Shown here in pieces: positions 1 to 64,000 of a stretch of DNA of 64,000 nucleotides. The translations under genes were made by a program, and so were the position numbers. The notes beneath the pieces are model-generated. The model saw nothing but the letters and a program-made list of their open reading frames with translations, ran no database searches and had not been told where the DNA came from. Every line of letters starts with the position of its first letter. Positions within the stretch are counted from its first letter, which is position 1. The stretch comes from Macrostomum hystrix. Taxonomy: Eukaryota; Animalia; Platyhelminthes. The stretch lies in contig CATNEN010000028.1 in the NCBI GenBank assembly GCA_950097015.1, forward strand, positions 372,001-436,000. The letters are read 5' to 3'.

Positions 1-830
1 GACAATTGCATTAGACAGACACACTGGAGAGTGACAATGACAATATCATGACAAAAACGACAAAAACGAAGAGAAATGTTTGGAAACAGACCTGGTACAA
101 TTTGTTTTGTTGCTAACAGCTAACAGACCTAAAATAGTTTAAAATTTCAATGATGAAGGCGTTGGTGATAAAAGCACAATAAGCGGTAAAGTAGAAAAAT
201 TTAAAAAGATAATTAACGCAAGATTAAAATAGAGGCCATCAAATAAAAGTGGATCATAATTGAAATAGGAAAATTTGTGCCATTCAAGAAACCAATTAAC
301 AATGTGCTAAAAGCAAATGACCGGCATACCTCTATACAGGTTGACAACTAGACAGAGACCATGATTAGAGCTATTAGGTTGTGTTGAGTGATGCTAATTT
401 AGTGCAGTATGCGGCAAAGCAACTAAACTACTAGTTGGTAAAAGGCTGCTTTTAGAAGCGAAAATAGAAAATAAAGAAACAAAATAACAAAGAAAATAAC
501 TTAACAGAGCAATTCAGAACAAATAACAAACACACAAGAGCAGCAGAGAATAACAAATTACATTCATAAAGTCATCCTGCATTGAAATTCCTGATAACAT
601 TTTTATTTTATACTAGCTGTATAAGATATGACACTCCTTAATATTGACCATTCTCAAAGTACACGAATGGTTGGCGAGATTGTACTAGAGACGGGTCAGG
701 GTTACGTACATACTGACGCATACCCTATGTCGGCGATTCTCTCGCGTAGAAAATAATCGACGACTTTACTGTCTAGGGCAAAAAAAATCTGCGATTCTCT
801 CAGCTAAAAAATACGAGTAGAAGAAGTCAA

Positions 831-1910
831 GAAAATCGACGATTCTCACATGTAGAGAAAAACGACGATTCTCACGGGTAGAAAAATCGACGATTCTCAG
901 ATGTAGAAAAATCGAAGATTTTCACAGGTACAAAAATCGACGATTCTCACATGTAGAAAAATCGACGATTCTGCCATGTAGAAAAATCGACGATTCTGCC
1001 ATGTAGAAAAATCGACGATTCTGCCATGTAGAAAAATCGACGATTCTGCCATGTAGAAAAATCGACGATTCTTACATGTAGAAAAATCGACGATTATCAC
1101 ATGTAGAAAAATCTACGATTCTCACATATAGAAAAATCGACGATTTTGACATGTAGAAAAATCGACGATTCTCACAGGTAGATAAATCGACGATTCTGAC
1201 ATGTAGAAAAATCGACGATTCTCACGGGTAGATAAATCGACGATTCTCACAGGTAGATAAATCGACGATTCTGACATGTAGAAAAATCGACGATTCTCAC
1301 GGGTAGATAAATCGACGATTCTCACAGGTAGATAAATCGACGATTCTGACATGTAGAAAAATCGACGATTCTCACGGGTAGATAAATCGACGATTCTCAC
1401 AAGTAGATAAATCGACGATTCTGACATGTAGAAAAATCGACGATTCTCACGGGTAGATAAATCGACGATTCTCACAGGTAGATAAATCGACGATTCTCAC
1501 AGGTACAAAAATCGACGATTCTCACATGTAGAAAAATCGACTTTTCTCACAGGTAGATAAATAGACGATTCTCATATGTAGAAAAATCGACGATTCACAC
1601 ATGTAGAAAAATCGACGATTCTCACATGTAGAAAAATCGACTTTTCTCACAGGTAGATAAATAGACGATTCTCATATGTAGAAAAATCGACGATTCCCAC
1701 ATGTAGAAAAATCGACGATTCTGACATGTAGAAAAATCGACGATTCTCACAGGTAGAAAAATCGACGATTTTGACATGTAGAAAAATAGACGATTCTCAC
1801 AGGTAGATAAATCGACGATTTTGACATGTAGAAAAATCGACGATTCTGACATGTAGAAAAATCGACGATTCTCACAGGTACAAAAATCGACGATTCTCAC
1901 ACGTAGAAAA
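831..1910. repeat. 25-bp minisatellite (ATGTAGAAAAATCGACGATTCTCAC and variants), ~43 copies
   Basis: Direct tandem periodicity of 25 nt. The ORFs at 897-1900 are translations of this repeat. Confidence 0.95.
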
Positions 1911-2074
1911 CGGTAAAAAATATAGTATTTTCTTAGTTATAAAAAGCGACGATTCTATAGGGTAGAAAATAATCGGCGACTCTCACAAGTAAAAAATCGG
2001 GCATTCTGTGCGGCAGGCATGATACTCGAACATCAAATCGTGTTAAAAACGAAGCAGCAAATAAAAAATTAAGA

Positions 2075-4183
2075 CTACGCCTGCTGTCCTCTAGAAGACT
2101 GTCTCCAGCTGCCCGCGCTGTCATTCCGACCTCCGGCGCGCTGCGATCCCAAATGACCGATGATGAAGCGTCGGGCAGTGCCGGCGTCAGTCTCCGGGCG
2201 ACGCTTCGCCGGCGCAAGGACATCCGGGTCGGCTGCGGTTTGCGTTGAGGCGGTAGAAGCGGCTGCAGCTGCTGACAGCCAAGCAGCCACTGCAGGACTA
2301 GCTTTCGACACCTTACGGAGGTAACACGGAATTAGACAGCTGTATACCCGCCTAGCTAGGGATGGAAATCCAAGCTTTTAAGATCCCAAATTTATCTCGA
2401 ATAGAAAGAATATACCTAATCTAAGGATCCCAATCCTAAATAGAATGAATATCCCAAATCTAAGGATCCCAATCCTAAATAGAATGAATATCCCAAATCT
2501 AAGGATCCCTATCCTAAATAGAATGAATATCCCAAATCTAAGGATCCCTATCCTAAATAGAATGAATATCCCAAATCTAAGGATCCCTATCCTAAATAGA
2601 ATGAATATCCCAAATCTAAGGATCCCTATCCTAAATAGAATGAATATCCCAAATCTAAGGATCCCTATCCTAAATAGAATGAATATCCCAAATCTAAGGA
2701 TCCCAATCCTAAATAGAATGAATATCCCAAATCTAATGTTCCCAATCCTAAATAGAATGAATATCCCAAATCTAAGGATCCCTATCCTAAATAGAATGAA
2801 TATCCCAAATCTAAGGTTCCCAATCCTAAATAGAATGAATATCCCAAATCTAAGGTTCCCAATCCTAAATAGAATGAATATCCCAAATCTAAGGATCCCA
2901 ATCCTAAATAGAATGAATATCCCAAATCTAAGGTTCCCAATCCTAAATAGAATGAATATCCCAAATCTAAGGATCCCAATCCTAAATAGAATGAATATCC
3001 CAAATCTAAGGATCCCAATCCTAAATAGAATGAATATCCCAAATCTAAGGATCCCAATCCTAAATAGAATGAATATCCCAAATCTAATGTTCCCAATCCT
3101 AAATAGAATGAAAATCCCAAATCTAAGGTTCCCTATCCTAAATAGAATGAATATCCCAAATCTAAGGATCCCAATCCTAAATAGAATGAATATCCCAAAT
3201 CTAAGGTTCCCAATCCTAAATAGAATGAATATCCCAAATCTAATTTTCCCAATCCTAAATAGAATGAAAATCCCAAATCTAAGGTTCCCTATCCTAAATA
3301 GAATGAATATCCCAAATCTAAGGATCCCAATCGTAAATAGAATGAATATCCCAAATCTAATGTTCCCAATCCTAAATAGAAAGAATATCCCAAATCTAAG
3401 GTTCCCAATCCCAAATAGAATGAATATCCCTAATGTAAGAATCCCAATCCTAAATAGAATGAATATCCCAAATCTAAGGATTCCAATCCTAAATAGAAAG
3501 AATATCCCAAATCTAAGGCTCCCAATCCCAAATAGAATGAATATCCCTAATGTAAGAATCCCAATCCTAAACAGAATGAATATCCCAAATTTTCAGATCC
3601 CAATCACAAATATAAGGACTTTTATCCCAAATTTAAGGGCCCAATCCCAACAAAAATAATTATCCCAAATCTACGGAAATATCCCACATTCTCACCGGCC
3701 GCATTCTCATGCAGTCTGGGGGATCAGCGGCTGCCAGTTCCGCCTCGGAAGCGGACGCAAAAGCCGCCAACAGGTGGCCATCGTCGACAAAGTGCACCCT
3801 GGGCTGGCCAAAGCGGCGCAAAGCGTGGGCCACATTGTCAACGTGCAGATCCGTGGCAAAGTCGTACAGTTCCATCAGGTGGCCGAGCCTGCCGCTGTCT
3901 ATGGCCGCAGTCTTTGTTGTCGGAGCCAATGACAGGCTGCCAATATCAGGCGCAGCTGATGCCGTCGGCCGCCTGCGAACCCATTTGTCTCGCTCGGCCG
4001 CTTCGCGCCTAGCTTCGCGTCTGCGACGCTGTTCGTCGGCTTCGAGACGTCGACGACGCTCGTCGGCCTCCTCGGCCTGACGAATTAGTTGGGCCCGCCG
4101 GCCTGGCGGCACGTACTTTGCCTGGTCTGGCTTGCGCTGGGACAGCTGCTCGCCGGACGAATCTGACTCGGCTACTGGGGGGC
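2075..4183 (-). CDS. R3HCC1L: R3HCC1/R3HCC1L (GIDRP88)-like coiled-coil protein with RRM-like domain; exons 4183-3696 and 2311-2075; 5' exon not located
   Basis: Motifs [22 protein letters not shown]...[11 protein letters not shown]...MRP and [24 protein letters not shown] match remembered R3HCC1/R3HCC1L hallmarks. Phase-0 intron CCG|gtgag (3695) to taag|GTG (2312). The upstream acceptor ctaatctgtccatgcag at 4184 is phase 1, so an earlier exon is needed. Confidence 0.75.
2380..3685. repeat. 39-bp minisatellite filling the R3HCC1L-like intron, ~32 copies
   Basis: Unit ATGAATATCCCAAATCTAAGGATCCCAATCCTAAATAGA. It explains the 404-aa ORF 2445-3659. Confidence 0.95.
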
Positions 4184-7100
4184 CTGCATGGACAGATTAG
4201 TGCATGTAAATCCAGATGGTGAACAACTAACTACATGACGAGGAATTTAATTATAAAAACTAGTGTATAGTTGCTCCTGCTGTTTACCTAAAGGCTAAAC
4301 AATTCTAAGAATTGTTTCATCGGTATTAAGCATATTAAATTGGTTGGATTACTTAAATTTAATATGTTGCTTCTGATAGTTGACACTTTTTGTCAGCTAT
4401 TCTTCATAAGGATTTTAAAAAGTTTTTTTGTTTTAAAGTTCTTGTTGTTGCAAAAATTGTACTTAAAGCTTTGCCAGTGAGCTTTCCAAACTTTAAAGAC
4501 TTTTTCAAACTCTAAGCCTGATAAATTTTATAGTATTACCTATGAAAGATATTAATATTGATTTTTTACTCTACTGTTGGTTTATGTATCCCCTTGAAAC
4601 CAGCCCAAAAAGTTTTTGAAAACTTAATAAATTAATACTATCATTCAGCACTGTACAATAGATCTAAACAATAAAAGTTTCAGTGGCTTGCTAAATGAAG
4701 GTAAATTTTTTGTTATTTTCTTTCTTTTGTTCATTCAATTATACAAAAAACTGGGGCTAGCTACAGTACCAAAACAATACTTGTTTTTTATGACATCAAA
4801 CAAATAATAAGTTAGGCAAAAAGCTAAAGCTAGTCTACAATTAGTAACAAAGTTGTTTTATAATTGAAGACATACTATTTCGTAATAGCTTATAATTAGT
4901 TCAGTTGAGATAAGCAGTACATTAAATATTGTGCAAAACTACTTAGTTGCATTAAACAAACTATAAAACTTTGTATACCCCTGGTTTTTTCATCCTTTCA
5001 ATTCAGAGCATATATATATATTTAGATTTTTTTATAGAAGTATCTAATAAAATTATGTATTTTCATTTTTGGCCCTCTAGGGCAACAAATAGCACAAGCC
5101 CCCAAGCCCTTTCCCACCATCAATGCCCAAAAAGAATGTGGCCTTAACATGGAATCAAGCTAATGGATCTTGGTGCCCATATTTTAATAAGTGGACAAAT
5201 TGTGTCCAACCATCTGTTGAATTTTCTGGTGCTTTGTTGTGGTGGGGTCAAGGTAGGCAGTGTTGTAGTGCTATGTAGTTTTGTAGCACAATATGGTCGA
5301 GTGGTGACACTGAATGACCTTTTGGTATTAACAGTTCCTAGACACTTTGTCATCAGCTTTTTTGTTATCATTACACTTTGCTGTCCAGCCAATTGGCGAA
5401 TCTTTAAGTAAAAGTTAGGTCAGTTTGTTATCAATCAATAGAAAGTACAGTGTTTAATTGATTTATAGTTGCTGATGTGTATAGTATATAGAATACTGAG
5501 TGCTAACTATAAGTGTTCCAAGCAATCACAAATGTTAAAATTAATTTATTTAAGTTCATACTACCAACAGTATTGTATGTTAATTTGAATTATTTAAATA
5601 AGTGTTCATTAAGTATAAAGCATTAAGGCAGTTTAGATTGGTACAAAATGGAAAAATGGTAAACAAACATGAAAATGAGACAAAAAAATATTATTAAATT
5701 AAATTAGTAAGAAAGGTTCAACGTAGTATTTCAAGGTAGGCACCAAAATCTATGTAAACTAAGCAATGAAGTAAATATAAAGAAAAATTTCTAGGACTAG
5801 GAGCACTATTGATTGAGGTAGGAATTTGAAACTAAAATATTGAAATTTGCATGAAGTATAAAGACAGCAATTAAAAAACCATATGCTTGCTGCCAATGGG
5901 TTCAAAATGCAATTGACCCTGCCATAAATCATAGAGACGACAAGTTTTGGTAACTCCATCATCCACCCTCTTAGACCCTGGACACTTAGTCATCCCGATG
6001 TCAAAAAAGCAGATGACAGTGTCCAGGAACCCACTGATATGCACTACACAAAGGTGAGTGTCACCAGAATTTTCCAACCAAACTCATACTTTACTGAATA
6101 TGGAGTATATAGCTAGTCAAAACAAATCATGATCTTTAAACAATTACATGCCATAGTGCAATAGGATAGGTATATGCTAGAAGCTTCCATAGTATACAAA
6201 GATTGCCTGTCGTACACATTGTACACAAAGAAAAATGTATAGGGTGCTTGTCATAGACTGCCGTACCCTAAATTATGTCCAAAGTTATGTCATACATGTG
6301 AGTTGAGTTAACATTGTTGTATAATAAGTAAAGTGTGATTGTTAGTTAGAATGTATCAGGAAGCAAAATGGTTAAGTTTTTAACATTACATTTTTACTGA
6401 GTTTTCTATTCCATTTAATAAAGAAAAAATATACATAGTCTTAATAGAAATCTTGCTTTTAATTTCCTTTTTTGCATAGTAGGGCCTTCTGCAAGTTTTG
6501 TTTCACCGCGCATCTTATTAAGAGTTTCAAATCAATTTTCAAATTACAGTTAAAAATGATTTTGTCGTACAACAGTACTAGGCTTATTTGTTCCTAGTAC
6601 TACAACTACAACCATCGTACAACTGAACGAAATAGAAAATTACCTTGCCTTGTACACAAAAATCCTTTTGCACTTTGGATTACATGAAAAATGCATAAAC
6701 TAAATAGCCACAATCAGCTAGATAGAGTAAATTAAAAACTGTTGCCATAAAACTCATCATAGACTCATAGCCACACAGAGGTAGCACATCAATAAGACAC
6801 AAATAATTACCTGTTTTACACTTTGATGAAAGACTAATCATTATCATTTATTTGTTGACAGTGAGTTATGTACAGAAAAAACACACCAAGTTGGAATTGG
6901 AAAACTATGGCAATAGGAAACAATGTTTGCCAATAAACAAAAATTTGTACCGCAAAATTGTATGACTATGACTAGTCTCGTAAAGTCTTGTACAGTCAAA
7001 GACAAGTTAAAAGAATTGTCTCCCATTTATTTTCTAAATTGTCCTAGGTTCTTAGAACGTCTAGTACTTTCCTGTAAAGCAATTCTACTCATCTTATTAA

Positions 7101-7374
7101 AAACATAAGAGTAAAATTTGTATACCAATTCTTTTTAGGTACTGTTTTACTGTAAATAGACACTTAGAAACTGCAAAAGCAGCATGCCAGTTTGTGAAAT
7201 TAGTTTAACTTTGCATAAATGACGAAATTATTTAAAAAATTTCTTTTGATTGTTCGTTTGAGCTAATGATACGCAACAAAATTATTGTCAGTAGCCGTTT
7301 GTTCGATTCGCCAGTTTAAAATTTAATCTTAAAAGTGCGTAAAACTTATTAGTTTAACTTAACGTTTTATAATC

Positions 7375-10300
7375 ATGCTTAACATGTTCAAAAGAGCTAC
7401 AGCTGGAGGTGGTTTGCTTGCTGCTGGAGCAGTTGCGACATATGGTGTATACAACTCTTTCTTTACAGGTAAAGTTTCAGTAGTTTTTATTATCAGTCAA
7501 TAATTTTTTAACTCTACTAGGCGTACTAGCTAAATTAAAGAAATAAATAATTCTTCTTTAATTTCGTTTTCTACCTGTAGTTAGGCCTAGCCTCATATAT
7601 CTAAAGAGGCTAAATCTGCTATGCATCTGCATAGTTGCATGCCAAACAGCTTAGTGCAGACTTATCTTTAGGGTCATCTATATGGTACTGATGCCAGATA
7701 AAAAATCTAAGAGTTTTGTGTACACATTTTTTGCACAAGCCATTGCTTATATTGATTTTTGTGAATATGCAAAGTAGCTAATTTTCATACCAAAGTATTT
7801 CTTGTATGATTTCAACTACTTAATTGTTTCAGTATTTTTTGTATTTTTTCAACAAAGATTTGTATTTATCTTAGAAAAATGTTGTGTTTAAAACTTTGAA
7901 ACTTTCTTACTTTCTTTGTTTAACTAGCTATTTACTATTAACATAATTTTCTTCTGTCTATTAAAATTATTTTAGTTTTTATGTAAAACAGAATTATAAA
8001 GTGTTTCAAATAATTGTGACAAAGTTGCAATGAGTCAACCGCATATGTTTGTATAGCAGTTTAACTGCTGATGTCCAATAGGTGGAGCTTGTATGGATGT
8101 TCTATAGTTATAGTGTGGCGGACAGTCAACACGCGACCGGCCAACAACAGTGCAGCCGCACCCAAACCCCTCAACCTCAGTCTAGTTGAGGTGGGGGTTG
8201 GTGCACCCAGCCAGCCGGCTCGCTAAGCCGGGTGTGAGAAGTCACGCCACCATTTCGCACCTCCCTAGGCCCCTCTATCTCGCTCTTGCGTTTTCTGTAA
8301 ATATAAATATACGTGCCATGCAGCACACTAACTTCGCTGTCACTCCAACTTCGTAAACAAAAGGCCTTCCGCCTTAATAGAATATTTATTATAATATTAA
8401 AGGGCAGCAAAGTGCAGTGTATGAGATTGGAGACACAAAAAGGGTTAGCCCAACTCTAGCTCCAAAAAGGCTCTGTTCAAGAATCTTAAAAAGGTAAATT
8501 GGTTTAAATTAATGCACATTATAATTCTAAGAATGGATCATTATAATGAACAAAGGGCTTACATTACAATAAGAGAAAAATAATACAAGCTGTATCAATA
8601 ATCAGAAAATACCAAAAATAATAGACAATTAAAAGTGGCATATTGTCCCCCAATTCATACTATTAGAAATTATCATATTTTATAACTTTCAGAACTTTCA
8701 TAAAAATCAGATTACCTTTATCTAAATAAGTTTGAATAACCCATGGATAGGCCACACAGATATATAATATAAGTAGTCCCAAAGTCTCACATAACACATT
8801 ATCTGACGTTTCTATTGACTCTTTTTGCTAATTAGCTTAGGGACTAATTTAAGTAGTGTCCTCCCTCTCTTACTATTTTCTTTCTGGTTCTTCCCTCTCT
8901 CTGCCTTTAACCTATCTATATTTCTGTCTTCTTCCTGCCTAGTGTCTCCCCCTATACTTAATATTTTACTATACTAGTAATTGAAAACTGAATAATCTTA
9001 CTATAGTTTGCGCTTATAGACATAGTTATCTATATACTCCATATGAAAAGAATGGCTGCTTTGTAAGGGCATGGTAGAATCTGTTTAAGCAAATTTTAAT
9101 ACCATCGTTGCAAATAAACAATACCCATTGTTTCTTGGCTGCAATTAAACAATAGTTAAAGGTTTTCTAGGAATCAAGAAAAAGCTGCTTAGAGGAAGTT
9201 AGGAAGGCAAGAATATAAAAGCAAGGTGTGCAACTAATTGTGTCTGATCTCTGCAATCCAAAGATCTGGGTGAGATTTGATATCCATTTTAGAAGTTCTT
9301 GCTAGTTTATACAGAAAAGGCTTGAATTGTAACAAAAAGGACAAACAATACTCTTCTAACACAATTAGCCTATATTGACATTGAACTAATTAGTTGTACA
9401 TGCATATTGTGCTTCTTTAGGTTTTATTTTCTTATGCTAAATTTTTGTTACAATATTTAAATTGTAGTTGAGACTGGTCATCGTGCAATCATCTTCAGTC
9501 GCATTGGCGGTCTAAAGGATGAACAGCTGCGTGAAGGATTACATTTTCGGTGAGTGCAGCAAGACCTAGCTATGCCAAAAATATCATTGTGTGCTCTTTA
9601 AAGTCTTATTTAACGTCTTTACAGCTAAGCCTGTTACTTTCTGAAACACAGTTTGAACCCCTTTGTATTATGGGTTTTTAGTCTAGTTTTACCCATAGAA
9701 TCCCCTACTCAATCAACAATGTAATCCCCTACTCAATCAACAATGTAATCCCCTACTCAGTCCCCCATAGAATCCCCTACTCAGTCACCCATAGAATCCC
9801 CTACTCAGTCACCCATAGAATCCCCTACTCAGTCACCCATAGAATCCCCTACTCAGTCACCCATAGAATCCCCTACTCAGTCACCCATAGAATCCCCTAC
9901 TCAGTCACTCATAGAATCCCCTACTCAGTCACCTATAGAATCCCCTACTCAGTCACCCATAGAATCCCCTACTCAGTCACCCATAGAATCCCCTACTCAG
10001 TCACCCATAGAATCCCCTACTCAGTCACCCATAGAATCCCCTACTCAGTCACCCATAGAATCCCCTACTCAGTCACTCATAGAATCCCCTACTCAGTCAC
10101 TCATAGAATCCCCTACTCAGTCACCCATAGAATCCCCTACTCAGTCGCGCATGAAATCCCTCATTGAGTCACGCGATCCCCAATAACCGCACTCACTCCA
10201 GCATTCCGTGGTTCCACCGGCCAATCATCTACGACATTCGGTCCAAGCCGCGCCAGATCAGTAGCCCAACGGGCAGCAAAGACCTGCAAACTGTCAATAT

Positions 10301-11450
10301 TACTCTGCGCGTTCTATGCCGACCAGACGCCGCTGATCTGCAGAATCTCTATCGGCGTCTCGGACCAAACTATGACGAACGCGTGTTGCCTAGCATTGTT
10401 AACGAAGTTTTGAAAGCTGTTGTGGCCAAGTTCAACGCTAGCCAGCTAATTACACAGCGGTCTCAGGTAAAAAAGCTGTCGTGAACCCTATATAGACATT
10501 AATTGTCTGTCATGACCCCCTATAGACTTATCGTTTGCCTCTATTATGATCCCTATCGACCTTCGTCGCGTCTATTATGATCCCTATCGACCTTCGTCGC
10601 GTCTATTATGATCCCTATCGACCTTCGTCGCGTCTATTATGACCCCTATCGACCTTCGTCGCGTCTATTATGATCCCTATCGACCTTCGTCGCGTCTATT
10701 ATGATCCCTATCGACCTTCGTCGCGTCTATTATGACCCCTATCGACCTTCGTCGCGTCTATTATGACCCCTATCAACCTTCGTCGCGTCTATTATGACCC
10801 CTATCGACCTTCGTCGCGTCTATTATGACCCCTATCGACCTTCCTCACGTCTATTATGACCCCTATCGACCTTCGTCTCGTCTATTATGACCCCTATCCA
10901 CCTTCGTCGCGTCTATTATGATCCCTATCGACCTTCATCGCGTCTATTATAACCCCTATCGACCTTCATCGCATTGGTCATAGCTATCCATGCCTAACGG
11001 TAGCCTCTCTAAAATCTACACCCGCAGGTGTCGCTTCTGATCCGCAAGAATCTAATGGAACGCGCCCGCGACTTCAACGTCATCGTTGACGACGTGTCAA
11101 TCACGGACCTGTCATTCTCGCAAGTGTACGCAGCCGCCGTCGAGGCCAAGCAGATCGCCCAGCAGGAGGCGCAGCGTGCCCAATTCTATGTTGAACGGGC
11201 GAGGCAGGAGCGTCAGCAGAAGGTTGTCCAAGCCGAGGGTGAGGCCGAGGCCGCCAGATTGATCGGCGAGGCTGTCAGCCTGAATCCCGGCTATTTGAAG
11301 CTGCGCAAAATCAAAGCCGCCCAGGGCATCGCCCGCACACTGTCCCAATCGCAGAATAGGGCCTATCTAGACTCCGGCGCGCTAATGATGAATCTGCAGG
11401 ACCCGGCATTTGACGAACGAGTCGAAGCCGGGGTTAAGAAGAGGCGATGA
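7375..11450 (+). CDS. PHB2: Prohibitin-2; join(7375..7468,9468..9549,10202..10466,11028..11450), 287 aa
   Basis: [31 protein letters not shown]|[15 protein letters not shown]...EGLHFR|[17 protein letters not shown]...[22 protein letters not shown]|[30 protein letters not shown]...[12 protein letters not shown]. All three introns are GT-AG with matching phases (1, 2, 0). Confidence 0.95.
9691..10145. repeat. 24-bp minisatellite (ATAGAATCCCCTACTCAGTCACCC) in PHB2 intron 2
   Basis: Direct tandem periodicity, ~18 copies. Confidence 0.95.
10541..10972. repeat. 31-bp minisatellite (CTTCGTCGCGTCTATTATGATCCCTATCGAC) in PHB2 intron 3
   Basis: Direct tandem periodicity, ~14 copies. Confidence 0.95.
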
Positions 11451-13210
11451 AGCGGATAAAAATATCGAAATTCGACAAGTTGGCAATAAGCCGGTGACTT
11501 TTGAGGAAGGGTTTGTCAGCATTGTCTGCTATTGAATTTGAAAGTTAACAATCGTCTTATAAATAACAGATTTTCGTGAAAGTCCACCAAATGGATAAAG
11601 ATTTTCCGCAATTTACGCTAAAACTAACGCTGAAACTAACTTTCAAAGCCATCCTACTTTAGCATCGTCAAGATATTCAGCGGTTCTTGTCGAAGACCCT
11701 GGTAACAAGGACAAGTAATGTTGCTCTGTGTAAAGCTCTTTAACGAATCCATATTGGTTCTATAATCAATAAAAACAATCAACAATGATAGTCGGCATGG
11801 TTACATAATGAAATATTTCGACGATGCCGATGCTTTGTGATTCTGAAAGTTGTTTCATCGGATAAAGCGGACAGATTTAAGCCGTCTTCTGAATTTTCAT
11901 GCCGATCGGTTTAATAATTTGAGAGATATATTTAAAAAAATAGGTGGGTATTTGAAATACCCCGAGGTCTATCTGCTGTTAAACAAAGCAGAGAAGATAC
12001 GGAAGGAGCTAAAATTATTGTTTAGAGAAGATCGCTTCTTTTGTTTGTGGCATCTAGAACTTTGAAAAATATGTTTTCGTAACAAATATCGTGTTTTTTT
12101 AGATTAAAAAGTTGTGTTTAAGTTGAGCATATGTTTGAGAACTTGTGTGTTTATTTATTGACGTATGCATTATAATTATGAGTGGACGTCTCCGCTTCCG
12201 GTAAATAAGCTGTCTTATCCTATCGCAAGGAGCCCCTGTTTAATTGTGTTCTAGGCGTTTTCTAGATAAAAAACGTTTTTTCGATCTATATGTTCTTAAT
12301 GTTCTACTGTTAGTAATATACGTAGTTAGTGTCGCATATTTTATTTTGTAGACTGTCGTTAATTTTCACTCTAATTTTTTTAAGAAGCAGGGTTCTGGTA
12401 TCAAAGTCGCGAAGTTTCTAAATAAATTTGAGTCCGTTCCCATCTTTTGTTACTGTGGAACTGAGGAAAATGAAACTACATGATTTGAACTGTATTTTAC
12501 ATACAGTCTTTATCTTTTGTGAGTTTAATTTTAAAATTTATAAGGGGCATAATTAGGAAGCAGTTAAATGTCATTTCGAAAAAAAATAATGCGATTTTTA
12601 ACAAAATCGTGCGATTTCCTAGATTAAGGCGCCATCATTAACAACCTAAAGTGTCATTTTGAACAGTCTATTGCCATTTAAAAGAGTTCCAATTTAACTG
12701 TGCATCGGGAATAACAAAGTCAGACAGTTTTGTTTTCTCGGCATCAGCAAGTCTGTAAATTACTGGCTACACGTAATGCCTCCTACTGTACGTTGCGTTG
12801 AAAATTATTGCTTTACGATTGCACCGTGATGGCTTCAAATCGCCGCTTGTCGTGTTTTTGTGCGCGCGCCTCTTAATTGTACAACAAAGACTAAGCAGTC
12901 TTTATACAAGCATTTAGAATATATATTCGAGCGCACTTAATGACGGTTGATGGGGAGACATTGCGTTCTGGCTTTCTGGAGGGCTCTAAGCCCATCTGTG
13001 ACCCACTTAAAACTAACATTGCCTCTCTGACTGCATTCCAAGAGAGGCCAGCTATATATGTGGCCTGGAAAAGTGGGCCTAAGACACTATCCGTCGTTGT
13101 CATCTGTCGTCTATATAACCCAGCCAAACAATTTTGCACGATTGCAGTTGCAATATGTAATACTGTCATTTTCGTTGGAATTTCTCTTTAAACTATTAAC
13201 TTGGCAGAAC

Positions 13211-16200
13211 CTGTAGATGGCACTCCTGATCTGGCACTGTATGCCTCTGTAAATGGCACTCCTGATCTGGCACTGTATGCCTATCTGTAAATGGCACTCC
13301 TTATCTGGCACTGTATGCCTATCTGTAAATGGCACTCCTGATCTGGCACTGTATGCCTATCTGTAAATGGCACTCCTTATCTGGCACTGTATGCCTATCT
13401 GTAAATGGCACTCCTGATCTGGCACTGTATGCATATCTGTAAATGGCACTCCTGATCTGGCACTGTATGCCTCTGTAAATGGCACTCCTTATCTGGCACT
13501 GTATGCCTCTGTAAATGGCACTCCTTATCTGGCACTGTATGCCTATCTGTAAATGGCACTCCTGATCTGGCACTGTATGCCTATCTGTAAATGGCACTCC
13601 TGATCTGGCACTGTATGCCTATCTGTAAATGGCACTCCTGATCTGGCACTGTATGCCTATCTGTAAATGGCACTCCTGATCTGGCACTGTATGCCTATCT
13701 GTAAATGGCACTCCTGATCTGGCACTGTATGCCTATCTGTAAATGGCACTCCTGATCTGGCACTGTATGCCTATCTGTAAATGGCACTCCTGATCTGGCA
13801 CTGTATGCCTATCTGTAAATGGCACTCCTGATCTGGCACTGTATGCCTATCTGTAAATGGCACTCCTGATCTGGCACTGTATGCCTATCTGTAAATGGCA
13901 CTCCTGATCTGGCACTGTATGCCTATCTGTAAATGGCACTCCTGATCTGGCACTGTATGCCTCTGTAAATGGTACTCCTGATCTGGCACTGTATGCCTAT
14001 CTGTAAATGGCACTCCTGATCTGGCACTGTATGCCTATCTGTAAATGGCACTCCTGATCTGGCACTGCCTATCTGTAGATGGCACTCCTGATCTGGCACT
14101 GCCGCGCGGGCTGTAAATGGCACTCCTGATCTGGCACTGCCTATCTGTAAATGGCACTCCTTATCTGGCACTGCCTATCTGTAAATGGCACTCCTGATCT
14201 GGCACTGTCAGTCTGTAAATGGCACTCCTGATCTGGCACTGCCTATCTGTAAATGGCACTCCTGATCTGGCACTGCCTATCTGTAAATGGCACTCCTTAT
14301 CTGGCACTGCCTATCTGTAAATGGCACTCCTGATCTGGCACTGCCTATCTGTAAATGGCACTCCTGATCTGGCACTGCCTATCTGTAAATGGCACTCCTT
14401 ATCTGGCACTGCCTATCTGTAAATGGCACTCCTTATCTGGCACTGTCAGTCTGTAAATGGCACTCCTTATCTGGCACTGCCGGGCTGTAAATGGCACTCC
14501 TGATCTGGCACTGCCTATCTGTAAATGGCACTCCTGATCTGGCACTGCCTATCTGTAAATGGCACTCCTGATCTGGCACTGCCTATCTGTAAATGGCACT
14601 CCTGATCTGGCACTGCCTATCTGTAAATGGCACTCCTTATCTGGCACTGCCTATCTGTAAATGGCACTCCTTATCTGGCACTGTCAGTCTGTAAATGGCA
14701 CTCCTTATCTGGCACTGCCGGGCTGTAAATGGCACTCCTGATCTGGCACTGCCTATCTGTAAATGGCACTCCTTATCTGGCACTGCCTATCTGTAAATGG
14801 CACTCCTTATCTGGCACTGCCTATCTGTAGATGGCACTCCTTATCTGGCACTGCCTATCTGTAGATGGCACTCCTGATCTGGCACTGCCTATCTGTAAAT
14901 GGCACTCCTGATCTGGCACTGTATGCATATCTGTAAATGGCACTCCTGATCTGGCACTGTATGCCTCTGTAAATGGCACTCCTTATCTGGCACTGTATGC
15001 CTCTGTAAATGGCACTCCTTATCTGGCACTGTATGCCTATCTGTAAATGGCACTCCTGATCTGGCACTGTATGCCTATCTGTAAATGGCACTCCTGATCT
15101 GGCACTGTATGCCTATCTGTAAATGGCACTCCTGATCTGGCACTGTATGCCTATCTGTAAATGGCACTCCTGATCTGGCACTGTATGCCTATCTGTAAAT
15201 GGCACTCCTGATCTGGCACTGTATGCCTATCTGTAAATGGCACTCCTGATCTGGCACTGTATGCCTATCTGTAAATGGCACTCCTGTCTGGCACTGTATG
15301 CCTATCTGTAAATGGCACTCCTGATCTGGCACTGTATGCCTATCTGTAAATGGCACTCCTGATCTGGCACTGTATGCCTATCTGTAAATGGCACTCCTGA
15401 TCTGGCACTGTATGCCTATCTGTAAATGGCACTCCTGATCTGGCACTGTATGCCTCTGTAAATGGTACTCCTGATCTGGCACTGTATGCCTATCTGTAAA
15501 TGGCACTCCTGATCTGGCACTGTATGCCTATCTGTAAATGGCACTCCTGATCTGGCACTGCCTATCTGTAGATGGCACTCCTGATCTGGCACTGCCGCGC
15601 GGGCTGTAAATGGCACTCCTGATCTGGCACTGCCTATCTGTAAATGGCACTCCTTATCTGGCACTGCCTATCTGTAAATGGCACTCCTGATCTGGCACTG
15701 TCAGTCTGTAAATGGCACTCCTGATCTGGCACTGCCTATCTGTAAATGGCACTCCTGATCTGGCACTGCCTATCTGTAAATGGCACTCCTTATCTGGCAC
15801 TGCCTATCTGTAAATGGCACTCCTGATCTGGCACTGCCTATCTGTAAATGGCACTCCTGATCTGGCACTGCCTATCTGTAAATGGCACTCCTTATCTGGC
15901 ACTGCCTATCTGTAAATGGCACTCCTTATCTGGCACTGTCAGTCTGTAAATGGCACTCCTTATCTGGCACTGCCGGGCTGTAAATGGCACTCCTGATCTG
16001 GCACTGCCTATCTGTAAATGGCACTCCTGATCTGGCACTGCCTATCTGTAAATGGCACTCCTTATCTGGCACTGCCTATCTGTAAATGGCACTCCTTATC
16101 TGGCACTGCCTATCTGTAGATGGCACTCCTTATCTGGCACTGCCTATCTGTAGATGGCACTCCTGATCTGGCACTGCCTATCTGTAAATGGCACTCCTTA

Positions 16201-16860
16201 TCTGGCACTGTCAGTCTGTAAATGGCACTCCTTATCTGGCACTGCCGGGCTGTAAATGGCACTCCTGATCTGGCACTGCCTATCTGTAAATGGCACTCCT
16301 GATCTGGCACTGCCTATCTGTAAATGGCACTCCTGATCTGGCACTGTATGCCTATCTGTAAATGGCACTCCTGATCTGGCACTGCCTATCTGTAAATGGC
16401 ACTCCTGATCTGGCACTGCCTATCTGTAAATGGCACTCCTGATCTGGCACTGCCTATCTGTAAATGGCACTCCTGATCTGGCACTGCCTATCTGTAGATG
16501 GCACTCCTGATCTGGCACTGCCTATCTGTAAATGGCATTCCTGATCTGGCACTGCCAGCCTGTAAATGGCACTCCTGATCTGGCACTGTATGCCTCTCTG
16601 TAAATGGCACTCCTTATCTGGCACTGCCTATCTGTAAATGGCACTCCTGATCTGGCACTGCCTATCTGTAGATAGCACTCCTGATCTGGCACTGCCTATC
16701 TGTAGATAGCACTCCTGATCTGGCACTGCCGGGCTGTAAATGGCACTCCTGATCTGGCACTGCCGGGCTGTAAATGGCACTCCTGATCTGGCACTGCCTG
16801 TCTGTAAACGGCACTCCTGATCTGGCACTGTCAGTCTGTAAATGGCACTCCTGATCTGGC
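13211..16860. repeat. 38/34-bp minisatellite (CTGTAAATGGCACTCCTGATCTGGCACTG[TATG]CCTAT), ~3.6 kb, with ~1.49-kb higher-order duplication
   Basis: Tandem units with and without a TATG. The rare variant GCCGCGCGGG recurs at 14101 and 15594. Confidence 0.95.
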
Positions 16861-17640
16861 AATGAGGCAGCAACCGACAATGCGACCATTCGATATGGCA
16901 TCAGATGATCAAGAGAACGAAATCTGTTAATTAGATTGGCCGGGCAGTGATTGCGACAGTTTGTATAGATATTGTCAAATTTAATTGAGGATTTGATATT
17001 GGTCTAGTCGATATTCGAAGACCACCACGGCCTCAAACACGGCTAAAAGTGGAGTAGGAATACCCATACACGCACGCATAAGGCCTATACTCAGACTTAT
17101 TATAGGCTATATGTGTGCTCGGTGAGGGAGAACAGCTGAGCTGATAGAATTAGGCGAAAAAAACTGGCGCTGCACGTTCTCAACGCTATCGGATCACTCG
17201 GTCGGCGGGCGAACGGTGGATTTGAGACGAGCGGGCGGGTCAAAAGCGGACTCAAAGAAGGCGATTGTTATTTCCCGAGCTAGAGAAAAGAGACAGAAAG
17301 AGATTGGCCCCGTCCTAAGCGAAAGGTGATATCTCTGCGTGCGCGCCTTCGAGAAATCGCTGTGGCAATTGTCGCCTGTTACTTCAACGGGTTCTGCATG
17401 CAGCGCCTCATCACCCGCTTTGCCCCAGTCTTTATTCTTGACCATGCGAGCTCTCTATATTAGTAGATATGCAACGGCCTAGACAGAGAAATATAATGAC
17501 ACTTTGCAGTGCCTGTTAAATGTAACTGTTATATGGATTATTGATGAGGTCGATAAAAATCAAATCCTTAGTGCAAAAAGATAGGAGTGAGATACCAGGA
17601 TTTAAGATTCGAGTTTAAGTCCAGGGGACAGGGGAGAAAG

Positions 17641-18299
17641 GGGAGATTCGAGTTGAGACAGGGGAGATTCGAGTTGAGACAAGGGAGATTTCAGTTGAGA
17701 CAGAGGAGATTCCAGTTGAGACAGGAGATTCCAGTTGAGACAGAGGAGATTCCAGTTGAGACAGAGGAGATTCCACTAGAGACAGAGGAGATTCCAATTG
17801 AGACAGGGGAGATTCCAGTTGAGACAGGGGGAGATTCCAGTTGAGACTGGGGAGATTCCAGTTGAGACTGGGGAGATTCCAGTTAAGACAGGGGAGATTC
17901 CAGTTGAGACAGAGGAGATTCCAGTTAAGACAGAGAAGATTCCAGTTGAGACAGAGAAGATTCGAGTTGAGACAGGAGATTCCAGTTGAGACAGAGGAGA
18001 TTCCAGTTGAGACAGAGGAGATTCCACTAGAGACAGAGGAGATTCCACTAGAGACAGGGGAGATTCCACTAGAGACAGAGGAGATTCCAATTGAGACAGG
18101 GGAGATTCCAGTTGAGACAGGGGGAGATTCCAGTTGAGACTGGGGAGATTCCAGTTGAGACTGGGGAGATTCCAGTTAAGACAGGGGAGATTCCAGTTGA
18201 GACAGAGGAGATTCCAGTTGAGACAGAGGAGATTCCAGTTGAGACAGAGAAGATTCCAGTTGAGACAGAGAAGATTCCAGTTGAGACAGGAGATTCCAA
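17641..18299. repeat. 21-bp minisatellite (GGAGATTCCAGTTGAGACAGA) with 293-bp higher-order repeat
   Basis: Tandem periodicity. ORF pairs 17798/18091 and 17841/18134 are both offset by 293. Confidence 0.93.
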
Positions 18300-18714
18300 T
18301 TTCCAAGATGAGAGCGGTTGAGACCGTGTGTGGGTGTCCGGCAGGAATAAAAATGACGAATAGGATGCGGCTGCCGGCCCAGTGTGGGGTGGGCTGCGAT
18401 TGGACAGGCCTCACCCAGTAGCGGCTGCCCACCCGCGGGAGGAGGGTGGGGATGCAGGCGGCGCCTTCCTCCCCACCCCACCCTCCCCTCCCCGAGTGTC
18501 TCTCACTTTCCAAGCGGTGGAGATCGTGAGCCAGATTGGCGCCAATTGGGGGCGGACGCCTTCACTGCAGCCCCTGACACCAATCCCATCCCGCAATACC
18601 ATTGCCCCGACCCTTCAAAACGGGCGGCGCCGAAGCTAAATTCATAGATTCGAAAAATTCTCGCAGCCATACCGCTTTGATATCATACTAGCTTTGAATC
18701 TGACGAGGAAAGCA

Positions 18715-21700
18715 ATGGCATTCAGTCCGTTTGCATTCTCGACCGCTGCGGCGGCTTCCACTAGCGGCGACGAACATTCTCGACAGCAGCAGCAGCAGCA
18801 GCAGCAGCAGCTCCTGAGTTCGAGCAAAGCTGCCATGGCTGCCAGCTTCTCTGCCGCCTTGGCTGCGGCTTTCGCAGGCCAGTCGGCGCAGCACCCGCCG
18901 CCGCCACCGCTGCTGCCGCCGCCGCCGCCCGCGTCGTTGATTCCGCCGAATCTGCTTTCGCCGAGTCTGCTCCAAGCCAGGTGTTTCGACTCAGGACAGC
19001 ATCTGAGGCATCAATCCACGCCTCATCATTCATCAGGCCGGTCAAGTCATCAGATAACGTCGTCCGGGCCATCTGAAGCGTCGGCGACCTCGGAGGAAGC
19101 TGTAAAAGATGATCCAAAGGTGGAACTGATTGAGAAGGAACTTTGGCACCAGTTTCACGGCTTTGGAACTGAGATGGTCATCACTAAAAGTGGACGGTGA
19201 GAAAAAACTTTCAATACATTTTCTGAATCTATGCACTGGACTCTGTGTATCGCTGAGCTCCAAGGTGGTAGATCTGTGTATCACTGAGCTCCAAGAAGGT
19301 GGTAGATCCGTGCTTCGCTGAGCTCCAAGAAGGTGGTAGATCTGTGCTTCGCTGAGCTCCAAGAAGGTGGTAGATTCTGTGTTTCACTGAGCTCCAAGAA
19401 GGTGGTAGATCTGTGCTTCGCTGAGCTCCAAGAAGGTGGTAGATCTGTGTTTCACTGAGCTCCAAGAAGGTGGTAGATCTGTGTATCGCTGAGCTCCAAG
19501 AAGGTGGTAGATTCTGTGTTTCACTGAGCTCCAAGAAGGTGGTAGATCTGTGCTTCGCTGAGCTCCAAGAAGGTGGTAGATCTGTGTTTCACTGAGCTCC
19601 AAGAAGGTGGTAGATCTGTGCTTCACTGAGCTCCAAGAAGGTGGTAGATCTGTGCTTCGCTGAGCTCCAAGAAGGTGCTCCAATCTGTGCTTCGCTGAGC
19701 TCCAAGATGGTGGTAGATCTGTGCTTCGCTGAGCTCCAAGAAGGTGGTAGATCTGTGCTTCGCTGAGCTCCAAGAAGGTGGTAGATCTGTGCTTCGCTGA
19801 GCTCCAAGAAGGTGGTAGATCTGTGCTTCGCTGAGCTCCAAGAAGGTGGTAGATCTGTGCTTCGCTGAGCTCCAAGGTGGTAGATCTGTGCTTCGCTGAG
19901 CTCCAAGAAGGTGCATTATGCATGTTTTTCATTCGTGCCACATCTTTGTTGTTACTGTCAAAGCAGTGAATCACCTCACACAGCAGCAGTCTCTATCTGT
20001 TTCTGCAGTACAGAGTATTCATAAATTATAGCACTGTGCATATAACTGTCCAATATTCATTTGCTTTGCATCTCTTGGTTTCTGTCGCCGCTGCTGTCGT
20101 CACGACGACGCCGCCGCACACACGCGCACACAATCAGAGGCATACTATAGCATAGTGAAGGTCAGAGAGCGACAGTCCCTGATCTCGAAACCGAAGGGAA
20201 AAAACTATCTTCTTGTTTAGCGGCAAATGTCACAGACTGGCTGCAGTCTGTCACCGCTGCTTTGGCGCCCGCATGTCTTGGTCGAAGTCTTTTGCTTGCG
20301 CGGACCATATCAACACTGCAGCAGCAGCAGCAGCAGCAGCATTAACCCGCTCCCAAAACGGCTATTTTGTCTATAGTTAAGGAAAGCTTCAAGATTAATT
20401 CTTTAAGCACCAGATCCTGTAGCGAGTTGAAAAATTTTTATAGTACTATATACTCGTATAGCTGCCTGAAGTTTAGGCATCCAGTGGTTGCCACCCAAAC
20501 CTAGCAACCAAAAATATAGCAGTTTGGTTAAGTAACTATATATAGGAAAAATATGAGTATGGCGTGTCCGCTTAACCTTTTCTAGCCCACGTCTGACACT
20601 TGCTCTTATCTATAATCCTTCACCTATATGCGCCAAGTTACACCTGCCGAATTAGAAATGTGCCAGCAATCTCTGCAGTTTCCATTGCAATTTTTATCAA
20701 TATCGAAAATAGCTGTTTTATTACTAGTTTATAATTTTTGTGAAAACACGTGGCGTTTATAGTCATTTTATCTTAGCGATCTCGCTTTCCACGATTTTAA
20801 ATCCAACTGTCTCCCTCTCCCTCTCTCCCTCTCTCTCTCAGTTTCCCGTCGCCTCTTGTTCAATTCTTATCTCCATGAGATTTTATATGGGGGCTAGTGT
20901 ATAGGATTTGGGATTTTGTATGTTGGCTGTGGCGTCAAGTGAGAGGCAAAATAAAGCTTCTATCCAAACGGCGATCTGGTCCAGCAGATTAGCAGCAATT
21001 CGATTGCAAACCTTTTTTTTAATCCACAGTTTTTTCCCAATAAACAGCTTCTTTTGTTTAACATTTTTGTGTATGAGTTGAATAGCGAAAGCAGCGCGCG
21101 GTGACGCCATTGTTGCAATTTTTGCTGCTTTTTTATCATCGATTAGCGAATTATGATATCAGAGAAAGCAGCAACTGGCTTGGAAGCTTGTTAATAGTCA
21201 CAATAGATTAAAATATAATGCTGTCAGTATGGGCTTCCAAGAGGCTGGGGTGTCAGTAAATGAAGATTTTCAGGATTGTCAATATAAACTAACAAAATGA
21301 CTGCCAGCTAGGTGTCAGCAGGGTATTACCAGGGCGTCAGGGGATATCTAAGGTGTCAGCAGGATTATCAGGGTGTTCGGGGTGTCAGTAGGGTGTCAGC
21401 AGGATTGTCATGGTGTTCAGGGTGTCAGTAGGGTGTCAATAGGGGTGTCAGTAGGGTGTCAGCAGGATTGTCATGGTTGACTTTCTCTTGTTTGTGCGGG
21501 ACATTTTGAGACAGCAGTCTTCAACTATCGAACTTGCTCAACCTCTAAGCCATAGATTCTAATTGATGAAGCTAGCACGGTCGAGTGTCAGTGTCTGATG
21601 GTGGGAGGGTTGTCTAATTTCGTTGCTCTATCCACCTCCGCTGAGTGTGTTGACTCAAAGCCGTATTATATAAACAGGCCTTCTTATCTGTGTCCATCAA

Positions 21701-24700
21701 TACAGCATTTGAAAGCTATAGTGATTCCACTTCTCCAATATAAACAAAGGATGGGACTCTAGTATTCTATTTCCGACAGGCTCAATGTTGGAGAACGCAA
21801 ATATTAGCGGCCTAAGCGTCGTGCGGATCGTCACCGCGAAGATGTCGCACGAGGCCAATTTAAACGCCCGTTAACCGGAATCCATAGACAGGGAGAAAAC
21901 AAGAAGAGAAGTGGAAAAGGAAGTTAGAAAGATTGCATGATATGTTGAAGGAATCGTGTTTGTTTGATCCTTTGAATTCAAGGAACAAATTAGAAGTTGA
22001 ATTTGGAAATCGGGATCATGGAAATCGGGATCGTGGAAATCGGGATTGTTTAAAAAATGATTTGGTAAATCGGAATTCAGGAAATTAGGATATGGAAGAT
22101 CTGGATTCGGGAAATCGGGATTCGGGAAATCGGGATTCGGGAAATCGGGATTCGAGAAATCGGGATTCGGGAAATCGGGATTCGGGAAATTAGGATATGG
22201 AAAATCTGGATTCGGGAAATCGGGATTGGGGAAATCGGGATTCAGGAAATCGGGATTCGGGAAATCGGGATTCGGGAAATCGGGATTCAGGAAATTGGGA
22301 TTTGGGAAATTCGATTTGAAGAGATTTTGAAGTGGAAAATTTTGGAAACATGGAATTTTGGGGAATTCAACATCATAGAATTCGGGATCAAATAGTCAGC
22401 CTTTCACTTATCACAAATATATACTAATCAGTTTTTCGATTTGAAAATGAATCTTTATGCAGGCGGATGTTTCCACCATTCAAAGCCAAAGTTACCGGAT
22501 TGGATAAGCGCGCCAAGTACATTATGCTGATGGACATTGTGCCTATTGACGACTGTCGGTAAGTTTTCTAACGACAAACTAAAATATTAATCTGTGACTT
22601 AAAGCTAATTGGTCCATCCAATGTCGTCCAGGTACAAGTTCCACAACTCCCGTTGGATTGTGGCCGGCAAAGCGGACCCGGAGATGCCGAAGCGGATGTA
22701 CATCCACCCCGACAGTCCCAGTACTGGAGAACAGTGGATGCAGAAGATTATCAGCTTTCACAAGCTCAAACTGACGAACAACATCTCCGATAAGCACGGC
22801 TTTGTGAGTCCAACGTGTTGCATCCCATTCTCTTGTCTAGAATCCTCATTCTCTTATCTAGAATCCCCATTCTCTTATCTAGAATCCCCATTCTTTTATC
22901 TAGAATCCCCATTCTCTTATCTAGAATCCCCATTCTCTTATCTAGAATCCCAATTATCTTATCTAGAATCCCCTTTCTCTTATCTAGAATCCCAATTATC
23001 TTATCTAGGATCCCCATTCTCTTATCTAGAATCCCCTTTCTCTTATCTAGAATCCCCATTCTTTTATCTAGAATCCCCATTCTCTTATCTGGAATCCCAA
23101 TTATCTTATCTAGAATCCCCATTCTCTTATCTAGAATCCCAATTATCTTATCTAGGATCCCCATTCTCTTATCTAGAATCCCAATTATCTTATCTAGAAT
23201 CCCCATTCTCTTATCTAGAATCCCAATTATCTTATCTAGGATCCCCATTCTCTTATCTAGAATCCCCATTCTCTTATCTAGAATCCCCATTCTCTTATCT
23301 AGAATCCCAATTATCTTATCTAGAATCCCCATTCTCTTATCTAGAATCACAATTATCTTATCTAGGATCCCCATTCTCTTATCTAGAATCCCCATTCTCT
23401 TATCTAGAATCCCCATTCTCTTATCTAGAATCCCAATTATCTTATCTAGAATCCCCATTCTCTTATCTAGAATCCCCATTCTCTTATCTAGAATCCCCAT
23501 TCTCTTATCTAGAATCCCCATTCTCTTATCTAGAATGCCCATTCTCTTATCTAGAATCCCAATTCTCTTATCTAGAATGCCCATTCTCTTATCTAGAATC
23601 CCAATTATCTTATCTAGAATCCCCATTCTCTTATCTAGAATCCCAATTATCTTATCTAGGATCCCCATTCTCTTATCTAGAATCCCAATTATCTTATCTA
23701 GGATCCCCATTCTCTTATCCAGAATCCCCATTCTCTTATCTAGAATCCCCATTCTCTTATCTAGAATCCCAATTATCTTATCTAGAATCCCCATTCTCTT
23801 ATCTAGAATCCCCATTCTCTTATCTAGAATCCCCATTCTCTTATCTAGAATCCCCATTCTCTTATCTAGAATCCCCATTCTCTTATCTAGAATCCCCATT
23901 CTCTTATCTAGAATGCCCATTCTCTTATCTAGAATCCCAATTCTCTTATCTAGAATGCCCATTCTCTTATCTAGAATCCCAATTATCTTATCTAGAATCC
24001 CCATTCTCTTATCTAGAATCCCAATTATCTTATCTAGGATCCCCATTCTCTTATCTAGAATCCCAATTATCTTATCTAGGATCCCCATTCTCTTATCTAG
24101 AATCCCCATTCTCTTATCTAGAATCCCCATTCTCTTATCTAGAATCCCCATTCTCTTATCTAGAATCCCAATTATCTTATCTAGAATCCCCATTCTCTTA
24201 TCTAGAATCCCAATTATCTTATCTAGGATCCCCATTCTCTTATCTAGAATCCCAATTATCTTATCTAGGATCCCCATTCTCTTATCTAGAATCCCCATTC
24301 TCTTATCTAGAATCCCCATTCTCTTATCTAGAATCCCCATTCTCTTATCTGGAATCCCAATTCTCTTATCTAGAATCCTCATTCTCTTATCTAGAATCCT
24401 CATTTCTCAACATGAATCCCAAACGCCCCGCCTGAAGTCACGAGTAACGCACCTGGGAAAAAGCGCTTCAGAAAAGTTAGTTTCGAGTATTAGCTCTGTA
24501 AAAATGTCTTGTTGCTATGCCCATGGCTCCTTACTTTTTGGGGAAAAAAGTCACCGAGACAGACCTTTGTCGGCTTCCTTTGTCTCTCTTCCCCTCGCAA
24601 AGCAGCAAGTAAAGCCAGTTTGACCAGACAAACCTGAACAAACCAAGGCTATCATTTGCTTTCATATACTGTACGAATGAACACACACCGAATGGGAATA

Positions 24701-26104
24701 AATTCATGCAGCAGGTTAAACGTTTCCCCAACAAGTTTTCCTACTTACTGCCGTCTTTAATGCGCGAATTTCGTTCATAAAGAATTATGACGCAATAACC
24801 AAATTGTGAAAGATTGCAAAAATAGACAAGCTAATTAAATTCTAAAACACGATCGGACAATATTTACCTGGCATGTGAGACCACGTGAGATCAGATCTAG
24901 ACGCGACTCAAATAGCCAAAGTCTAAAAATGAAAGATCGTGAGAAAGATTGCTGACAAGATTTTTTCTAAGTTGGCGCCAAAATTATTTTTTGACTGTTG
25001 ATCCAAGCAAGAGGCGGTGGCTGCGGCTGCGGTGGCGGCGGCGGTAGCAGCAGCAGCAGTGGCAGCGGCGACAGAGGAAGAGAGAGAGTGCGCTAGTAGT
25101 AGAGGATCAGCCAGGCCAGGGTGGCGACTAAATGTAAATATTATGTTAAAGAAATTTAGACGGCAACCCTTGTGGTTGGGGTGGTCGGCCGAGTGCTTTG
25201 GGGCGCAAGTCAAGTAAAATTATTAGACAGCGTGTGTGGCATACGAGGGGCGGGCTTGTGTGTTCCACTATAGCTGCAGGGAGGCGGTTGAGAAGCTCCC
25301 CCGACAGCTTGACGCCTCCGAATATTTGAGCAGAGAGTGCTCAGATTTGGCCGGGCCGCGGGTCGGCGGTAGCTTTCGCAGTACCAGAAAGTCAGAAAGG
25401 GTTTTTTTTATTCATTTCCCCGTGCACAGCCGCTAAACAATTTGCTGTCGAATTCAATTAGATTGGATTCTTGGAAAGGCACTGATTTGTCTTTCCTCAA
25501 AGTGGATACACTGGAGTCTGGGAATCTACGTGAAAGAATAAGATCTTGGGTAAAAGATTGTGGTTTTTCTGATGAAAGAATGAGAATTCCAAGAGGATTC
25601 CAGGTGAGGTTGGGAGGGGATTCCAGGTGAGGCAGGGAGGAGATTCCAGGTGAGGCAGGAAGGGGATTCCAGGTGAGGCAGCGGGGATTCCAGGTGAGGC
25701 AGCGGGAGTTTCCAGGTGAGGCAGGGAGGGGATTCCAGGTGAGGCAGCGGGGGATTCCAGGTGAGGCAGAGAGGGGATTCAGATTAGGCAGTTTCAGGTT
25801 TATGAAGAATCTGGCTTATCAGTGCCAAAAAATTCAATCTATTCGTTAATCTTTTCACTGTCAAAGTCCCGGCTTTTCCATTTCCCAATGTCCGAGCCGA
25901 TATCTCAGATCGGCAATCGACACAGGAAATTGTCTAACAAGAAATAGTCAGTCAATCATTCGATAGAGAATCAAGCGAATCTGCTGATGGAACTCGGCGG
26001 AAGGAAGCTGTAAATTTTCGGTAGCCACAGTCGAGGGCGCTGGACAAGAGAAAGTGGGAAATTTTCTCTACCTAATTTTTTTCAGAGTGGAAAGCAAGCC
26101 AGCA

Positions 26105-26138
<34 letters not shown>

Positions 26139-29100
26139 GGGATTTGACAGAAAATAAATTGGCGACCAGCGCTCTCTAATCAGACCTGACTGCTCTGAAA
26201 TGCTTCTCCAACGGCGCCTGACGGCGAAAACAATTCTGGGAATTTTCCTCTTCCCGAACCGGGGCTTGTGAGGCAGTCACCACCCGCTGACCTCGCATTA
26301 TCAGCTACTCTGCCCACCTCCCCTCCTCGAACACATTCCTTTGGAACTCAACCCGCGCGCCTTCTTTAACCTGCAAAATAGAAATTTTGTTAAAAACTCT
26401 CTCTCCCTTCCTCATCTGCTTTCGCAAAGGAATTTTCGGTTTAACGTCCAGTTCCATTAAATTTGACATCAGAGGCGAATCGCCAGTGTTTTGATTGGGT
26501 GCCTTGCTTACAACATTGCATTTGGATCGCTAATTACTAATTGCGATAAAAAATTTTCCCTTATCCTCCAAATCTTTGCTGCAGTTGTTTTTTATCGTCC
26601 TCTCCACTTTCACAATCCTCCCCTCTCCCAATATCACAATCTTCCTCTATCCTCATTTCCCAATCTTCCTCTCTCCCCATATCACAATCTTCCTCTCTCC
26701 CCATTTCCCAATCTTCCTCTCTCCCCATTTCACAATCTTCCTCTCTCCCCATTTCCCAATCTTCCTCTCTCCCCATTTCACAATCTTCCTCTCTCCCCAT
26801 TTCACAATCTTCCTCTCTCCCCATATCACAATCTTCCTCTATTCCCATTTCCCAATCTTCCTCTCTCCCCATATCACAATCTTCCTCGATTCCCATTTCC
26901 CAATCTTCCTCTCTCCCCATTTCACAATCTTCCTCTCTCCCCATATCACAATCTTCCTCGATTCCCATTTCCCAATCTTCCTCTCTCCCCATATCACAAT
27001 CTTCCTCTCTCCCCATATCACAATCTTCCTCTCTCCCCATTTCACAATCTTCCTCTCTCCCCATTTTACAATCTTCCTTTCTCCCCATATCATAATCTTC
27101 CTCTCTCCCCATTTCCCAATCTTCCTCTCTCCCCATTTCCCAATCTTCCTCTCTCCCCATTTCACAATCTTCCTCTCTCCCCATTTCACAATCTTCCTCT
27201 CTCCCCATTTCCCAATCTTCCTCTCTCCCCATTTCACAATCTTCCTCTCTCCCCATATCACAATCTTCCTCTCTCCCCATTTCACAATCTTCCTCTATTC
27301 CCATTTCCTAATTTCCCCCACCAATTTTCCCAATCTCCTCTCCAATTCTCCCAATCGTTCTCTCAATACCAACTTTTCCATTTCTTGTTATCAATCATTT
27401 CTTTAAGCATTTTAAATATTTTGAGTGCGACAAAAATTTGTCAACCTTGAAAACAATTTTCAACACAATCCAGTCCCTCCACCGCGTCTAATGCCCAGCT
27501 CATTGCTTCCAAATGTCAAATGTCAGTCCTATCTAGCGGGGCGATCAGACAAGTAAAGTCACTTAACAATAAACGCGGAAGCTATTGTTACAGGCAATAA
27601 GTTCGATCGCAATCTTGTTCTAAAAATCTACGGGAACACCCTCAAACAGAAGGGAAGCAGTGACGCAATTGTCATAAACCCACCGCCTGGTTTAAACTGA
27701 CAATGCATTTGGCGTCTTCTAACTTTCTAGCTCGTACTTAGAAAGCGCAACTGCCAAACACACAAACACCTGCAGACAATTCTCAACTCGATGCACAAGT
27801 ATCAGCCTAGATTTCATCTGGTTCGCGCCAGCGACATCATGAAACTGCCGTACGCATCGTTTCGATCGTTTGTGTTCAACGAGACCGCGTTTATCGCTGT
27901 CACGGCCTATCAGAATGAGAAAATCACCCAGCTGAAGATTGATCACAATCCCTTTGCCAAGGGCTTCAGGGACACCGGCGGCGGCAGGAGTTCCAAGAAA
28001 ATGTGAGTACCGAGCTCATTCTCATGCTCTCATGTCTGGCAGAACGGTTAACGCGTTTGCCTCTCGCACCAAGGTCCCTGAGCTCGATTCCACGGCGAGG
28101 CCACATTTATTTGGGGCGCAGCCGCGGAGAGAAGGCTTGGGGGCTTGTCCGGCAATTTACGCCCTTGAGGGCCAACCTCCAAGGCACAGTGAAAGCGTAC
28201 AATGCCTGACGATGAGAAAGTCAGGGCAGATGTGTGTATCTGTGTGCGTGTGTGCTCAGGAGTCTGCGAACTGCCTCCTCGCTGGCTGCGGCCGTGCCTC
28301 ACTCATGAGTATTCACTCATTTTCATGCTTCAGTCACAATGAATGTACACCAGGGGAGCCTATGCATCTGGCCCTAAAATGTGTCAGCTAAATTCGCAAA
28401 GACATCAGACATCAATCTCGTCAATTTCACAGGAAGCTCAGCGACTGCATCGTATCGACGGGACAGTCGGCGCTAGATCGCCATCAACAGCATCAGCAGC
28501 ACCAGCAGCAGCTGCATTTTCAGCGTCAACGAGGCTTCGCTCTTGCGGCAGCTGCGGCGGCGGCGGCGGCGGCTGCGGCTACGGCCAATTTCAACAGCGA
28601 CGACGAGGAAGATGACGATCCAGACGATTCCAGCCTCAACAACAGAAGAGGATCCGATGAAAACGACGACTTCGCAGTCGATCGAGAAGCTGCCAGACTG
28701 TCTGAAGGCCAACCATCCAATCGGCCGACACTTTCAGCGGGCAGCAGGGGACGTCGCGCCAGATTGTCGCCTGATTCACGGGCAGCAGTCGGATCGCTGC
28801 ATCAGCAACAGCAGCAGCAGCAGCAGCAGCAGCTCCTGCTGCATCAGCCGTGGCTGCAGCAGCCTCCTCTCACAGCGAATAGCAGTGCAGCCAGGCAGCA
28901 TCAACTGCAGCAGCAGCTGCAACATCTGCAGCACCTCCAGTACTTGCAGTATCTGCAGCACTATCGCTCTGGCAGCGGCGAGCTTGTCTTTAAGGGCGCG
29001 CCTCAGCCACCAGTGTCCGCCGGATTACCGTTCGCCCTGCCATCAGTTGCGTCACCGTCAGTTTTGAGCCTTCCGCCACCGGCGCAGCCACCACTGCCTC

Positions 29101-29381
29101 CACCGCCGTCGCAGCTGCCGTCTGTTCCCGGCATGCCGATGTTTCCCGGCTTCTTAAGTGCGACAGCCGCCGCTGCCGCCGCCGTCGCCGCCGCGTCCGC
29201 CTTCGGCGCTTGGCCCCTGCCGACGTCGTTCTTTCGGCAGCAGAACGGCGGACGGCATCATCAAACGCATTCAGCAGCTACCGGCGCCTCGGCGTCAACA
29301 TCTAGGGGAGATTTCTCGAAAATAGACACCCTCATTGGCGATGCTCCGTCCAGACCGTCCGCTGTCGACGCCGATACCTAA
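18715..29381 (+). CDS. TBX2/3: T-box transcription factor, Tbx2/3 (omb) subfamily; join(18715..19196,22463..22558,22632..22803,27776..28002,28433..29381), 641 aa
   Basis: Complete T-box: [30 protein letters not shown]|RMFPPFK...DIVPIDDCR|[38 protein letters not shown]...NNISDKHGF|[18 protein letters not shown]...[28 protein letters not shown]. All introns are GT-AG and phase-consistent. The last exon is open from 28433 to the stop at 29381. Confidence 0.93.
19252..19912. repeat. 34-bp minisatellite (CTGAGCTCCAAGAAGGTGGTAGATCTGTGCTTCG) in Tbx2/3 intron 1
   Basis: Direct tandem periodicity, ~19 copies. Confidence 0.93.
22007..22312. repeat. 15-bp minisatellite (GGGAAATCGGGATTC) in Tbx2/3 intron 1
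   Basis: Direct tandem periodicity with degenerate edges. Confidence 0.88.
22824..24408. repeat. 21-bp minisatellite (TCTTATCTAGAATCCCCATTC) in Tbx2/3 intron 3, ~75 copies
   Basis: Direct tandem periodicity. It explains the 545-608-aa repeat ORFs. Confidence 0.95.
25594..25785. repeat. ~21-23-bp repeat (GATTCCAGGTGAGGCAGGGAGGG-like) in Tbx2/3 intron 3
   Basis: About 8 degenerate tandem copies. Confidence 0.8.
26611..27315. repeat. 24-bp minisatellite (CAATCTTCCTCTCTCCCCATTTCA) in Tbx2/3 intron 3
   Basis: Direct tandem periodicity, ~29 copies. Confidence 0.93.
28141..28288 (+). repeat. Dispersed repeat, copy 1 (Tbx2/3 intron 4)
   Basis: 28141-28233 matches the reverse complement of the copy ending at 49885 with 7 mismatches in 93 ungapped nt. 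Weaker similarity continues to 28288. Confidence 0.85.
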
Positions 29382-29616
29382 GTGGCTTCTTCGATTCAGG
29401 CCGATTCTTCAAAGAACACAGATTTTTCCCCGCCACAGAGAGTCTGACAGGCGTCCTAAATTACGAGCGTAGTTGGAAAATGCATTATTAGAATACGGAA
29501 ATTTTTGAGCCTGCTATATTGAGTTAGGCGCCCGCGTGTTTGCACGGGTCGGCAAGTGGCAAGCCCAAGAACAAGATACGGTCCGCAAAGTACCAAATGG
29601 GGCACCTTCTCTCCTC

Positions 29617-30584
29617 ATGTCTCATCTCTCCCGATCCCATGTCTCATCTCTCCCGATCCCATGTCTCATCTCTCCCGATCCCGTGTCTCCTCTCTCCCGA
29701 TCCCGTGTCTCATCTCTCCCGATCCCGTGTCTCCTCTCTCCCGATCCCATGTCTCATCTTTCCCGATCCCGTATCTCTGGTGTCTCGTCTCTCTGGTGTC
29801 TCATGTCTCTGGTGTCTCATTTCTCTGGTGTCTCATCTCTCTGGTGTCTCATCTCTCTGGTGTCTCATCTCTCTGGTGTCTCATCTCTCTGGTGTCTCAT
29901 CTCTCTGGTGTCTCATCTCTCTGGTGTCTCATGTCTCTGGTGTCTCATCTCTCTGGTGTCTCATCTCTCTGGTGTCTCATGTCTCTGGTGTCTCATCTCT
30001 CTGGTGTCTCATCTCTCTGGTGTCTCATCTCTCTGGTGTCTCATCTCTCTGGTGTCTCATGTCTCTGGTGTCTCATCTCTCTGGTGTCTCATGTCTCTGG
30101 TGTCTCATCTCTCTGGTGTCTCATCTCTCTGGTGTCTCATCTCTCTGGTGTCTCATCTCTCTGGTGTCTCATCTCTCTAACGTGTTTCATCTCTCTGGTG
30201 TCTCATCTCTCTGGTGTCTCATCTCTCTGGTGTCTCATCTCTCTGGTGTCTCATGTCTCTGGTGTCTCATCTCTCTGGTGTCTCATCTCTCTGGTGTCTC
30301 ATCTCTCTGGTGTCTCATCTCTCTGGTGTCTCATCTCTCTAACGTGTTTCATCTCTCTGGTGTCTCATCTCTCTGGTGTCTCATCTCTCTGGTGTCTCAT
30401 CTCTCTGGTGTCTCATCTCTCTGGTGTCTCATCTCTCTGGTGTCTCATCTCTCTGGTGTCTCATCTCTCTGGTGTCTCATCTCTCTGGTGTCTCATCTCT
30501 CTGGTGTCTCATCTCTCTGGTGTCTCATCTCTCTGGTGTCTCATCTCTCTGGTGTCTCATCTCTCTGGTGTCTCATCTCTCTGG
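29617..30584. repeat. (TCTCATCTCTCTGGTG)n 16-bp minisatellite preceded by a TCTCATCTCTCCCGATCCC sub-array
   Basis: Direct tandem periodicity. Same family as 58132-58748 on the opposite strand. Confidence 0.93.
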
Positions 30585-31066
30585 CAAGTAAATAGGTTAA
30601 TAGTTGAATTCTGTTTTCTGTGTTCCACGCATTTGTGTTTTGTCGAATTTTTGCACTTAACATTAGCAGCTGAAAGTTTGTGTTTATGTCTTAAAAATGT
30701 TGTCTCTTTTTGATCTCTAGAAAAACTTCGTTGATATCTCTATTTGATTCGGCTCAAATGTTTGCACGAGCCGTATCATTGTGGGTGTTGTTGATTGAAT
30801 GTTTAGTGAATTTTCATTGCACACATATAGTACATGCATCCACTTATAAGCGTATGTTTTGGCACCTGTCTTAATTTCAAGTACAATTTGTTAATCTCTG
30901 ATTCAATTTTTGTTTGAAAGACTAAAAGCACTCACTGGAGGTAACAATTCTATGTCAATGTGCTTATTCCTTAACTCGAAAAAGAAACTAAGCGACTTCA
31001 TTGTGACTTAATCCTTTGAGTACGAATATTTCATTCGAGTCGCTAATCAATAGCCATAATTATAGA

Positions 31067-32572
31067 TGAAGGAGTGAATGTGGATTGCTAGTCCATCCCA
31101 CCCACACTCAACAAGCGAATGAAGGATTTAATATGGATTGCTAGTCTATCTCACCCACACTCAACAAGCGAATGAAGGAGTCAATGTGGATTGCTAGTCT
31201 ATCCCACCCACACTCAACAAGCGAATGAAGGAGTCAATGTGGATTGCTAGTCTATCCCACCCACACTCAACAAGCGAATGAAGGAGTCAATGTGGATTGC
31301 TAGTCTATCCCACCCACACTCAACAGGCGAATGAAGGAGTCAATGTGGATTGCTAGTCTATCCCACCCACACTCAACAGGCGAATGAAGGAGTCAATGTG
31401 GATTGCTAGTCTATCCCACCCACACTCAACAGGCGAATGAAGGAGTCAATGTGGATTGCTAGTCTATCCCACCCACACTCAACAAGCGAATGAAGGAGTC
31501 AATGTGGATTGCTAGTCTATCCCACCCACACTCAACAAGCGAATGAAGGAGTCAATGTGGATTGCTAGTCTATCCCACCCACACTCAACAAGCGAATGAA
31601 GGAGTCAATGTGGATTGCTAGTCTATCCCACCCACACTCAACAGGCGAATGAAGGAGTCAATGTGGATTGCTAGTCTATCCCACCCACACTCAACAAGCG
31701 AATGAAGGAGTCAATGTGGATTGCTAGTCTATCCCACCCACACTCAACAAGCGAATGAAGGAGTCAATGTGGATTGCTAGTCTATCCCACCCACACTCAA
31801 CAAGCGAATGAAGGAGTCAATGTGGATTGCTAGTCTATCCCACCCACACTCAACAGGCGAATGAAGGAGTCAATGTGGATTGCTAGTCTATCCCACCCAC
31901 ACTCAACAAGCGAATGAAGGAGTCAATGTGGATTGCTAGTCTATCCCACCCACACTCAACAAGCGAATGAAGGAGTCAATGTGGATTGCTAGTCTATCCC
32001 ACCCACACTCAACAAGCGAATGAAGGAGTCAATGTGGATTGCTAAGTCTATCCCACCCACACTCAACAAGCGAATGAAGGAGTCAATGTGGATTGCTAGT
32101 CTATCCCACCCACACTCAACAAGCGAATGAAGGAGTCAATGTGGATTGCTAGTCTATCCCACCCACACTCAACAAGCGAATGAAGGAGTCAATGTGGATT
32201 GCTAGTCTATCCCACCCACACTCAACAGGCGAATGAAGGAGTCAATGTGGATTGCTAGTCTATCCCACCCACACTCAACAGGCGAATGAAGGAGTCAATG
32301 TGGATTGCTAGTCTATCCCACCCACACTCAACAGGCGAATGAAGGAGTGAATGTGGATTGCTAGTCTATCCCACCCACACTCAACAGGCGAATGAAGGAG
32401 TCAATGTGGATTGCTAGTCTATCCCACCCACACTCAACAGGCGAATGAAGGAGTCAATGTGGATTGCTAGTCTATCCCACCCACACTCAACAGGCGAATG
32501 AAGGAGTCAATGTGGATTGCTAGTCTATCCCACCCACACTCAACAAGCGAATGAAGGAGTGAATGTGGATTG
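31067..32572. repeat. 53-bp minisatellite (GAATGAAGGAGTCAATGTGGATTGCTAGTCTATCCCACCCACACTCAACAAGC), ~28 copies
   Basis: Near-identical tandem units without spacers. Confidence 0.95.
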
Positions 32573-33499
32573 TCTGTGTATCTGTGATCTAGCTTTAACA
32601 GCAGTTTCCCCATTAAGTATGTGTGAGCAGATGCCACAAAGACTCGATTTGGCCAATGTCCCCTAGGTGCCGATGGCGACTACTTTGGTAATTTTTACTA
32701 AGAAAGCGTCAGTTCCTATCTAAGGCTGAACTTTTGATCAATAATTCTCTGTTTGATCAGTTCTCTAGAAGGCATCAGCAATTCTGGGTTGTCAGCACGT
32801 TGCGGGTGTTGTCGGCGTTACTGGCGGTCCAGCTACCATAGCGGGCGCAGCCGGCCCTCAGGGGTTCCTAAATGTGTCGAATTTGCTAATTATGTAAAAA
32901 AAGTCTTCTTTTATGATACACCTCTAGAGATGGATAGATCAGTCTTTGATTAACAGGAGAAAGACTCGAGATAGAAGGATAGAGCTGCAGGGTGGTTGTT
33001 AGTGTGGCCCGCCCCACTGCAGACAAGTTGATCTTCTGTTTACAATGGGAAACCAGAACGGAAATATTGTGAGAGAGTGAGATAGTGGTTCTCGGAACAG
33101 ACAGAATGCTTAGTGAGATAGTGAGTGAGTGTTTTGTGTCACACAATGATCTACTCAAGCTGTCAGAGACACAGCTAGGCACTTTGCCTTGACAGGAGGG
33201 TCAACAACAGGCCGATCACCTTGGCTAAACCGTCTTGAAGGTGGAAAACAGCTTATATATATATAGGTCGAGACTCGCGGAAGGGGGCTGACTTGACAAC
33301 AGAGGCAAACAAAACCTGACTATGAGTATAGTTGGAGTGCTTTGACGGATTGAATCCAAGGTCAGAGGGACAATAGTTGGTGGCTGGGCTAGTGTTGGTA
33401 GCGCAGTTATGGAAATTCCACTTTGATGGAGGGGCTATCTGCTCAAACACCGCTCGACTCGGGCTGAGGGGAAGTGAGAGAATGAGACAGAGAAACAGA

Positions 33500-34105
33500 A
33501 AGATTGAGAGATTGATAGACTGAGAGATTGATAGACTGAGGGATTGATAGACTGAGAGATTGATAGACTGAGAGTTTGATAGACTGAGGGATTGATAGAC
33601 TGAGAGATTGATAGACAAAAAGATTGATAGACTGATAGGATAATAGACTGAGAGACTGGTAGGATAATAGATTGAGAGATTGATAGACTGAGAGATTGAT
33701 AGACTGAGGGATTGATAGACTGAGAGATTGATAGACTGAGAGATTGATAGACTAAAAGATTGATAGACTGAGAGATTGATAGACTGAGAGATTGATAGAC
33801 TGAGAGATTGATAGACTGAGAGATTGATAGACTGAGATATTGATAGACTGAGAGATTGATAGACTGAGAGATTGATAGACTAAAAGATTGATAGACTGAG
33901 AGATTGATAGACTGAGAGATTGATAGACTGAGATATTGATTGACTGAGAGGTTGATAGACTAAAAGATTGATAGACTGAGAGATTGATAGACTGGGAGAT
34001 TGATAGACTGAGAGATTGATAGACTGAGAGATTGATAGACTGAGAGATTGATAGACTGGGAGATTGATAGACTGAGAGATTGATTGACTGAGAGGTTGAT
34101 AGGCT
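33500..34105. repeat. 16-bp minisatellite (GATTGATAGACTGAGA)
   Basis: Direct tandem periodicity. Confidence 0.92.
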
Positions 34106-34674
34106 AAGAGACTGAGAGACAGAGAGAGATAGAAATAAAGGTTGCCAATTTCTTCTGTCTCATTGGCTTCATTTAACATCCATTTTCATCTTGCTTCGTA
34201 CCTGTTAGCTGACGCTTTAACTATTCGTCATTTTTTCGGGCGTTCATTACAATTGAAACTGTCGAGTTTATGAGACTGGGCCTCTTAAACCACTTGTGTT
34301 GCGGCTTTGCTTGACAGATACTTGCCAGAAAATTTCTGCTAAAGAGACAGAGGAAAAGAGATGGAAGCTGCATGATTTGAGGCTTTGGTAATTTAGTTTC
34401 CTCAACAATGCCTCATCAAAGTGGAGGAAGCTGGGCCTTTCAGACCCGCCCGCCCCCCGGAAAAGAAGGGTTTGAGATTGGGAAAGGAGACGAAAAAGTT
34501 TGGGGGGATGTTTGATGTGGCAAATTTGGCGCAAAAAGATGTGAAGCCGTCGATTCTCGAAGCCGCCGCCGCGCAGCCGCCTTCGAAGGTCGCCAATTGG
34601 CAGTTTCCGCACCCCCCAAAACTAAGGAGGCCAGGCGAGGTACAGAAAAAATTACATCAGCTTCGTTATCTTGT

Positions 34675-34676
<2 letters not shown>

Positions 34677-34705
<29 letters not shown>

Positions 34706-34724
34706 AGGAGGAGGAGGAGGAGGA
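34677..34724. repeat. Compound (GAA)n(GAG)n microsatellite
   Basis: Seen directly. It produces the poly-K/poly-R run in ORF 34421-34801. Confidence 0.85.
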
Positions 34725-35169
34725 TGAAGGGTCTGAGGAAGCTGGGACAGCGGAGGAATGGGCGTGGCGGCTTCGAAAGGCCACTTTCTGCTGAGCCTTA
34801 AATGCTTTTAGAAGTGGCCAATTCCTGATTCTATTTTATTGGCCTTATTTGATTGCGGCGACTCCGTCTTTGATGCGGGGGTGGGCAGCTTCTCCCGTCC
34901 TCTCTCCATCCCTAATCTGCCGATTTCATCAGCTTCAACAAGCGTTAGCTAAAGCATGTCCCGCCGCCGCTGCCTTGTCAACACAACACGTTTGCTTTTG
35001 CAAGACGCTTCCGTAGGAAAGGTTTTTTTTGGCGAATGAGAAAGTAGAGCGAGAAGTAGACAGTGAGAGTAGAGAGAGAATGAGAAGGGATCAAGAGAGG
35101 TTGACTATGAGAATAGAGGTATATAGTATGAGATAAGAGTAGGAAAGGTGTATCATGAGGTGTATATAG

Positions 35170-35505
35170 CAGAGTAAGAGGGGTAGATTATATGAGTAGA
35201 GAGATGAGTAGATCATGGGAGTAGAGAGAGGGGTAGATTATGAGAGTAGAGAGATGAGTAGATCATGGGAGTAGAGAGAGGGGTAGATTGTGAGAGTAGA
35301 GAGAGGGGTAGATTGTGAGAGTAGAGAGAGGGGTAGATTGTGAGAGTAGAGAGAGGGGTAGATTATGAGAGCAGAGAGATAAGTAGATTATGAGAGTAGA
35401 GAGAGGGGTAGATTATGAGAGTAGAGAGAGGGGTAGATTATGAGAGCAGAGAGATAAGTAGATTATGAGAGTAGAGAGAGAGGTAGATTGTGAGAGTAGA
35501 GAGAG
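35170..35505. repeat. 25-bp minisatellite (GATTATGAGAGTAGAGAGAGGGGTA)
   Basis: Direct tandem periodicity. Confidence 0.88.
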
Positions 35506-36027
35506 AATGGGAAGGCAGACACTCAGTTACAGAAGTTGACAGCATCAAAACAAATAATGAAGAGATCAAAGAATGCTTCGGCAGATTAAAAAGTCATGAT
35601 CAGTCAGATAAAGGAAACAGGAATAAAAATGAAATTCAATTTTATCAACAAGATCCCAGCTAATAACGGATTCAGTTTGAACCGCAAACAGCAGCTGTTG
35701 ACTCAGCCTAACCAGCTGTGAGACAATTGCTCCACTCCAAAGATATTCATCGATATTAGAATACATTGCTACTCCTAGACGATTGAGAAAGAGCTAGTTC
35801 TCACACAGTCTGTCATCAATCGAGCCGGGCTTCTGTCTGTCTGCTCTCTGCCAGAGACACTTCCTGAGAGCTGTGTTCCTGTCAAGTGGCCGCGGACTGG
35901 GTTGGGGGAGACATCTTTCATTACGACTAATTGGCGTCTCTTGACTATATAGTTGGGATTTCGGGACTGACAAGGGCTTACCGGATGGCATGGGATTAGA
36001 GGCTGGACAGGTTTAAAGGAATGCGAT

Positions 36028-36568
36028 AAGAGATGGGTGAGAATGGAGTGAGAGATGGGTGAGAATGGAGGGAGAGATGGGTGAGAATGGAGTGAGAGAT
36101 GGGTGAGAATGGAGGGAGAGATGGGTGAGAATGGAGTGAGAGATGGGTGAGAATGAAGTGAGAGATGGGTGAGAATGAAGTGAGAGATGGGTGAGAATGA
36201 AGTGAGAGATGGGTGAGAATGGAGGGAGAGATGGGTGAGAATGGAGTGAGAGATGGGTGAGAATGAAGTGAGAGATGGGTGAGAATGGAGGGAGAGATGG
36301 GTGAGAATGGAGTAAGAGATGGGTGAGAATGGAGTGAGAGATGGGTGAGAATGGAGGGAGAGATGGGTGAGAATGAAGTGAGAGATGGGTGAGAATGAAG
36401 TGAGAGATGGGTGAGAATGGAGGGAGAGATGGGTGAGAATGGAGGGAGAGATGGGTGAGAATGGAGGGAGAGATGGGTGAGAATGAAGTGAGAGATGGGT
36501 GAGAATGGAGTGAGAGATGGGTGAGAATGGAGGGAGAGATAGGTGAGAACGGAGTGAGATGGGTGAGT
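36028..36568. repeat. 22-bp minisatellite (GAGATGGGTGAGAATGGAGTGA)
   Basis: Direct tandem periodicity, ~24 copies. Confidence 0.92.
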
Positions 36569-38903
36569 ATGGAATCGACACCCACATCGAGATGCGATTG
36601 CAGGGAGCTAGAGGTGAGAAGGTACGTCAAAGAATGGATAGCAAATTCTAGGAATTTAAACGTGAAATTTTAGGTTAATCCGGGATTAGGTACTTTCGGG
36701 ATTAATAAAGAAGCAAACTTGGGGAAAACTGATATACAGTTTTTAAGAGATACGCTCGTAGAAACCGTTTTTTTCTCAGTTGTAGCTCGTAATAAAGAAG
36801 GAATATTTAGATTAAAAAATTGTATCGTCTAATCGTGTTGCCTTTGTTGCGATAAATTGCAGAAATTCGTAAATCACATTTAAATATTTTCTGGAAGCAG
36901 GTGATTTTACAACCGAAAGGTCTCATCTCGTATCTTTAGCAAAAAACAAGCATTAACAACAAAGATTCGACGATTCGACTCGTCCGAAAATTTTGCGAAC
37001 ACTCTTACCCCCCCCCCCAACTAGATAGCAATCGGATCCTAGGGAGGAGCCCTCGAGTGGGGCAAACGAGATGGATCGCTCACAATATAAAATGGAAAAT
37101 TCAATAGAGAGAGAAAGAGAGAGAGAGTAGATTGTTCGAGTGGATTGAAGAGCAGATCAGGCATGAATTAAAGAGTGAAACTATAGCCGTGCAATGTCAT
37201 CCATCTGCATTAGGCAACCGGACCACCGTGCGATGGCCAGGCGCCAGTAACTAAAATGCAAGCAAAAAACAAGATTAGGAAACTGGGCGGGGCCGATTTC
37301 CGCTCCCCTTACCACTGGCTTACCGGATCCGCTGTGGACAAAAAACATCTGGCCGCGTCTTCCTGTAGTTGCGATGATAGGGATTTTAAGAGGATTAAAA
37401 TATGTTGCTCACGAATCGAAACACGCGACGGACAGGATGCTTGGTCGCAGTCATATTGTCATCATTGATAAATTGAGGGGGGCTTGGATCAGCCATCTGC
37501 TGCAGAAAACTTCTGATTCTAATTTTCTGAGTCGGAAGCGCCCCGACTTTTGATCCCATTAATCATATCAGGAGGACGGCAAAAATATACTTGCCCCTGT
37601 AGGTAGAGGTACCTCACCTGAGCTAGGCAGTTTTGCTGAACTTTCGATCTTACTATCAGTAGACGGTAGAGGAAGTAGAGGAGGTTCAAATTCTTATTCG
37701 TGCACGGCAATTGGAACGGAGAAAAGTTTTGCCATACCTGCTTAAATGAAACACTAGAAATTTTAACAATGCATACTATGTACAATCATTGAAATTAACT
37801 TTGCTACGATTATTTTTCTCAGGAAATAAAAGTTATGCCTGCTTTCACTTTAAAACTTTTCACTTTTCACTCTTATAGCACCCTAAAGGCAACGACAAAG
37901 CTTTAGTGATAGTTAATAAAGCAGTAGTGAATAATGCTTTGCTTTAAATCAGTTTTAGCAGCCGTACTTTAGACGCAGCTATACTCAAAGTCATCAAGAC
38001 AAACTTATATTTATAATTTAAATTAAATACATCAAAAAACATCGTTCGCATTTTTGTTTATGTATGCGAATGGCTTCATGCCACAATTCAAACGATTCAA
38101 GTAGTATGAATAAAAAATCTGTTATCGTTCGGTTATGTAGTTCAACAACAACCACAGTTAGATTGTAAAAAATGGCCTATGTAAATAGTTTTTTACAGCT
38201 TAGTCGATTATAGAAACTAATATTTCTGTAACTTTTGACGAGTTAAGTAGAGTAAAGTTATCAAAGCTAAGCATATTGATGTACACACTCACTGTTTTGT
38301 TCCTATAATAATCTATATTGATGAATTCATTAATTCAATGATTTTTCGCAATCTAAAGCACAGACAGTTTATCTGAAAAATAAAACATTTTGCCTGTTTT
38401 TGATAATTTTGAAAAGCAAATTGTTATAAATTCAATTTTCAAAGACAAAAATTATTAAACAGAAAGATAGAGATCTGTTCTTACTTAAGTTTCAGAAATT
38501 TTATAAGCAGTTATTTCAACAAAATTTTGTCTTGTCTTTTATAGATATTTTTTGTTAGGCTTTGTTTAATTCCCATCAAAAGCAAGTTCTTAGCATCTTT
38601 CATTTTCTATTCGCAAGAAAGTGAATTTGGCATGTTAAATTAGTTAATTGGGATTCATATTCATTTTCCATGAAATCATAATATGCTTAATAAAATTAGA
38701 AACACTATATTTGTGCATTTAAAACCAGCCTATGAACTATAAAAATCTAAAAAACCTATAAAAAATACAAAAAAAATTTTAATACTAAACATTGTGTTGT
38801 TGAACTGAGCATGTAGAAAAGAATTATATACAAATTTTTGTTTGTGGACAGCATGTTGGCATACATTATTATCATGAATCTTTGCAATCTAATTCAGACA
38901 GCA

Positions 38904-39121
38904 ATGTACAACAGCAGCAACGCTGTAAGTGCCAATGGTGCCATAATGACTTCTCAGCACTACCAGCAGCTGTCGGCATTCAATCATCGTCAAGTGGCTC
39001 GCGTTGAATGCCTCGTCGGTGCCCAGCGAGTCCAACAGTCGGCCGAGCGGCTACTTCTATGCACAAAAATGTGGCCGCCGCCGATTGCATCATCTGCATC
39101 GGCGACAACTTCGACAGCAGC

Positions 39122-39154
<33 letters not shown>

Positions 39155-42100
39155 AAGTTCGACCCCGGTGCGCGCCGGCGAATCGAACGAGCGAGCCCGC
39201 CGAGAACTGGCCAATTTGCGCCTGCTGGCCGACGAAGCTCGTCGAGGCGGCCGAACGCTGTTGGCGACGACGCCAGACGAAGATGAAGCTGTCGCCGATT
39301 GCGCCAAACGATTGCAGGTATAACTGAACTCCAATGCCGATGTACATAGCCGATGTACATTAGCTGATTTACATAGCCAGTGTACATAGCTGATGTACAT
39401 AGCCAGTGTACATAGCTGATGTACATAGCCAGTGTACATAGCTGATGTACATAGCCAGTGTACATAGTGTTGTGCAGTTGATTAATGCACGTACATAGTT
39501 CGTACATGTACACCTCTGATATCGATTGGCGCAGAATATATATAGTCCAATAACTGAGAGCCAACTTGGCGTGAAAGTTTCGGATACTAACTTGGCTGAC
39601 TCGCTACTATTCATTTACAACATTGGCATCGCAAGCTCAAGCGAACACCCACCCCAATAAGCCGGGGTCGGAGTAGACTGAAGTGAAGTGACTGCAAGCC
39701 TGCCAAGCCAAGCGTAAACAACAGCGCCAAACTGCAAAAGTGCAAACTGAAACATGACGAGTGACAGCAACTCAGCAGAAGCGCCGCGGATCAGCGTATC
39801 GCCGCCGGATCAATTCCTGCCGCAGCCGGGCCGACCGGCGAGGCCGTGGAAAGAGTGGAAGGCCCTCTTTGAGAACTACTTACTTGCGGCCGGCTACGAC
39901 ACTTTGCCGGAAGCGAGGAGGCGCGCGCTGTTGCTGCACTGCCTTGGCGCGGAAGGGCAGCGAGTCTTTGCGGCTGTGGCAGCAACGAAGAGGCCGAGTC
40001 CGACAGAACTCGCGGCGACAGTCGCGATTCTGGACGAGCAGTTCGGAGCCAAAGTCAACGTGGTGGCGGAGCGCCACAAGTTTCGGCAGCGCAGTCAGCG
40101 TCCGGGTGAAAAGATTGCGGACTTCGTGGCGGCTCTGTATGCTCTGGCTGGCTCATGTGAGTTCCGCGACATGATGGAAGAAATGATCCGCGACCAGATC
40201 GTGGAGAAGGTCAGCGACAGGCGAATTCGAGAGCGCTTGCTGATCGAGGACGGCCTGACGCTGCAGAAGGCAGTGACGCTGAGCCAGCAATGGGAGACCA
40301 GCATCGCTGAGGCCAGCGCGATAGAGACGGAAGGCGCAGCCGCGGCCGGAGCACAGCTGGAAGAAGAGGTGAAGAGAGTCCGACTACAACCAGACAGGAA
40401 GAACACGGGACAAGGGCGACCAGATCGAGAGTCATGCTCCAAGTGCGGAGGCGGGCACAACAGACGAGCCCGGTGTCCAGCTGAAGGCAAGAGTTGTCAT
40501 GTCTGCGGGAAGGCGAACCATTTCGGCCGGATGTGCAGGTCGCAGGGCGCCAAGGTCGCCGAGGTCATGGACGAGAGCGGCCAAGCCGTGTACATGGTGC
40601 GCGGCGCCTCCAGTCCCGACATCCGCTGCCGGCTGAAGGTGCATGGCATCTGGCTGAATCTGCTTGTAGACTCGGGAGCCAAGGTGTCCATCCTGTCAGA
40701 GAGGACCTTCAGGAAGCTCGGAAACCGGTCGCCACTCCAGCCGTCGACCAAGAAACTCATCGCGTACAACGGCAAGGCAATCGATGTCGTCGGCGAGGCG
40801 GTGCTGTCCGTCAGCTATCGCGGCCAGCTGGTGCCATTTTTCTGCCTTACCGTGGTACGGCAAGGCTCCGACATCATGGGAACGGATCTGATGCAGCACC
40901 TCAGCTTCCAGGTGGTGGACAAGGACGGCGACCTCGTGCGCACAGTCGAAAAAACGGCAGAGCTACCGGTCTGGCTGGCCGAGCGCTTCAAGCCACTGAC
41001 GCAGGGACTCGGGCGGATCCGAGGATTCGAGCACCGGCCCAGGCTGAACCCCGCCGTGCCCCGGTGGCGCAATCGCTACGCCGCATCCCACTTAGCATCA
41101 AAGACAAAGTCCAGGCGGAGATTGACCAGCTGCTGGAGGATGACATAATCGAGGAGATCCAGGCTTCAGAGTGGATTTCGAACCTGGTGATCGTCCCGAA
41201 GCCTGATGGCAAAATCAGGGTCTGCAATGACCTCAGGTGCCCAAACAAGGCCATAGTTCCGGATAAGCAGCCGCTGCCGACATTCGAGGAGCTGACAACG
41301 GAGTTCAAGGGCTCGACCGTGTTCACTAAGCTGGATTTAAATTCTTCGTATCTGCAGTTGGAGCTAGCAGAAGATAGGCGGGACTTAACGGCCTTCATTA
41401 CGGAGAAAGGGCTGTACCGGTACAAGCGCGTATGCTATGGCCTAAACAGCGCCCCGGCGGCCTTCCAGGTTCTCAGCAAGATTCTCCATGGCTGTTCCGG
41501 GACGCTGCACTACATCGACGACATAGTGGTGCACGCTGCCAACGAGGCGGAGCACCTGCGGCGGCTCACGACAGTGCTGGACAAGCTGCTCGCCCATGGC
41601 GTCACGCTCAACGCCTCAAAGTGCCAGTGGGCTGCAGAGACAGTGCAGTTCCTGGGCTACATCGTCTCCGCGAGAGGACTTCAGCCGATGCAGTCTAACG
41701 TTGAAGACATCGAGGCGGTGCCGGAGCCCCAGAACGCCGAGGCAGTGGCCTCATTTCTGGGAATGGTTAAATTCTATTCCAACTTTCTGCACAACCTGTC
41801 CGACATCGCCGAGCCGCTGCTGCTGCTACTTCGCAAAGAGCAGCCCTGGAACTGGACAACAGATTGCCAAAAGGCCTTTTGGAGGCTCAAGAAGATGGTG
41901 GTGTCCCCAACATGCTTGCGATTCTTCAGTCCCGACGACAAGATCATCGTGGCCTGCGACAGCTCCGCGCACGCTCTGGGGGCCGTGCTGATGCAAGACG
42001 ACAGCGCCGGGGTTCGAAGACCAGTCGCTTTCGCGTCAAGGACCCTTTCAGCGACCGAGCGCAAGTACTCCGCATCAGAGAGAGAGGCTCTCGCGTGCAT

Positions 42101-45100
42101 CTTCGCGTGCGAGAGATGGCACTATTTCCTGTTCGGCCGGAGATTCGAGCTGCACACGGACCACCAGGCTCTGACGACGCTGCTGACGGCTCAAGGCAGC
42201 GGCCACCGGCCTCTGCGGCTTCATCGATGGGCCGACCGCCTGCTCGCGTACGACTTCCAAGTCTGCCACGTTCCTGGCAAGAAGAACATCGTGCCAGATT
42301 TTTTGTCGCGCCACGGCGCTCTCGAAGGAAAATGCCCAAGGCAAAGCGAAGAGGACTCGACCGAGCTCCAAGTGAATGCCGTACTGCTATCGGGCGCGCT
42401 GGAGATTGTCAGTCCAAGCGAACTGGCCGAGGCATCCCTGCAGGACCCGGTGATCAATGATGCGGTCACAATGACGCTCCAGGGGTGGCCTAACTCCATC
42501 AAGCAGCTGAAGCCGGAGCTGCAGCCGTTCTGGAGGATGCGGACGCAACTGGCGCTCTGGAATGACGGCAAGTGCCTGGCCAACGGCACCCGAGCAGTAA
42601 TCCCCGCATCCCTGAGGGAGAAGACGCTGCAGCTGGCGCATTTCGGGCACCTCGGCGTGAGCAAAATGAAGCAGCATTGCCGGGACGCAGTCTGGTGGCC
42701 GCAAATCAATCAGCATATCGAGGAATTTGTGCGACATTGCGAGGCCTGCCTGCTTAGCGAGAAGAACTTTAAGCCACCCAAGACGGTCCTGACCCCTACG
42801 AAGTGGCCGACGCGTCCATGGGAGGAACTCCAGCTCGACATCTTCGGGGAGCTGCACTCTGCGCCGAACTCCTGTCGCTTCATCCTGGTGCTGTACGATT
42901 TGCATTCAAAGTGGCCGGAGGCTGCCTGCATGTCGACTGTCACAAGCGCGGATGTCATCGACGCCCTGACAACGTGGTTTAGCCGCTGGGGCCTGCCGAA
43001 GAGCATTAAAACAGACGGAGGTCCGCAGTTCGTGTCCGGCGATTTCGAGGATTTTCTTCAGCGCTGCGGCATCCGGCACCGGCAGTCACCGCACTACCAC
43101 CCCCAGGGCAACGCGGCCGTAGAGCGCTTCAACCGTTTTCTCAAGGACGGCCTAAAGACGCACCTAGAGGAGGGCTACGACTTCAAGGACGCGGTGAAGA
43201 CGCTGCTGTGGTCGTACAGGGCCACCCCGCATGCACTGACTGGAGTGTCACCGGCGGAGCTCATGACAGGCCGGAAGATCAGCACCCAGTTGACAGCTCT
43301 GCAGCCAAGGACAACAGCTCGGCACAGACTGGCGGCCAGCATCAAGCGGAGGCAGCAGCGCGTTTTCGATCAGCTCAACACGACCCGGAGGCCGCCGCCC
43401 ACGTTCATAGTCGGCGACTGGGTGCGCGTGAAGCGGCCGTTCGCCCGCGGCAAGCTGAGCAGCCGCCTGTCCGAGCCACGGCAGATCTCCCGGATCGCGA
43501 GCGCGACCACCGTCATCCTCAGCGATGGCTCCCGCTGGCACGTCGACAACTGCGTCCGGGTACCGCGGCCAGCCGGAGCGCTGCCGCACTGGCCAGCGCC
43601 GGCTCCCAGCGCAGCCGGGACAGCCGCGGAGGCGGCGACGGCGGCAGACCCAGCGAGACAGCAGCAGCCAGCCCAGACGGCGATCCGAGTGAGCTCAAGG
43701 CCGCGAGCGCCGCCGCAATGGTACGGTGAAATCGTGACTCACTGACTCGTTTTTTAGTGACGGTTATTCAGCTGTTATTAGCGATCAGCTGTTTCGATTT
43801 AATTCTCTTTGAAGTACCTGATGCATAAAAAGATCATTTTACTCCTTCGATGCTTGGTAATGCACTTTTATTTCCTGCTCAATATTTGCATAATTATTTT
43901 CGTTGCTCTATCCTTTGAAAGGGAAGGTGAATGTTGTGCAGTTGATTAATGCACGTACATAGTTCGTACATGTACACCTCTGATATCGATTGGCGCAGAA
44001 TATATATAGTCCAATAACTGAGAGCCAACTTGGCGTGAAAGTTTCGGATACTAACTTGGCTGACTCGCTACTATTCATTTACAACACATAGCTGATGTAC
44101 ATTAGCTGATGTACATAGCCAGTGTACATTGCTGATGTACATTAGCTGATGTACATAGTCCGTGTACATAGCTGATGTACATAGCCAGTGTACATAGCTG
44201 ATGTACATGACAGTGTACATAGCGGTTGTACATATCCGATGCACCGGCCGCTTGCAGCCTTCGGGGTGCCAGTTAAGGACTTAAAGTATGGCACCTTGGC
44301 TAATGACCAAAATCATACATGGACTGTAGGTAGGGGGTAATGACTAATGCACAGACAGGTCTAAAACATCGCCGTTAATATATAGAATTGTTGTCAGATT
44401 GAAATAATTAAATCACATCTCTGATCAGATGTCGTGCGTGAACTGCATTGAAGCTGTGTATCGTTCTGTGTACGCCAGCCTAAGTCAGCATCAGCAGCAA
44501 GCTTCAACAGATAATCAGCAACAGCAGCAGCAGCAGCAGTTGAATCGGCTGGCAGTCGCTCGCGCTTGCGACAATATCCTGACATCAGCTCTGGGCCTGG
44601 AGTTGGCCATCAATTTGGCTGCGGGAGCTGGCGGTTCTCCGGACGACAAACTGCTGGAACGACTGGCCGAACAGCTCAGCCAGGGCCTGGCCGAGTTGTC
44701 CAAAGCTGGCCGGCCTGCAAGGCTTGGCGGCGATCCAGCCGATGTTGAGGCTCTGCAGCTGGCGGTCCGATGCGCGGCAACCGCAGTGGCACAGCTGCAG
44801 CACGGCATTCGCTGTGTGCGGGCCACCCTAGCTGGCTGTGAGTTATAGGCGCGATTGGGGCTGCAGATTTACTCTGCAGTTTGTGTTGCAGTTTGTGTTG
44901 CAGTTTGGGCTGCAGTTTGGGCTGCAGTTTGGGCTGCAGTTTAGGCTGCAGTTTCTGCAGTTTTGGCTGCAGTTTGTGTTTTAGTTAAGGCTGCAGTTTG
45001 TGTTTTAGTTAAGGCTGTAGTTTTGGCTGCAGTTTGTTTTGTAGTTAAGGCTGTAGTTTTGGCTGCAGTTTATTTTGTAGTTAAGGCTGTAGTTTTGGCT

Positions 45101-47265
45101 GCAGTTTGTGTTTTAGTTAAGGCTGTAGTTTTGGCTGCCGTTTAATTTGTAGTTAAGGCTGTAGTTTTGGCTGCAGTTTGTTTTGTAGTTAAGGCTGTAG
45201 TTTTGGCTGCAGTTTGTTTTGTAGTTAAGGCTGTAGTTTTGGCTGCAGTTTATTTTGTAGTTAAGGCTGTAGTTTTGGCTGCAGTTTATTTTGTAGTTAA
45301 GGCTGTAGTTTTGGCTGCAGTTTATTTTGTAGTTAAGGCTGTAGTTTTGGCTGCAGTTTATTTTGTAGTTAAGGCTGTAGTTTTGGCTGCAGTTTATTTT
45401 GTAGTTAAGGCTGTAGTTTTGGTTGCAGTTTGTTTTGTAGTTAAGGCTGTAGTTTTGGCTGCAGTTTATTTTGTAGTTAAGGCTGTAGTTTTGGCTGCAG
45501 TTTATTTTGTAGTTAAGGCTGTAGTTTTGGCTGCAGTTTATTTTGTAGTTAAGGCTGTAGTTTTGGTTGCAGTTTGTTTTGTAGTTAAGGCTGTAGTTTT
45601 GGCTGCAGTTTATTTTGTAGTTAAGGCTGTAGTTTTGGCTGCAGTTTATTTTGTAGTTAAGGCTGTAGTTTTGGCTGCAGTTTATTTTGTAGTTAAGGCT
45701 GTAGTTTTGGCTGCAGTTTATTTTGTAGTTAAGGCTGTAGTTTTGGCTGCAGTTTATTTTGTAGTTAAGGCTGTAGTTTTGGCTGCAGATTATTTTGTAG
45801 TTAAGGCTGTAGTTTTGGCTGCAGTTTATTTTGTAGTTAAGGCTGTAGTTTTGGTTGCAGTTTGTTTTGTAGTTAAGGCTGTAGTTTTGGCTGCAGTTTA
45901 TTTTGTAGTTAAGGCTGTAGTTTTGGCTGCAGTTTATTTTGTAGTTAAGGCTGTAGTTTTGGCTGCAGTTTATTTTGTAGTTAAGGCTGTAGTTTTGGTT
46001 GCAGTTTATTTTGTAGTTAAGGCTGTAGTTTTGGCTGCAGTTTATTTTGTAGTTAAGGCTGTAGTTTTGGCTGCAGTTTGTTTTGTAGTTAAGGCTGTAG
46101 TTTTGGCTGCAGTTTATTTTGTAGTTAAGGCTGTAGTTTTGGCTGCAGTTTATTTTGTAGTTAAGGCTGTAGTTTTGGCTGCAGTTTATTTTGTAGTTAA
46201 GGCTGTAGTTTTGGCTGCAGTTTATTTTGTAGTTAAGGCTGTAGTTTTGGCTGCAGTTTATTTTGTAGTTAAGGCTGTAGTTTTGGCTGCAGTTTATTTT
46301 GTAGTTAAGGCTGTAGTTTTGGCTGCAGTTTATTTTGTAGTTAAGGCTGTAGTTTTGGCTGCAGTTTATTTTGTAGTTAAGGCTGTAGTTTTGGCTGCAG
46401 TTTGTTTTGTAGTTAAGGCTGTAGTTTTGGCTGCAGTTTATTTTGTAGTTAAGGCTGTAGTTTTGGCTGCAGTTTATTTTGTAGTTAAGGCTGTAGTTTT
46501 GGCTGCAGTTTATTTTGTAGTTAAGGCTGTAGTTTTGGCTGCAGTTTATTTTGTAGTTAAGGCTGTAGTTTTGGCTGCAGTTTATTTTGTAGTTAAGGCT
46601 GTAGTTTTGGTTGCAGTTTGTTTTGTAGTTAAGGCTGTAGTTTTGGCTGCAGTTTATTTTGTAGTTAAGGCTGTAGTTTTGGCTGCAGTTTATTTTGTAG
46701 TTAAGGCTGTAGTTTTGGCTGCAGTTTGTTTTGTAGTTAAGGCTGTAGTTTTGGCTGCAGTTTATTTTGTAGTTAAGGCTGCAGTTTGTTTTGTAGTTAA
46801 GGCTGTAGTTTCTGAAGGCTGTAGTTAAGGCTGAAATCACAAATATCAGCGATGGATGTTCTTTCAGCCGCCAGTCAAAGTGGCCACTCAAAGGACGACT
46901 CCAGCCCAATGGACGAGCTTCGCTCCCGAGTCCACCTGGCCGTAGAGAATCTGCGACCGTCTGTGGCAACTGTTCTGGCCGTGTCGGGCGAGGCCAGATT
47001 CTCCGGCCGGCCCCTGCGCCTGTCCGAGGACGCCAAAGCTGGCAAGGCCAGGGCATTGGGACACGCCCTGCCGGTTGCCTTAGCAACCGTTGAACTGCTG
47101 ACGGCAATGGCGGCCGCCTTAGAGCAGCAGGGCCAGCAGCAGCAGCAGCAGCAGAGGCAGCGATTAGGACAGTTGGCCGAGGCTTTGAACGCGTCATGCA
47201 CCGAGTGTATGGCTAAGATTAGCCAGTCTGCTATTAACACAACTGACGCCTACGGCCAGAACTAA
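38904..47265 (+). CDS. TLNRD1: Talin rod domain-containing protein 1 (TLNRD1/MESDC1)-like; join(38904..39317,44429..44837,46868..47265); alternative in-frame acceptor at 46850; ~406-412 aa
   Basis: Helical blocks align by eye with remembered human TLNRD1: RVECLVGAQRVQQSAERLLL vs [44 protein letters not shown] vs [44 protein letters not shown]...ALGHALPV vs [20 protein letters not shown]...ILGGAMSV. Introns CAG|gtataa..tcag|ATG (phase 0) and T|gtgagt..ttcag|CC (phase 1). Confidence 0.8.
39337..39467. repeat. 13/26-bp minisatellite (GCTGATGTACATA/GCCAGTGTACATA), left part; continues at 44087-44222 after the LTR element
   Basis: The same units lie on both sides of the retrotransposon. Confidence 0.9.
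39468..39622 (+). repeat. 5' LTR (155 bp)
   Basis: Identical by eye to 43932-44086. Confidence 0.95.
39754..43745 (+). CDS. gag-pol polyprotein, split by a single frame break at ~41060 (ORFs 39754..41148 and 40494..43745)
   Basis: Gag with two Cys/His knuckles (CSKCGGGHNRRARC, CHVCGKANHFGRMC); protease LVDSGAKVS; RT YIDD; RNase H CDSS...SEREALAC...TDHQAL; integrase HFGHLG...CEAC with D-D-E (QLDIFG, KTDGGPQF, AVERFN). Confidence 0.92.
43932..44086 (+). repeat. 3' LTR (155 bp)
   Basis: Identical by eye to the 5' LTR and preceded by the polypurine tract. Confidence 0.95.
44863..46832. repeat. 36-bp minisatellite (TATTTTGTAGTTAAGGCTGTAGTTTTGGCTGCAGTT) filling TLNRD1 intron 2, ~50 copies
   Basis: Direct tandem periodicity. 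It explains the 553- and 694-aa repeat ORFs. Confidence 0.95.
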
Positions 47266-47324
47266 GTCTAGTAAGTCAAAACTGTCTGGCCAGAAACTTT
47301 TACTGCTTAGATGGTATAGCAAGA

Positions 47325-48868
47325 ATCGCAGCAAGAGCAATATGTTATCTAGAATCGCAGCAAAAACCATAGCTAGAATCGCAGCAAGTGCCATAGCTAG
47401 AATCGCAGCAAGAGCCAAAGCTAGAATCGCAGCAAGAGGAGAAGCTAGAACCGCAGCAAGAGGAGAAGCTAGAATCGCAGCAAGAGGAGAAGCTAGAATC
47501 GCAGCAAGAGCCAAAGCTAGAACCGCAGCAAGAGGAGAAGCTAGAATCGCAGCAAGAGGAGAAGCTAGAATCGCAGCAAGAGCCAAAGCTAGAACCGCAG
47601 CAAGAGGAGAAGCTAGAATCGCAGCAAGATCCAAAGCTAGAATCGCAGCAAGAGCCAAAGCTAGAATCGCAGCAAGATCCAAAGCTAGAATCGCAGCAAG
47701 ATCCATAGCTAGAATCGCAGCAAGCGTCAAAGCTGGAATCGCAGCAAGATTCATAGCTAGAATTGTACGAAGAGCCGAAGCTAGAATCGCAGCAAGAACA
47801 ATAGCTAGAATCGAAGCAATACCCGAAGCTAGAATCCCAGCAAGAGCCAAAGCTAGAATCGCAGCAAGAGCCAAAGCTAGAAACGCAGCAAGAGCCAAAG
47901 CAAGAATCGCAGCAAGAGGAGAAGCTAAACGAAGCTTAGCTGAAGCTAAATCGCAGCAAGAGCAATAGCTAGAATCGTATCTAGAGCCGAAGCTAGAATC
48001 GTATCTAGAGCCGAAGCTAGAATCGTATCCAGAGCTGAAGCTAGAATCGTATCTAGAGCCGAAGCTAGAATCGTATCTAGAGCCGAAGCTAGAATCGTAT
48101 CTAGAGCCGAAGCTAGAATCGTATCTAGAGCCGAAGCTAGAATCGTATCTAGAGCCGAAGCTAGAATCGTATCTAGAGCCGAAGCTAGAATCGTATCTAG
48201 AGCCGAAGCTAGAATCGTATCTAGAGCCGAAGCTAGAATCGTATCTAGAGCCGAAGCTAGAATCGTATCTAGAGCCGAAGCTAGAATCGTATCTTGAGCC
48301 GAAGCTAGAATCGTATCTAGAGCTGAAGCTAGAATCGTATCTTGAGCCGAAGCTAGAATCGTATCTAGAGCTGAAGCTAGAATCGTATCTAGAGCCGAAG
48401 CTAGAATCGTATCTAGAGCCGAAGCTAGAATCGTATCTAGAGCCGAAGCTAGAATCGTATCTAGAGCTGAAGCTAGAATCGTATCTAGAGCCGAAGCTAG
48501 AATCGTATCTAGAGCCGAAGCTAGAATCGTATCTTGAGCCGAAGCTAGAATCGTATCTAGAGCCGAAGCTAGAATCGTATCTAGAGCCAAAGCTAGAATC
48601 GTATCTAGAGCCGAAGCTAGAATCGTATCTTGAGCCATAGCTAGAATCCCAGCAATAGCTAAAGCTAGAGTCGCAGCAAGAGCCATATCTAGAATCGCAG
48701 CAAGAGGAGAAGCTAGAATCGCCGCAAGAGAAGAAGCTAGAATCGCAGCAAGAGGAGAAGCTAGAATCGCAGCAAGAGCCAAAGCTAGAATCGCAGCAAG
48801 AGGAGAAGCTAGAATCGCAGCAAGAGACGAAGCTAGAATCGCAGCAAGAGAAGAAGCTAGAATCGCGG
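47325..48868. repeat. 24-bp minisatellite with two variant domains (AGCTAGAATCGCAGCAAGAGCCAA and AGCTAGAATCGTATCTAGAGCCGA)
   Basis: Direct tandem periodicity starting ~60 bp after the TLNRD1 stop. Confidence 0.93.
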
Positions 48869-49347
48869 CAGGATAAGCTTCCAAAATTTTATAAGATATT
48901 ACTGTCTCGTATGTAAGTTTTAACCCAATGGGTGTAATATTTTTGCAAGCTATACTCAAAAAGCTTTTTTTATTTCTTTTTTGCTAATTACCATAATAAA
49001 TACAGGACTTTACACATATGAAAAAAATATTTGCAAGCATTTTTTCTACGCTTGTATTCGCAAGCTTAAAATTCAATGTTACATTTTTGTCATTTTCAAC
49101 ACAGAAATTGCACATTCCATCCATAATGATTAACCAAACAAGCTTATTTCAAATTGAATGTGATTCTGTGCTATACGCAATATGTAAAATATACCGAATA
49201 GTTATTTAGATTTAGATAAGCTACTATTAAAACAGTGAAGGTAAAAGGTGAAAAAATGTTTTCTTTCAAGTCTATCTGTTGTCTATTTATTTTGTCTTTT
49301 ACGCAGAGAGTTTTTTGGCAAACAGGAAAAACAAACAACACAACAGG

Positions 49348-49620
49348 TATGAGATTTCGGTACTTACAATCTCACAGGATGAGATTTCGGTACTTACAAT
49401 CTCACAGGATGAGATTTCGGTACTTACAATCTCACAGGATGAGATTTCGGTACTTACAATCTCACAGGATGAGATTTCGGTACTTACAATCTCACAGGAT
49501 GAGATTTCGGTACTTACAATCTCACGGGATGAGATTTCCGTACTTACAATCTCACGGGATGAGAATTCGGTACTTACAATCTCACAGGATGAGATTTCGG
49601 TACTTACAACCTCACGGGAT
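49348..49620. repeat. 30-bp minisatellite (GATGAGATTTCGGTACTTACAATCTCACAG), ~9 copies
   Basis: Direct tandem periodicity with an internal 7-bp inverted repeat. Confidence 0.92.
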
Positions 49621-49722
49621 TATATTTCTGTAGGTATACTTAACTAATTAATAATAAATAATAACTAAACAATTGCAGGAGGGCTGCGGGTGATGGCACA
49701 TCATTTGATGACAATAGACCAG

Positions 49723-49885
49723 CAGCCAGTCAGGAGGCAATTCTGCACATTTCGCTGACTCCTGAGCGAACTCCTGATGCACACAGGTGTGTACATCTGA
49801 CCTGACTTTCTCATCGTCAAGCAGTGTACACTTTCACTGTGCCTTGGAGGTTGGCCCTCAATGGCGTAAATTTCAGGACAAGCCC
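49723..49885 (-). repeat. Dispersed repeat, copy 2 (inverted relative to 28141-28288)
   Basis: 93-nt core with 7 mismatches to copy 1. Confidence 0.85.
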
Positions 49886-49999
49886 GAGTTCGAGTAAGGT
49901 CCCGAGTTCGATTCCCATCAGCAAAAACTTAGCATTTTTCGGATGCCAATCAGCACCAGAATGAATGTTACATATTGCACTACTGGCAGTACAATGTCC

Positions 50000-52900
50000 T
50001 CAAAGGTTGGCCCTCTTCAGCCATTCAACGATGAGGCTGCTAGCCAGAGCGGCCCTCGGCGGCACCCACCACCTGCCGACTCGGTTGAGCATGTCGCTTA
50101 TCTGGGCCGGCGAGAACCAATCGGCGAACTCCAGCTCCTCCGTGTCCAACTGGGAAACGGATTGATTGGTTGATTGTTCGTGCTGATTGTATCCACATGG
50201 ATTTATCTTGAGAAACGGGAGGGATTAATGATCGAGGGGAATTCTACATAGGGATCATAGAATAGCGATTGAGATCAGGTAACGGGGATTGGGATCAGGG
50301 AACGGGTATTGGGATCAGTGAACGGGGATTGGGATCAGGGAACGGGTATTGGGATCAGTGAACGGGGATTGGGATCAGGGAACGGGTATTGGGATCAGTG
50401 AACGGGGATTGGGATCAGGGAACGGGGATTGGGATCAAAGAACGGGGATTGGGATCAGGGAACCGGGATTGGGATCATAGAACAGCGATTGAAATCAGGG
50501 AACGGGGATTGGGATCAGGGAACGGGGATTGGGATCAGGGATCGGGGTTTGGGATCAGGGAACGGGGATTGGGATCAGGGAACGGGGATTGGGATCAGGG
50601 AAGGGGGATTGGGATCAGGGAACGGGGATTGTGATCAGGGAACGAGGTATGTGAATAAATTATCATAGGTGATTTATATACCCGATAATTAACCCGAGTG
50701 TGATTTATTCATTCAGCAAATTTATCGATATATAAAATAATTTTATAGCAATATAACATGGACATAAAATGCCGCCAATAAAGCTTTATCAACATTAACA
50801 AACGAGATCCCTGGATAAGCAGGGCCAGAATAACCAACCCGAATATCGCCAGGCGATCCTTCCGTGGCCGCTTCGAAGCCGATCATCAGCTGCGACGGAA
50901 ACGGCCACGCCTGGCTGCCACGGTACTCGACCCGGCCAACCCGGAGGCCGACCTCTTCGGCCACCTCGCGCCTGACGCAATCCTCCAGGGATTCGCCCGC
51001 CTCGGCAAAGCCGGCCAAGCAGGACAGCATGCCCCTCGGGAAAGCGGCTTTGCGAGCCAGCAGGCAGCGCGGATGACTAGCTCCGCCACCGTCTGTCACC
51101 AGCACGATGGCACTGGGATCTAGCCGGGGATGCGAGATCGGATGGTCAGACCAGCCGCTGTTGCCGGATTGGTTCACCAAGCAGTCGGTATTGTGGCAGA
51201 CCAGTCTGCAGATTGTTCAGGGGTTCGAATCCTGGCTAGTGAAAAACGGCGACAATAATATATTGGATTAAAAAAAATCGACACCAATTTCTCTTTTACT
51301 CTACTAATAGTAACACGCAGGGGAAATCATTTTGAAAAACTAAATATATTTCCGAATAATTTTTTCTGAAATTAGTTTTGTCTTATTTTTTAGACGTTAC
51401 AATAGTACGTACATTTGTTTAGTAACAAATACTTCCTACTTCGGCTAAGGAATTCTGTATATGACATATGTGTATTCAAAAAATTATAATTAAAATCATT
51501 AAAATAATATAAGTAAAATTAAAATAATTAATTTTTTTTCTTTGCGATAAAATAGTCTATGGTAAAAACTAATAGAATGACTGCTTAAGCCATGGACATC
51601 TAAATATAGCATATATATGGCATGAGCATAGAGTTCCACTTCGAGATAACAAATAGGGTTACATTTATGCCCATAAACTTTCAATTAATTTCCTCCTGCA
51701 TCATTCTCACAGAAACAAAATTTACAAATCGGTTGAAAAAACGAGGCTGACTGTTTATGGCCAGCTTTAGATTTTTTACTTTTGATTTTTGCCACCAAAT
51801 AGCTTAAAAATGACCTAATAAATTGAAAAAAGTAGAGTAAAAGTATACCTTTTTGCAACCTAGTTTGCCAAAACGGCAATCAATTTTGCCAGACTAGGCG
51901 AAAACCACTCGAATTCCCTCTCGCTTCTGCGAAGTTAAACCCATAGACATGAAACTTTCAGCAACCAATTTTGTCAAAACTGCGTCTATTTTGCCAATGC
52001 TAAAGTGATACGCAATCGACGACAGTAACGCATGTAAACGTGTTAACAGAAGGGTGCTGGTTCACGGAACAGGTTTACTGTATGTACATGGCATGATGCA
52101 AGATACTTCCATCACCAAAATCTTCAAATAAGGGCCTCTCTGAGCCATGCTTTCTATGGTTGTCTCTGTCTCTGTCTCAAGGCAAATTTCACGCAGCTTT
52201 ATAGCGAAAATTGGTTTCGGGAATCGGATATGTCTATGGGCAAAACCGGTTAAGGCTGAAGAAAGGCGTCACTTTGGCATTGGCAAAATAGAAGCAGTTT
52301 TGGCAAACTAGGTTGCAAAGGGTATAGTATAAATGGTTTCGCTTTTTGTGAGTAGGGCCTGTAAAAAACTCAACTAACTTCAAGATTATAAAGCATGCAA
52401 TGATCGACAAAGTCCATTGCACGTACAACTATATGTACAACCGTTTTTCGATACATATCGGAAATCATAGAAACTTACTTATGCCCCGCATCGGCCGTCT
52501 CAGTAGGTCCTCCGCAGGCGGAGCAATGTCGATTGTATCGATGCCAAGCTAGCAGCGACCTGCCGGGGCCCCAGATCTGCGCTAGCCGGGTAGCAGACAT
52601 CAACTGCAGCCTAGAAGGCGATAAGGCGTCAGCAGCAATGGACTTCTTGACCCAAGCCAGCAGGCGTGGCGACGCGGCTACGGCGAAGTAATAATTTGCT
52701 TCAACGACGACCTTGTCGTTGTCGGCGTCACTGCCGAGGAACACAACTGGGCAATCGTCAGGACCCAGCGCCGGCTGCAGCTCTGGCCAGGGCACCAGCA
52801 GCGGCGAGAATACGCTGCCTCCGCCTCTGACATCGCCGACAACATTCTGGGATTTGGCTGATGCTACAGGTGTCACTACGGGAGTAAGCCATTGGTCAAA

Positions 52901-53038
52901 AAGTATCGCCTTGCAGCTGGCTGACTGCTTCAACCGCTCCAGTTCGTCTGGACGGCGGCGCAGCTCGGCCAGCCTGTGCAGTACAGCGCCGCGTCGCGAT
53001 TGCGTCGACGCTGTGGCTAGACAACGAAATTGTTGCAG
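50000..53038 (-). CDS. NUDT12: NudC-family NAD(H) pyrophosphatase, NUDT12-like; exons 53038-52479, 51205-50839, 50149-50000; 358 codons plus stop, no genomic ATG at the 5' end
   Basis: [18 protein letters not shown] (Zn site), [12 protein letters not shown], Nudix box [38 protein letters not shown] signature, C-terminus ELEFADWFS...[22 protein letters not shown]. Introns AA|gtaagt..tgcag|A (phase 2) and CGG|gttggt..cccag|TTG (phase 0). NUDT12 rather than NUDT13 is not certain. Confidence 0.85.
50270..50645. repeat. 20-bp minisatellite (GGGATCAGGGAACGGGGATT) in NUDT12 intron 2
   Basis: Direct tandem periodicity, ~18 copies. Confidence 0.92.
51846..52324. mobile_element. Putative MITE with long terminal inverted repeats and TA target duplication (Tc1/mariner-like), NUDT12 intron 1
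   Basis: Left TA|TACCTTTTTGCAACCTAGTTTGCCAAAACGGC against the reverse-complemented right end TA|TACCCTTTGCAACCTAGTTTGCCAAAACTGC. A further inverted block CTATTTTGCCAATGC(T/C)AAAGTGA occurs on both sides. Confidence 0.65.
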
Positions 53039-53290
53039 CTGAAAATTTTGGAAATGACTTCTTTTAAATTTAAACACTTAACTACTACCTACTAACAGTA
53101 GCGGCACAATTTGAATCAACGAATTCTAAATTTTTAGAATTCTAAATCAGCACTAAAGTTTGAGAACAATGCAGATAAATGTATCGCATATATTTTCCTT
53201 CCACAGCCCACAGGCGGTCAGGCGACATAGGGCGATGCAGTGTGCCATTACAAAAAAATATAATGCTGTTAAGCTTTGCATTTCAGTAGG

Positions 53291-53362
53291 TCCCTGATGG
53301 TCTAGCGGTTAGGATTCCTGGCTCTCACCCAGGCGGCCCGGGTTCGACTCCCGGTCAGGGAA
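53291..53362 (+). tRNA. trnE-CTC: tRNA-Glu (anticodon CTC)
   Basis: TCCCTGATGGTCTAGCGGTTAGGATTCCTGGCTCTCACCCAGGCGGCCCGGGTTCGACTCCCGGTCAGGGAA: 72 nt, paired acceptor stem, anticodon stem CCTGG/CCAGG, loop CTCTCAC, GGTTCGACTCC T-loop, T4 terminator at 53368-53371. Confidence 0.96.
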
Positions 53363-54676
53363 TATACTTTTGCTTCATTAGACGTTTATGCATGGCAGGG
53401 TTTTTTATATTGTGTCATCCGAGAGCTGGGAGTGTTCAAACTGATCTAGCTGATATTATTGTGAATAAGCGATATGTGTCGAAAACGCTCATTTTAGTCC
53501 TAACCCTATTGAAGAAATAGCAGAAAGGAACACGACAAAAATGTAATTGCAACACACAAGTAGTGATTCTATTTTACATATTAATTTAAGAGTTCATTAT
53601 TTTTTTCTGCCAGCCACAGAGGCATACACTGTGTATTTAATCTTTAATAGGATGGACCTTCGATAAATAACTTGACACGTTTTTATTCGTTTTATAATTT
53701 CCTGTAGCTCAATATGCTAAGTGAACTAACTATATTCATAGATTTTGCAGTACAATTTCGCGTACGAACAATAAAACCAATTAAGAATACCCACGGAAGT
53801 CAGCAAAAGGAGCTAGAAGACGTATGAAACTTAAAAGTGATAATTGATATATGTTTTTTAATAATTAAATACAAAGCCTTAATTTATAATGAATGCGTTT
53901 TAAACAAAAGCAAAAGATAAAACAAACTAGTCAGATTTGGAATTAAAAATCTTTATCAGAAAAAAAATCTCGCGATCTGAACAAAAGCGAGCTATTTTTT
54001 AAACAACTCTTATAAAGCGCAAACAAAAGCACACTACTCTACTGTTAGTAGGGTACCAACAAATTACGCAATAATGCAAAAAAGAAAGATAGGAAAGCAG
54101 AATTAATTGCAATAGAAATGCGAACTTTTTATTGATATAGGAATGAACAGGAATAAAAGATGCGCATAGGCGCGCTGAATGGACGGATGCGGCTTTGATT
54201 TGAAGCGAATAATTGTGAGTTGAAAAACGAAGTTAAACAGGTTGCAGTTAAGTAAAAAATTCAGTAAATGGAATGATGCATCACGAATTCTAGTGAACAC
54301 GAAGTAAGTCAATTGTATGCAAAATTATCTTTACTGCATCGACAAAGTCACTTGATCAAAATTAAATCTGCTTTTAGAATTTTTAAAGACGAGGAGGTCT
54401 GAAGGGATGGCAAAATTAAATGATTACAAATAATTGTAACTGATATCGTAGCAACAGTAAGTTTTGTGAAAGCTAGCTTAGAAACACAATTGCCTTACGT
54501 TTCTTGGATTGCAGAAGTGTATTACTTATAGTAGATACAATGCGGCAGTCGAGGAAAAATACTTGCGCTAATGTAACAAAGTTTCGTTCACAAAAAGAGC
54601 ACGATATACTGTAAGTAGTCTGAATAGCGCTTTTCGATATTTTAGTATATGTTAATAGAAACAGAACAGTGTGGCA

Positions 54677-57600
54677 TTAGTTGGGGTTGTCGTAGAACAG
54701 CAGGGTCATAATCTTGTCGTATAGCTGTGCGTGCTGATCGCCTAAGACGGCTTTGACGCGTCGCTCAGTTTCCAACTCGCTGACATCAGGATCCTGCTCA
54801 AGTTCGAAGGCCAACTCGTAAGCCTGCAGTAGACGGTCCAGGCCGACTTCCTGCAATAATTCGAAGCAGTTTTGGTTTAAACCAGCTAGGGGTCGGCAAA
54901 CTACGGCCCGGAGCCAGATGCGGCCCTCGAAGCTCCCAAATCCGGCCCTTTGCCCACTTCCGTTCCGACACCGACAGTATCCTGTTTTTGAATCCTGTAT
55001 CTTTCCCCTGTCTCATCTCTCCTCGGCCACGTCTCTCCCGAGTCTCATCTCTCCCGTGTTTCATCTCGCCCTATCATCTCTCCGCTGTCTCATCTCTCCC
55101 CTCTATCACATTTCGACAGTCAATGCGGCCCGCTGTCGTCTTTTAGGTTCTCTCTTTGGCCCGCTAGCTAATAAGTTTGCCCCCTGGTTTAAACGCACGC
55201 TGTGCCTTGAAAATAAATCAAATTTATAGCTGGCTATTAACACTATTAGTTAAGCGCTGGCTGTGGCTAGCACATTGATGTCCAGGTAAAGCACCTGTTC
55301 TAGCTCGGCCCGCAACCGCTCAGCCTTCTGGTCCACATCCTCGTCCTCGGCCCTCTCGTCCATCGGCAGGCCCTCGTCGTCGTCCCAGTCGACTTCTTCG
55401 CCTTCATCATCGCCGACTCCGGCCGAGCCGCCGGTGGTCGCTTCGGCGGACACTTCGCCGCTGCCGCAGCTACCATTCGCCGCGGCGTCCGTAGACAAAG
55501 CCAGAACACTCGCCATCGACTGCTTCACCTGGTCGAGTTCCTCTTCCTCGTAGTCCTCAATGTCATCATCATTATGGTCTTCAGCTTCGATTTCAACTTC
55601 GGGTTCGTTGGCTGCACTCCTGTCATCGTCATGGCTCATCAGCGCCTGGCTGCTGGAAGCCGGTCGTCTACGACTTCGTCGAGAAGGCGCCGCTGATGAG
55701 GCCGAAGCCTCAGCCGCGGCAGGAAAGGAGACGACCGTGTCGACGCTGATATCGCCAGAGGCCGCCGAAGCTGCAGAGTCGGATGTTTTTGAAGCCTTCT
55801 CGCGGGTCTCGTCAACAAGATCTGGCAGGGAGCAGGTGCGGAGCAGCGATTTCGGACTGTCAAACTTTCCTATTGTCAGCGCCTGCTTCAGAGTATCGCA
55901 CTGCGAGTCCTCGCCTTCGGCGGAGGCGCCCTTCCTCTCCACCGATTGGCTGACAAGGACGCGTCGGAAACTGCGCTCAACCTTAAATACGAGTAGATAA
56001 TAGAATTCGGTTGTAGACTATGCTATGCAAGGGCGTCACTACTGGGTGTCAAACTGCCACTGCCTACTTTTGATGTTTTGTGATTCTGGAAGTTGTCTTA
56101 CCGGATAGAGCCGAAAATTTTTAGCACGTGTTCCGGATATCCATGGCGAATTGTTGAATATTTTGGGAGATTTGGGAGATGGGAGATTCAAAATATATTT
56201 GAAATATCAGATATGGGCAGAATTTCCTTCTCTCTAGCTGCGGGTCGACTGTTACCAAATGATGTGCCAGTCAGTGCTCACAGCCCTCCTAATCAAGCTC
56301 ACCTCGGCCAATTCTTCAGCATCCTCAAGAGCCAGACTGCTCAACAGCAGCTGCTCAGCGGCTTCAATGTCGTCCTCGTCTGCTGCAACAGCAGCGGCGG
56401 CAGACAGGGCGAAGTCTTTCAAGCTCTGATAGATGGCCTGCTGCATGTCGGTTCGCTCAAAGTCGAGTCGGTTCGGCTTGCTTTGACCAGTTCTGCCGCC
56501 TTCAACAGGCGGATGATCGTCAGGCTCTTCCAGAGCGACTTGATCTAGCAGGGATTTGCTGTCGGAAATGGACGGCGAAGACGATTCGCCCAGCTCTGGA
56601 ATGCCACCTGAAGCGTTAATTAGGAGTCATGGTTAGCCTAGTGGTTAGAGCGTGGTCTGATTCACGACTTGAAGGTCGGGAGTTCGATTCCGAGTCGAAT
56701 TAGCTGGGGTAATCGAGGGTGGGTGTGGCCCCCCCCAGTCCATGGACTGAACAGCCGTACGCAGCCTTCAGATGTGCCTGGCAGCTCTGGCTGTGCTGTC
56801 GGCTGCACATCTGGCCCAATTGGGGCCAGATCAATTAATTAGCAATATGAAGAAGCTAAAGAATGGTATATTCGTGACTTACTGAGCTCCGGCTGCATCA
56901 GAACGTGCTCGGCCCGTCCAGCGGATGCCATCGTCTCAGCTTCGGCCAGTGCGTTTGCCGTATCCGCCACAGCAGCCGCAGCTTCCGCTGCTTCAGCCGG
57001 AGACACCGCCGAAAATTGTTTAGCGTCTTCACTTTTATCCTCATCAACACCTTGAATGTCAGCCTCTCCGAGATCATAGTCGCCATCGACCAGCGTGCCG
57101 GACAGAATCGGCGCGTTGCCTAGGCGACGCAGAAAGCCGGTGTCGTCGGCGCGAGCGCCCCAGGCGCGCGGAGTTGGCCTCGCCGATGCGGCTGCAGCCA
57201 TAGTTTTTTCCGAAGTCGGCGAAGTTGGCGTAGGCGTTGAAGAAGTGTCCGACGTAGCCGTAGCCGTTGACGTCGCCGTTATCTGCAAGGGCAAGTGGTC
57301 GAGCCGGACAAGAGCGCGGTCTCCAACGGCCCGCCCAGCGCCGCCCCAGGCATTTCCAGCGTCCTGCGACTGCGGCAGAGGAGGCGGCTGCGGCTGCTGC
57401 TGTTGCTGAATAGATGGCGGCTCGCCCTTACGATTGATGTAGCGCAATATGGATTCCTTCTTCTGTCGACGCTTCTGTGCGGCCTCTTCGTCTGCCAGAT
57501 CGTTCGAGGACGCGGACGCTGACGACGCGCTCTCGGCAATCTCGGCCAGCACTCGGGTGATGCCGCCACCGCCGGCGCCACCGGAGGTCGTCGGGTCCGA

Positions 57601-60600
57601 GTCTGACGCGCTGGCCGGCAGCAGCTTGCGCATCACTTCGGAGACACTGGGCGGAGGCGGGTAAACCGGTTGACGCTGATAATACTGCTGCTGCTGCTGC
57701 TGCTGCCGTTCTGAGGCCTCCCGGAATCGTTCGTCCATCTGTTCGCGCAGTCGATTAGCCCGATCCCGAGCTTCAGCTTTCAACGCGTCAATCTTGGCTT
57801 CTCGCACCTGACGCTCGGCTTGCATAGCTTCGCCCAGCTGCTGACGCTCGCGCTGGTTCCGGCGTCGAACCTCTTCTAGGCGGCGGAGGTAGGTCTCCTC
57901 GGCTCCGCCCGCGGCGGGTCGCGCTAAGAATTCATAGTTTTTGTTTAGAAAATAGTTTAAGGTACCGAGAAGTCCTTTTTGGCAAGTAGTATGTCGCGAT
58001 CTTATTTGTTATGTTAATCTGGGTCTTTTTCGTCAAGGCTTTCACAAAGGCTTGAGTGGGGACTGAGGACACACTGGCAGAAAACAGCAGTTCCGCTGAT
58101 CTTGTATTGTCCTGCCTTCCTGTACCTGTCCTGAGATGAGACACCGGAGAGATAAGACACAGGAGAGATGAGACACCAAAGAGATGAGACACGGGAGAGA
58201 TGAGACACGGGAGAGATGCGACACGGGAGAGATGAAACACGTTAGAGAGATGAGACACCATAGACATGAGACACCATAGACATGAGACACCAGAGAGATG
58301 AGACACCAGAGACATGAGACACCAGAGAGATGAGACACCAGAGACATGAGACACGCTGTAGAGATGAGACACGGGAGAGATGAGACAGTGGAGAGATGAG
58401 ACAGTGGAGAGATGAGACACCAGAGAGATGAGACACCAGAGAGATGAGACAACAGAGAGATTAGGCACGTTAGAGAGATGAGACACGGGAGAGATGAGAC
58501 ACCAGAGAGATGAGACACCAGAGACATGAGACACGCTGTAGAGATGAGACACGGGAGAGATGAGACAGTGGAGAGATGAGACAGTGGAGAGATGAGACAG
58601 TGGAGAGATGAGACACCAGAGAGATGAGACACCAGAGAGATGAGACAGTGGAGAGATTAGACACGGGAGAGATGAGACACCAGAGAGATGAGACAGTGGA
58701 GAGATTAGACACGGGAGAGATGAGACACCAGAGAGAGGAGACACCAGGGAGAGTTTATTGCGGTTTTTAAGCTACCATTGTTGTGTATTCAAATCAGAAT
58801 CTAAAACTTATTTCAAAAATGTACAAAAGACGAGATTTGGTGCTGTCAGTCAGATTGTCAAGAGGCATCACAAACACAATAAGAATAGTTTAATCTAAAT
58901 CTGAGGAATGTGCATAATTTATGATCCGCCCCGCGTAGATTTTCATCGTGTGCTGCAATAAAAACAAAAGCCGAGAGAGTCTGAGACAGAGATAGTAGGC
59001 AGACAATCTGGAACTGGCAGTCAAGACCGGATATGCCGTTCCCAGTCAGCGTCAATGGCAAGAATCGTCAGTTGCAGCTGCAGCTGGAGTGTCAGCTGGA
59101 CAAGCTGGCCAGCGAGTGCTTCAATGCCAGACGGCGAATGGACGAACAGATGGCCAGTCTAGTGTTCGACTGGATGCGCATACGATGGCGACTGACGCCA
59201 ACTGCCGACGACTGGCTGACGTCGGGGGTCGGAGCTGAGCAGCGGCTCATCATGCGGCGTCGATTGGCCAGGATTCGAGTCGAGCTGGAGGTCAGGTCGA
59301 GGCGGCTACAGTTGCGCCGTAATGCGGTGTTCGGCTACGCTTGAAACTCCGAGAATTGTTCAACTGCCGCTGCACCGCACGCTGACGAACTTGCTTTTTC
59401 ATTTCGTTTTTCTGTTCTCTTTTCTTACACGCCCTAATTAGTTTAAACATATATCGTAGTTAAGAAAACAAAAACATTGCAACACTAAATCTTTAACAGC
59501 TGTTCAGAATTCAATAGTCTTTTAAATTGATTGGGAATTAAAATTAACTTACCTAACAACTTAGCGATGGAATCTTCGCACCAATGTCATCCTACGGATT
59601 CGCACCAATGTCATCCTACGGATTCGAACCAATGTCATCCTACGGATTCGAACCAATGTCATCCTACGGATTCGAACCAATGTCATCCTACGGATTCGAA
59701 CCAATGTCATCCTACGGATCCGGACCAATGTCATCCTACGGATTCGGACCAATGTCATCCGACGGATTCGAACCAATGTCATCCTACGGATTCGAACCAA
59801 TGTCATCCGACGGATTCGAACCAATGTCATCCTACGGATTCGAACCAATGTCATCCGACGGATTCGAACCAATGTCATCCTACGGATTCGAACCAATATC
59901 ATCCTACGGATTCGAACCAATATCATCCTACGGATTCGAACCAATGTCATCCTATAGACTCGAACCAGTGTCATCAAATGGATTCGAACCAATGTCATCC
60001 AATGAATTCCAACTTATGAAATCTTATGGATTCAAACTAATGCCTGCCTAAGGATTCGAACCAATGACTTAGCATAACAAAATCGCGCAACTCACGCGAT
60101 AGAGGATTAACGGCTTGAGCAGCGCCCAAGCCCAGGCCCTGAGCTTTAATCCGGGCCGCTAGCCGCTTTCGCTCCCAGAAATCTTCAAGCAGACGCTGAG
60201 CCTGCTGTGACTGATCTTCGGAAGCGGCCGGCGACGGCGACGGCGATGGCGAGGGCGACGCAGCCGGAGGCTGCGGCGATTGACGCGGGCGCTGCTGAGC
60301 GTCCCGAGCCAAATTATCCAGGGCGGCGTGATAATTGGCGTAGTCGCCCCTGGGCGAAGGCGACGGCGAGGCCGATGGCGAAGGCGACGGCGAGACCGCG
60401 TTAACCCAGGCCTCCTCCCGTTGCTGACGCTTTCTGGCATCCTCCTGCTCGCGCTCCCGCTGCTGAAGCTGGCGCTGACGATTCTGCAACTCGTTGGCCT
60501 TGCGGATGGCGGCCAGGCGTTGCTCCTGATCCCGACGGCGAGCGGCGGCAGCCGCAGTCGGGTCGTTGCCACCAAGCCTCTGCGCGTAGGGACTTAGCGG

Positions 60601-62660
60601 AGCGGCCGGATAGGCGGCGGCAGCCGCGGCAGCCGCAGCGGCTGAGGATTTTCTCGCCGACGCGGCCGACGACGGCCTCGGCGCGCTGCCCGGCCGCCTC
60701 TGGGCTGCCGCTGGCGGTGGCGAACCCTGCTGAATGGCCGCCACCTCCTGGGAATGCGAACGGAATCTGACACACTAGAACTGGAGTCTGGCACTCTAGA
60801 AGTGGACTCTGGCACTCTAGAATTGGAGTCTGGCGCTCTTGAACGGGTTCTGGCACTCTTATACTATAATCTGGCACTCTTATACTATAATCTGGCACTC
60901 TTATACTATAATCTGGCACTCTTATACTATAATCTGGCACTCTTATACTAGAATCTGGCACTCATACTAGAATCTGGCACTCTTATACTAGAATCTGGCA
61001 CTCTGGTTCTCTAAAAATCACAAAATAACTATAACATTTGTCCAGAAATCTTATTCATAAACATTGTTGACATTGACTTACCTCGGCCGAGATGTGCTTA
61101 AGCAAAGCGGGCAGCAGCACCTCCTTCTTCAACAGTGCGTGCACAGTTGGCCGATCTCTATAATTTACAAGAAAACTACTCATAATGTTCTAATGTTCTA
61201 CAGTAGTAAGAAGCGGACATGAAAATTTAAATTAAATCAAGCCAGATATAATTACCTAGGATTCTTGCGAAACATAGCCGAACAAATGGATCGAATCTCC
61301 AAACTGTACCTGGGCGATACGGGCATCACGTTGCCCAATTTGATATTGATGTACAGCTGCTTCTCATTCTTGGCTTCGAATGCGTGATTAAGAGTTAAAA
61401 GTTCGTAAAGCACACAGCCCAGTGACCAGATGTCCGTCTTATTGTTGTAGGCCTCTGATTTTACAATTTCGGGACTGACATAGTAGGGTGTGCCGATAGC
61501 GGTGCTGGCTAACTGCAGAGTGCAGTCCAAAGTTTTCGCCACGCCAAAGTCGCCAAGTTTCACCTGGCCGCTGCGCATCAGAAAAATGTTCTGCGGCTTG
61601 ATGTCTCTGACAGATTGGAGAGCGAGGATGTGACAGTTCAGGGTAGCATGTGACAGTTCAGGGTAGCATGTGACAGTTCAGGGTAGCATGTGACAGTTCA
61701 GGGTAGCATGTGACAGTTCAGGGTAGCATGTGACAGTTCAGGGTAGCATGTGACAGTTCAGGGTAGCATGTGACAGTTCAGGGTAGCATGTGACAGTTCA
61801 GGGTAGCATGCGACAGTTCAGGGTAGCATGCGACAGTTCAGGGTAGCATGCGACAGTTCAGGGTAGCATGTGACAGTTCAGGGTAGCATGTGACAGTTCA
61901 GGGTAGCATGTGACAGTTCAGGGTAGCATGTGACAGTTCAGGGTAGCATGCGACAGTTCAGGGTAGCATGTGACAGTTCAGGGTAGCATGTGACAGTTCA
62001 GGGTAGCATGTGACAGTTCAGGGTAGCATGTGACAGTTCAGGGTAGCATGTGACAGTTCAGGGTAGCATGTGACAGTTCAGGGTAGCATGTGACAGTTCA
62101 GGGTAGCATGTGACAGTTCAGGGTAGCATGTGACAGTTCAGGGTAGCATGTGACAGTTCAGGGTAGCATGTGACAGTTCAGAGGAGATAAGATGAGAATG
62201 GGCTAGCTAGTAGTTTAGGATTTAGAAATTAGGAGTGTGAGATGTGTTGACGGATCGGAAGCTGCAGAAAAGCTCACCTGTGAATGACGTGCTTATCGTG
62301 AACATACTTGAGAGCTAGGCACAACTGGGCGAACCAATCAATCACTTGATCCTCAGGAAATGGCGACCTCTGCGAACTAATTCGCGAACTCAAATCGCCG
62401 CCGTCGCAGTATTCCATAACAATGTGCAAGGTGCCGGGCTCTTCAAACGAATCCAAATAGTGCACAATGCCCGGATGATCGAACTGTTTGAGCAGTTCAA
62501 CTTCCTGCTTGGCTGACTCTCGCTCCCGGTGAGACCTCATTCGGCTGAGCATCACCTCTTTGATGACGCAACGCTGGTTATTGGACTTTTTGCGCACAAG
62601 AATGGCTTTGCCGTAGGCGCCTTCGCCAATGCGGCGCAGGACTTCATAGCCGCTTGACAT
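54677..62660 (-). CDS. NEK1: NIMA-related kinase, NEK1-like; exons 62660-62278, 61606-61256, 61157-61082, 60747-60096, 57923-56883, 56607-56282, 55981-55295, 54850-54677; 1229 aa
   Basis: Kinase motifs IGEGAYG, VIK, MEYCDGGDL, HR|DIKPQN, DFG, IGTPYYVSPE, DIWSLG. NEK1-type tail motifs DYANYHAALD, DFWERKRLAARIKAQG, ETYLRRLEEVRRRNQRERQQ and C-terminal ERLRAELEQ|EVGLDRLLQAY...LGDQHAQLYDKIMTL. All seven introns are GT-AG and phase-consistent. Confidence 0.9.
54883..55186. mobile_element. hAT-family (Charlie-like) MITE in the last NEK1 intron
   Basis: 8-bp TSD GTTTAAAC (54875-54882 and 55187-55194). Degenerate TIRs CAG[CTAG]GGGTCGGCAAACT and AGTTTGCCCCCTG. Subterminal GGCCCG motifs typical of hAT non-autonomous elements. 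Confidence 0.8.
56624..56834 (+). mobile_element. tRNA-derived SINE, 211 bp, antisense within NEK1 intron 5
   Basis: A-box TAGCCTAGTGGTTAG, B-box GAGTTCGATTCC, non-tRNA 3' body, 8-bp TSD TTAATTAG (56616-56623 and 56835-56842). The acceptor and anticodon stems do not form a functional tRNA. Confidence 0.8.
58132..58748. repeat. (GAGATGAGACACCAGA)n minisatellite in NEK1 intron 4; reverse complement of the 29617-30584 family
   Basis: Shares the main unit and the rare variant CTCTCTAACGTGTTTCATCTCTC with the 29.6-30.6 kb array. Confidence 0.92.
59033..59344 (+). CDS. Hypothetical 103-aa ORF antisense within NEK1 intron 4
   Basis: Non-repetitive GC-rich island in AT-rich or repetitive surroundings; ATG to TGA; no recognised family. 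Confidence 0.3.
   Translation: MPFPVSVNGKNRQLQLQLECQLDKLASECFNARRRMDEQMASLVFDWMRIRWRLTPTADDWLTSGVGAEQRLIMRRRLARIRVELEVRSRRLQLRRNAVFGYA
59575..60065. repeat. 24-bp minisatellite (GAACCAATGTCATCCTACGGATTC) in NEK1 intron 4
   Basis: Direct tandem periodicity, ~19 copies. Confidence 0.93.
60765..61005. repeat. 21-bp minisatellite (AATCTGGCACTCTTATACTAT) in NEK1 intron 3
   Basis: Direct tandem periodicity, ~11 copies. Confidence 0.88.
61628..62180. repeat. 20-bp minisatellite (TGACAGTTCAGGGTAGCATG) in NEK1 intron 1
   Basis: About 27 near-identical tandem copies. Confidence 0.95.
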
Positions 62661-64000
62661 GCCTGGAGGTTGAGAACTGTTGAGACAATGGCTGACAGTT
62701 CGTGTGCTGTGATCACCTGAAAATGAACATTGTTTTTTTCACAACATTCAAAAGCTATAATTAGAAAACATAAATAACTTTTGTGAGCCTACTTTTGGCT
62801 TCATCAGAAAGAAGAAAATATAAAAATAAACTTTTATGTATTTTAAAGCAAGCATTTTATATTTAAAAAATACAAAAAATAGTTATGTAATTGTGCAACA
62901 CACAAAATAGATTTCTGTAATAACTGATTATATATAAACTTATATATAATTATATATAATTATATTTGTGATCACACAATTCACATAATTATCACATAAT
63001 TATAATTATATATAAAGTTATATATAAATATATATATATGATTATATATAAATACAAAAAATAGGAATAAGCAAATGTTTTTTATTTTTTCCCAAACAGC
63101 ACAAAAACTAGCTAAGCTAAGTAATAACTTACAGTCTATCATATCACATAATTTGAGTCATGTATCACACACCACAGCTATTTTCACATATAAATACAAT
63201 ATTTCCAATTTTACCATAGGTACATTAGATACATTTTCAAAGCTTATTAAAAATGTTGATCATATGCAAAGGCAGACATAATTTTAGATTGCCACCCCAG
63301 TCGATAGAAAGGGCTATGTTTTAATCATAAGTACTATCGTATTTTAATTGTATATGTATGGCATGGTCACCACGAAAATCTCTTTTACATAACACTTAAT
63401 ATACAAGAGAGCAGTAATCTTTCTAGCGGTCTAAAAGGGACATGAAATATTAAGTGCTAAGACCGAATGTGCTGAGCTAAATATGAAAATAAACATAAAT
63501 TATGTAAGCTTAAAAACGAATTGGCCTATGCCCTATATACAACTAAGTATTGTTATATATAGTACAGATTTACAGACTTGACAGTATAAGTCATCATATC
63601 TATGAATTAGCTGGAACTAATAACAGCAGATAAGAAGCATAAAAATCTAGCAAATATACAAAAATAAAATAAATTAGTACTTAGTTAGCTAGTATTGAAT
63701 TTTCCTCTAGTTAGGTGGATAATGGATAACATCTTAACTATCATAATCGGCGCCAAACTTTATCATTGAAATAGCTCATCTCAAAATTACGCGTAGGGCG
63801 TTAGTGAATGACTCTATAAATTGTGATTACTTTTATTCCGACACTAAAGAATCAAATTAAAAATTAAAAAATCGCCCTTAAAGATCCCTTTTACTTGAAA
63901 ATATTTCTGCTTTTTAACTGCAGATCTCAAGTATTTGTTGTTGTGCGATAGGGCCGGAAAGTTAAACGCGTAGAACTTTTGCGCTCAGGTCCAACACAAG

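What the first reader, a model, noticed from the sequence alone, without database searches (positions are those of the whole stretch)
52479..53100. NUDT12-like gene has no genomic start codon: candidate for an AUG donated by a trans-spliced leader
Seen: the coding frame starts exactly at a strong acceptor (CCAAAATTTTCAG|CTG CAA CAA, AG at 53040-53039, phase 0). Upstream the frame hits TAA at 53080-53078 with no ATG (the ORF track start at 53077 is GTG). The first in-frame ATG lies ~147 codons downstream, inside the conserved domain. No convincing ATG-bearing upstream exon was found before the tRNA or in the AT-rich gap up to NEK1. Established: flatworm spliced leaders end in AUG, which can serve as the initiator. 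Inference: SL addition creates [17 protein letters not shown], a plausible mitochondrial presequence, so trans-splicing would supply the start codon and could control organelle targeting.
Basis: partly seen in the sequence, partly recalled or inferred. Interest (0 to 1): 0.75.

Follow-up and report, generated by a model that had tools for sequence, protein, structure and literature searches.

The report
Nudix gene borrowing its start codon
A conserved NADH-pyrophosphatase (NUDT12-like) gene of a Macrostomum flatworm has no start codon in the genome and most likely takes it from the AUG that ends the trans-spliced leader; this mechanism is already known in flatworms, so this is one more example, and it is not yet shown by RNA at this site.

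Summary
On the minus strand a TTTCAG acceptor (AG 53040-53039) is followed in phase 0 by a 186-codon conserved exon. An in-frame TAA lies 13 codons upstream with no ATG between. The first genomic in-frame ATG is codon 147 (52600-52598).

The Macrostomum lignano orthologue (61% identical in exon 1) has the same layout:
- the acceptor falls at the same codon;
- an in-frame TAA lies 7 codons upstream, with no ATG;
- the first ATG is at the homologous codon;
- the neighbours are the same (kinase gene, antisense tRNA-Glu);
- the RNA-seq-guided GenBank protein is labelled 'partial' and starts without Met.

Codons before the first ATG are under purifying selection (dN/dS about 0.2). The Macrostomum leader ends in ATG, and the site fits the published trans-acceptor motif. 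No conserved ATG-bearing upstream exon exists.

I could not get direct RNA proof.

The mitochondrial-targeting idea is unsupported. The protein ends in ANL, like the fish NUDT12 sequences I aligned, which suggests peroxisomes.

The mechanism is known (Cheng et al. 2006). Other agents of this scan reported it for other genes of this genome (CHMP6, POLR3K, a four-gene cluster). Verdict: probably SL-donated AUG (about 0.75), a new member of a known kind, low to moderate interest.

The parts
53039..53045 (-). 3' splice acceptor TTTTCAG (AG at 53040-53039). Proposed site of spliced-leader addition.
   Evidence: Read. Its last six bases, TTTCAG, fit the M. lignano trans-splice acceptor motif [T/C]TNCAG (PMC8629364). 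The M. lignano orthologue has ttctgcAG at the same codon (L001 2981-2982).
53078..53080 (-). In-frame TAA that closes the reading frame 13 codons upstream of the acceptor, with no ATG between.
   Evidence: M. lignano has an in-frame TAA 7 codons upstream (L001 2962-2964).
52479..53038 (-). Coding exon 1 (186 codons plus 2 nt): a short variable N-terminus, the N-terminal NudC-type domain and the first half of the zinc ribbon (CSACGG). It ends at donor AA|GTAAGT.
   Evidence: Zn_ribbon_NUD E 4.7e-4 at residues 169-186. 61% identical to M. lignano exon 1. dN/dS about 0.19 overall and 0.21 before the first ATG.
52598..52600 (-). First in-frame genomic ATG (codon 147). It is homologous to Met134 of the M. 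lignano exon.
   Evidence: alignment (LQLMSATR / VQLMTSTR).
50839..51205 (-). Coding exon 2: second half of the zinc ribbon (CHNTDC), the Nudix box and the SQAWPFPSQ motif.
   Evidence: Acceptor ctgcAG at 51207-51206. Pfam NUDIX E 8.7e-14. 79% identical to P0002.
50000..50149 (-). Coding exon 3, ending ...EWLKRANL plus the TGA stop. ANL is a PTS1-like C-terminus.
   Evidence: fish NUDT12 sequences end SANL and NANL.
53291..53362 (+). tRNA-Glu(CTC) gene, antisense to the Nudix gene, 250 nt upstream of the acceptor. It is syntenic in M. lignano.
53089..53101 (.). Near-palindromic motif CTACTNNNAGTAG, 50 nt upstream of the acceptor. Function unknown.
   Evidence: only 2 exact copies in 64 kb, against 0.03 expected. 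M. lignano has a copy 22 nt upstream of its acceptor (L001 2948-2960).
54039..54051 (.). Second copy of the CTACTNNNAGTAG motif, at the 3' edge of the conserved block.
54047..54208 (-). Conserved non-coding block between the kinase gene and the tRNA. It may be the promoter or outron start, or the distal 3'UTR of the kinase gene.
   Evidence: 64% identity over 174 nt to L001 1788-1951, E 4e-6. The core is about 90% identical. There is no credible Rfam match (one chance-level hit at the block's 3' edge, E 0.097, 22 bits against a 41-bit threshold) and no convincing fold.
54677..54856 (-).
   Evidence: 78% nucleotide identity to L001 628-803. The kinase domain lies at 62660-61252.

Best explanation
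This is a three-exon NADH-pyrophosphatase gene of the NudC/NUDT12 type, without ankyrin repeats, in a Macrostomum species other than M. lignano. Its primary transcript has no initiator codon. The 3' splice site at 53040-53039 receives the roughly 35-nt spliced leader, whose last three bases are AUG. That places the AUG directly in front of CUG CAA CAA and opens a reading frame of about 359 codons (M-LQQFRC...KRANL). Shown here: the acceptor, the closed frame upstream, the absence of any ATG for 146 conserved codons, and conservation of all of this in M. lignano. Inferred: that the leader, and not a cis exon, is joined at this acceptor, and that its AUG is the codon used.
For: 1. The sequence facts are confirmed.
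2. The M. lignano locus L001 has the same layout. The kinase-gene tail, the antisense tRNA-Glu and the Nudix gene lie in the same order. The acceptor AG at 2981-2982 falls at the same codon: FHQFRQ there, LQQFRC here. An in-frame TAA lies at 2962-2964 with no ATG between. The exon 1 donor is in the same phase. The first ATG is at the homologous codon.
3. The GenBank protein of the RNA-seq-guided Mlig_3_7 annotation (BOX15_Mlig010521g1) is labelled 'partial' and begins FTSSSQ, 6 codons into the exon. So that annotation found no ATG-bearing 5' exon (method in PMC5730564).
4. By the Nei-Gojobori method, dN/dS is 0.36/1.74 for the 133 aligned codons before the first ATG and 0.41/1.70 for the first 39. 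This part is therefore translated.
5. Relatives without ankyrin repeats start 12-40 residues before the conserved LDRxxxLR motif. This protein would start 20 residues before it, so no further coding exon is needed.
6. Literature: the M. lignano leader ends ...TTGCATG, and the trans-acceptor motif [T/C]TNCAG fits TTTCAG (PMC8629364). The leaders of M. cliftonense and M. hystrix are highly conserved and probably include the final ATG as a start codon (PMC10468722). All reported flatworm leaders end in ATG, and more than 40 S. mansoni cDNAs need it (PMC12582326 and PMC9851317, citing Cheng et al. 2006).
7. Exon 1 words are held at 0.89-1.00 by four very small runs (39-50 M letters) of one study and at 0.35 by a sediment metatranscriptome. 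This fits expression.
Against: No read or contig across position 53038 was seen. No transcript-derived protein of this species is in the protein collections or in the metagenome contigs. The M. lignano gene model starts 18 nt inside the exon and not exactly at the acceptor, so that gene was probably not cut at an SL peak by its annotators. This is neutral evidence, not positive. M. lignano has one candidate cis exon with an in-frame ATG and a strong donor (L001 1917-1952, CTT|GTAAGT). The first 19 codons are only about one third identical between the species, so the exact start inside them is not fixed by conservation.
Confidence: 0.75

Rival explanations
1. A cis-spliced upstream exon that I did not recognise supplies an in-frame ATG and is joined to the same acceptor.
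For: The acceptor could serve cis-splicing. Parasitic flatworms share many acceptors between cis- and trans-splicing (PMC12582326). The window has weak candidates, for example 53281-53252 (MQSLTALYFF, donor TTT|GTAATG). M. lignano has 1917-1952 with a strong GTAAGT donor, inside a conserved non-coding block.
Against: No candidate is conserved. At the place homologous to the M. lignano ATG the window has no ATG, it has a TAA, and it has no GTRAG donor. No window candidate has a GTRAG donor. The gap is AT-rich, about 30% GC against 52-58% in exon 1. The RNA-seq-guided M. lignano model has no such exon and is 5'-partial.
Confidence: 0.12
2. Transcription starts at or just upstream of 53038, the apparent acceptor is not used, and translation starts at a near-cognate codon such as the CUG at 53038-53036.
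For: The first codon of the window exon is CTG. AT-rich TATA-like sequence lies 20-35 nt upstream. In M. lignano CTACTATAAGTAG lies 22 nt upstream and the gene model starts 18 nt inside the exon.
Against: The polypyrimidine-CAG signal is kept at exactly the same codon in both species although the flanks have diverged. M. lignano has TTT and not a near-cognate codon at that place. The TATA-like centre of the motif is not conserved in the window.
Confidence: 0.07
3. Translation starts at the first genomic AUG (codon 147), giving a short protein with only the zinc ribbon and the Nudix domain. The upstream part would be 5'UTR.
For: It is the only genomic ATG in frame, and it is conserved in M. lignano.
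Against: The 133 aligned codons before it have dN/dS of about 0.21 and align to the N-terminal domain of NUDT12, NUDT13 and bacterial NudC. Indels there are multiples of three.
Confidence: 0.04

Closest known systems
Flatworm mRNAs that use the 3'-terminal AUG of the spliced leader as initiator (Cheng, Cohen, Ndegwa & Davis 2006, J Biol Chem 281:733; cited in PMC12582326 and PMC9851317)
   Same: The leader ends in AUG. The acceptor is in phase 0 with a conserved ORF that has no AUG of its own. The frame is closed a few codons upstream.
   Different: This is a free-living macrostomid and not a schistosome, and a different gene. At this locus the SL junction is inferred from comparative genomics, not seen in cDNA.
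Vertebrate NUDT12 (peroxisomal NADH pyrophosphatase / NAD-cap deNADding enzyme)
   Same: It is the best full-length match: 37% identity over 97% of the M. lignano orthologue. It shares the N-terminal NudC-type domain, zinc ribbon, Nudix box and SQxWPFPS motif. The C-terminal ANL is the same as in the fish NUDT12 sequences aligned.
   Different: There are no N-terminal ankyrin repeats. A short Arg/Ser/Thr-rich N-terminus takes their place. The M. lignano orthologue ends NSCC, not ANL.
Mammalian NUDT13 (mitochondrial NAD(P)H pyrophosphatase, PMC5626787)
   Same: It has no ankyrin repeats, a short N-terminal extension before the NudC-type domain, and the same catalytic motifs.
   Different: The match is weaker and shorter (42% over 60%). 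NUDT13 has no PTS1-like end. Its 27-residue targeting peptide was shown experimentally, whereas here only composition is suggestive.

Membership tests
SL-AUG-initiated flatworm mRNA (slORF) | The organism has a spliced leader ending in AUG | not tested
   Taken from the literature for the genus (PMC8629364, PMC10468722). Other agents' notes on this genome say the same (s1-408126, s1-339194, s1-084979). There is no SL gene in this window.
SL-AUG-initiated flatworm mRNA (slORF) | The leader is joined to this acceptor in mature RNA | not testable with these tools
No transcript contigs were found in the other collections.
SL-AUG-initiated flatworm mRNA (slORF) | The SL AUG falls in frame with the conserved ORF at the acceptor | tested here: met
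   The acceptor is in phase 0. The same holds in M. lignano.
SL-AUG-initiated flatworm mRNA (slORF) | No genomic AUG can start the conserved protein | tested here: met
   TAA lies 13 codons upstream. The first ATG is codon 147. Codons before it have dN/dS of about 0.2. No conserved ATG exon exists.
NADH pyrophosphatase subfamily of Nudix hydrolases (NudC/NUDT12/NUDT13) | Nudix box GX5EX7REUXEEXGU | tested here: met
   [23 protein letters not shown] in exon 2. Pfam NUDIX E 8.7e-14.
NADH pyrophosphatase subfamily of Nudix hydrolases (NudC/NUDT12/NUDT13) | Downstream SQPWPFPxS motif | tested here: met
   SQAWPFPSQ, with one substitution. The motif is defined in PMC5626787.
NADH pyrophosphatase subfamily of Nudix hydrolases (NudC/NUDT12/NUDT13) | Zinc ribbon between the two domains | tested here: met
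   CSAC at the end of exon 1 and CHNTDC at the start of exon 2. Pfam Zn_ribbon_NUD E 4.7e-4 on the exon 1 half. This is below the gathering score because the intron splits the domain.
Vertebrate-type NUDT12 | N-terminal ankyrin repeats | tested here: not met
   There is no ANK match and no coding-like sequence upstream.
Vertebrate-type NUDT12 | C-terminal PTS1-like tripeptide | tested here: met
   The protein ends ANL, as the fish NUDT12 sequences P0006 and P0012 do. It is not kept in M. lignano P0002 (NSCC). Import was not tested.
Mitochondrial presequence | Positively charged, acid-free amphipathic N-terminus recognised by a predictor or by experiment | tested here: inconclusive
   Composition only: 0 acidic and 3-4 K/R in the first 24 residues, with modest hydrophobic moment. 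No predictor was available.

The most novel reading that the evidence does not exclude
The 13-nt hairpin-forming motif CTACTNNNAGTAG may be a cis-signal for intercistronic processing (3'-end formation and/or recruitment of the spliced leader). It is conserved 22-50 nt upstream of the leader acceptor in two diverged Macrostomum species, and it recurs just downstream of the stop codons of the kinase gene and the Nudix gene. Functionally this would be comparable to the stem-loop-plus-5'ss-like Ur element of nematode operons. The kinase and Nudix genes would then be one transcription unit despite the antisense tRNA between them.
Probability: 0.08. Interest if true: 0.6.

Novelty: new member of a known kind. 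Interest (0 to 1): 0.3.

Why it matters
For annotation: gene finders that insist on a genomic ATG will truncate this protein to Met147 or call it partial, as the M. lignano GenBank entry does. In AUG-terminated-leader organisms the leader has to be added before ORFs are called. For biology: the gene would depend absolutely on trans-splicing for translation of its full-length product. That adds a free-living, transgenesis-capable flatworm example to a mechanism established in schistosomes. It does not open a new principle.

Tried and rejected
From then on I worked beside these places and sent none of their letters to any search.
- The word search with exon 1 found only a bacterial NudC.
- An exact 28-mer of the exon start and a protein-guided scan of metagenome contigs found nothing.
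- P0003 is an 830-aa frameshifted model that fuses the kinase tail to Nudix exon 1. It has no contig on record, so it could not be used as evidence of read-through.
- 'Mlig010521' occurs in no paper and in no held supplement.
- There is no SL gene in the window.
- Rfam gave only one chance-level hit at the 3' edge of the conserved intergenic block (E 0.097, below threshold), and RNAalifold gave no convincing fold.
- A look at the other near-matches of the motif gave no clear link to gene starts.
- The joined three-exon protein, with or without the leader Met, was not built or searched. All protein work was done exon by exon or through the M. lignano protein P0002.

Full report
**Observation.** I read the minus strand of 51800-54200 and listed the ORFs.
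- The text ...caaaattttcAG|CTG CAA CAA has its AG at 53040-53039.
- The frame of the conserved exon runs back only 13 codons, to TAA at 53080-53078. These 13 codons hold no ATG.
- Exon 1 is 53038..52479 and ends AA|GTAAGT.
- Exon 2 starts after ctgcAG at 51205. It completes the codon (AA+A) and continues with the second cysteine pair of the zinc ribbon, the Nudix box and SQAWPFPSQ.
- Exon 3 is 50149..50000 and ends ...EWLKRANL followed by the stop.
- Pfam finds Zn_ribbon_NUD at the end of exon 1 and NUDIX in exon 2.
- The first in-frame ATG is codon 147, at 52600-52598.
- A tRNA-Glu(CTC) gene lies antisense at 53291-53362.
- The upstream same-strand gene is a protein kinase: kinase domain at 62660-61252, last exon ending at 54677.

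**Search for an upstream ATG exon.** The 1.66 kb between the kinase stop and the acceptor hold 16 ATGs. Ten ATG...GT combinations would join in phase 0. None has the GT[G/A]AG donor that dominates in M. lignano (motif from PMC8629364). The gap is about 30% GC, against 52-58% in exon 1.

**Read evidence.** The look-up of sequencing runs returned four very small runs of one study that hold 0.89-1.00 of the exon 1 words, and one sediment metatranscriptome at 0.35. This is compatible with expression. A second call was barred by the cap. I therefore have no read-level evidence at the junction.

**Orthologue.**
- The word search with exon 1 found only a bacterial NudC.
- The exhaustive representative search found P0002, 346 aa and 61% identical, with query residues 10-186 matching its residues 3-167.
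- P0002 is 'hypothetical protein BOX15_Mlig010521g1, partial [Macrostomum lignano]', encoded on NIVC01001775.1 of the Mlig_3_7 assembly. It begins FTSSSQ, without Met.
- The locus (L001) repeats the window's layout. The kinase tail ends at about 803. An antisense tRNA-Glu follows. The acceptor ttttttctgcAG lies at 2981-2982, followed by TTT CAC CAG TTT CGT CAA (FHQFRQ, against LQQFRC here).
- An in-frame TAA lies at 2962-2964 with no ATG between.
- Exon 1 ends AG|GTATGT, in the same phase.
- The window therefore comes from a different Macrostomum species, and the start-codon-less architecture predates their split.

**Is the part before the first ATG translated?** A codon alignment gives pS 0.67 (near saturation) and pN 0.26 for exon 1.
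- dN/dS is about 0.19 overall.
- It is 0.21 for the 133 aligned codons before the first ATG.
- It is 0.24 for the first 39 codons.

Indels are multiples of three. The first ATG of both species is at the homologous codon. Relatives without ankyrin repeats begin 12-40 residues before the LDRxxxLR motif. With a leader-derived Met this protein would begin 20 residues before its LHRLAELR. So the protein needs a start at or near the acceptor, and none is encoded there.

**Leader.**
- The M. lignano leader is 35 nt and ends ...TTGCATG. The enriched motif at trans-splice acceptors is [T/C]TNCAG, which TTTCAG fits (PMC8629364).
- The leaders of M. cliftonense and M. hystrix are highly conserved. Their authors note that the leader probably includes the final ATG as a start codon (PMC10468722).
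- All reported flatworm leaders end in ATG (PMC12582326).
- In S. mansoni the AUG is in frame in 28% of trans-spliced mRNAs, and more than 40 cDNAs need it (PMC9851317, citing Cheng et al. 2006).
- The Mlig_3_7 annotation is RNA-seq guided (PMC5730564). It also means the gene was probably not cut at an SL peak, so this is indirect support only.

**Rivals.**
- *A cis exon with an ATG.* M. lignano has one candidate with a strong donor (1917-1952), inside a conserved non-coding block (window 54208-54047 against L001 1788-1951). At the homologous place the window has no ATG, has a TAA, and has no good donor. The window's best candidate (53281-53252) has no counterpart in M. lignano.
- *A transcription start at the exon boundary with CUG initiation.* This is possible for the window (CTG is the first codon) but not conserved (TTT in M. 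lignano). It also does not explain the conserved polypyrimidine-CAG.
- *Initiation at Met147.* This contradicts the selection on the upstream codons.

**Targeting.** The N-termini of both species lack acidic residues for 24-25 positions and carry 3-4 Arg. This is presequence-like but not diagnostic, and only about a third of these residues are conserved. The window protein ends in ANL, exactly as the fish NUDT12 sequences in the alignment do (SANL, NANL). Full-length similarity is best to NUDT12. Characterised eukaryotic members of this subfamily other than NUDT13 are known or predicted to be peroxisomal (PMC5626787). The M. lignano protein ends NSCC, so even the PTS1 is not conserved. The claim that trans-splicing controls organelle targeting has no support here.

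**Comparison with what is known, and verdict.** This works like the SL-AUG-initiated mRNAs described for schistosomes. Three of the four defining features are met or documented. The fourth, the junction in RNA, could not be tested here. Other agents of this scan have reported the same mechanism for other genes of this genome: CHMP6 and POLR3K with RNA evidence, and a four-gene cluster. I did not re-test those reports. I rate the SL-donated AUG at about 0.75, the novelty as a new member of a known kind, and the interest at 0.3.

An exact-sequence look-up of that product in transcript assemblies might have given the junction.

Noticed in passing
window 53089-53101 and 54039-54051; L001 921-933, 2948-2960 and 1947-1960: The near-palindromic motif CTACTNNNAGTAG has only two exact copies in the 64-kb window, against 0.03 expected. 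Both lie in the kinase/Nudix intergenic gap. M. lignano has two exact copies plus a 4-nt-spacer variant at comparable places. With one mismatch allowed there are 9 copies against 1.6 expected, and 6 of them lie between 49980 and 54618, including just after both stop codons. Function unknown.
   Followed up: partly
window 54047-54208 (minus strand); L001 1788-1951: A non-coding block of about 170 nt is conserved between two species whose synonymous sites are near saturation. Its core, TCGCTTCAAA.C.AA.CCGCATCCGTCCA, is about 90% identical. It has no credible Rfam match (only one chance-level hit at its 3' edge, E 0.097) and no convincing fold. It may be a promoter or outron start for the Nudix gene, or the distal 3'UTR of the kinase gene.
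   Followed up: partly
window 53291-53362 (+); L001 about 2701-2772: A tRNA-Glu(CTC) gene sits antisense between the kinase and Nudix genes in both species, so its position is conserved.
   Followed up: no
window 50000-50005: The protein ends in ANL, the same tripeptide as the fish NUDT12 sequences I aligned, which is PTS1-like. The M. lignano orthologue ends NSCC. Peroxisomal targeting may therefore differ between species, or the M. lignano 3' exon may be mis-annotated.
   Followed up: partly
window 45100-48960 and 50260-50640: Long satellite and minisatellite arrays (periods of tens of nt) lie downstream of the Nudix gene (45100-48960) and inside its second intron (50260-50640). They give long spurious ORFs on both strands.
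   Followed up: no
protein P0003 (representative library): An 830-aa frameshifted gene model fuses the tail of the M. lignano kinase gene to Nudix exon 1. Its source could not be traced. It could be a predictor artefact on an error-rich assembly, or a read-through transcript.
   Followed up: partly
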